From positions 682,001 to 746,000 of the forward strand of contig MCFH01000024.1 of NCBI GenBank assembly GCA_002104945.1: a DNA stretch of 64,000 nucleotides, given 5' to 3'. The notes under the pieces are model-generated. The model saw only the letters and a program-made list of their open reading frames with translations. It did no database searches and had not been told where the DNA came from. Of the stretch, positions 1-64,000 are shown piece after piece (positions within the stretch are counted from its first letter, which is position 1; each line of letters starts with the position of its first letter). This stretch comes from Piromyces finnis finn. Lineage: Eukaryota; Fungi; Neocallimastigomycota. Position numbers and translations under genes: made by a program.

Positions 1-3000
1 TATTTATTATATTTAACTCTGAAGAAAGTTATTAAACAAATTATTTGGAAAAAATTACGTTTTATATATAATTTTAATTTTATATATATATATATATTTT
101 ATTTTTATTTTATTATTTTTCTTATTATTATTATTATTATTATTATTTATATTATTACATGAAACAAACGGACTGCATTAATTATATTGTGTTTATATTA
201 TATTATATATAATATAAATAATAAGATTTTTAAGATTAATATATTTTATATTGAATTAATATTAATATATTTTGTAATAAAAAAAAATAAAGAAAAAAAA
301 AATTTATTAACTTTAAATTATATTAATTTATAATCTATATATATATAAAAAATATAAAACGTTAAAATAAACTTTATTTATTATAAAATTCATTAATATC
401 ATAAAATTATGATTCTCATATAAATTTATTCATAATATCAAACAATTTAAGTAATTTATAAATAATAGTAATATCATAATTAAATTTACAAATTAAAAGA
501 AATGAAAAGTATAATAGGCGAATCTGCCAATTTTTTATATATATATTAATGCATATATATTTGATATATATTATATTTCTTAAATATATAGCAAATATTA
601 AATTAAATAATCTATAATAATTTATTATAGATTACATAAAAAGGAAAACTTTAAGAAGTATTTTAAATATTTTAAATTATAAATAATAATAGGTATAATT
701 ATTAATAGATTATATACATATTTACTTTATTCCATATATTTTTTTTATAAAAACTCTTTGTTTATTAGAACTTATTTTATAAGTAATAAAAACGGGAGAT
801 TAAAGATTAAAAAAAAATTAAATAATGAAATTATTATTTATATAAATATGTTCCTTTAATTAAATTTTGGTGATTTTTTTTGTATTGTATAAATAATATA
901 AATATCTTATAATTGAAAAAAAAAATATCCAAAAAAATTTTAATTATTTTTAAAATGGTTAAAAAATTTTAATATGAATTTTATTCTATAATATAAAAAT
1001 CATAAATGTTTGTGGCTCAATACTAACAAATGCTTATATAAATGAAATTTAAATCATTAATCTAAATTTAATTTATTTTTTTTGGTTATTAATTTATTTT
1101 CTAAGAAAAAATAAAATCTCTATTATATTAAACATTCCTTTTTTTTAAAGTAAAAATCTATGTATTAATATTATGTTTAATATTTTTAATCTATAATAAA
1201 TTAATATATAATTAATAGATTATATCTTATTAAATAATGATTTTTATATTTAATATTTAATTAAATTTACATGTCATTAAATTAAAAAAAAAAACTATTT
1301 TTAAGCATTTTCATTATATAAATATTATATAAATGAGAAAAACAATATTTATTACTATCATAATGAGTCATTTTAATATCATAATTTTATTAGAACATTC
1401 ATAATATTATCATAATTTATAATAATATCCAAAGTAAATTAACTATAATAAAATAGAAAGAAATTGATTATTTCAGTAGTAATTTCAAATAGTTTCCAAT
1501 AATACATAAAATTAAAATCTATAATAAAATAATAGGAATGTCATTTTAATTTTTATATACAATTTATGGTAATCTTTAAATCTTATTTTCTATTTTATAT
1601 GCTAGATTTTAATTAATTTTGGATATATCACAAAGTTCAAAAAGTAGCCAAAATTAAATTAAAATTGTATGATAAAAATGTTTTCTAACTAAGCATGGTT
1701 TTAATATATAAAAGTTATAATTGCAGATCAAATGATTAATATTATATTATTGTTATTATCAAATTAATTTATCTTATGTTTTTTTTTTACAAGGTTACCA
1801 TTTTTGAAAAAGAAATGTTACATTAAAAGAATTATATAAATTAAATTTAATTTATTTTTAATTACAATAAAGAATGCCATATATTTAAATATAATCTAGA
1901 TTAAATATAATATATTTTGTAATTAAATTGTATATTTAACAAATAATAAAAATATGTATTCTAAGCATAAATTAATATAAAAAATTATATCAGATGAAAT
2001 AATTTTTTATGTTAAAGAAATAGATAAACAAAATACTATATTTAGTAAATATATTTCAAAGTAAAAATTTTTAATTAAAAAAAAAAAAAGAACTTTGTTA
2101 TGTTTAGTCATAACCTTAAAAAAATTAATAAATAAATTAATTATATTTTCTCTTTAATAATTTTTTAAAAAAAAAAAAAAACACTTTATTCTAGCATTGT
2201 AAAATTATGATAAAAAGTAATTACCTTATAAATTACATTTAAACTAGTAATAATAATTTATGTGAGTAATTAAAGTTTAATCAATTAAAAGTCCTATTAT
2301 TTTTATTTTTAAATTAAACCATTTATTCAAATTTCATATTTATTTGATTATTATTATAATTAAGCATAATTTAAATGAGAGTTTTAATTTAGAAATTAAT
2401 TGAATAAATAAAAAAAAACTCTATTTCTTTTATATTTTTACTTTGAACATAATCGCATTATTATATATTTTCCCTTCAATCCTTCTTATTAATAATAAAT
2501 TTCTATAATTTTATATTATTTTATTTTTATTAATAATATAATAATATAAAATTTAAAAAATTTCTACTTAATTCATTTTAATATAATAGCTAAATATTTA
2601 ATATTTTAAATATATTACTCTAAACCTATCCACTTTAAAATAGTATTATTGAATATTTTCATGCCTCCCTTTGCTTAGATAGTGATTTTAGATTTTGGTA
2701 TACATTTGACTAAACTAATTAAGTTTTAAAAGACTGGTAAAAAGTTCATTTATAGCAAGACCGTTATGTTATAAAAAATTAAATATTTTTATTATCATCC
2801 TATCCAAAATTCATATTAATTATTTAACATAAATGATTTAAAAATGCTTTAGAATTATTTGTTCAATTTATAATTTATTTTTATTATATATTATACAGTT
2901 AATTTGTTAGATAAAAATTAAAGTATTATCATCATTAAAAACTTGTTTTGAAAAGGTATTAATTATAGTAACAAATAAATGAATTGAAATGTTAATAAAT

Positions 3001-4332
3001 GAATGAATAATAAAATAAATAAATATTAAATTTTAATTAATTTTATATTACTCGTTTCAATACAATTTTGTTTGATACATTAATATATGTTTTATTTACT
3101 TTTTGTAATAAAAATATAATTGTAATTTAATTATTAATATAAAATTAAATTTTGTAATTAATAAATAGTATTATAAAATAACTTTTACTTATGTAAATTC
3201 CTGGTTTTAATATACCACATATAGTAAAAATTTGTGGTGAAGTAAAGTTTGAACTTTTTTGTTTAAATAATAATTAAAGTTTACAATTTTTATTTGATAT
3301 CAAAATTTAATTTATATATATTATATTAATGTAGTACATTATTTGATTTGAAACTGAGAAATAACAAATGATGCTTTTTTTCATAATTGGATATGCCGCT
3401 GTATTATAATTTTAGGATATATTGTTCCTTCTAAAATTAAAATTTAATATAATTATTTATTTTCTTCTTTTTGGATCTTATTACTTTTTTAAAAATATAT
3501 TATTTTTTCATAAAAAATTATGAAAGATTTTACCTTTGAATTGTTTGTTGCAATTAAAAATTTCTATCATAAATATTTATTTATTAATGTATTCTATAAC
3601 CTTTATAATTTCATTTTTTAAGGATATAAATTTTATTTATTTTTTGTAATAATTACTTATTATATCTACACTAGTGTAATAGTTTGCAATAGAATACGAT
3701 GAAGTTTCAGGTTTTCATTCTTTGTTTCAACTCTTTTTAGGTTTATTTATATTATCACGTGAAAACATCCACAAATAGTCTTAGAAAGAAAAAATACTAT
3801 TAATTTGTTTTACCTTTTAACTTTTGATACATTCATCATTAATTTGTTGAGTAATTGCCGCATATCATAGTTTCATCGGTTTCATCTTATAAAATGTTTA
3901 AATAAGGAAATTTATTTGTATAACCTCAATTTTTAATATATTCTGGAATACAGAAGATAAATTGTTGGATAAAATATTTTTTTTCCTTATAAATTTTTAT
4001 ATTTCAATAAAAAACTATTATTCGTTATTCATACAATTATTAAAATTTTTTAATTAAAACTTTTATTCTAATTTAATCTTACTTTTCTATTTCATATATT
4101 CTAAATAAAATATTTTTAATTATAAGTTATTTATTATTATATTTATTTTATTATTTTTTATTCCTTTTTATATTTTTAGTATTTTTTTTAACATTTTGTT
4201 ATAATTTATTATTTATTTTATTTATTTTTCTATATTTATTTTTTTTTCTATATTTATTTTTTTTTCTATATTTATTTTTGTTTTCCATTGCTAATTTAGC
4301 AACTGAATCAATTAAAATAAAAATACATGTAA

Positions 4333-4945
4333 TTAATCTTTATTTTCTATACCGTTTTTTAATTCAAAGTAACAAACAATCTATAATAAAAATATAATGT
4401 ATAAAAAATTAATATGAAACATTAATTAATATATAAGAAAACTACATAATTAAATAGAGAGGACTACAAATTTTTGATTGATTATACTTTGAAGTACTGA
4501 CATTTTTAATACTATAAATAGTATCTCCTAATTCTTGAAAATGACTTTTTAAAGTGGGTATTAATTAAGAAGGTTTCAATTATTTCAATTCAAACTAATA
4601 TGATTAAAAAAAATCAATAAAAAAAAATAAACTTGTAAATTAATAGATATTATTCATTATTTAAAAACAATTTTTTTATAATTATTACTATTTCAATAAT
4701 AAATATTATGCCAACATTAATTATTTTTTTAATTTCCTTTTTAGAATATCCTTCACCTAATCCCATTGAGAAAATATTGTAACAAGATTTGAAACAATTC
4801 AGTATGGTATAGTAGTCAATAACTTGAGTTATTTGAAATACTTTATTTTCCTTAACTTCTTTTAATGATTCAATTTTTTCAACTCTAACTTTTTTTTTCT
4901 TAACTTTGCTATATTTCGTTATGCTATTTAATTCTTCCCAAGATT
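4333..4945 (-). pseudogene. Decayed tandem partial duplicate of the 3' end of the neighbouring Sip3/Lam1-like gene
   Basis: Minus-strand translation gives FQITQVIDYYTILNCFKSCYNIFSMGLGEGYSKK (parent: LQITQAFDYCTELLESDFKPWNDILTMELGNSHSKR), then IETFLINTHFKKSF/QELGDTIYSIKNV (parent: IENFLDTHFKRPFIQDLGGDTVFNIDNV), then VCYFELKNGIENKD* (parent: SCYFELRNALESKD*). The copy has a frameshift, an in-frame stop, a lost GT donor (AAAAGgtaaatt became AAAAAGgaaatt) and a large deletion in the last exon. Confidence 0.75.
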
Positions 4946-5815
4946 ATAAAAAATTTATTATATTACTTTTTTTTTTTCTTACTTTTAATAGTTTTTTTTT
5001 TTTATTTCAGATTTATTTTCCTTTTTTTTTTTATCATTAAATTCTTGTTTAATTCTTCACAAAGTTTTAAAAAATTTATTATATTACTATTTTTATCAAT
5101 ATCAAACGAAATTTATGATAATATACTTTTCATTTAAAAAAAAAAAAAGTTGTTATAGAATTGATATTTTATATCAAAATTTAAATCCATTATTGGGTTT
5201 TGCCATGGGTTGGGTTATAATATTCAGGTAAGTATTAATGCACTTTCTAATTTACTATTATGATAATAACATTCGTCTAGCCGGCCTGAGAGGGTCAAAG
5301 TGTACATGATGCATTTCAAATTAGAACTTTATAAGTGGTGATTTAGACTATGCCAAATATACAAGCAATATTTAAGTGAAAAAATTAGGTTGACACGTGA
5401 TCAAACTGACTATATGGCATTACCATTTTTTAATCTTAAAATTTTTCAAATAATAATTTTTAATATATTAAGGTATACAAAAGATAAATTATTGGATAAA
5501 ATCTTTTTCTCAAAAAATTAATTACTAATATTTTATTTTTTTTCAAAAAAATATATTGTTGCACATTAATAAAAACAATTTGGTATTATTTATTATTATT
5601 TTATATATTTTTTTTTTTTTTCTCCAAATAAAACTTCAATTATAATTTAACACAGACATTCCATATTTCCTTATCTTTATAATTGAAGATTTTTATTTAT
5701 TTTTTATTACATGTTTTATTTTATTTATTTTTTATTATTATGAATTTTTTCATAATTTTATAATTTTTTTTTTTAAAGTTCTTTTTTTTTTTTTTTTTAT
5801 TTTCATTATGTGTAA

Positions 5816-8800
5816 TTAATCTTTACTTTCTAAAGCATTTCTTAATTCAAAGTAACAGGAAGCAATCTTTAACTTCTTTTTTAATATTTTACCATTAGGG
5901 AGTTTAACAAATTGTGCTGAATTAATATTACCATCTTTATCATAAAGTTCCGCTATATCTTCTGGATTAGCTGTTTGCTTTTTATTGTCATGCTGATCAT
6001 TATCAATACACTTTTCGAGAAGGTCAGAGAACCAGTTAAAGTATTCCATAATAATAAGTTTATTTTCGTGTATATCCAAATCATGATAAGTTCTTATTAT
6101 TTCCTTTTTCATATTACGAATATTACTGTAGGATTCTTGGAATTTAAAGAACATTAATGAATTATTTTTATTATAATAAGTGAAATTTTTTGGTTGATTA
6201 GATGTAGGAGTTTTAACATTATCAATATTAAAAACGGTATCTCCTCCTAAATCTTGAATAAATGGTCTTTTAAAGTGTGTATCTAAAAAGTTTTCAATAC
6301 TAATAAAAACAATTAAAAAAAAAATGATAAAAAGATATTATACATTTGTAAATTATTAGATTTTATTAAAAAGCAATGCTCTTATAATCATTAATTACTA
6401 TTATTATTTCAATAATAAATGTTAATACTAATTATTTTTTAAATTTACCTTTTAGAATGGCTATTACCTAATTCCATTGTGAGAATATCGTTCCATGGTT
6501 TGAAATCGCTTTCCAGTAATTCTGTGCAGTAGTCGAAAGCTTGAGTAATTTGAAGTTTTGGCTCAATAGTTATTGTCTGTGAAATGTTTTCCTTTTTACC
6601 TCTTAAAAGAAGTACCATATTAAGAATAACTGACAGAGCTAATAAAGCTGAAACTATAATTGTAATTAAATTAAAATCACTCTTTTTTTCTTCTGTTGAA
6701 TCTGGCGTGGTTTCTGTATTGTTATAAGAATGAAGCATACTTTTTGATCTCATAATTTGTGTTGCCACTGGAGTTGAAGCAGTAGCACCACCATTATTAG
6801 ATGACTCTATACTTTCTATTACATCACCATTTTCATTTGTATTAGCCAATCTTTCACATTCAGGTATAATGGCAGAAAGAGTACCTTCAGCAGATTCTAC
6901 TAAACCCTTTAATGTTGGTGATTTAATTGCATCTTTATATATACATATATATATAGTTTTAATACATATATATATTATATATATTATATATATGTATTAT
7001 TTAATATTATATAAAACACTTACTTTTAATAATGTAATTTGGACTTTTACTCCATCTAATACCAACACTAATATTAAGTTTACAAGTAGTTTCTGTTTGA
7101 TAGGTAATAATATATTTTAAAACGGGTAAAAAATATTCACCATATGGCATTTTTGGTGTTCTTGCTAAACACTCATAAACATAAAGACTTTTTATAAAGA
7201 AAAGGATTATTAATTTATTAATTATATTAAAATTTAAAAAATTTATATATATAAAAATGATGAAATAATTACAGATATTCATCACTTTTGAGTAAAATTT
7301 GAGACTCTTCTGTAATAGTTTCCTTATCCTTAACTATTTAAATATTATCATATAAAAAAATAATAATAAAAATTAAAGATTGTTTTTTTTTTATTATTAT
7401 TTTATTTTATTTTATATTTATATTTATATATTTTTATTTAATTTTGTATTGTTACCTAAAACATTATTTACAGGAATCATATATTTAACTAATCTTTCAT
7501 TATTACCATCCTTATTTTTAGCCCATTCACCAACGGTCATATCTTTTAATAAATATTAAAATATATTAAACATAAATTATATTTTAGTATTATAGCATTA
7601 TTAATGTTAGTAGTATAATTTGTTAATTCCAATAATAAATTATATTTGATTAATATATGATAAGGAATTCTAAAATTAAATGAAAAAAATAAACAAATTG
7701 TAAGAACTTACCAAATTCTTTTTTTTTGTCTCTAATTTTTTGTTGTAATGAAACATCTTCTCCATAAAGAATGTCATTTAACTGTTTTGCTGGAATTGGT
7801 AATATGACTTCTCTTACCTTTTTTTCCAAAACTTCATTAAAAACAATTGGACCTGATGGTTTTGGTATGTTTGGAGGTAAAGAATATTTATTATTATTTG
7901 AAGCAGATGATGAAGTTTTATTGGTATCAGTTTTTTTAGTATCAACTTCTTTTTTACTCATTTTTGGTGATTCTTATTAAAATAAATTATCAACATCAAT
8001 AATAATAATGATAATAATAATAATGTATAATAATGTATAATAATGTATAATAATAAATAAAATATAATTTGTGGATTTTTATTAATTGAAACACAAATAT
8101 TTTAATATATATTAATATATATATTATGAAATATGAATATAAACTTACCGGTTTTTGATAAAGTTGTTGTAGGTGTACTTTCTTTATTTTCCTTAGTTAC
8201 TTTTAATGGTTCAATTTTTTCAACTTCAACTTCTTTTTTTTCTACTTCGTTATCTTTCTTTTTAGTATTCGATTCTTGTTTTAATTCTTCAATTGATTCG
8301 AAATTCATTGAATTGCTAATTATTGATATCAAGTTAAAAAATAAAAAAATTTATAATTCATATTATTAATTTTATAATTGAAATATATAATTAAATTGTT
8401 CTACTATATCTAATATATTATTATTACTTTTCAGTTTCATTTAAATTTTCTATCATTGATTCATCAATACTTTCACTATCGTCGCTAATTTCATCATCTC
8501 CATAAATTTTATCAAAAATTTCCTGAGCATTTAATTGCTATAATATTTAAATATAATATTAACAAATTATATTGGTTGAAATAAAATATAAACTTTTGTA
8601 AACTTACTATTTTTGAAGTATTGTTTTCCCAAATAGTATTTAAAATTCTATACACCTTAGTCATATCCTTCAAATACATCTTAATGATATACTATTCATA
8701 TTAAAAAAAAAATTGTTGTCATAAAAATAATTGTTTCATTAGAATCATATCAACATTGAATTTAATAAAATTTTTGACTGACCTCGTTATTTTCACTTTC

Positions 8801-10884
8801 ATTAGTTTTAATTGAAATAATGTTATAAACCACACCAGCCTGACTATCAATTGAGATAATATCTCTAAATGGAATTTTATACTATATATAAATTGTGAAT
8901 AAATTTACAGTTAAAAGATTTTCCATTGTATATAATTAAGATGTATATTCCATTAATAATTTTATATAAAATTACCTTTGTAACGTATTTAAAAATTTTT
9001 GAATAAAAGTAAATATAATCGATAGTTAAAAAAATACTTCCTTGAATAGTAACGCCATGCTGAATAGCACATGAACAATCTTTTTTTTTTTTTTAGATTT
9101 TTTTTTAAAATAAAAAAAAATATGTTTAATTTTTTAATTATAAATAATTAATATATTCTTTTATATTGATATATTCTTAAGTTACATACTATATATTAAA
9201 TATTCGTCTTCTTTAATATCCTCAAAAATTGCATGAAATTCCTTATTTCTATTTTCGTATTGTTCATTTTGATAAATAATTACATTGGGTGTCAAATGAA
9301 TATTGTTAATTCGACCTTTGAAGGAACGAGATAAGTATTCTCCATCCTCGTCTTCATCTTCAATTTTTAATTCATCATCTGATAAAGTTTCTACAATATC
9401 ACCAGCCTTTTGATTATCTTCAATTGTATTACTTAGATTTTTTAATTTTTCATGTTTTGCTATTTCAAATGTATTCAACCATTCTTTTAATTCATTTTCA
9501 CTTTCAGCTATAAAATTACAATACAATAATAAAAAAATTGATAATTAAAATTTTAATGTCTTTATTATAATCTAATCCTTATCAATAGGAATATAAAAAA
9601 TTTTCATACCTTGTAAAATATACGTTCTAATAGTTTATTCATTTAACAAAAAATAAATAATTATAAATAGCATTAATATAACATAATTTTTATGTATATT
9701 TAAAATTTTTTTAATTACTTTTTTGCTGTTATAACAGAAAAACAGAATCTTCTTTCATTATTAGTTTCTTCTTTAACTTCACAAAGTAAGATATTTATTG
9801 GAGTAGATGTCCATACAAAGCCTCTCTTTTTTCCTGATGAACTTGTCATTGAATATTTAAAAACACCCTTTTTAATACTAAAATATCTTCTACTCCATCC
9901 TTTTTGATACTTTTTATATAGCCATCCTGATTTTTCATATTTTGGTCTTGATGAATCCTATTAATTAATATATTTAATTTATAATTTATTGATATTCAAA
10001 AATAAATAAAAATAAGAGGAAACATTTAAAATTAAATATACAATATTAATTATAATATTAATATATATATAGCCATAATTACATTTTCAAATGACTCTTT
10101 CATTTTATTGTAATATGATATATTCTATAAAAATAAAATAAATTGTTAATTGAGTAAATAGATATGTATTTACTATTATTCCTCCTTTCATATTATTAAT
10201 AAGCACTTACTTCATCTAATTTGCTTTTAAGACTATTAAAATCAGGCTTTACTGAATTGAATGAATTAAGAATTGAGTTGTGATAATTAACATTTTCATT
10301 ATAAAAGAAATTAAACTATAGAGAAATAAGTTAAATATGAGTTTACTTAAAATTAATATATTGATAATTCTAGAACATAATATTTAAATATATTGAAATA
10401 CATACTATATTATGTATTAATTGATTTAATTTAGTTTTGAAAGTAATGATACATTCACATAATTCAATTCCATTAGTAATAAACTTCTTTTTCATTTCTT
10501 CAGCTTGATTATACATCTTTCAAATTTTATTGATAATATATTTGTGGTTTTAATATTAATTATTTATTAATCCTTTTATAATAATAATTTTTAAAATTAT
10601 ATTACTTCAGTTAGGACAACTTGATCTTTTGATTTTGATGCACCTGAATATTTATTAAGAATACTTTCATATTTATCCAATGATTTATCATATATATGTT
10701 TTTTTTCCTATTAATATATAATAAGGTTTATCTTAATATAAAAAAATAAAAGATAAATTGAATAAGATTTGTTATTACATAAATATCTTTTGAAGCAGCT
10801 TGACAAAAATCATATAATTCAGAAATAATTTTTTCAAATAAATCATCTACCTAAATTTAATTTAATTAAACGACATTTTACCAA

Positions 10885-10915
<31 letters not shown>

Positions 10916-11573
10916 ATAAAAATTTAGTTATAATTATTTTTATTATTATTGTTATTATGATTATGACTATGATTATGATTATGATTATAATAAATAAATA
11001 AGAATAAAATACCATATTAATTTTGTAAGAATATATAATACTGATATTATCGTTGAATATTTGAATAATATTTTTACTAATATTATCTTTAATTTATATA
11101 CATATATATATATAAATATTATATATAATTAGTCATATTGTAATTTCATATATTTTATATTATTAAAAATTAATAGAATCACTATTTACCGAGAATATCT
11201 TTATCCTTGAATATCAAAAATCTTTTGATAATGCTGTCATTGAAATCATTACATTCTTTTATTTTTTATTTATATATAAAATTTTAACAAAGTAAATAAA
11301 TAAAAAAGATACATGAGTTAATAATTTTTCATAAAATTTACAATATAGTACTTTAATTTAAAATTTACTCATATATTCTTTTGTATAAAGTTCTATTAAT
11401 TTTGTTAGGCCATCAAGTAATTTAATAAATTCACTAAGTTGGTCTTCAAAATAATTAACACTTGCCCTGAATTTTGGTGAATCAATTGTTGCTAATTTCA
11501 CATTGATAAAACATATTGGATTATATACATCGTCAGCTATTTTAGCTAAGTTTGCATCACTATTTTGAGTCAT
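5816..11573 (-). CDS. SIP3: Sip3/Lam1(Ysp1)-type LAM lipid-transfer protein: BAR - PH - GRAM - VASt (StART-like) - TM, multi-exon
   Basis: BAR start IDSPKFRASVNYFEDQL (11358-11573). PH GWLYKKYQKGWSRRYFSIKKG...RRFCFSVITAKK...ESENELKEWL (9.5-9.95 kb). GRAM NRNKEFHAIF...CSCAIQHGVTIQGSIFLTIDYIYFYSKIF (9.0-9.3 kb). VASt TPKMPYGEYFLPVLKYIITYQTETTCKLNISVGIRWSKSP (7.0-7.2 kb). TM LITIIVSALLALSVILNMVLLL. Sip3-like tail YHDLDIHENKLIIMEYFNWFSD. Exons are separated by GT-AG introns. Confidence 0.85.
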
Positions 11574-12234
11574 GCTATTATTATGTTAATATATTTTTAA
11601 TTATTATAATTAATACATTAATTTAATTGAAAACAAATAGGATAAATAATTCAAATATATAAAAATTATATATATTTATTTTATATTTATTTTTAAATTA
11701 ATTTATTACTTTTTTTTATTTTTATTTTTTTGCTTTTATCTTTTATTTTTTATTTATAACTGCATATAATTACATATAATTAAATTGCTATTTTTATTTT
11801 CTTTGATAAATGTATACTGACTAATAGATATAAAAATAATTATTCACTTTGTTGATGTTTTAATAAAAACATATTTCAATGCTAAATTGTTTAAATAAAA
11901 AGGATATCTTTAATTAGTATTTTCTTTTTTGTCCTTGGAAAGTGATAAAATGAGCATAATAATTAAATACCTACCTTAGCTATTTATTTATTTATTTAAT
12001 AAATTTAATTTCTTTTTTAATATATTATATAAATATTGGAAATTTAATATTTTTACTTTTTCATAACCATTGAAATTTGAAATGAATAATTTTTTTATTA
12101 TTATTTAATTTTATTAATTTAATTAATATTGTTATATTTTTCCTTTTATTCAATTATATACATATATATTTTTTGGATAAAAAAAAATAAGTGTTTTTCA
12201 CTTTTAATTATTATTTTTTTATATATATATTTTA

Positions 12235-12268
<34 letters not shown>

Positions 12269-14241
12269 CCAAGAATTAAAATTTTAATTTTTTTTCTTTT
12301 AAATAATCTTAATACTTTCCTTTTATATTCATTATTAAAAAATTAATATAATTCAAATATTGTTTTAATTAAATTTTTATATATTAAATTAAACTTGTTG
12401 GATTTTTATTATTCAAAGAAACTTTAAAAATAATATCATTAAAAAAAAAAAAAATAATAGAATATACATTTGTCATTCATTTAAAGTATAAATAAATAAA
12501 ATATTGATCTTAACAATTGATTATTAAGTTTTTTTTGTTAGTTAATTAATTATAGCAATTAATGGTGGATAAACCATAACTATCTAATAAAATAAAAAAA
12601 AAGTTTGTATTTCCTTTTCGATTTACATATTGAAAGTTAATAAATCATTAATAATAAATTTTTATATTAAAATATATTTTCAATAAAGATAAAGCATATA
12701 TAATATAAAAAATAACACAAAAATTAGAAAATTTGATATAAATAATATAAAAGTGTTTAAAAAAAAAATGGTCTATTTTAATTATTTCATTTCATTTCAA
12801 ATAAATAAATTGTTAACAATTAGACCAAATTAAAGCCAAACTAATAAATATACATAAGAACATTTTGTACAGATTTTTAATAAAATTTAGTATTATTTTT
12901 AAAGAGTAATAATTATTTCTTTTTAATAGAAAAAATTTCTTTAAAATCTATAATTAATTTATCGTTAATAGAATTTATTACCATACATTTATAAATAAGT
13001 ATTATATTAAAAAGAAGCTAATTATTTAGATATACTATATTTTTACTATTATTACTGTTGTTTAAAATAAAATCTCTCTTTTTTAATCTGTAAAAGATAC
13101 CAAAAAAAAAAAAACGACAGGTTTAAAAAACATATAATTCATTTTTTATAGTATTTGAGTTTTGAGATTTGAGATTAAATTATATAAATTAAAATTAACT
13201 AATAATATATCTGTAATATTACTAAATATATTTAAATATATATTAATATATTATTCTATTCATTTTATATATAAAGATATAACCTTTAAAAAACATAATA
13301 TTACAAAGGTTATCAATCATTTTAATATATATTAATTTTTTATTTATAACTTTTTTTTTTTTTAAAAAAATAAGAAATTTATTAATTGAATGTCTTAATT
13401 AGAATTATCGAACCATTATATTAACTAAATTAAATTGACAAAATAATTTGATATTTAATCTATCTGTTGACTTTATTATCATTTTTTAAAAAGATATTAT
13501 TAATTGAATAATAAAAAGAATAAGTAATTTAATTATTATAATATTATTTTTCAATTCAATTTCATTAAAAGAAATGCAATAGTCGAAGAGAGACTTTGTA
13601 TAAAGTACTATATTGAAAATCAAAATTAATTTTAAACTTTATATATTTAATACCAATTATCAATTGGAAATATCTAATAATCATTAATCATTTATTTTTT
13701 ATTTATAATTAATAAAAATTCATTTAATTAAATGTAATTCAATTATTACATATTTATAAATTTTTATAAATAGTAAACAGAAATAAATAGCATATAACAT
13801 TATATAAGTAAAAAGCAAATTAAATATTTACCATTATTCATATAAGCAATAAATTCACTATAAAAATTAAAAGGTCAATTTATCATTATTATTTCTTGAA
13901 AACAATCTTTGGAAGATATAAAAAATTATTCATAGAGTAATTATTTGTATATCAAAAGTATGATATAAAATAATAAAGAAAAATAAAAATATTAATATTC
14001 TTTAAATAAAGTAGGTTTTAAATATATATAAATCATTTATTAAAATAAAATATATTTATTTAATTTTGTCTGAATGATTATAACAAATTTTTAGAAATCT
14101 AAAATTTTAACAATATTATTCTTATAAATAGCAATAGATATTTCAGTATATTCGAGTTATTTCTTTTATTTAATTTGGAATAAATTCTAAAAATATTTAA
14201 ACAAATCAATTCAAGTTTTATTTTTATAGAAATTCAATGAA

Positions 14242-16281
14242 ATGTCATTTTTAAAGTGGTTTACTGTAAATATCATAATATATATACAATATAATTTCTA
14301 TTTTAAATTTTTATTATATAAATAACTTATTAATAATATATATAATAATATAAAGGGAAGTAATACTTCTTCTAAATCTAGCAATACTAGTATAAAATCG
14401 CTTGACGAGAGATATATTGGATTTCATAATGTATTATTTTTAAATATATTATTTATTCTTTAATTTTATAAATAATAAACAATATATTTTTTCTTTCTTT
14501 CTTTTTACTTTCTTACTCTTTTTTTTTTATTATTATAAATGAATATGTAATAAATATACTATAGTTTGGAAATACATGGTAATTAATAATTATATTAATT
14601 TAAATTAATTTTAATATTAATATATACTCAACTAATTAATTGTTAATTGAAAAATTAATATAATTGGTTTTTAATACATAATTTTGTTATAATTTATCAT
14701 TTAATATTTATAAGTTATTGTAATTCAATATTACAAGCTCTTTATCATTGTGAACCATTCAGAGAATGTATTCAATTTTATAAACCTAAAGATACCATTC
14801 CATATTTAATACAGGATGAAAAATACAGGAATATATTTTTTAAACCGAAGTCAACTTCTTCATCTAAAAAAAATAAATTTTCAAAAAAAGGAAGCAATTT
14901 ACCTACAACACCGGTCCAACAAAATCCAGAAAATTTATCACCCACTTCAAATATATCAACTATACCATCTAATTTATCAATAAAAAGTTCAGCGTCATCA
15001 AATGCAGGTACAAATGAACAAAAGGCTCCGAAATTAAGTAATAGAAGTGGCAAAGCTGTAGTCAGTGAAACTTTAAAAATTGTAAAAGAATTTGAGAGTG
15101 AAGAAAGTTTATTATGGGAATTAAAAAATGTATTTTTACAAATTTCATCTAATAAAAAAAAGCAAGGTTCAGTTGCTCCAAAACATTTCATAGATGTTCT
15201 TCAAAAAAAAAATGGTAAAATATTACATCAATAGTTATAAAAATTGAATTAAATATATTTGATTGACTCTGAAATGAGTTATATTTAATATATTTATTTT
15301 TATCAATATTTAATAGAAATATTTAGAGGTACTCAACATCAAGATGCTCAAGAATTTTTAAACTTTTTATTAAATTCTATTTCCGAAAGTTTATCAAATT
15401 ACCAAAATAAATTATTAAAAAGATGGGATCAACATATTGAAGAAGAAAATAATAAGAAAAAAGCAAAAGAAGCAAAAAAAAAGGACTGTAAATATTATTA
15501 TATATATATATATTTTAATATAATATAATCAAAATAAATAATTTTTTGATAGATATTTTAACCTTATTTTTTTTTAATGATAGTAGCACATGCTCAACCA
15601 AAATCATTATTGAATGTCGAGGAAATTCCAAAACAAAATATCTATTCTACATGGATCCATGAACTTTTTGAAGGAATACTTACAAATGAAATTAAATGTT
15701 TAAATTGTGAAAATGTATATACATTATAAATTTTAAATAATAATCTATAAAATATATTTAATTTTAAATTATTAGATTATTAATTTTTATTATTTTATTT
15801 TATTTTATTTTATTTTTCTATATAATGTAGGTATCATCAAGGGATGAATCATTCTTTGATTTATCAGTAGATATTGAACATAACACATCCATTTCTTCAT
15901 GCTTAAAGAATTTTTCATCATCAGAAAGATTATGTCAAAAGAATAAGTTTTATTGTGATACTTGTTGTGGATTACAAGAAGCAGAAAAAAGGTATATATT
16001 GTTTTAATTTTAAGTTAATTTTGAATAGATTTGAATAGAAATATTAATAATCAAAACTCAAAATAATTTTATTTATTTATAACATATAAAACATATATAT
16101 AAACTTATAATTGTATAAAAGAATGAAAATAAAAAGAGCACCAAACATTTTGGCCCTTCATCTTAAAAGATTTAAGTATGAAGAAAGGTTAAATAGATAT
16201 GTAAAATTACCATATAGAGTACTTTTCCCTACAGAATTGCGTTTATCAAATATGGTAAATTAATATATTTATTAAAAGTTG

Positions 16282-16349
<68 letters not shown>

Positions 16350-16601
16350 TAGAGTGATAAAGCGGAAAATCCAGATAGACTTTATAATTTAATTGCTGTT
16401 ACTATTCATATTGGAAAGTAAGTTTTTAAGAAAATTATTATTTTATATAATATAAATTCTAATATTTAATCATTTGTCTTATAATAGTGGTCCATATCAT
16501 GGTCATTATGTTACTGTTGTAAGAGGAAAAAGTACATGGTTAATGTGTGATGACGAAAATGTTGAGGTAATTAGTAATTTAGATAATAATTTATTTTTAA
16601 T

Positions 16602-16632
<31 letters not shown>

Positions 16633-17091
16633 AGCTTTTATATAATATATTTATCTAATAATCTATATAATTTTATTTTTATTTTTTTATTTTTTTTTAT
16701 TTTTTTTTTTCCATAGCCTATTGATGAATTAGTACTTCAATCATTCTTCGGGGATTTAAATAATTATAGATGTGGTTACATTTTTTTCTATCAAGCTGAT
16801 GACTTTAAGGTTGATTCTATGATTACTTTAAGAGATACTAGTAACAATAAACTCAATAATAAGGAAAATATTATAGAAGAATTAATTACTAGTAATGTCA
16901 ATGAAGCAACAAATCCAAATACTCAAAATAATACATATTTAACTGCACCTGTAAACCCAATAAATGATAGTTTTTCATCAAATCCGGAAAGTGAAATTTT
17001 GGAAAGTGAACAAGATAATTCAATTGATTTAACTTCTTTAAATCTCTCTGAAGAAGTTAATGAGACTTTAGAAGAAAATAAAACAAAATAG
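14242..17091 (+). CDS. USP46: USP12/USP46-family ubiquitin-specific protease (Ubp9/Ubp13/CreB-like), multi-exon
   Basis: Spliced MSFLKWFT|GSNTSSK...YIGFHN|FGNTC|[10 protein letters not shown] (Cys box). Also [65 protein letters not shown] (His box), CDDENVE and GYIFFYQ. Start ATG at 14242 is inferred from splice phase. Confidence 0.92.
16283..16349 (+). repeat. (AAT)n microsatellite in a USP intron
   Basis: Uninterrupted AAT run of about 22 units. Confidence 0.95.
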
Positions 17092-17778
17092 AATATGCAT
17101 GAACAAAAATAAATATAAAGTAATTAAAATAAAAAAAAAAAAAAAAAATTAGTAATATTAAATGAAGGGGAATAAAAAGTTATTTAATGAATTTATAATC
17201 ATATCTAAATACATTTTTTATTTTAAATTTTCATAATAAAAATAATTATCTATTATTAAATATTATTAAGTAAGTAAATTAGTATTAGTCTTGTAATTAA
17301 GTATCTTTTTATTTTATTTTATTTATACATTATTATAAACATTATTTTATTTATAAATCTTTTTATAAATCTTTTTTTTTTTTCCTTTTTCTTTTAAAAT
17401 TAATACACATAAGCTACATTTAAGTGTAATAATAACTTTTTTATAAATATATGTATAAAATAAAATATTATTCCAATATAAACATATAATTATATAATAA
17501 TGAAAAAAAAAAGAAAAAAAAAAGAAAATTTTTTTAATCTTTAGTCTTTAAAATAAATACTTATTTGATATAATTTGTATAAAAACTTCCATTTTAAATC
17601 TTAATTTTATTTATTTATTTATTTATATATTTATATATTGTTTAACAATCAAGTTATTTTGTTTTATAATTTTTATTTTTTTCGTATATTTATTAAAATA
17701 ATTGCTAATGAATATTTAATTGAAAAAAAAAAAAAAAAAATTAAATCCTTTATTTAAATATTAATTTATTATTTTCAT

Positions 17779-18598
17779 TTATTTTCTCTTTATCTTTTTC
17801 TTTTCTAATTCCAAAACCTTTTGTACTCTTTCTATTATAGATTCTTGCACTGTTTTCCCTGGTACCATTTTACAACTTTCAGCATTATATGGTGGACTAA
17901 TAGTAACTTCATCCATAACAACAATTGATTTATTATTCCATGAACATGGCATTGTTTTACTAAGAGCATCAAAAATTTGTTGAGCTTCTTCAGTAACCCA
18001 ACACCAATTCTATTTTGACGTTGGAATTCTTCCTTTAATGCCTTCTTTTCTTTATTAATGATATCATCAATATTTACTGGACAAACTGGAACAAGTGTAG
18101 ATAATGAATTGCTGTATGGATCGTTTTGATTCTTTTTAGGTTTTGATTCTCCTTCAGTTGTTGAGGATGTTATAGTATCAGTAGTTTCATTATTATTTTC
18201 TTCTGTTTTTGTTGATGAAGATGTATTAGATATATTTTTAGTATCATTCTTTGACTTTGTACTATTGGATTGAGCTTTTTCATTAGTCTTTGATATATCA
18301 TTGCTTTTTTCATTTTCAGTAGTAGCTGTTTCTTTTCAGTAGATGGTATTGAAATTTCCTTAATATAACTGATTTTAACAATTCTGAAGTTATACTTTGG
18401 ATGAGTTCCTGGAATTTCTACACCATTTTCTGGTTTACATTTTTGTTGAAGAACAACAACATTACTAATTTTATCATATGTAAAAATTTGACCTTCAACT
18501 TCTTCTCCATTTTCTAATTTCAACTTAACCCATTGAGCCAAGTGTGGAAATTGAGAATGAAGGAGTGAAAGCTCACTCATCGCTAATTGGTTTTGCAT
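17779..18598 (-). CDS. LSM12: LSM12 homolog (Lsm domain + anticodon-binding AD domain), intronless, two apparent 1-nt frameshifts
   Basis: N-terminal Lsm-like WVKLKLENGEEVEGQIFTYDKISNVVVL...FRIVKISYIKEI. C-terminal AD domain RIGVG/VTEEAQQIFDALSKTMPCSWNNKSIVVMDEVTISPPY, ending ...KKKIKRK* at 17779. Restoring the frame needs +1 nt near 18333 (GAAAAG) and +1 nt near 17998 (TGGGTT). Confidence 0.8.
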
Positions 18599-20176
18599 TT
18601 TTCTTTATTATATTTATTATTATTACTTTATTTATTTTTTTGTTTTTGTTTTTATAAATTTGCTATTGTCTAATAAATTAAATATGTGGTAAAAAATAAA
18701 GATTAAATATAAATAAATAGTTAATAGTATAAAGACATGTTTTTAATATATTGATTATTTATTAATTTTTGTTTATTTTATACCATTATTGCCGTTTGAA
18801 GTAAAATTCGAATTAAAACCAATTTTTTTAAAAAGATTAAAATTTTTAGTCAGACATTTTGGTGTTTATATATATAATGATTAAAAAATAAAAAGGTTAG
18901 ATATAATTTCACAACGTTTATTTTATATTTGTTAAATCAGATAATAATTATATTTTATTTATGTTAATAATAAATAAAACATTTCAACTTATAACAACAA
19001 TTTATATCTAAATATTTTGATATAGCAATTAATAATAGTTGAAAAAAAGGTAATGTGTATTATGCTATATTAATATCTTTTAGAATTAATTTGTCTCTTT
19101 TCTTTCTCTTTTCATTTTTATTATTTTTTTTTTTTTAATTTTTAATTTAGTTTAATTTTATTTTATTTTATTTTACTTTATTTTACTTTAGACTTTACTT
19201 TATATTTTTATCTTTAGTTTTCAAAATATTATTACTTTTCAATCACCCTAATCCATTTAATAAATATTACTTTTTCTATTTTTAAATCTTGTTTATTTTA
19301 TTAATATATCTTTAGCAAAAAATATTTAAAACTTAAAAATACTTTACAATAAAAGGGTTTATTATATCTATTAGAATGTATTAAATAGATTAAGAATAAT
19401 TATTGTAAATAGCTGGTATTTTTGAAATAAAAATAACAGAGGAAAAAATTTTTATAAAAATATGTTTAATCCATTAAATTATTCTAATAAATAATATATA
19501 TAAATTTTTTAATAAATATTTTAATGCAAAAATTATTATAATAATTTTAAAGTAGATCAATTAATTTTAATTTATTTTATTATCATTCGTTTATTAATTA
19601 ATTATTATTTTTTTTAAAAAAAAAAATAGTATTTTTTATCATTTTAAATATTACTTAAAAAAAGATAAAAAAAAAAAGAGAGAAAAACTCGTTTCTATTT
19701 TAAATACAAAGACACAATATTTGTAATATCTCGTAAATTCAGTGTAGTGTAATGAGTAATATAAAACATAAAACAATATATAAAAGTTTTATTATTACTT
19801 TTAATAAACTATAATGCTATACATTATTGTAAATTTATCTTAATACCTCAAAATACTTTTCACAGTTTTATTATATTCCTTTTTTTTATGAAGCATTTAT
19901 ATATAATATTTGTATATAATAATTGAAATATCAAATACTCATTATACATGAAAAAATAATAATATTATTATTAATATATATTCATGTTTTTATTTCTTAT
20001 ATATTATATTTTCTTTAATATTTTTTATAAATTATTTGAACAAATATTTATATAATTATATAGAATTTACAAAATCTTATAAATTTTATTTTATTAAGAA
20101 ATATTGAATAAAGAATTAAAAATATGATAACGCTATAAATATAGTTTTGATGTTTTTATATTTTTTATATTATAAT

Positions 20177-21293
20177 TTAAGTATTTGTTACTGGCATTGA
20201 TTTAATTTTCTGTTCTAATATTTCATTTTTTCTTTTATATTCTTCTATTTCTTGTAAAACTTTTTGTTGATATTTTCTTATTTGTTGAAGCTCCATTTTT
20301 TCTCTATCTTCAGCTTTTATAATAAAAGGATAAATTTAAAAAAAAAAAAAAAAAAAAAAAGATAAATTAAAAAATTTATTTTCATTATTATCATAATTTT
20401 GAATCAGTAAATGTTGTAATATATAAATCTATATTGAAACTTACTATAATTATTTATCAAATATTCTGGTTTATTATCTGATATGTTGGATGGGGTTGTT
20501 AAAAATTTATGCATTGATTGAACAGGTTCATGAAAAACCTATTTAACAATTTTTTGTTAGAATTTATTAATTTATTTAATATATTGATTTTAAATGATTA
20601 TTTAAGATAATCAATTTACTACTAGCATAATAATAAAATTACTTTTTTATTTTAAAAATTTTCACACATACCAATTCATCATAATGATCTGAAAGTACTG
20701 GCTTTTTTCCTTGAAGATTGGTATCATCCTTTGGATAGAGTTGAAGTTGATGGAAAAAAGATATGTGTTTTTCAGACGGATCTTGAAAATAAAGTTTAAT
20801 TAAAATTTCAAATTCACCCCAACCTGTTTCTGAAACCTCATATGGAAAAGAATCCACCACTTTTAATTTTTAAAAATTTAAATATTTAAAATTAATTTAT
20901 ATATAAAAATATATATAAATTGAAAAAGTAAATAAATAAAATATTAGTTTTGCTATATGTCTTTTTTACACTACCTCGATTTGGATTCTCAAAACTCTCA
21001 TGTAGACGAAAAACAACTTTTTTTATATACGTAGAAATATCTTCACCATTTACACCACGAACAAATACCGTCCAACGATGAGTATGTCCATTTTCAAGTT
21101 TTTTTTGTAGTGGTACAGCATATGAACCATAAATAATTGGTTTAACAATGGTTACATTCTATTTTTACATGTTTTAAAATATTATTAATGAATATTCTCT
21201 TTTTTAATAATAAATTATTAATTATTATTATTTTGATATATTATCAACCCTTAATCTTTTATTTGAATTTCCTTGAATTTTACTTGTTGACAT
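20177..21293 (-). CDS. YAF9: YEATS-domain protein Yaf9/GAS41 (NuA4/SWR1 subunit), multi-exon
   Basis: KPIIYGS...HTHRWTVFVRGVNGEDISTYIKKVVFRLHESFENPNR|VVDSFPYEVSETGWGEFEILIKLYF...HYDEL, followed by a C-terminal coiled coil ending SMPVTNT*. Confidence 0.95.
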
Positions 21294-21700
21294 AATAAAT
21301 AATATAGTATAATTAATTATTCATTATAAATTAAATAAAATGGTATAATAGCAAAATATAGAGTGATTAATAAATCAACATATTAATGTATTATCAAAAA
21401 AAGAAAAAGAAATTGAAATAGAAAATTATTATTTGAAATATCAAATTTCAAATATCTGAAAATTTTTTAGAATAATCTTATATTTTTTTCTATTTTATTT
21501 TTTAATATACTATAATATTTATTTTTTTATTTAATTAAATTTTTTTTTTTTTTTTTATTTTGAAGATTTAAAATTATTGAATTTATATAATTATTTTATT
21601 ATATTTGCTGCTATTAAAAAAGCTCTTAGTTTGTTTTATCCTTCTTTTATATTTTTATTAAATAAACTAAATTACATTAAAATAATGAAAAAAAGAAAAA

Positions 21701-24700
21701 CTAAACTAATTTATCTTTTGGTGTACTATTAAAGAAATTGTAGATAAGTCTAGCGCTCTCTATACCAACTAGTGGATTTAATTGATCAACAGTCATTTGA
21801 CTTAATTCATAGATATTTTCTACATTGTTCATAATAATTCTATAATTTTTATAGTTTACACCTGGTATCGATAGTAGCATTTCTTGAGGTGTAACATTAT
21901 ATTGCGTATAAGGATTATAGGATTTTTCTTGATTATTTTTTTCCAATAATTCTGTTCCTTTTGATAATGCTTCTTGTTCATCTGGTTCCTTCTGACTTTT
22001 CTTTTTTTTTTTTATTAAATAATGTTATTTCAAAAATAGGAATAATAAAAAATATAAAATTGTAAAATTAATTTAAAAAATAAAAAATATTAATATAATA
22101 TTTTCTTATTTTCGATGATTAAGTATATGTTTTACTTTAATATCGTCAAACATTTCTGATGATGCATATGGACTAGAAGCCCATAAAATTTTTAGATTAG
22201 GAAAAGCAAGTAAGAGAAGGACGATTTTTGATTGAATATCTTCATTGGATATTTCAGATTTATTTACCGACTTATATTTTTATTTATGTTTTTGAATATT
22301 TTTAAAATTAATGTTAATGGATTTTTTTTATTAAAGATACATTTGAAAATATATATTAAAATATGCAAAATTACCTGTAGTAAAAATGATTTATCTTGAT
22401 TAAATTCTATTAATAAAATAGGCTGTTTATAATAGGTAGACATAGACTCGACTTGGTTATATCTAATATTTCAAATGATTGAAATGTATATTGTTAAATA
22501 TATAAAATCAACTAGTTATAATAAAATAGATATATGTTTTCTTATGAAAATTTTTTATTTAATATTAATATTTACAATCTACCACTTTTAAAGGATTGAA
22601 TTAAATCATTAACACTTTTTCGTTCAACACAATGAGTTGGTGTTAAGATATAATCACCAACAATCAAAGTGCAAGGTTTAACATTTATTTCCTTTGTATG
22701 AATTAATAAGGGAAGAGAGCATCTAAACTCTCTTACATCAACAATAATCTTTTTATGTTTCATTATTAAAATTAAAATTCATGATATAATAATGTAATAA
22801 TAATAAATGAATATAATTTCTCCTTTTTCTACTTACTTGTTTTTTATATCCCTTTTCCAATTGACCACCTGCTATCCTTGTATTTATTTCTTTCCAGAAG
22901 TCATCTTCTGGTTGCAATTTAATTCTACCATCTTGATCAATAGGAATTGACATAATCTATTCATTTATATATATTATTTAAAAATTATTTAAATGATGAT
23001 TTTTAAATTTATTTACTATAAAATAAGATTATTTAAATATAGTTTAATAAAAATAATCCTTTTTTACACTTTTTTCTTTAATTAAACGTTCAAATGCATA
23101 TTTTTCTCTTCTAATTTGACTAAGGTATCTTTGTTCCTCAATGGAATTATCATAAATTAACATATATACCTTTGGTATTTTTTTCTTTTTTAATGATGCA
23201 CAATATATCTGTTAAATGAATAAAAAATATAAAATTATATTTTGAATATTCGATATTATTATAATTTTTTGCAATTTACAAAAAAAAAAAAAAAAAAAAA
23301 AAAAGAATAAAATAAGATAATATATATTATATATATTATATTTAATTTAATATAAGAAAAGAAATAAAAATTATTTTAATCTTACTTCTAAATTTCTAAT
23401 AAAATTTAGATTTGGATCATAAATAATAACATAATCGGGACTAATATCCTCCAACATTTTATAATCATCTTCCATATCAGATTGTCTTAAAAATCGAGTA
23501 TTTGAATATTCTCGTATAATAATATTTTCATCATCATTTTCCATCTCTTCATCAATTTGAATATCAAACGGTAAATATTCACCAAATTCTTGTTCTTCAT
23601 CTTCATTTCTAAACAATTATATATATGTGTATGTATATGATATTAACATATAAATTTATATATATTGTATTACTTTTTTTAAAAACATTAACTATTCATA
23701 TTCACCTTTTTTTTGTTTCATCGTTATCATTTTTATCATTTTCATCATTCTTTACTTCTAATTTTATTTTTTCTTCGTCATTAATACTATTAGAAATATG
23801 AGTCTGAATAAAGTTGATATTGGAAGAAGATTTTCCTCTACGTATTCTTCTTCTACTACCACCTACATTACCTGAATTATTTAAAGAGGCATAACGACCA
23901 CCAGGTTTTGAAGTATCTTCTTTAAAATAATATTAAGAAAATTTATTTAAATTTATTATTCATATTTTATTAACTTATTTTACATCTTAACGTATTTACT
24001 TGTATTCTTTTGAAAATTACTGGTTTTTCTATCATTATTAACTGGTCCGTTAGGATTTTTATTAACATAAGCTAACTTTTTTTTCCATAAAAAGTAATTT
24101 TCTAATAATTTATTCATTAAATAATAACTACCATTCAACTCATTTTTTTTAAATAAAGAAAGAATCATTTTTAATTGTAATGATGTTCTTCTACTATTTA
24201 CCATAATTAATATTTTTTTATTTTCATCTTTATAGAAAACACGTATTTATAAGATAATAAAATAACATGTATATATTATAAAAAATTAATAAATTTTCAT
24301 TAATACTTTTTATCATTCTATGAAATCTTATAATAATATTTTTGCTACTAACTTGCATCCTTAAATTCTTTATATCTTTCTCTAATGGAACGCAATTTTA
24401 ATTCTTCATCACCCTCTTCTTCTTCATTTTCTTTCTTGATTTCTATTTTAATCTTTTGTTGAGATGGATCAAGTTCTTCTTTGATTTTTCGTTTAATAGG
24501 GTCTATTTCTTCAAAAATTTCATATATAATACTTTTTAATACTTTCCATTTTGGTAGTTCTTCTAATATTGGAAGGGTATTTTTTGATAATAAGCGTTTT
24601 AATTCTGGAGTAACTTTACATTTTTCTAAATCTCTTGGATTTGTTGTGTTAATATAGACTCTATTCTTAGATAACTATATTACAGTAATATATATTAAGA

Positions 24701-26650
24701 AATAAATATATGTATTGTAATACAGATATATATATACCATAACTTTCTTTTAATTTTTTATACATTTAATCATTTTATATTTTCACATACAGAAAAAACA
24801 GTATTAGCGGCATCTAATAAGAGCCAAGGTGAATTTTCTTGTTGAAAAATTGAAGTTGGTGCATTTTCAGCCAATATTGTTTCCAATAAAGAATAAAATG
24901 CTACACAATCATATGATAAAAGATAACTAAGAATATTAAATGAAAATAAAAAAGAAGTAAATAACTATACAGAACATTCATACAATATATTTTGTTCTTT
25001 ATTAAAATTTAAATATTAATATATTTTACTCAATTAATGAACGGATAGTTTTTAAATCGCCAACAATTTTTTTTGCTCGATTGCTAATGCTATACCAGAT
25101 AGGATTTAACTGATTACGAACAATTTTATCAAAAGATCTAAATAAAGCATTTTCAATATTAAAATCAACATCTATCTATATAAACAAGAAAATACAAAAA
25201 TATATATATTTAGTGTATTTAGTTATATAAATAAGTGAGAAGCTATATTAACGATTTCCAAAATTTCATCTATAAATAATAATTATAGATAATAAATATA
25301 TTTTACATAATTAGTTATTTTTTTAATATCCAATAATGTTGCTTCTAAACATTCAATCAATGATGTTTGTATATTTTTCATGTTTGGTGATAATGGCACA
25401 CGAATTTCAATTACTCTAATACTATTCTTTTCAAGTTCCTTTGATACAGCTAAATGAAATCTTATTCATATTTATTTAAAATAGATTTTAAAAAACATAT
25501 ATTCATTTAGTATTAATAATTAAAAAAATTAATATTATTAATTATTATTAAATTATCATTGATACCATAAAATTACCTTGGCCAAAAATATACATTTCTT
25601 AAAAATAAAGTCCTCATTGTTTTTTCTAATTTCCAAATACCATAAATAAAAGATTCAGGTGAATCTGAAAATGCTTTAATAAAACCAACCTTTTGTTATT
25701 GAAAATAAATAAAAGTTACTTTAATAAGTTTTTTTTTTTAATGATTTAATAATAGAAAAAAAAAATTAAAACTATCATTTTAAAAAGTTTCTATAATGCT
25801 TTATATATATTACTTTATTTTCTTGACGAAATAGTCTTAAAATAAAAGCTTCCATTGACGTTTCAGTGATACTAACATTTTTTTAAAAAAAGGGAGAATA
25901 AGAAATTTGATAAATATTATAATTAAAATATCATATATATACATATAGTTTATTTCATTCTTTTTAAATTTACATATATATACATAGGGAATTGGAATTT
26001 TAAAAATATTTACTTGTGAGCATGATTAATTAAAAATCCAGTAATTAAATGAGTAGGTATAGTCCTATTTAACATATCTACAACTAAAATTCTAGAAGTA
26101 ATTGCTAACATTCCTCCTTTAATATATATTGCATGTCTATTTATTCACAAAAATAAAGTATATAATTTAATATATAATTATAATAATATAATATTCTTTA
26201 ATAAAGTTTAAAATTTAATTTAATATTTAAAATCTTATAAAAAAAAATGTTGATTTCTCTTGAAATTTTAATTTTCAAAAATGACAATAATTATGATGGC
26301 ATAAAATAGTACCTTTCTGAAGAAGGTGTTTCATTATTAATAACTTTTAAAAAGGACTGTCCATTTTTGGTTTTTTGTATTTTTGCCAATTCTTGTTTTA
26401 AGGATTCAATTTCTTGTTGAGAGGTATTTAATAATATTACTAAATTTTTATTATGGGAATAAATATTTAAAAAAGCCAATAATATTTTTCTAATACCAAG
26501 ACCTCTTGACATGATAACAAGTCCATCACCATCTACCTGCTTCTTTTTATTACTTAAATTTATTTTATTTTCAGAAGGCAGTTTTGCGACATTTTCTGGA
26601 TTTGTCATTAAAGTTGAAATGACTTCTTTATGAAATTTTAACAAATTCAT
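21701..26650 (-). CDS. ERCC4: XPF/Rad1/MEI-9 structure-specific endonuclease, multi-exon
   Basis: N-terminal helicase-like [31 protein letters not shown] and [19 protein letters not shown]. Nuclease domain [13 protein letters not shown]...[30 protein letters not shown]-terminal HhH2 [17 protein letters not shown]. Confidence 0.95.
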
Positions 26651-27918
26651 TTTCTTTTCCTTTTTAAAGTTTAATGGGAATTACATATATTTAGTATATA
26701 ACTATATTATATGTGTATTTTTTTTTAAATAATAATAATGTTTTATTTTAAAATTTCTATTCTAATAATTAAATTAACGATAATTTATGTATAAAAATTA
26801 ATTGTTTCAAATTATAAAATATTCGAGAATAAAATAAAATAAAAAAATAATAATAGTAAATAGATAAATGAAATATATAAATTCTTTTTTTTTTAAAAAA
26901 AAAAAAAAAAAAAAAAACAGACTATTCCACTTTAGTAAACAATATAATATATATAATTTCAAAATTATTTATTTATAAATGCTTTTTTTTTTTTCTTAAA
27001 TAAAAACTTTTTTTTATGGTTTAAATCATCTTTCATATATACTTTATAAAAAAAATTAATCCAAATTTTTAATTAATTATAGTGTATTAATTTGAAATTT
27101 TTAATAAAAACTCCTAAAACAAAGATGTGTTTATATATCTCAAAATTACAACAATTAAAAATACAAAAAACAGTCATAATAATAATAATAATAATAATAA
27201 TAATATTTACTATTTACTAAAGAAAATGGTATGGTACTCAAGTAATGTATACTATGTATACTTTTTATACTTTTTTTTTCTATGTTTCTATTAAATATAA
27301 GATAAATTTTATTAATGAAGTATTAATAATATTAAAAATTCAAAAAATGTATCACAAAAAGAAAATATAAAAAAAATTAAAAATTTTTAATATTTAAAAT
27401 TATCCATTTATTCCTTATTTTCTAAAACATTAACAAATCAAAATTTAAAAAATAATAATAATAAAAGAACAATCTTATTTATTTATTATATTTACTAATA
27501 AAATACTATTAAGATATAAAAAATCAACAAAGTTAAAATTTTCATAAAAAAAATATATATATATATATATAAAGTTTGGATTATAATTATAAAATCCAAG
27601 AGTTTTATTGACTTTCATCCATAATCATATATAAACATAATTAATTAAATTATCCACAAGAGAATTTAATTAATAATAATTTAATTATCAATACAAAGTT
27701 TTAATTACCATATAATTTTTCTTTGAAGAAAAAGGAGCAAGAAAAAATTTCATACTTTTTTATTTCTGTCAACTTTTAATCTCTTGCCATTTAAATTTAT
27801 AAAGAATGTTTTAAATTATATATAAAAAAATAATTAATACTATTGAAAATAGGTGAAAAAATAATAATAAAGGGTATATTTTGCATTTTAAATATAATAA
27901 GGTTTTATCCTCAGGAAA

Positions 27919-28481
27919 ATGGGAAGAACTAGAAAAAATACAAAAAATAATTTAAAAAAAAAACAATCAGAAGAAAAAGAAAAGGAAGCTATATTCGATA
28001 GTAAACTACTTACTAAAAAAGAAAAAAAATGGTTAAAAAATGATAATACTACACTAAAATGTAAACTTATAAGACAATATATAACTGAAGAGAATATTTT
28101 GAAATGGAAACCAATACCAAAAGCTTCAAAAAAAACGTTAAAAAAATTAATTAGTAAAACTTTAATAGAGTAAGAGAGATTAAAAAAAAATAACTTTTTT
28201 TTTTATTAGTAAATATATTATTAATAATGAATAGATATTAATATAATATAATTGATTTTAAATTTTAATTATATAGTTCAATGCCAGATGATAATGAAAT
28301 TTTGAAAAAATTCTTAGTATTAGAAAATAGTATTTATGAAGAAATTGATAATTTATATGTTCCAAAAGAAGAAATATTATTAGAACATTTAAAGGAATCT
28401 AATGATAACCTTGAAAAACAAATAAAACAAAATTTAATAGAGATTCAAAAATTAGAAGAAAAATCAATGATTCAGAAATAA
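27919..28481 (+). CDS. Small two-exon basic/coiled-coil protein (about 150 aa), possible CENP-Q/Okp1/Fta7-like kinetochore subunit
   Basis: Exon 1 ends ATA GA|gtaag and exon 2 starts atag|T TCA ATG, in frame. ITEENILKWKPIPKASKKTLKKLI...IYEEIDNLYVPKEE followed by a coiled coil resembles, from memory, the CENP-Q WxPLs...LxVP pattern. The CDS is likely; the identity is tentative. Confidence 0.55.
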
Positions 28482-28792
28482 TTTTATTACAATAATAATA
28501 ATAATTGTTATTTATAAAGAACTAAAGAGGGAAATAGAGAAAATAATTAATTAATTTTAAAAGTTTTTTTTTCTCTGATTTATGAATTGAGAAAAAAATA
28601 TATCCATATTGTAAAATTAATAGATTCTTTTAATAATACATATTACTACAAATTTTTGATTTTTGTATATATGAGCAAATTATTAATATTATTAATAATC
28701 AGTTTTTATTTAAGTAAAACAAAAATTTTGTTTTAATACATAATTTTAATAATTTAGAAAATATAAAAACTTTTCCTATCAATTTATTTAAT

Positions 28793-28827
<35 letters not shown>

Positions 28828-28972
28828 TTTTGTATTCCTAAATAAAACAAATAAAATTAAAAATTAACAAAGTTATAAAAGATAAAATAATAGTAATAAT
28901 ACATATATTTTTTATTTATTTATTTATTAAAATAATAATATTGCATTAAAACTTTTTTTTTTCATTAAAAAA

Positions 28973-29044
28973 TTACTTTTGAACTCTTGGTTCAAGTTTC
29001 AATGATTTTACATAGGCATCCTTTAATAGAATAGTAAAATGGAA

Positions 29045-29075
<31 letters not shown>

Positions 29076-29204
29076 TAAAATATTTTTATTATAAACTTAT
29101 ATATATTATTTACCTCATCATTTAAAATTGGAGTATAATTAATAGCATTAATAACATTTATATTTATTTGGAATGGATAAGGTCTGTTTATCATATATTA
29201 GAGA

Positions 29205-29245
<41 letters not shown>

Positions 29246-32200
29246 GAACTGTTTTTAAATTGTTTATATTTGTTATTATTTTTTTTTTTACCTTAATTGG
29301 AAGTTTTTAATCATCATAATGATATCACCCATTAACAAATATTTATTCATATTAATAACTTCATTTCCATTTTCATCCATTTTTACACTTTTATTTGCTT
29401 CATCAATATATAGTAAGTCTCTTAAAAACACACCTCTATAAAATTTTAATAACATTAATAAAAAATTTTATTATTAATAAAATAAATTTTCTTTTTTGTT
29501 AATAGAAACTTACAAATATGGTACACAAGGCAATTCACTTTGTCTTAAAGCTACTCGGTATGCAGCAAATGATTTTTCCGAATTCATAAGCGTTTCCAAT
29601 TCCTTGTATTGGCGAGCACATGTTCTATTCTCAAGTATTTGTCTGGTTTGTTTCAATCTTTGAATTGAAACGCAATTTATACCAGCAATTATTGCCATTA
29701 ATGTATTGTAGTTGTTATAGTTTCTAAGATGCTTTTGATAAAAATTAAATTTTAAAAATTTTTATTATTAGTTTTATTATACATCACTATTAATTTATTC
29801 ATAACTTTTTAATTTAAAATGATTATTTCATATATATAATATATAAATATATATACCTGTGCAATTTTCATAAATTTTCCTAATACCTTGGCTCTATGTT
29901 TTGCTTTCTTATGTTCAAGAATTTGAGTAGTAACCCTAAAGTAATATATAATTTCAATTTAAAAATTATATAATTATTATTATTATTATATTTATTTATT
30001 TATTTATTTGTTTAAAAATACATAATGAGATAAACATTACCATGATGAAATAAAGTTGAAATGTTCAATACTTGCAGCAACAAAAGAAGATTCCATTGAA
30101 TTTTTATCTCTTTTACCCCAAATATGCTGTAACAAATCACGAGGTCTTATTCTTTTAAATATTTCATATTCAATAAGACAAAGTTGTTGAGCAATTATTG
30201 TATTGTCTTGATTTAATATAAATTCAGAAGGATCAGCCATGGACATCACTGATGGATCTGAACTAAATAAAGATTTCTTGAAATTGATATCATCATTGCT
30301 ATTAATACTGCTATGAGAACTATGATAAGAATGACGACTTTCCTTTCCTTTCACTGATGTATTTTCATTTTGATTAAGAGTATTATTTGATGATATTCTA
30401 GATAGAGATTTTGTTTCATTCGTATTATTGTTTGTTGTTGAAGATCTTTTACTATTAATATTATGTGATACTTTGTTCATTTTTAAAGCATCATTTATTG
30501 ATAGAAGCTCATTCTTTAAGCACAAATAGTTTTGTTTAAAGACAATAAAGAAAATATATAAAAATGAAGTTTTATAAAAAATAAAAATATTTTTTAATAC
30601 ATTAAATAATTTTTATATTCATTTATCAAACAAAACTGTATTTTTATTTACATTATTTAACGAGTCAAATGAAGTATTAGAATTCATTTCCTTGGTGGGT
30701 TCATCTCCATTAATATTAGGTTTCACTGTTCCCGTTGATAATGTTGAATTATTAATATTATTAACTGTAATCGTATTGGAAGAAGTATCTGTTGATGCTA
30801 ATGGGTCAATAGATTTAGGTTCTGACTCATCAATATCTGGAATGCCCCATGTTATTTCATTATCATTAATAATTGCTGGTTGACGGTATATTAAATTTTC
30901 TAGTTTAGAACAAAGTATAGAAAAAGATGGACGACAAGAGCAGACATCTAAAAATACTTGCAAAGTAAACCTCATCTTTGGATTTTGGAAATCTGACCAA
31001 TATTCTGATATCCAATGAATTAATACATTACAAACTCTATTGTTTTATAATAATTAAATTTTTAATGAATAGGTGATTATTTTTTTTATATAATCAATTA
31101 ATACTATTATATTTCATATATTTAACAATTATAATAATCAATTTAGTTTAAGAAAAGTTGATAAAATAAATAAATTACCTAAGTTGTACAGGATGTATAG
31201 TTGAACTATTTTTATTTTCTGAGCTATCATATTGTTCAAAACGATCCATCAATAAATCTAATAATTCGCTTGGTCTTAAAAACTTTCTATAGAAAATTAG
31301 GAAAATTTTGGTAAATTCAATTTCTATCATAATTTTAGAAATATATTAAATTTTACATTTTTAAAAATAAATATATTAAATATAAATATTATTAATACTT
31401 ATATATATAATAATGTATAACAAAAGAAACATTAATAATAAATAAATAATATATAATTTATTACCTTGTGTTCCTTTAGATGTCATTCTTTCGATTAATT
31501 TATTAATAGAATAATTATTTTCAGTTTGTAATCTAAATATAAAATTAATAATAAAATATTAATAAATCTAATTTAAAAATTGACAATTTATTAATATTTT
31601 AATAATTACCCAGAATTCTTATAATTTTTAACAATATCACCTTCATGTATTTCATCGTTTCCAAGATCTCTATGGTTAATAAATTCAAGTATAAACGGTC
31701 AATATAAATATTTATTAATAATCCCATCATATTAAATTAATATTAATAAAATATATATTATATAACTTACAAAATATCAAAACCATGGATATTAGAGCCC
31801 TTTGGAATTTTCAAAGAACGCATTTTCATATTCATTAAAGTCTTTCTCCTTATATTTTCTTGTTCTTTTGATTCAGATTTATCAGATATATCACGTGGTT
31901 TAGTATCTTGAATATCCTCAACCATTGCTGTTATATAATAGAGTTAATTTAACTACTTCTTCTACCTATTTAAAAATTGTCGATAATATATGTAATTTAA
32001 TTATTTAAAAAAAAAACTTACTGTCAATAGTATCACTATCAGTTGATATAGAATTAATAACAGAAGAAGTTGAACTATTATTAGTAGTGGTATATTCAGT
32101 TTCACTTTCATCATCAATAGATAAACGATAGAAATTAGCAATAGGATACATCACAACATCTGAATCATATTGAAGTTTAGTATTTTTATAATTTCCTTCT

Positions 32201-33184
32201 TTTTTTAATATTTCTAAAGGACTATATATTGGTTGGAAGTTATTTCCTTGTTTTGATTCAATAACAACTTTAAAAAGATATTAATAATATTATTATTATA
32301 ATTCCTTATTAATCCATAATATAGTTTAAATAATTTTATTTTTTATTTACATTCAGTATACCCACCTTTATTCTTTATAAGCATTTCAAGAAAAACTTCA
32401 AAAAACATTTTTACTTGCTCTTCTATGGCTGCTATGTTAAGTTCAATAAATGGAATATTAAATATTTGTGCAATTTTAACACCAGCTTTACGTTTAATTT
32501 CTCTTCTTTGCTCATTAGTATTAGCTTTACAACCAACCAAAAATGTGGATAATGAATTTTTTGCAAATGCAGCTATTAATATTAATAAAAAATAGTTTAT
32601 AAATAAATAGAATGTTTTTTAAATTTACAAATTTAATATTATATTTTAATATTAATAATAGTAATATTGATAATAACTAACCTAAAGCATCCGTGATACT
32701 AGTTAAGGAAGTTTTGTTTGTTACATCATAGCATATTATAACGCCATTAATAGAATTTGGTAACTGAATATTTATTTATTTTAAATTATAAACTTTTTAA
32801 CATTTAATACTATTCATTTTATTTACTTAAAAAAAAATAATAATACCTTTGCCCATGTTATTTCCCCATTTTCACACACATTTTCATCTATCTCAATAAT
32901 ATTAATAGCATACTCGTAGCAATTTTTTAATATATACAATGTAGTACAATTGGTATTATCTAGATATATTTATAATTAGAATTTCAAAATTTTTGTTTTA
33001 GTATTAGTAATTAACCCTTTTATTAAAAAAAAAAAAGGTATCTGCTAAAAGTTAAAGAAATTTATTTATATTTACTCTCTGGAATATCGATTTTTTGGTA
33101 TATATTTTTCAAAGTATTTACAACTGTAGTTTTTCCTACACCAGGATTTCCAATTATTACAACATTATATATTTCACTATTCAT
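28973..33184 (-). CDS. RasGEF (REM/RasGEF_N + CDC25 domain) with an N-terminal Ras-like GTPase domain, multi-exon
   Basis: MNSEIYNVVIIGNPGVGKTT (P-loop), GVIICYDVTNKTS, FLVGCKAN. REM: INKLIERMTSK...FTKIFLIFYRKFLRPSELLDLLMDRF...RVCNVLIHWISEYWSDF. CDC25: IAQQLCLIEYEIFKRIRPRDLL, HFNFISSW, NYNTLMAIIAGINCVSIQRLKQT, LPCVPYL|GVFLRDLLYIDEAN, ending SLKLEPRVQK*. Confidence 0.9.
29205..29245 (+). repeat. (ATT)n microsatellite in a RasGEF intron
   Basis: Continuous ATT run. Confidence 0.9.
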
Positions 33185-34104
33185 TATAGCCGTATATTTT
33201 ATTATTTTATTTAATAAAGAAAATTCTAAAACTTTATAGATTTTTTTGTAATATTTTAATAATAGAGTATAACTTCAAAATTTAAAATAGGATATATTAT
33301 TAAAGTGAAATAACCATTTTATGTTTATGGTTATTAATATATGGTATAATATTGTGGACTTTTTATTAAGATATATAGAAATAAAAAAATGATTTTTTTG
33401 TATTAAAATATTGAAATAAAAATTATTTTTATTTTTACTAAGTTATATGTGATATGAATATAACTAAGGATTAAAGTATCGTTTTATAAATTGAATTATG
33501 CAACAGATAATATATAATTTTAAAATAGGAATAATTTATTTTATTGCTTGCGATTGAATGTCTTTATTGTTTTATTTAATATTTAATTATTGTATATGTA
33601 AATTGAAAAAGTGTTGATTAAAATAAAAATGAATGTAACTTTTGTTTCTTTATTGAATTAATAATTAAAAAAAAATATTCTTTATAACTTAAAATAATTA
33701 TAACTGATGATAATCAAGTATTAATGATAATTCTTCCTATGATATATAAGAAAAAAAAAGTATATATATATATATATAAAGATCGAAATTTACTTTTAAA
33801 CTTTTTTTCAATTATCAATTTTTATACACTTTTTCAATATATTATTTATTATATAATATACTATGTATAATATATTAATGTATAATTCGTTGATGGTACA
33901 ATATTAGATTTTGATATAAATGAAATTATATTTTTTTTGTGTAATATAAAAAAAGTTTAATTAATAATATTCTAAATTTTTATCCAAACCAATAAATTAA
34001 TTATAATAAAAATAAATATAAATAAAAAATATGTTAAATTGAAAAGAAAAAAATAATATATAAAAATAAAACTTTATTTCCTAATAAACTTTTTACAAAA
34101 TGAG

Positions 34105-34240
34105 CATACAGTTTAAACAGAAAATTCATACAAAATGATATATTAAATAAATGGTAATAGTTTTGAGTAGAAAATTCATGAAAAATGGCATTGATATACT
34201 AAACAAGCTATAATAGTTTTAAATAGAAAATTTAAAGTAT
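34105..34240 (+). repeat. Degenerate triple tandem repeat (about 50-55 bp spacing) in intergenic DNA
   Basis: Cores tacagtttaaacagaaaattcata, taatagttttgagtagaaaattcatg and taatagttttaaatagaaaatttaaa at about 34106, 34156 and 34211. Confidence 0.5.
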
Positions 34241-34693
34241 ATAATATTTAATAACAACAGTAAGATTCAAAATGTAAATGAATATTAATATCAATATAAT
34301 AGAATGTAGAATAATTCTACTGTTTTTCGGTTAATAAAAAGAGAGGGGAAAAAAGAAAGTTATTAATTATGAAAAAGAAAATATATATGTATAAAAAGAA
34401 AAGCACATTTTATACTTTATTAAAAAACAGTAATATAAAAACATGAAATTCTAACTACAACATCAAAATAAATTATAAAAAAAAAAAAAAACATATTCTT
34501 TATTATGAGCATAAATATAATTTTAGTACATAATATTCTTTATACTATTATTCTCAAGAAAATTAATAATATAAAATAAATGTCATAAGCAGAATAATAC
34601 ATTATACTACAAGAATTTGATATAAAGATAAAGACAAAATGAATATAGAAATTTAGTATTCCTTATTAACCGCAAAATCTTTATTTTTACATT

Positions 34694-34740
<47 letters not shown>

Positions 34741-36658
34741 TTAATCTTATTTTTAATTTTTATAAATATATTCTCAATTAAAAATTACATATGTTATTGG
34801 TTATTCATTATATATTAAAATATTAAAATACAATAATATTAAAGAACTTTTAAAAAATTAAAAAAAATTTTTAATATGAATAAAAAAGGAAATTTCATTT
34901 AAATTATTTTAAAGTTAAAAAATTTCAAATTTACCCACAACAAAAAATTTAGAAATTTTAAGTAAAAATAAAGGTAGGAAAAAAAAACTTTTTCAAAATG
35001 CAATTTATACATAAAATATTTATATATATGTATATATTATATAAAAATCCGTGAAATGAGCTAATAATGCTTTAACGAATTATTTGAAGCACCATATACA
35101 GGTCATTAGCAATGAGTTTTTATTATGATTGTATATTATTATTCGTTCCATCGATTATATTATAAATATAGGATAAAATTAATCTCATAAAAATGCTTTT
35201 GACTGATTGTTTTTCTAACATATATTGAGTTAAGTTTTATTAATTATTATATATAAAATATAAACAAACTCTTTTTTTCATATTTAATTTATATAAATAT
35301 GTTTTAAAATTTTTTGGAATAAGAGGTTGATTTAATTATCATTAGATAGATTAGCTATTAATAAAGTGATACTACAATTGTAATTCAGTTAATAATCATA
35401 ATAAAATAAGAAAGTAAATTTGGTAAAATAACAATTAATATTACTATAACTATAAAAATGGTTATTTATTAAATAATAATAGAAAATATAGTAAATAATT
35501 GAAAAATATTTTTTATTTTTATTTTTTCATTTTTCATGATTCCATAATATTTTTATTCATGAAAATAATCCCTAACCCTAGATAATAAGATAATATGATG
35601 ATATGTATTTTTATTTTAAATTATGTTTGAGGTAATATGTCATTATAGGTAACTTATAGCATGCTATTACTGCTTAAATTAATAATAAAGAAATAAATAT
35701 AATAAGTAAATTAAATTTTAAAATATTGTTAATAGTATAAGCAATAGATATTTTTTTCAATAAATGATATTTTTGACTATTACTTTAAAAATTATAGTAT
35801 ATTTGAGAAAAAAATTATAAGGCTAGGCTTTGTGTTAAAAAAAAAAAAGGACGTAATAATTATAGATAATATAATAATCATGTCTAATCTTTTTTTATAA
35901 TCTTAATTAGGATTTATAATTAAATATGTAGTATTATCTTTCTAATTCTATTATTTTTCTTTTTTATTACTTCAATATATATTATGCTTATTGTTGTATT
36001 AATCTAAATTATAAATTATGATATATTTATATTGATAATTGAAGTATATATCTGAAAAAACTTTGGTATAAAAAAACTAAGCTTGCATTATAAATTATTT
36101 TTATTGCCTTTTTTATATAATAATATAATAATAAAAATCTAAAAACTATTTGTGTAAGTTACAGTTAAAATTGTAAATTGTTAAAGAATTTTAAAATTTC
36201 TAATAAATATTTTAAGAGAAATATCTTTTTTTTTATAGTTATATTTTTATTTATTATATATAATATAGGCATTTTTTAATTATTATTTGAGTTATAAAAT
36301 TTAAAAAATATAAAAATAAAACTTTTAAAAATCTAATTTAAATTTTACTATTATTATAATCCTATAATTTTTTAACATTTGCTTTGCTAGTATATGTATA
36401 TATTATTGTTTTTATTCTGAAGAATAATAATTAAATATATATTATTTTTTTATAAATTAGAAATATTTTTTTATTTACTCGTTTACTACAAAAACAAAGA
36501 AAACCGAATATTATGTCATAACTTATAATATGATAAATAAAATAATATACTCATAAACCTCATATTATCAATAAATATTTTATAATATATTTTAATAAAT
36601 TTATCCATTCATACCTCACATTTAATATATTCTTCTCCTTATTAAAAACAAATACAAT

Positions 36659-39600
36659 ATGGGTAATAATGAATCAAACATATATGAAAGTGAATATAAT
36701 GAAATCTTAAATTCGAGAAAAGGGAGACATGAATCCTTTAAATTTGACACTGGGAAAAGAACATTTAGAAGAAAATCAAGTACATTTAGTGTTATTAAAG
36801 TTGAAAAAACAAATGATTATGGAAATATATATATGGCAAATGATATTGACTTTGATAAAAATTCCCACAAGCTAAGACCAATATATTCCAATTTAGAATT
36901 ATTAAAATCTGATGATAAGAATTCAAATGAAAATTTGAATGAAAATCAAGGTGGTGCGAGTTCCAATAATTATGAAGGTTCTAATAATAATGAAAATTTA
37001 AATATAAATAAATTAAGGAATTCTGAAGGTGAAATTAATCATAAAAAAATTAATGAATTAGTGGAAACTTTTATGGTATTAAAAAATTGAAAAAATAATA
37101 ATTATTATTAATCTGATTTATATTTAGTATAATTAAACATCATAATATAAATAATAATATTTAATAGGATGAAATCAATCTTTCTCAAGATAAAAGAGAA
37201 GCTATTAGAAACATGTCAGATGAACAAAAGGTGCTTATGATTAGCTCACAAAGTAGTACTTCAACTGTATGTGTTTCTTTGCATTAAATACATTAATGTT
37301 AATCAAAATTATTATTTTAAAAAATATATATATATATACCATATAATTATATATTAGGAAATTTTATTTACTTTTATTTTTTATATTTTATATTACAATT
37401 TAAAAATAGAGTAATAGTGACAGAAAAGAAGAAGATGATGCTTTAAAATATATTCAAAAAATAAAATTAACACCAACATTGGAAGTTATTAAACATCTTT
37501 CTGTTTTACTTAGAACAAAGCCAATTAAATGGATAAATGATTTTGTTAATAATAAAGGTTTATCCATCTTACTTAGTAATTTAAATAATATTCAAACTGA
37601 AAGATCATCATATGAAGCAAAGTAAAATTTAAAATTAATTAAATAAATATACTAATACGAATAATAACAATAAAAGCAATAAAAATAATAGTTAATATAT
37701 TTATATTAAATGCTAACAACATAATTATATTTTAATTATAAAATTATAATTAGTATTGAGATTGAAGAAATATATATTAAATGCTTGAAATGTATTATGA
37801 ATAATAAGGTATAAATTTTTTTTTACTTATGGTACTAACAGTTTTATTTTTTATAATTATGAGAAAGATAAATATGAATATATGGGTATAACTAATATAT
37901 ATTATTTATTTTTTTAATTCAATAACAGGTCGGACTTCTTTCTATTATTCATTCAAAAGAATTTTTACCTATTATTTCAATGTCATTATATTCATCATCA
38001 CCAAAAACACAAGCTCAGGTTTTAGAAATTCTTAGTGCAATATGTTTCATTGAAGGAGGGCATCAATGTGTCTTAAATGCTCTAACAGAGTTTTCTGTAA
38101 TAAATAATGAAGTTTTTCGGTTTGAAATTATTTTTAGATGCTTAGAGTCCACTCTTAGAAATGCAAATGATAATGCCACTTATTTAACTAAAAAAGAACT
38201 TCAGGTAATTTATTTTTATTATTAGTAAATTAATTAAATGAGGAAATAATCAAATTTAATAGTACAAGGAATCTATATTTATATCTACATATTTTTAATC
38301 ATATTTTATAATACTAAAACTAATCAATAAATCAATAATAGTTGGCTTGTTTTTCATTCATTAATGCTATAATTTGTGGTATTCCAGATGAGAATATTGT
38401 ATTCAGAATGCATATAAGATATGAATTCATTACTCTGGGTATTGAGAGAATTATTAGTGTAATTATCATATTAATAAATTACAGTTATTAAATCAAAATC
38501 TAATAATCAAAAAAATTAATATTAAAGAAAAATTTCATAATACATATATTTTATTTACATTATATAGACTATTGAAGATATTAATGATGAAAGATTTTCT
38601 AATATAAAGAGACAAATTTTGATTTTTAAAGATTTAGCCGAAAGAGATGAGAAAGAAACATATTCAAAATTCACTGATTCTTCATTCGATATCAATAATC
38701 CTGATGAAATTTATGCTGTATTAAGAACAGGTTTGGATTCATCTTCATGTTGGCCATATTTTGTTGATATTTTAAGACACTTTTTGGTTATTCCTGGTAA
38801 TCATGAAACAAGGTATAAGAATAAAAAAACATTTTTTATTAACACTTTTTATTATGATTATTTCTTATATTATACTAATTTTTTAAATTATTTTTTACTG
38901 TTAAATAAAAAGAATGAGGTATTGGTTGATCATTTCAAAAATAATTAATCAAGTTATTATTCAAGAAGAAAATGGAAATCCTGATCCTGATAATGATCTT
39001 ATTAATATTAATATGAAAAAACTACTTCACGAAATTGGTATTTCAGAGAGAGCTAATGAAGCTATTGAAGAATTGAAAAAAGCTCGTGAAGCCTACAAAA
39101 AGAGAGAGAAATATTATGAAAATAGAATTAATACTTTAATAAAAGAGAATAGTAATAATTATTATAAACATATAAAAAAAATATTTATATTTTATTATTA
39201 TAATTTTATTTTAAAATATTTTAATTTCTAATTTTTATTATTCATTTCTTCATTAATAGATGAATATAAGGATTTAAATAAACAGTTTAATAGCATTTTA
39301 ACAGAATTACAACTTAATAACATCGTCGAAACAAATAAAAATAATAAATTAAAAATTAATGAAAATACTGTTAACGGAATTTTGCTTATTAATGATATAA
39401 AAAACAAAAAATCTGATGATGAAAATAATAATAAAAGCAATCTTTATGAATATATAAAATATACACCAATTCTAAGAGAGTTAGAATCATTGAAAATAAT
39501 AGAAAAGGATGATGAAGATAACTATCATATTATTAATAAAGATGGAATTAATAAAGCTAATATTGAAAAAGAATGTGAATCTAAGAATAGTATTGACAGT

Positions 39601-42600
39601 ATTTTAGATCAGTTAGAACAATACAAAATATCCAAATTTAGTATATTCAATGATGAAGATAATCAGGAAGCTAAATTTAATTATTTAATTAATGATATTG
39701 TCAATAACTTAGTCCATATGAAAATTATTAATAATGATAAAGAACACAATAAATATGAAGTTATAAATAAAGAAAAAATGGAAATTCTATTAAATACTTT
39801 AGAAAAGGCATCAATTATTCAAAAAAATAAAAATGGAAATTATTATTTCAATTCTTCAAACCAACCAGAGTTACTACTTTCAAATAATTCTCATAATGAG
39901 CAATTAAAAGTACAGATTTATGTTGAAGATCCAATAACTAAATCTATAGACATTAAGAAAATATGTAATGATGTATTATCCATGTTTTCAAAATGTGTTA
40001 CACTTGATGAAGATAGTTTAAATAATATCAATACGCAAGTTATATATAAAAGTCTTATCAATGTATTGAAAGTAATGAATCTTTTAGTTTATGAAGAAAA
40101 TCAAAGTTTCTTAAAGATTGGTGATACTAAAAAGTATTTAATTGATGAAATAAAAATAAAAGAAAGTATAATTGATGTCCTAAAATTATGCAATGTATTA
40201 GAAAATCCTGATAAAAATACAAAAGAAAGTATAAAATCCATGCAACATTTAGATATTATTCAGAAACATATTATCACTATAATAAAAAATAATCTTGTTT
40301 CTCTAAATAATAATGACTGCTTTCAATTTGATGTTAATGAATTATATAAAACAATTCTGGATTTATTAATGAAAAAAGAAATTATATATATGAAGAATGA
40401 CATCTATAAAATTAACACTATAAATAACTCGATTAGTAAAAATGAATTAATAGAAAAAATATTCGAATTCTTAACTGATAAAGAATTAATTACCAAAGAT
40501 AATGTTGGACAATATACTACTTTAAAAAAAACGATAGAATCTCACCAAATTAATATAAATAGCATTTGTGAAAGCATTATAAGTGTTTTAGAAGATTACA
40601 ATTATTTAACAGAATTAAACGACGGGTGTTTCAATGCTAATATTAAAAATAATAGTTTCTTCTTTATTGACAAAAATACATTATTTAAAGCTATAGTGAA
40701 TTTATTAACAAATAAGCATTTGATATATATAAAGAATAATGAGTATATGACTTCTAATGATAGTTTACAAGAATTTCCTTTAGATGATATATTTAATAAC
40801 ATTATTAATTCATTAAAATTTAGAAACATTCTTAAGATTAATAATGATAATGAAGAACAAATGGTGTTAAATCTTTCTTTTAATAGTAATGAAGAAATAT
40901 CAAAAAGTATTATTTATAGCAACATTAAGAATATGTTAATAAATAATAACTTATTGATAGAAGATAATAATCAATTATTAACACATGAATACATTATTGA
41001 AAGCTGCGCAATTTGTAATAATAAAATTAATTCAATATTAAAAATATTAGATTCATTAAAAATAATAAATTTGGATAAGAATAATTCAGATAATATAAAG
41101 ATTGTAAAGATTTTCAATAATAAAAATGAAATTTCTAATATTATTGAAATAATATTAAAAAAATTAATAAAAGAAAACAGAATTAATAGTTATAAAATAT
41201 TCTATGATAATGAAGTAATTGTAATGAATAAAGAGGATATAGAAATGAATAATGTTATAAAAAAATTATTAGATATTGGTCTAATTGATTATGATGATGA
41301 TAATAACTTTAATATACATATTAATAAGAAGCAAAATATATCAAATATTGAAAATACATTGATGAATAAAGATATGGAATTTTCATCAAGTTCTCTTCTT
41401 AGTACAACTTCTAAATGGAACGATGATGATGACGTATTATTAGATGAAGTTACAATTAAAAATTTAATGAGTAATGGAATTGTAAGTCTAGAAGATATTG
41501 TTGAAAAAATGATTACTTTATTAAAAGATAATTATGTTATTGACATTCCAAATAACAAAAATGGTTACATCAATATTGTTAATGGTATTATTCTGAATAA
41601 AAAAGAAACATTGTATTCTTTAATTGATTTCTTAATTGATAATAACCTATTAACATACGACAATGAAGGTAAACACTATCTAAGTGGAAAAACACATTAT
41701 AGTATACCTTTTAACAAAGATACTTTTAATGAAAAGTTCATGAATGCACTAAAACATTCTAATATGATAACTGAATCTGATCAGGGTGCTATTTTAAATG
41801 TAGATACTAGCAACTCAAGTATTATGATTGACATTTATACATTAATAATTGATATTATTGACCTTCTAAAGAACATGAATGTCATTAGTGTTAGTGATAA
41901 TAATAAAACCACATATATTTTAGATAATAATAAAAATGTAGATAAATCAACTATTAAAACTATTATGGAACAATATATCAAAAAATATAATCATCTTGCT
42001 TTGGAAAGTTGTGAAGCCAATAAAATTATAAATTGTGTAATTGATATTATGAAAGAAATAAATATCATTTCATCAATTGATTCTAAAAACTTTTCACTGA
42101 ATATGCCAACTATTTATGATTATAATTTTGATGTTATATTATTAATAAAAGAATTATTTAAATTTATTGAAGACTTATTAGGAAATGATGAAAAAGATAA
42201 AATATATAATCTTTCAATTGATATTATATTAGAACAAAACAATTTGAATAGTAATAATCTTGAATTATTAAAGGATAAAAAATATAGAATTCCTTGCAAA
42301 GAAACAAATAACCTCAAAAAAATAAATGAAATTTATATTCAATTTATAAACCATTTAAATGAAAAAAATATAATAGAATTTAATAATAATAACTATCAAT
42401 TAATATTAAAAAAGAAGACAATTAAATTTACTAACATTTTCAATTTATTATTAGATAAATTAGTAAATGAAAATGTTTTTGGTTTAAATGATAATGTATA
42501 TTATATAAAAATAAATAAGAATGATGCAATTGATATGCCTTTCATAAAGAAAAGTATTTTCAAGTTATTATCAAATAAAAGATCAAACATAACACTTTCT

Positions 42601-45600
42601 TCAAGGATGTTAAGTGAAAATAGTCTAGTAGACTCAATCAATAAATTAAACGATTCCATAAGTAATGAAAATTCAGTTATAAATATTTTAATGAATAATA
42701 ATCTTGTTAATATTAATGATTCAGGAAAATATAGTATTTCCAACTTAGTAAAACTCTTTACTAATAAAAACAACGATAATACTTGTAATGAAACTATATC
42801 TAATATATTTCTTCATATATCTTATTTATATTATTTTCTTTTTTTTAATTAGTCTATACTAAAAATAATTTTTAATAATATATATTAAATTGAAAATATA
42901 TTTAGGTAAGATGTCATCATCAAATTCATTGTCTCAACAACCAATGACATCGTTAGAAAAACTACTAAAACCACCACCTCCTCCAATGATAGGAGGAATA
43001 CCACCACCACCACCACCTCCTCCTCCAGGAGGAGTGCTACCTCCACCACCAATTCCAATGATAGGAGGAATACCACCACCACCACCTCCTCCTCCAGGAG
43101 GAGTGCCACCTCCACCACCAATTCCAATGACAGGTGGAATTCCACCTCCACCAGGTTTAATGAATGATAACATAATGCCCAAACGAAATCCATGTGTTCG
43201 CCTTAAATCATTCAACTGGACAAAACTTGATAACAGAAAAATTGATAGTACAATATGGAAAGAAATTAATGAAGATGAAAATAATACAATTCTTGACTCT
43301 ACATGGAAATTAAATATAGAAGAAATATTTTCAGAAAAAATTAAAACAAAAAAGGAAAAAAATAATGGAAATACAAATATCGACTCAAGTATATGATATT
43401 TTATATAATAAATTCAAAAATTATTATATAATTTATTTAAAAATTAATATATTTTTATTTTTTATTACTATAATATAATATATTAGACAAAAAGTCAAAG
43501 ATTACTTTCCTAAATAGCAGAAGATCTCAAAACATTGATATTGCTCTTAAAGGTATTAAATTAACTCCTGAAATAATTAAAACAGCAATATATGAGTGTG
43601 ATATTAATATATTATCACGCGACGCACTCACAGAACTAAAAAAACTTGTTCCCCAAGATGATGAAGTAATATTAAAAAGAAACAATATTATAATATATAT
43701 TATAAATTAGAAATAATTGATAATTTTCAATATTAAATAATCATATTAATTTTTATTATTAGATTAAATTAGTTAAGGAGTTTGAATCAAAAAAAGAAAA
43801 ATTAGCAAACGCAGAAAAATTCTTAATGGAATGTGTACAAATTGATAATTATTCAAATAGGTTAGATTCTTTATATACAAAAAGTTCATACGATGAACTA
43901 TACGATGATGCTAGTTCATTAATTACATCTATAAAAAATGCATCATTTGAAGTCAGGAATAGTTATAAAGTTAAACAACTATTATCAGTATGTATTAAAA
44001 CATTAACTAAATTATTAAACAATATTACAGCGTATTTATATTTTTTTCTTTTATTAATTATATTTATTTTCAGATCATTTTATCCATAGGTAATTATCTT
44101 AATACGGGTCAAAGAGGGGGCGCATACGGTTTTAAACTTAATGCCCTAACAATGATTATATTTACGAAATCATCAATAGATAATAGAAATTATTCATTAA
44201 TGAACTTTTTAGTAGACTTTGTTGAAACGAAATATCCTAGTTTATTAAGTTTAAGCGAAGATATGCCAAGTATTGTCGATGCTGGAAGAGGTAAAAAAAG
44301 AAAAATTTATAATTAAAAATGTAATTTTTTTATAAAGGAATTTATAAATTAATTAATTTTTATCAATATATAATTAATATAAAAAAAGTAAATATGAAGG
44401 ATATTAATGTTATAATGACTGATATCAATAAAAAATTGAGTGGTGTTAATGATACATTAAAAAAAATCAAAGAAAATTATCAAAAGAAGTTAAAAGAAAT
44501 TTTTTTAAACGATTTTAATGCATATTATGATTATATTAAAGATGAAATTGTAGACGAAATAGAGGAATTAAAATCAAAAGAAGATGAAGATAAAAATGAA
44601 AATAAGAATTCCAAAAAGAATAGATTTACATCCATATTAAAATTTGTAAAAAATAAGAATAAAAATAATAAGGAAAAGAAAAACAAAAAATCTAATGCTG
44701 AAGATGAAAATATAAATAATGACAATGAAATTGGAAATGAAAATCAAAGAGATAATGCTGAACTAATTGATGAAGAAAATATAACTGATTTAACAAATCT
44801 TATCACTGATGATGAAAAGGTTAAAAAAGAAATTGAAGAATATAAAATTGACACAACAAAAGAAAAATTCAAAACTGAAATTGTAAAGAGATTTAATGAT
44901 AAGTTCATATCAATTATGCAACCATTTTATGATGAATCAATCATAAATTATGAGAAATTAAAAAATCTATTAAAAGAAGCAAATGAAGATTTTGAAAATC
45001 TTTGTATATTATTTGGAGAAGATCCGGAAAGTACAGAACCATGTGAATTATTTACTTTATTTAATGATTTTTGGAGACAGTTCCAAGTAAGTATTATTAT
45101 ATATACATATATATTTTCTTTTACCAAAAATAAATAATTATATAAATAGTTTTATAAAATATTTAATAATATTAAAATATTAAATTAATTATAATTATAG
45201 ACTGCTAAAAAAGAAAATGCACTTTATAAAGAAAAGAAAGAAAGAGAAAAAGAAAGAGAATTAAAATTAAAAGAAAAGAAATTAATGGAAAAAGACAATT
45301 ATTCTCAATCCAAAAATATATCTGACCAAATTATTGATAACATTATTGATTCAATCCGTTCTGGAAGTGCTTTTGCTCCAAGTAAAAAGAAACTAAAACA
45401 AAATAGTAATGATGGTAATAGTAATGACAATAGCAACAGCATTAATGATAATGAAAATAAAAATAAAGAACAAGAGGTATTAAATGATGAAAAAAATAAT
45501 TCTCATTTAACAAATAATAATATTAGAAACCAATATAGATTCCAACAATTGCAAAATAGTTTGAATAATCTCACAAAACATGAGAATGCAACATCGTCCA

Positions 45601-45764
45601 ATGTTATATTAAACATGAAAGATGATAATAAATCTAATAACAAATTAAATATATGTGACTTTAATTCAAAAAGTATTATTGAATTATCAGCAATAAATAA
45701 TGATGTTGCTAAATGTTTGTGTAAAATTGCTGATAATGAAAAATGCAAAGATGTTGATATATAA
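36659..45764 (+). CDS. Diaphanous-related (DAAM-like) formin 1: GBD/FH3 - giant repeat insert - FH1 - FH2 - DAD, multi-exon
   Basis: GBD/FH3 [34 protein letters not shown] and YWLIISKIINQVIIQEENGNPDPD (DAAM-like). Poly-Pro FH1 at 42970-43155. FH2 LKSFNWTKL, RRSQNIDIAL, GNYLNTGQRGGAYGFKL and FTKSS. DAD IIDNIIDSIRSGSAF. Confidence 0.93.
39260..42784 (+). other. Giant intron-free exon of formin 1 encoding about 20-25 degenerate 35-41 aa helix + beta-hairpin repeats
   Basis: Open frame from acceptor taatag|AT GAA (39260), continuous with ORF 39382-42852. Recurring motif I/L-x-x-I-x-x-x-L-x-x-x-x-L/I-I-x(4-7)-Y-x-I/L-N. Likely donor ACT T|gtaatg at 42785. Confidence 0.8.
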
Positions 45765-47328
45765 AAAATTTAAAAAAAATATAACATTAATTTTTTTTAA
45801 TTATTATCATGCTTATCATGTTTTCATCATTAAAATTATATTTATTAAAAAAAAACAAATAAGTATGTAATATATATAACATTTATAATAAATATCTTTG
45901 AAATTTTAATAAAAACTGCTATTGTATAATTAAATTGTATTTTATATTTTATTCTTCCTCTTAAAAAGATTTAATTTACTTAATTTGAATATTAAATAAT
46001 GCGGTTCAAAACGATTGAACATAATATTTAGTTAATATATTGAAAATATTAAGATTTTTGTTTTAAGAAAAATGATTAATAAGAAAATTTTATAAATCTC
46101 CGAAACTGTAAAAAAAATTGAAATAATCATTTCTTTTCTTAAAATTTTAAAATTAAAATAATGTACAATAAAATTATCAATTTAAAAAAAAATTAAATAT
46201 AAATTTTCAGAAAATAAATATATCCTATTAATCTAATTTATGAAATAAATATATTTAAATGTAATGTGTTCTTTTAATTTTCTTCTGTTGTTTTAGTATA
46301 ATTTTTTATTATACATAAATTCTAAATAAATTTAAAAAGTAATATAATAATATTACATTTTTTTTTTTTTGTTTTTTTGTTTTTTGATTTTTTTTTTTTT
46401 TTTATTCATTTGTTTTTAAAAAATCTAAAATATTTACTAAATTAAAAAAATTATTAAACCTAAGTATAAATGATATTTACTTTAAACCAACATTTTCTAA
46501 TGTAAATAATGAATTTAAAATAGATAAAATTGAAATTTTATTATATAGTTAAATTTTAAATTAATAAAGTTTTGATAATTTCGACTTTCTTATTTAATTA
46601 AATTATGTTGTTTTGAAAAATATATATATATATAACCTATTATATTATTATTTTTTACTATTAAATTTTCTTGGAATAAATTAATAAATATTTTTTTTTA
46701 AAAAAAGGGAAATAAAAGTTATACTAATATACCCTTTATATATACATATATAAAAACTTTGTAATATAAACAAAATACTAATATAATATTTATTATTTAA
46801 AGGTAAATTTTTTAGAAGACATATTCATGTATATATATATAATTTATTGTAGTACATCAAATAAAACATCTATGATAATAGTATTCAATACAACCTGAAT
46901 ATAAAATATATATTTTTAAAATATATTTATAATTTCAAAATGATATTTTATAATATGAAAATCATTTAAAATGGGTTAGTAATACAGAAAAAAAAAAAGC
47001 TATATATGTATATATGTATATATATTTACAACCCTATAATATTAAAATAACAGAATAAATATAAAATTTAAAAATGTTTTGATGATACTTTCAGAGATAT
47101 ATTATAATAAATAGTATCACGGTTTTTAACATACTACTTGTCTTTATTAAAAAATAACATATACTAATGGAATTAAAAATTTTATATAATCATAAAAAAT
47201 TTTTAAACTATATACTAATAATACAAATTTATTAAAAGTCAAAGATAATAAACAGTTTGAATATAAGAAACACAAAGTATTAAAAAAATACAAGTACATA
47301 GGGTTTTATTTTATAGTTACTCCTCAAT

Positions 47329-49744
47329 ATGGGTAATGATAATTCAAAAACCTCAACTGAAGATGTTAGCCCAAAATCTAATATACATGGATCACATACT
47401 AATGTGAATTCAGGACATGGCCATAATGGTCATAAGAGAAAGAAGGATATTAAAGTAATTAATACGGAGGAAATTAGTCCAAATAGCCTAAAAATGGAAA
47501 ATAAACCTATGCCGCCAATAGATGAACTGGTACAAATGTTTGAATTATTAATGGTAATTTTACAGAAATTAAAATTAATATGTACATATACAATTTCTAA
47601 ATAATATATATAAATAATTTTGTAATATTATATAGGATGAAATCAATATTCCAAGTAGTAAAAAAGAAGATTTAAGAAATAGAACAAATGAACAGAAATG
47701 GATGATGATTCAATCACATATTAGTGATAGAGGAGTAATATATTAATAATACATATATATAATATTATATATTAAGAAAATATATAAATATTTAAATACT
47801 TTATAATAATATAATATTAAATATATTATTATTTTATAATTCGAATATGATTATATACAAAATTCATTTTATAATGTTATGTATACTCAAATAAAATATA
47901 CCAAAAAAAAAATAATATATATATATATAAAATTATATTATTAAAATTCGAAAACAAAAGGGAGGTGATCAAAAAGATGTTGTAGAATGTACAAAAATTA
48001 TTGAAGAAATTAAAACAGCACCAAGTGTTCAAAATTTAAAAAATTTAGCCATTTTATTACGATCTCAACCTATCAGTTGGGTTGCAGCATTTGTTGAAGG
48101 AGATGGTTTAGCTGTATTATTACAAAATCTAAGAGATATTAGAGAAGTGGAATATGAGTAAAATATTAATAGGATTAGTTATAATATTATTATTTATAAA
48201 TATATATTAAAAAATAATAACAAAATATATATTTATAAATTATTATAATTATTTGTTAAAATAAAAAATAAAGAAAGAATACTGAATTAGAAGAGCTATA
48301 CATTAAATGTTTGAAATCTTTCATGAACAATAAAGTAATAAATAAAAAGATTTCAAATTTGAAATAATTATTTAATTAACAACCAATATTATATATTACA
48401 TATATATAAATAGATTGGTTTAACTGCTATTATAGAAACTCCAGAATCTTTGCTTACCATTACTATGTCATTGCTCTCACCTTCATCGAGAACACAAGCA
48501 CTTGTATTAGATATTCTTAGTGCTGTCTGCCTTATTGCCCATGATAGTACTTTAAAAGCAATTACTGATTTTTCAGAACAAGTTAGGGAATTTCATAGAT
48601 TTGAAACCGTTGTTCATTGCTTAGAAAAAACACTTCACCATAAAGATGAAAGAAGTGAAATTGCTGCTGCTAAAGATTTACAAGTAAAATATATGTTTTT
48701 TATTAAATAATTTAAAATTATATTATATTATTCATAATTTTCTTATATCGCAAATTATATTTTATAATAAACTAATATGTATATTGGAATATAATATTAA
48801 AAAGCTGGCTTGTCTTTCTTTTATTAATTCAATTATTTGTGGTGTAAGTAATAATGATATTGAATTCAGAATGCATATTCGTTATGAATTTCTAACTTTG
48901 GGGATTGAAAATGTTTTTGACGTAAGTATCATAATAAAAATATAAATAATAATTATCATTCAAATAATTTTTAATTTATACTATAATATTTACATTTACA
49001 TATATTTATTGTTATAAATACCATTATAATTAAATATATTTATAATAATTTACAGGCTATTTCTGAAACTAGTGAAAACAAATTGGTTCATACTCAAATA
49101 GATGTTTTTAGAGATGTTATGGAAAGAGATGATGAACAATTATATAATAAATATGAACTTAAAATAAAGAACATGGATTTAGATAATCCATCTGAAGTAT
49201 ATAAAATTTTAGAAAAAACTTTAAGGAATACGAACTGTTGGGCTTATGTAATTGACGTTTTCAAACATTATTTATTAATTCCTTCAAATACAATGTTAAG
49301 GTATTGTTTAATTTATAAGAGCATAAAATTAAATATTTTATAAATTTTTAAATATAATTAAATATAATTTTATATTTATTTAAAATAAATTATCATTTGT
49401 ATACTGCGTGATTATAATTTTTAATCAATATAAGAGCAAAATATTGGCAGATTATTTCTAAATTACTAACACAATTAGTATTACAAAAAGAAAATGAAGA
49501 TCCTGATCCAAGTCAAGCTCTTATTCATATAAATTATAAAACAATTATTAATGATCTGGAAGATGACAATAAAGCGAATATTTTAGATCTTAAAGAAGAG
49601 CTAAAAAAAGCAAGAGAAGCAAATAAAAAAAGAGAAAAGGACTATGAAAATCAAATTGAAGAATTAAATAAAAATATGAGTATGTAAAATTCATTTCATT
49701 TAATTTTCATTTTCATTTTATATATTATCCATTTATAAAATAAT

Positions 49745-49775
<31 letters not shown>

Positions 49776-52700
49776 TATTTATGAAAATTCTTCATTAAGA
49801 AACAACAACTGAGGAATTAGATGAGTACAAAAAATTAACAGGAGATAAAAAAGAATTGATTTCAATATTAAAAGAGCAAAATAATAAATATGAAAAATTA
49901 TTAAAAGAAAAATTTACAAATGCAGAAGAAGCTGAAAAAATTATTGAAAAAATAAAAACTGAATTCAAGGGACCATTAACAATTGGTGTATCATTAAAAG
50001 ATATGAAGCCAAATGAGTCTAGCACAACACCTGTTGCTCCTACAAAAATTGGTGCTTCAGCTCCTCCTCCTCCACCACCACCTCCAGTTGAAGGAGGTGT
50101 TACCCCACCACCACCACCACCTCCTCCTCCAGTTGAAGGAAGTATTACTACTTCTATACCTCCTCCTCCACCAAATCCAATGGGTTGCACTACTAATGTC
50201 CCACCACCACCACCAATGCCAGGTATGGGTGGTGCTCCACCACCTCCTCCACCAATGCCAGGTATGAGCGGTGTTCCTCCTCCTCCACCAATGCCAGGTA
50301 TGAGCGGTGTTCCTCCTCCTCCACCAATGCCAGGTATGAGCGGTGTTCCTCCTCCTCCACCAATGCCAGGTATGAGCGGTGTACCTCCTCCTCCACCAAT
50401 GCCAGGTATGAGCGGTGTACCTCCTCCTCCACCAATGCCAGGTATGGGTGGTGCTCCTCCTCCTCCTCCAATGCCAGGTATGGGTGGTGCTCCTCCTCCT
50501 CCTCCAATGCCAGGTATGGGTGGTGCTCCTCCTCCTCCTCCAATGCCAGGAATGGGTGGTGCTCCTCCTCCTCCTCCAATGCCAGGAATGGGCGGTCCTC
50601 CTCCTCCTCCAATGCCAGGTATGGGTGGTCCTCCTCCTCCTCCAGGATTTGCCCCTCCTCCTCCAATTCCAGGTATGGGATATGCAGCTTATCCTGGAAT
50701 GATGATGAATAACGGTATTTAACATGTTTAAATTATCAATTAACAAGATTTTCATATAATATTAGTTTTTTATAATTTTAATTAATAATATTTATATTTA
50801 AAAAATTAATAATAATAAAAAGGTTTACCTCAAAAAGTTTCAAGAAGAACTCCTGGTGTTAATTTAAGAGCATTGAATTGGGTAAAATTGGATAATGCTA
50901 TGATCAGTAAAACAATTTGGAAAGATCTTGACGAAAAAGATATTGATAAAAACTTTGATAATACATGGAAATTAGAATTCGAAACAATTTTTGCTTCAAA
51001 GACTGTTGGAGGTACTAAAACTGCAAAAGATCAAACTGTACAAGCACGTAAGAATACAAAAAAAAATTATTTAGTTTATATTAATTAAAGCTTTTAACGA
51101 ATAAACATTATTATTTTTTTCTATTTTTCTATCTTCATTTAGCTAAAAAAGTTGAAATTACTTTCTTGGATGGAAAACGTTCACAAAATTGTAGTATGTA
51201 TTTATTCCTCTTTTTTCTCTCACTTTCTCTTTAAATATATATATATATTTAGGATATTATTTATAACTTCTTAAAAATTAATAACTAATATGAATTATCT
51301 ATTAAAAAATAAGATATTATGTTAAAGCATATTAAGCTAAATCCTATTGAGAAAATTGTCCAAATTATTTATGAATGTGATGAAACCATTCTTACTAAAG
51401 ATTTGATCTTAGAATTACAAAAATTCATTCCAAGCAATGATGAGGTATATTAATATCAATTATTTAAGTAAATATATATTTAATGATTTTTATTAATTTA
51501 TTTTTTTTATTTCTTATGATATGTGCCATACTAAAATTTAAGGTTAATATGATTAAAGAAAATATTGCAAATAAAGCACAAATGGCAACGGCTGAAAGAT
51601 ATTTAACAGAATGTTCAACAATCAGTTTTTATGAAGATAGATTAAAAGCTTTATATACAAAATATTTCTTTGATGAATTGTACGATGATGCAAGTTCAAT
51701 GGTTACATCATTAAAGGGTGCAACTAACGATATAAAGAATAGTAAAAAAGTCAAGGAATTATTAAATGTATAAATCTTTCAAACTTTTATCAAAATATAT
51801 CAATCTCAAGAAGATTAATCAAATACTAATAAATATTTAATATTATTATTTATTATTGTTGTTATTTATCTTAAAAAAATTTAAAGATTATTTTATTATT
51901 AGGTAATCATTTAAATACTGGAAGAAGAGGAAATGCCTACGGTTTCAAATTAGAAAGTATATTAAAATTAATTGATACTAAATCTAATATGGATGGTAGA
52001 AAGTATACATTACTTCACTATTTATGTGATCTGGTTCAAAATAAGTTCCCTGAGTTATTAAATTTACATGAAGAATTAACTAACATTGAAGAAGGATCAA
52101 AAAGTAAAAATAAATATATTAATAGTATTATTATATTCATAATCACTTATATATTACATTTATTTTTAATAATTGATATTATATAAAAGTTACTATTCCT
52201 GATATTAGACAAGTACTAACTTCTATAAGAGTTGGTTTAAAGGATGTTGAAACAGCATTAAATAAGATTGAAAAGGCTAAAGAATTAAAAAAAGAAGAAC
52301 CTCCATTCCCTGATAAATTCCCTGATATGATGCAAGATTTCTATAAAGAAGCAAAAGAACATTATGACAAATTAAATAAACAATTAGATGATGTTGAAGA
52401 AAACTATAAAGATTTATGTAATAAGTTCGGTGAAGATCCAAGTAAAATGTCTCCAGAAGAATTTTTCGGTATATTTAAAAACTTCTGGAACCAATTTCAA
52501 GTAAATATATTAATGACAATGAGATTTTATAATTTATTTTCAATTATAAAGTATATTTTTCTAATAAAATAAAAATTATTATTAATGAAATAAATAGCAA
52601 GCGAAAAAAGAAAATGAAGTATATGATGCCAAGAAAAAAGAGGAGGAAAAGCAAGCCAAGAAAAAAGAAGAGCAAAAGCAAGCTAAGAATAAGCGTAATA

Positions 52701-52981
52701 AGGCAGTACAAGATACTAAAGGATTTACTGATGAAATTAGTGATGAAAAAGAACATTCACCAACTGGAAATAAGGTTGAAGAAAAAGCTCTTGATGATAT
52801 TATTAACTCCATTCGTACTGGTAGTGCTTTTAATTCAAGCCCAAAAAAGAAACCTGGTGCATCTTCTCGTGTAGGAGATAAAAAAGACCCAACAAGAATG
52901 AGCGCTAAAAAATTACAAAGTGTGGATGCCCCAAAAGATCAAACCAATAACGTAGCTAAATCAGTAAATTTTCAAGCTTAA
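47329..52981 (+). CDS. Diaphanous-related (DAAM-like) formin 2: GBD/FH3 - FH1 - FH2 - DAD, multi-exon; tandem paralog of formin 1
   Basis: [17 protein letters not shown]|DEINIP...EQKWMMI (DAAM-like GBD), [31 protein letters not shown] and [24 protein letters not shown]. Long FH1. FH2 [15 protein letters not shown]|[21 protein letters not shown] and [24 protein letters not shown], ending NFQA* at 52981. Confidence 0.95.
50201..50630 (+). repeat. 36-bp coding tandem repeat forming the FH1 of formin 2 (PPPPPMPGM[SGV/GGA] x12)
   Basis: atgccaggtatg recurs every 36 nt (e.g. 50291 and 50327). There are 12 PPPPPMPGM units in blocks of GGA, SGV x5, GGA x4 and GG x2. Confidence 0.95.
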
Positions 52982-54517
52982 TGCATCATATAAAGATTTT
53001 AGTTTTAAGATTTTTTTATATTCATTATAAAAATTTTGTAATGTTAAAATAATTGATCTATAGTCAATTTAAATTATAATTACATTCATATATAATAATT
53101 CATTCAAACTTTTAAATTTCAATTCATTAATTCCACAAATATTACTAAATATTACATAATATGTAATATAATATAAAATACTGTATAATGATGCATCAAT
53201 AATTTTGTTTTTAAAGACTTAATAGATTTACATAAAAATTAATTTAAATATCTTTAAAATATATATATATATGATTTAAACAGAAATATGATATTTTTAT
53301 GACACCAATTCCATAATAAATTTTATTATCTAATTATTTAATAGAAATAGATATATTGTAAACAAAAGAAAAAATATATATATTTTAATACTCATATACA
53401 AAATTAAGTTTATTTTATCTTAATAGTTTTAATAAATAAAATTTATTATATTATTTCTTAACCCTTTCGAGGTTCCATTAAAATTGAAATATTTTAAAGT
53501 ATAAAAGTATTAAGAACTCATATTTTATTTTATTTTATATTTATATCTTCATTATTTTTATTTATTATTTATTATATAAATACGTATTATCACCTAATTT
53601 AATGTAAAATTATAAATTAAATAAATATACACTAATAAAAAAAATTGATAGACTAATAATAATGAACTATTCAAAATCAAGCAATCTATTATAATCACTA
53701 CTAGCCCATTCTCTAAATTTTTTCTTATTACATTTTAAATTTAGTACTTCAATTATGTATTTCCTGAAACATAGATAGTTGAAATTCTAAAAAAAAAGAA
53801 AATAGTATTTAATCTTCCGAACTACACTTTCCGTCAATAGACGTGCTAACTCTAAAGTTCATGGCATGAAAATTTTATATCATTAATGATACTATTTTAG
53901 CATTTTAGAATTAGAGAGATATACCATCAATAATATTAACTTCCCACAAACTAAATGACCCGCAAACTTGTCACCTTCGATAGCATATTATTATTATAAA
54001 AATCTTCAATATAAAATTTTCTAGAATGAGTATTAAATATAAATGAAGTTTCTTTTGGTATTAATAAATATACAATTATTATCGATTAACCCATTAACTT
54101 TTAATAAAACTCCATGATAAATAAATTCAAAGTTATTAAAATATAATATAGTATCAAAATATGAAATTATACAAATCACTTTTAAAATAAATACAACGTT
54201 TTTTTTAATTACTAGAAGAGGTATATTTAGAATCCTTAATATTTAAAAATTAATATTAAAAAAATTATTAATCAGAAGATTCCAAATTAGCCTAAATTAT
54301 TAAAAATACTAATAAAAATTGAAATATATAATATTTCATTTATCATAATCCTAAAATACACAATCTATAATGTAATAATATTTAATATAAAAATAAAAAT
54401 AAATAATTTATAAAAGTTTATTAAACTATATAAAATAAATTTACTAATTCGATATATAATAAAATATATATATATAATATAAATAATATATTATACATAT
54501 TTTTTTTTCTTTACTAC

Positions 54518-56585
54518 TTAAAAGTCAACATCCATTGAATCTGTACCAAAACTAAATATTTGATTTTCATTAATTTCATTATATAGATTTGTAGTTGTTG
54601 TAGTTACTGTTGGGATAGTATTATTATCATAATTTTCAGTGCGTGGAAAATCTTTTTTATAATCAAATAAATCTGTATAGGAAGTTTTATTTAATTCAAT
54701 TTTCATATTATTAGGTTTATAATTTTTTATAGTATTTTGTAATTCTGTGTTATTTCGAGATATTACATTCATTAATGCTGATGAAGTAATTGGGGAAGGT
54801 GATGTAGAAAAGGATGAAGATGATGAAATATTACCTCCATACAAATGAGAAATTTCTTGAAAATATGGTATATCAATTTCTTTACGATTAATTGAGGATA
54901 AAGTTAACAAATTATTATCAGTATTCATTAATAAAGGTGATGGAGATATTGGAGATATTGGAGATATAACACTTGTATTCATGCATGAATTTGAATTGTT
55001 GTTTTGATTTATGGGTATCGAATTTGACGAATTATAAGGATTATTTAATTTATCAGGGGATTTATTTAATGAAAGAAGTGGTAATTTATTTGTAATTATT
55101 GCAGAAGTTGGAGTGGATGAATTAGATACATTATTTATATCACTGAATGAATCTTGATTTGAAATATTATTATTTATCTTTATCATTAAATCATTTGAAG
55201 GAATATTATTTTTATATGATTTATCATCATTTATTCCTGATAATTCCTGTAATGTCTGTTTCCAGGAAACTGGCTTAAATAACACTACTTCACCTCTAAC
55301 TGGTTCATATTTATCCTGTTTTGAAATTGGGGAATAATCGGAATATTCAAATGTATTGCCATCATTATTTAATATAGGAGATCGATATGGACTAAAAATA
55401 GATTTCTTTTCATCAATTTCTTTAGCAAATGTTGAATAAGGTGGATCTGAAGAATTTATACCTAAATTCCAGTGGATATTTCTATTTCTAACTGAAGTAG
55501 GTAAATTAATAATTAATTTTGAATTCATTAATTTTTCAGTTGAATATATATCTTTAATTTTTATAGCAAAATTAAAAAAAAAAAAAAATAACGATAAATG
55601 AATAAATAAAGATTTTGATATTATTCAATTATAATTATAATTAATATTATTGGTATGGTTGTTATTATATTGAATTATTTATATTTTCATCATTATTAAG
55701 TTACTAACATATTAAAAATACTAAAAAAATAATTTTGAAAATTAAAACTAAAAAGTATTTACCATTTATTTCTTTAAGGTTACTTTCTTCTTCTTGTGTT
55801 AATTTACTTTTAGATTGTTTGATTTCAGATATTGGTGATGATGAAGGTATAATGTTATTAGTGTTGACTGATTCATTAAAGTTCAATGAAGATAATAATG
55901 ATAATGATGAAATGTCAGAAGGTGAATTATAATCTTCTTTAATGGAAGATAAATTACTATCAATTTTGCTTCTATTAATAGATGATATTGACGAAAGGGA
56001 GGAAAATGAACCATCATCAGATTTTAAGAGCGATGAAGGTAATATAGGTGTAGATGAACGAACTGGAAGGTTTACATGTCGTTTTGGATTCGGTGTTGAA
56101 ATTGCTATAGGTGTTGAAATAAATACGGGAGACGTTGACGATGAATCATCCTGTGACGAAATAGTGTCTATATTAGTATTAACTTTTATTGATTTGTGTG
56201 AAGGCATAAAAAAAGAATCATTATCATCATCAAATTCATATGAATTATTTAAATCTAATTCCTGAGAACCATTAAGATATGAAGAAAAAGTATTATTTTT
56301 TACTTCATTACTATTAACAATATTCTGTGAAGAAATGGTATTTTTATTGTTTTTATTTGTATAGGATATTTGTAAATTATCATTAGATCTTTTTAAATCT
56401 GAAGTACTTAAATTATAAAAAAGTCTCCTTCTTTTAAAATGTTTATCTCTTTTATTTTGTTGATTAGGGATATACTCTTCATCACTTAGTTTGCCATCCT
56501 CATTAAAAGTAAGTTCATTTTCTATTTCATCATCATCTAAATAATGAATTAAATTTCTTCGAGTTTTTGTAGTATTTTCCGTCAT
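54518..56585 (-). CDS. Hypothetical Ser/Asn/Pro-rich, probably disordered protein (two exons, about 600 aa)
   Basis: ORFs 55704-56585 and 54518-55528 join in frame through intron 55762-55552 (AAT G|gtaaat...ttaaag|AT ATA TAT). The sequence is low complexity with many SP/TP motifs. No domain was recognised. Confidence 0.7.
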
Positions 56586-58039
56586 ATATAAATAAATAAA
56601 GTATATACTGTACGTAAAGCTATTGATTATATCTCAATTATTATAAAATATTTAAAATTTATAAATTAAGAAATATTTGAATATTACTATCTATTAAAAA
56701 ATTAAAAAAAAATAAAAAATAAAAAAAATATATACTGTGAATAATCATTATTTTAATTTTTACTATTTAATTTATGGATTTTAAATTCATCTTCAAAAAA
56801 AAAAGTATTAAAAGGAATATTGAATACTACTTTCATTTTTTTAATTTAATTTTACTATTAACATTACATTACTATTTACTTTAATTAAACTTCGTTTGGA
56901 GTTTAAATGTTATTTATTATTCTAAACTATTAAAGCTTCCAATATGTATATTTTAACAAGCTCCATATTATACAAAATATTTATGTAATTAAGTTTTTTT
57001 TTTTTTTACTTTATTAAAAAAAAAATTCTAACATAAATTAATTTTTAAATTAATATAACAAAAGTTATTACCTTTTTAATAACACAAAGAAAAATAAATA
57101 AATTTATTAGATTGAAATTGATTCAAGTATATAAAAAATAAAGTAGGTATTGAAATTCATCTCATAAAATGTATAATGTATTTAATTGGAGGGAAAAGAA
57201 AAAATATATATATATTTTATAGCATTTTTCCTTAAATATAATTTATATTGTACTTATATTGTAATACAATATAGAATAATGAATTTGTTTATTGTTAAAA
57301 GTTTATTTTTTTTTTTTTTTTTTTTGTTTAACAGTTATAAATTAAAGGACAAAACCACAAAGTTAAATTAATTCTTCTCAATATTAAATTTTTTTTATTC
57401 TAATTTAAATTTTCCTTTATGTTGTTTACTTCGTTTTGCAGTTTATGTATTAATATTATTAAAGGAAAAGAGGAAAAGAAGAAGAAAAACAAAAAACTAA
57501 TTTATATAGTGTAATCTACAGCAATACTATATTACTTTATAAAAAGTTTTATTATATATAAAGTTTATAAAATTCATAAATTAAATAAAATTTGTTTTAT
57601 GATTTGAAATTTATTATTATAATTTAATTTTAATCATTAATCATATTTATATTAATTTATTATAATTAATCATATTGTTAAAATTTTTAGGTTTTAGTAT
57701 TTATTTATTATGGTAATTTATTATATTTCATTACTTTATTAACAATTTATACTAAAATTTATGGCTTATGCTAAATTACATGCATTATTATTACATTACA
57801 TTATGTTAAATATATTTTACTAATTAATAAAGTTTATGATTTTCTAACATTCACTTTATTTGAAATTTAATAATGTTTAGAAGCTTTGTTTTAAAATATT
57901 ATTAAAGTAAAATAAAATAATATGAAATATATATAATATATGTTTTTTTTTCTTTGTTTTTTTTGTTTTTTTTTGTTCTTTTTACGTTTTTCATTAAAGT
58001 CTAAATTTTCTAAATTTTATTCAAATTGTTAACAATTAA

Positions 58040-59068
58040 TATATTCCTGCTTCTGCAATTGGTGTAACAATTATAGATTGTTTCTTCAAAAACTGACATA
58101 GAGTAGAGTTCCCTATAAGTATTATATCGATTTCCTGTCTTTAGTGTCCCTCGCAAAATCTGCACCTGTATAGGCTGTGATAAAGCCTTTTACATCACAT
58201 TTCAGTTTTTAACTAATTGCGTTGAGTAAGTATTTTAAAATAAGCAGAACATAGTGCCAGTCGGAGACAGTGGGATTTTCACAAGATCGGACAGCAAAAG
58301 AAATATCAGGTCTCCCTTTTTATATGTTGCGGCGTTAAATTCTTTTATTATACATTTGTGGCTTTCTTAATAAGATAGTATGGTGTTGTGTAACGTATAA
58401 AGGCTAATATATAATTTTTTAATCACTTTTTCATGATGAAGTAATTATCACTAATTTTCTTGGTATCATTAAACTTTACTATGGTAGACTTTTCAACAGG
58501 AGAATTATTTTTATTTTCAGGACTTTCAGTAATAGTAAATCTATTATTTTCAACAAAATTTGAAATACTAGAACTAGGAATTTCAGAATTTTGGTAATTA
58601 TTATTTTTATTTTTAATATTTGTTATTTTGTTATGTTTCTTTTTATAATTGTAATTGTTAATTGCAATTTCTTTTAAAGTGTCTTCGGTGAAATTGTCCT
58701 TTTTCAATTTTGAGTTTAATTTGTTATTTTCGTTTTTAATATTTTTGGTATCGTTATGAATATTTTTAAAAATGTTTTTTAAATTGCTTTTTGAATTACT
58801 TTTTAAATTATTGTTAACTTCAATTGAATTATTGTTTTTTCATTTTTGTATTAAAATTTTCTTCTTTTTGAGAATTCAAATTTGTCTTTTTATTAGTCTT
58901 TTCTACTAATTCCTTGTCGTTATATAAAAAGTCCTCTTTATCCATGTCTCTTTCAATTACTTCTTCCTTTTCTTCTTGAAGTGGCCGCCTTGATTAAAAG
59001 ACTATAAGTATCAAAGTTGGACTTGCCATGAAGACGTTGGTCATTGGCTAAAATGATTTGGTTGACAT
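58040..59068 (-). mobile_element. Degenerate, internally deleted Ty1/copia LTR-retrotransposon fragment (gag start, low-complexity pol linker, RT end + RNase H)
   Basis: Minus strand 58313-58040 reads RPDISFAVRSCENPTVSDWHYVLLILKYL...ITAYTGADFARDTKDRKS...IILIGNSTLC...KKQSIIVTPIAEA, the copia RT-end/RNase H pattern (RPDIxFAV; AYxDADFAGDxxDRKS; KKQxxVAxSTAEAEY), with stops and frameshifts. Near 59068, RLHGKSNFDTYSLLIKAA resembles a copia gag start. This segment is locally less AT-rich. No LTRs or PBS were recognised. Confidence 0.82.
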
Positions 59069-59919
59069 ATTATATTATTTAACACAAAAATTTTTGTTTT
59101 TAATTTTTTTCTTAAGAAATTTTAATATTAATTAAAGTTTGAGACTTAATCTGTGAAATAACAAAAAGAAAAAATTACATTCTAAATATTACAATGTAAC
59201 TTTTTCTATTACAGTTGTATGATGAAGTATAAATTCATGTGACGATAAAAATAAAATGAAATAAAAAAAAAACTATCTTTAAATCTTTAAAACATATTAC
59301 GTTTACAACACTTTTAATACATATTTGTGTTTATATTAATTAGCTACATATGTTCATAAATATATGATATATATAAATAAATAATCAAATAAATAATTAA
59401 ACCATTTTTTCATAGATATATATATATACAATAAAATAAGTGATAGGAATTTTAGTAACAGTTTAGTAATATTATAAATAGAATTTAATAGTAGTAATAA
59501 AAGTAATACTTCTTTATAATAAATTATAATCTATCAAATTTATTATTAAAATAATGAAACTATCGATAATTCATAGTTTATATGAATTTAATACTCATTT
59601 TCATTATTATAAATTACATGATATAAAAACATTAATTATATTATTTATTTAAAAAGAAATTCATCTTTTTAATAATGTAAATTATATTGTTTTTTTCCGA
59701 AGTGATAGTATAAATTGTGTAAAAGAAAAAACGAAATTTAAATATATACCTTTTTCTATTATTATATATATTTTTATATTAAAACAATTAATAGAATTAT
59801 ACAGTATCTTTTGTAAATCATACGCCTTTTTTTTTTAAAATAAATAACACGTACTTCATATATTTCCATATATTTCAAATACTTTTTCATTGCTTCTTTT
59901 CTTTATAATTTATTATTAA

Positions 59920-59956
<37 letters not shown>

Positions 59957-60278
59957 ATATTTAAATTATTATTAGTCGAGAACTTATTTCTATTATTTCT
60001 ATTATAAATTTTTAAATAAATTATTTTGTATGCTTATATTGTGGAATTTAAATTAGAAATAGAAGAATTGAAATTATCGTTGCACATAAGAAACTGTTGA
60101 ATATTTAAATTTTCCTTTTTTTTTTTAATTTTATTTTATGACTTAAATCATATGACTATACATAAATTTATTATAAACAAAAAATCAATTATAATTAATA
60201 TAAATATAAATATAACAGTGAAAATTTTCTTTAAAAAAAAAAAAAAAAAAAAGAATTAAAAATAATATTAAAAATAAA

Positions 60279-61784
60279 ATGGTTAAAACATTACCACCAT
60301 TAAATCCAATAGTAATTATAAGTTTTTATTTTATTCTTGTACTAGTTGGTTCAATTCTCCGTAAGTATTATTTCGAAGAAATCTCAGAAAATACATATGG
60401 TACCTATACAAAGAAGAAAAGTGTAATAAATCAATATTTTGCCAAATTAGGTTGGGTAAGTTTATAACCCATTTAGTAACTATGAAATGTTTTTTTTTAT
60501 TTATATTTATACATTTATATATACATATATAAATGTGAGGAAAATTAAATAGAATCTTGATAGAAATCACTTAATTTTTAAATATATTTTAATAATAAAT
60601 AAACTTGAAACCCATATAATTAAACATTAGAAAATATCAATAAAAAAAAAATAATAAAAAGTTACAAAGAAAATACAAATCAACAAGAAAATAAATATTA
60701 TTAATAAAAGTTGTCATTAACAATATATAATTTATACAATTTAAATTATTTATAATAAAAATTTCTATATAATAAAAAACAGTGTTTTATATTAATACAG
60801 TAATAGTAACTAATGTTGGATTATTATAATATAATAATTTTTACTTTAATATATAATTCCAATTTGATTTACTCTTATTATTACTCTTTTATAGTTATGT
60901 TTAATGCATTTTATAATTATAAATATTAATTCCATTTATTTTATATACTTTTAATACTTCTACATAATACATTAATAAATTATTTTTTAACAATACCAAT
61001 ATAATAATACTTCTACATAATACATTAATAAATTATTTTTTAACAATACCAATATAATAAAACACTTTTTATTTAACCATTCTATTTTATTTAATCATAA
61101 TCAATACTCTTAATTTAATAAATTTAAAATGAATAATTTTTCAATAATTAATGCTGTAATATTGGATAATAATAGGCATGGACCACCCTTGTTATTTTCA
61201 TATTTTATCTTTTTTCAGGAAAGACCAAGAAAAGTAAAATATATTCTTTAATACGTTATATTATTGCTTCCTTATATTGGTTTATTCTTTGTAAATGGGC
61301 TTTTGGTCCAGGTATTTTCAATCGTATTCAACTTCAATATGGTAAATGTGAAGTTTCAAATAAAAATGGTGAAGAGAATACCTTTGTTTCTGCTACATCA
61401 ATCAGTTGTCATAGAGTTCATAAGGGACATTGGATTGGTTTTGATGTGTCTGGACATGTATTTCTTCTTGTCCATTCTTCCCTTTTCCTTTTAGAAGAAA
61501 TCTGGCCAATTCTTAGAAAGCAAGCTAGTTACCTTTTAGATAAAAACACTTTACCTGAAAAGAAACAAAGAGCAAGAAAAACTTGTTGTGCTTGTATTCT
61601 CTGTTTAATCATTGTTTTCCTCTGGTTTTACACTCTCTGTATTACTACTACTCATTACCATCATTTCCGTGAAAAAATATTTGGCTTTTTATTCCCAGCA
61701 TTATATTGGTTCATTGGTTACCAATTCTTTTTCCCAAGATATCTTCCAGTTGAAACTAAAGAAATAGTAAAAAAGGCAGAATAA
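60279..61784 (+). CDS. SCS3: FIT-family protein (Scs3/FITM2; ER acyl-CoA diphosphatase, lipid-droplet biogenesis), two exons
   Basis: [14 protein letters not shown]|AWTT (intron 60456-61175), C...[24 protein letters not shown] and [14 protein letters not shown]. These are FIT signature motifs with both catalytic-type histidine sites and several hydrophobic segments. Confidence 0.92.
60952..61060 (+). repeat. 53-bp near-perfect direct duplication inside the FIT intron
   Basis: taatacttctacataatacattaataaattattttttaacaataccaatataa occurs twice with period 53. Confidence 0.9.
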
Positions 61785-64000
61785 GTTAAAATTAAAAGAA
61801 ATATGAAATAAAAAAAAAGTAGATAATTTTATAACAGATGAAAATTAGCATAAATAATAATATATATAAAACAAATTCATATTTATTAATAATAAAAATA
61901 ACAAAATAACATCAATAATAATAATACTATTGGAAAATATTCCAAATAGAATTTAGTTTTAACCAAGATTTTTTTTTTTTTAGTATTAAATTATAGTTAT
62001 AAAAAATATAATATATATAAAGATAATTTATATCATTATATATACGTACACAACACAGTACGTCCTACTTTATTATAAATATTTAAATCCCTTTTTCAAA
62101 TTTTAGGAATGCTTAAAACATAATAATAATAAAAAAAAATATTATATAAAATAATACATTTATAGCATTTAAATAATTATAGAAATCTTTGTTTTTTTTT
62201 ATATACAGAAAATTAAAAATTTAAAGAAAACAATAATCTGTATGTACAAAAAAATACATACATAATAATACATTTATATTACAATTTAAAAATTTGATTT
62301 AATCAAATATACAATTTTATAATATTTTAAATTTAAAACTAATCTTACTATAAAAGGAAAGAGTTTAAATTAGTTTTCTGTATTTTTTTTTTATAAAGAA
62401 GCATAAATCTTATGTATTACCATTTTATACTATTTTATTATGAAAAAAAGAAAAGAAATTAATAATAATATCAACAATAAGTATAATAACTATAGTAATA
62501 CATTTATATAACAAATTAGATAAAGTATAATGTCAATTTTATATTCTGAATACAAAAAAAAGTATAAACATTTTATTTAATATATTATTTATTATAGAAT
62601 ATTGATTTGAGAAAAATTAATATCAGTTTTTTAAGTATTTCCAAAAAATTTTTAAAAGTAATATGAATGATTGAAATAACTAAATACTATTGACCATATT
62701 CAATTATAAATATTAATATCAATAGAAAGAGAAAAGTTAAACCTATACATGTATTTGGTAAAGAATCAAATACTATCATCAAAATTTTAAAGGTAATAAA
62801 TAATAAGGCTACTTTTAATAATACCTTTTTTAGCTATGGATATTCCATTTTAATATCGTAAAAGGATTAGTACTTAATTATATATATTATAATAAATTCT
62901 ATTATGTAAAACCTAATTTAATTTTTATTTATGGCTTATGAATTATCATCTATTTTATAATAATAATAAATAAAGTAACAACTTTAATTGACTTTAAAAG
63001 CACTCAAACATTATTATTACTAATATAGTAATAATATATTATATAATTAAAAGTTTTATTAGAGTAATATATTTTTTGATTTAAATATAAGTAATATACA
63101 AAAAATAAATTAAATTTTTTATATAGAATAAAGATAGAAACTTTATTATATATAAAATTAATTATTATTTATTATAATTTAATAGATAATTAATTCAAAA
63201 CAATTTAATATAGAATGGTGGTATATGTAACATTCTTTTAAAAAATCCACCTTTTTAATAAATTTAATGTAGTGTCACATAGTAGTGTTAATTCATTAAA
63301 ATATAATAAAATTTTATAATATGTCTATTATTCTATTTTAATTGTATTTAATGTACTTATATATATTACATTAATGTATTCAATGATATATAAAAATAAG
63401 AATATTCTTTATAGAAAAAATTAGATTAAATAAAAGTTCTATTAGTTATTGATTTATAGGAGATTGTTATCACAAAAAGAAAAATGTTAAAAATGTTAGT
63501 AGAAAATGTAATATTTTATGCGTAGAATATTTATGGACAATTTAAACAAATCATGGTATTATCAATAGGTAGAGAAAATATGCTTTTTTTAAATTATTTC
63601 ATTTCATATTCGAAAAAAAAATAGAAATACTTTCTTAATCCTTGACTATTTTATTACTATTTGGAAAAAGTTAAAATGAATTATAGTATATTAAATATGT
63701 TTTATATATTTATTTTTGCTTTATTAAATAAACATCTATTATTACATATATTCTATTATATATATCATTTTTTATGAAAATAACTATAGTAACATTTGTT
63801 TGTATGGTGTTCTATTAAATCTATATTTATTATGATAAAATATAATCTAAATTTATATACATTGTTAATGACAGGCATTTGTTTTATTATATCCACATTT
63901 ATTATCTTAACAACTGCAACAACACATTATCGTATATATAAATAAACCTCAATATTCAAATTTTTTTTTAAAATGAGAAAATATTACTTAATATATTATT

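Follow-up and report, generated by a model that had tools for sequence, protein, structure and literature searches.

Formins are usually described as proteins in which a regulatory N-terminal half is joined by a short linker to the FH1-FH2 region. In the window (the whole stretch of 64,000 nucleotides from Piromyces finnis that was analysed; contig MCFH01000024.1, positions 682,001 to 746,000, renumbered here from its first letter) a single exon of 3.5 kb is found where such a linker would be expected. This raises the questions whether the exon belongs to the formin gene, what it encodes and what a formin could gain from it. Anaerobic gut fungi need invasive rhizoid growth for the breakdown of plant biomass and, to our knowledge, their cytoskeleton is almost unstudied.

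A predicted Diaphanous-related formin with a large internal exon

Judged by its domains, the gene that contains the exon (formin A) is a Diaphanous-related formin with the order N-terminal MGNxxS start, GTPase-binding domain (GBD), FH3/DID, coiled coil, insert, FH1, FH2 and DAD. All features described here lie on the forward strand. The first coding exon (36659..37087, 3' end approximate) was recognized as an open reading frame that starts with MGNNES, which fits the N-myristoylation consensus MGxxxS, and formin A may be N-myristoylated. An MGNxxS start is common to formin A, its paralogue formin B and two orthologues (L001 and L005). The Diaphanous GTPase-binding domain is encoded in two pieces separated by an intron (37410..38222; Pfam Drf_GBD, E 4e-11 for profile positions 60-127 and E 7e-6 for 149-188). 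It is followed by the FH3/DID exons (38342..38850; Pfam Drf_FH3, E 2e-8) and by a coiled-coil exon (38932..39151) that ends in ...TLIKEN, with a phase-1 GT donor at 39152.

On the other side of the insert, the proline-rich FH1 tracts (PPPPP; 42906-43200) are situated directly before FH2 and share one exon with its start (42906..43393), which matched Pfam FH2 profile positions 4-62 and, weakly, Drf_FH1. The remaining FH2 exons (43474..45134) matched positions 71-133, 131-208, 203-274 and 277-372 collinearly. PF02181 was thus found on five consecutive exons, with profile positions 4-372 in order and E values down to 4e-19. Between profile positions 274 and 277 the FH2 domain of formin A has an insertion of ~130 aa. 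The last exon carries a DAD-like motif, IDNIIDSIRSGSAF, with the basic tail APSKKKLK (45333..45398). In this motif (IDNIIDSI-RSGSAF-APSKKK), matched by reading, I replaces the M and L of the DAD consensus MDxLLxxL (bioRxiv 10.1101/2020.06.12.142943). The motif is kept in formin B, L001 and L005.

The insert exon itself (39260..42784) measures 3,525 nt (3 x 1,175), has phase 1-1 and encodes ~22-25 helix plus hairpin units. Its frame is open from 39262 for 1,174 full codons in DNA of ~20% GC, in which ~1 stop per 10 random codons is estimated from base composition. The introns before (39152..39259) and after it (42785..42905) are both GT..AG and of phase 1, and the predicted splice sites would join the insert in frame to the coiled-coil exon upstream and to the poly-proline FH1 exon downstream. 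With Pfam domains on either side, this agrees with the earlier note, in which the exon had been placed inside a formin between FH3/coiled coil and FH1. With phase 1 at both ends (1-1) the exon is symmetric, so it could behave as a cassette exon and be left out of some transcripts. The insert exon was shown to be transcribed: the stretch 38600-43400, 73% of which is the insert exon, had 0.78, 0.47 and 0.43 of its words in three RNA runs. For the intergenic stretch 45850-47250 the RNA runs contained just 0.05-0.06, and a DNA run 0.97.

The tandem paralogue formin B (47329..53000, end approximate) is devoid of the insert and has a long FH1 repeat. Its domains are 35-67% identical to those of formin A, and its coiled coil is followed by FH1 within ~50 aa, in line with the short linker that had been ascribed to it.

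Orthologues and evolutionary rate of the insert

Two metagenomic orthologues of the insert exon, of 3,201 nt (L001) and 3,606 nt (L005), occupy the same intron positions with phase 1-1, between GBD and FH2 exons. The insert frame is open throughout in the three species, and a fragment of the insert is present in a fourth lineage (P0003/L009). Among the orthologues the insert is 41-50% identical, versus ~70-92% for GBD, FH3, coiled coil and FH2 (FH3 69-92%; coiled-coil exon ~81% to both L001 and L005). Its length varies by ~110-135 aa between species; the inserts align collinearly along >1,000 aa, interrupted by few indels, and identity is equal inside and outside the repeat motif described below. 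A dN of 0.33-0.49 was obtained against a dS of ~1.1-1.3 (dN/dS roughly 0.3-0.45). The composition is extreme (N 16.5%, I 14.7%, K 11%), with 16% GC at codon positions 2 and 3. Hydrophobic residues account for ~39% of the insert, and 83-86% of the hydrophobic positions are kept between orthologues. The open frame, the excess of dS over dN and the retained hydrophobic positions support the view that the insert is a diverged repeat array under purifying selection, as had been proposed on the basis of the P. finnis DNA. The encoded array is acidic, with a net charge of -31 and a pI of 5.2 (orthologues -29 and -17).

The repeat unit

Nine example repeats had been given in the earlier note, and all nine were found in place. 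A seed HMM made from them matched only these nine and one weak copy; it was too tight and circular, and de novo discovery combined with shuffles was used in its place. An unbiased motif search of the insert yielded the 22-aa motif s-[IVL][IVM]-x-x-L-x3-[NG]-[VIL][IVL]-x3-D-n-G-x-[YF]-x-I. In the leave-one-out form of the de novo search 18 sites were found with 170 bits, compared with 49-82 bits in 10 shuffles. The refined matrix detected 22 sites of >=12 bits in the insert, besides weaker copies, and in the shuffled insert sites of >=4 bits numbered 0.57 on average and at most 4. In the other six-frame ORFs of the equally AT-rich window (27,202 aa) it found no site of >=10 bits. The internal repeats are therefore real. 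They had been counted as ~20-25, which is a fair estimate if the weaker copies seen by eye and the ~25 helix plus hairpin elements in the AlphaFold secondary structure of the insert are included.

Neighbouring motif copies are spaced by 29-39 aa. The hydrophobic autocorrelation (z ~2.3) lacks a sharp period, which implies that the repeat array is irregular. The idea that the units are DAD or WH2 decoys was rejected: the matrix gave no match of >=10 bits on the formin's own DAD or elsewhere outside the insert, and by reading the helix is not followed by an LKKV-type basic motif.

Four-unit blocks and their predicted fold

Comparison by hhalign revealed a higher-order unit, a level of organization that is absent from the earlier note: the array contains blocks of ~150 aa, of four units each, that are mutually homologous. 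Block Q (insert residues 356-505; 40327..40776) served as the reference. Against it, block B (residues 741-890; 41482..41931) aligned with P 94% and E 1.3e-7 over 138 columns, and block E (residues 1019-1170; 42316..42771) with P 95% and E 4.8e-8 over 139 columns. Block C (residues 508-657; 40783..41232), with a further four degenerate units, aligned with P 61% over 128 columns. A Ser/Asp/Asn-rich hinge (residues 686-740; 41317..41481) divides the array. The largest indel among the orthologues is located in this hinge, which has no regular secondary structure in the whole-array model.

AlphaFold2 modelled block Q as four helices with a hairpin after each (pLDDT 82.7, pTM 0.78, values that may be inflated by an alignment composed of paralogous blocks and orthologues). 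For this alignment non-overlapping blocks (A3) were usable; overlapping four-unit windows (A2) lined up on the identical residues that they had in common and were of no use for modelling. The four-unit block is thus predicted to fold as a compact module. The model of the whole array was poor (pLDDT 41) and unsuited to a fold search.

Searches for related domains and proteins

Pfam gave no match to the P. finnis insert at E <=10 and only chance-level matches to the orthologous inserts. Profiles of known tandem repeat families (ANK, TPR, LRR, HEAT, ARM, PPR and others) did not match; an ankyrin-like motif spacing was considered and found no support in Pfam. The predicted fold had no significant match in PDB, AFDB or ESM Atlas. 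Compared with a noise level of Z 7-8 for the structural search, the weak matches reached Z <=3.6, TM <=0.34 and E >=0.05; they were mostly winged-helix domains, among them those of eS19, CRP/NtcA, SelB, cullin WH-B, eIF2D, MCM8 and Fur. A PDB profile search gave only E 0.09-0.56, and a search of ESM Atlas by features gave a top score of 0.56 and no lead.

No relatives beyond the orthologues were detected among 1.84 billion representative proteins. An exhaustive phmmer search with the insert found three clusters. When the entire insert was used in a homologous-protein search, no protein was retrieved, probably since low-complexity words took up the list of candidates; the block profile did not match proteins of 82-262 aa, and a metagenome scan yielded the P0003 contig only. 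With neither relatives nor a match in PDB, AFDB or ESM Atlas, the module is a candidate for a new domain family or a new fold. Full-text literature searches retrieved no relevant paper on formins in anaerobic fungi. A repeat module of this type, of ~1,170 aa, occurs in no architecture of a formin survey (bioRxiv 10.1101/2020.06.12.142943). Together with the lack of a Pfam, PDB-sequence or fold match, this is in line with the earlier note, to the author of which no formin with such a module was known.

Possible role of the insert

The reading that we favour, with a probability of about 55%, is that the insert serves mainly as a folded, acidic, modular stalk or scaffold. Its basis is the anatomy of the protein and its evolutionary rate; the fast evolution of the insert, its variation in length and the retention of hydrophobic positions were counted as spacer-like, and the acidic charge was also taken in favour. 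The ~25 diverged units, in each of which a short beta-hairpin comes after an amphipathic helix, are organized in about seven or eight ~150-aa blocks of four units, and one flexible acidic Ser/Asn-rich hinge divides the array. Such a stalk may keep the actin-assembly head (FH1-FH2) at a distance of tens of nanometres from the N-terminal dimerisation region, which is probably membrane-anchored and Rho-regulated. Partner docking by the insert, if any, would be secondary. More tentatively, the four-unit block could represent a new fold and domain family confined to a clade of anaerobic gut fungi, and the array a molecular ruler or, the exon being symmetric, an alternatively spliced length switch. 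In either form it would set the distance from the membrane at which a myristoylated formin builds actin filaments, for instance in structures of the rhizoid or the zoospore.

Sequence signals much like those of a stalk would be expected from a specific binding function as well. Fungal formins such as Bni1 carry partner-binding regions between FH3 and FH1, the very location of the insert, and by analogy with these yeast proteins the modules might form a multivalent docking platform that binds specific partners (polarity, vesicle or cell-wall-synthesis factors) and localises the formin or assembles a complex. The predicted folding of the modules, the collinear conservation of the array with few indels in at least three lineages and the equal conservation of motifs and the segments between them are consistent with such a platform. 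Docking is nevertheless considered clearly less probable than a stalk: the insert evolves fast relative to the rest of the protein, conservation concerns mostly the hydrophobic core with no invariant surface motif that recurs across units, the unit number differs between species and other proteins yielded no related module. It is improbable that the insert is a tolerated, largely neutral, AT-driven expansion of an Asn/Ile/Lys-rich linker without a fold of its own, comparable to the low-complexity inserts of AT-rich genomes. Its composition, its fast evolution and the low confidence of the whole-array AlphaFold model would fit such an expansion, but the motif is absent from the 27,202 aa of other ORFs with the same composition, the retained hydrophobic positions and the collinear alignment speak against it, three species have kept the frame open and the block model is confident.

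Two further possibilities are very improbable. One is that the units are winged-helix-like and that their array binds nucleic acid; in its favour are the resemblance of the motif to a recognition helix plus wing and the predominance of winged-helix proteins among the weak structural matches. The local resemblance stands. However, a winged helix comprises ~60-100 aa, three helices and a two- or three-stranded wing, and a unit of one helix plus hairpin in 29-39 aa is therefore too small to be one. All structural matches are at noise level and no Pfam winged-helix family matches. As the insert is acidic, the nucleic-acid binding suggested as one option in the earlier note is unlikely. The other is that the exon is a separate nested gene or results from a mis-joined gene model, the open reading frame lying outside the formin mRNA. 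In metagenome gene-caller listings it does appear as a stand-alone ORF, but it lacks a conserved start codon (species are not alike in their first in-frame Met), and its end in every species is that of a frame running into the intron past the conserved GT donor. Moreover, three species agree in the positions and phases of the introns, with the frame kept into FH1, and the start of the exon continues the coiled coil, by eye homologous to formin B.

A conserved insert of 1,070-1,200 aa that is predicted to be folded, situated where the regulatory half meets FH1-FH2, constitutes a natural experiment on anchor-to-barbed-end distance and mechanical coupling in actin assembly.

Comparison with known systems

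Formins with the order GBD-FH3/DID-CC-FH1-FH2-DAD have been reported in chytrid fungi (bioRxiv 10.1101/2020.06.12.142943). Formin A has all the defining domains of the Diaphanous-related formins (mDia, DAAM and the chytrid Diaphanous-like proteins) in this usual order. It differs from them in the ~1,170 aa of repeat modules at a place where they have, like formin B, a short linker, and in the extra ~130 aa in FH2.

Extra domains N-terminal to FH1, as in formin A, are found in PTEN-formins and plant class I transmembrane formins. FHOD and Delphilin have them as well, and domain additions before FH1 usually serve localisation. All these formins use known domains, whereas the insert repeat belongs to no family and has been found so far in four related lineages only. 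Domain shuffling before FH1 is common in formins (bioRxiv 10.1101/2020.06.12.142943).

With winged-helix domains (cullin WH-B, eIF2D, the MCM8 WH, Fur, CRP) the unit shares a helix that ends in [NG]-hydrophobic-hydrophobic and is followed by an aromatic-bearing hairpin. In contrast to them, it has one helix and one hairpin in both models and no H1-H2-H3 bundle, the surface of the insert is acidic, and no structural or sequence match was significant. The insert is similar to solenoid repeats (ankyrin 33 aa, TPR 34 aa, HEAT/ARM ~40 aa, LRR 22-29 aa) in its short units, which follow one another in tandem and keep a hydrophobic pattern, its fast divergence in sequence and its variable copy number. 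It departs from them in its predicted helix plus hairpin unit, its irregular spacing and the lack of a Pfam repeat match. Whereas a solenoid is open, four units of the insert are predicted to form a closed, compact module.

Two formin genes in tandem

On the forward strand, formin genes A (36659-45764, ~14 exons) and B (47329 to about 53000) lie in tandem. The GC content of the window is ~12-23%, with one G+C-rich FH1 repeat as the exception; the standard genetic code is used and the introns are short and of the GT..AG type. Pfam profiles placed Drf_GBD (profile 60-127, 149-188) and Drf_FH3 (85-161) on the gene A exons 5' of a 3,525 nt exon at 39260-42784 (+), hereafter the insert exon, and collinear pieces of FH2 (4-62, 71-133, 131-208, 203-274 and 277-372) on the exons 3' of it. 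Poly-proline tracts that open the exon following the insert exon constitute FH1. The last exon encodes IDNIIDSIRSGSAF and then a basic tail, which matches the DAD consensus MDxLLxxL (bioRxiv 10.1101/2020.06.12.142943) with Ile replacing Met and Leu. DAD is common to formin A, paralogue B and both orthologues of A, which were found on the metagenome contigs L001 and L005. The N-terminus of formin A is MGNNES, which matches the N-myristoylation consensus, and an MGN-x-x-S start is present in all four formins (window 36659, window 47329, L001:1485 and L005:34). This suggests that they may be membrane-anchored Diaphanous-type formins. Because GBD, FH3, FH1, FH2, the DAD-like motif and the MGNNES start occur together, gene A is a Diaphanous-related formin of an estimated ~2,500 aa. 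It also carries an insertion of ~130 aa (44394-44790, +), partly Lys/Asn/Glu-rich, which falls between positions 274 and 277 of the FH2 profile and could be aligned to L001 and L005 and not to paralogue B.

Paralogue B, from which the insert is absent, is 35-67% identical to A and is therefore older than the split of the compared species. In L005 two Ser/Asn-rich genes (12165-14200, -) directly follow the formin A orthologue. In the window the same two genes (54518-56585, -; 42-47% identity to the L005 pair) lie downstream of formin B, and the tandem paralogue is therefore absent from that place in the L005 lineage. The FH1 of paralogue B (49856-50722, +) is a long G+C-rich array of ~15-20 tandem PPPPPMPGM(G/S)G(A/V) units, with a local GC of up to 0.34 in a genome of ~19%.

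The insert exon is open and present in RNA

Translation of the insert from 39262 gave 1,174 codons without a stop. The 5' junction (donor ...GAGAATA/GTAATAAT, acceptor ...TTAATAG/ATGAATAT) is predicted to yield ...LIKEN-N-EYKDL..., and the 3' junction (donor ...AATACTT/GTAATGAA, acceptor ...ATTTAG/GTAAGATG) a join in frame to ...CKMSSSNS...KPPPPP. The insert exon accounts for 73% of the region 38600-43400, and the RNA-type sequencing runs X1-X3 of the same organism contained 0.78, 0.47 and 0.43, respectively, of the words sampled from this region. For the intergenic region 45850-47250 the fraction was only 0.06 (X1) and 0.05 (X2), with 0.97 in the DNA run X5. Thus the insert exon is present in RNA. 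Both its ends are in phase 1 and its length is a multiple of 3, a symmetry seen in 3/3 species compared, so that skipping of the exon would keep the frame and give a short formin like paralogue B.

The insert is a repeat array

The earlier note had read the insert as a series of winged-helix-like repeats, and its repetitive nature proved real. Self-comparison of tiles revealed 44 pairs of at least 25 bits, against 7.3 +/- 4.6 in shuffled copies. A de novo motif search, with seeds at every third position and leave-one-out scoring, gave 18 sites and 170 bits (49-82 bits in ten shuffles). When refined with the two orthologues, the motif s-[IVL]-[IVM]-x-x-[LF]-x-x-x-[NG]-[VIL]-[IVL]-x-x-x-D-n-G-x-[YF]-x-I scored at least 12 bits at 22 sites of the window protein, with Leu at position 6 in 20 of them; the mean for shuffles, counted from 4 bits upward, was 0.57 sites, and no site of at least 10 bits occurred in the 27,202 aa of all other window ORFs in six frames, the best control for composition. 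Adjacent copies are spaced by 29-39 aa, and wider gaps contain weaker copies, recognised by reading and in the secondary structure of the model. Because of this irregular spacing, hydrophobic autocorrelation of the insert showed no sharp period.

Four-unit blocks of ~150 aa could be aligned with one another end to end (hhalign, three-species profiles): block Q (insert residues 356-505) matched B (741-890; P 94%, E 1.3e-7, 138 columns), E (1019-1170; P 95%, E 4.8e-8, 139 columns) and C (508-657; P 61%). Since the blocks are homologous along their whole length, the array grew by four-unit block duplication. Residues 686-740 form a Ser/Asp/Asn-rich hinge, the site of the largest interspecies indel.

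Predicted fold

The model of the whole insert, from an alignment of five sequences, was poor (pLDDT 41) and still showed ~25 helix plus hairpin elements. Block Q, modelled from 22 in-register blocks, reached pLDDT 82.7 and pTM 0.78, values that the mixing of paralogous blocks with orthologues in this alignment may have raised; it is predicted to contain four 14-residue helices, each followed by a hairpin, with a third strand ahead of the fourth helix. Fold searches with this model gave no significant match in PDB (Foldseek, best E 0.1, TM 0.34), AFDB clusters (E 0.06), AFDB Swiss-Prot (E 0.05), ESM Atlas (TM 0.41) or 48,161 chains (VIA-align, best Z 5.5, under the tool's stated noise of 7-8). 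The weak Foldseek matches were mostly winged-helix proteins (eS19, CRP/NtcA, SelB WH2-4, cullin WH-B, eIF2D, MCM8 and Fur), which on re-alignment scored Z 3.6 at most, and the insert matched nothing in Pfam or in PDB sequence profiles. Of the winged-helix proposal, a local likeness (helix plus wing) therefore stands, and membership of that family is not established.

Relatives and evolution

Three relatives of the insert emerged from an exhaustive phmmer search that covered 1.84 billion representative proteins: P0001 (50% identity over 1,021 aa), P0002 (41% over 1,153 aa) and P0003, a fragment. All come from JGI metagenome contigs of ~19% GC, in which the ORF is flanked by Drf_GBD and FH2 pieces. 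The low GC and the origin of these contigs point to a source organism that most likely belongs to the anaerobic gut fungi (Neocallimastigomycota). In L001 and L005 the flanking introns have the window positions and phase on both sides, and the orthologous exons (3,201 and 3,606 nt) are open throughout and followed by poly-proline FH1; the L001 array is without ~110 aa at its start. A metagenome scan added solely the P0003 contig, and the block profile had no match among proteins of 82-262 aa. Because these searches gave no others, the known occurrences of the module are confined to this formin orthogroup, in which four lineages are represented.

The flanking domains of formin A are 70-92% identical to those of the orthologues, against 50% and 41% for the insert, which is close to the variable N- and C-termini. 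Hydrophobic positions of the insert stay hydrophobic at 83-86%, and motif and non-motif positions are equal in identity. With dN at 0.33-0.49 and dS at about 1.1-1.3, near saturation, the insert is under purifying but relaxed selection, chiefly on its core.

Possible role and comparison with known formins

The array is acidic (net -31, pI 5.2; orthologues -29 and -17), which argues against the nucleic-acid-binding arm that had been suggested. Its fast divergence, the conservation limited to its core, its unit-wise variation in length and the fact that other proteins lack the module are more in keeping with a structural stalk than with a conserved binding surface. Our preferred reading is therefore a folded modular stalk that would separate the anchoring/regulatory N-terminus from FH1-FH2 and probably has one hinge. 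The main rival is that the insert serves as a partner-docking region, which by sequence alone is inseparable from a stalk.

A full-text literature search on formins in Neocallimastigomycota returned nothing relevant, and 'formin', as a whole word, and 'anaerobic fungi' occur together in none of the papers of the library searched. Chytrid formins have been described with GBD-FH3-CC-FH1-FH2-DAD and PTEN-type architectures (bioRxiv 10.1101/2020.06.12.142943); a comparable repeat array is not mentioned in the parts of that survey consulted, and the term 'Neocallimastig-' is absent from the survey. The observation of an open, repetitive exon in a formin context was confirmed, its interpretation being borne out in part. 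Formin A differs from the chytrid GBD-FH3-CC-FH1-FH2-DAD formins, as far as these are described in those parts, by its repeat-array insert. It belongs to a familiar class of proteins, the Diaphanous-related formins, and its novelty lies in the insert of repeat modules, which is conserved and probably folded.
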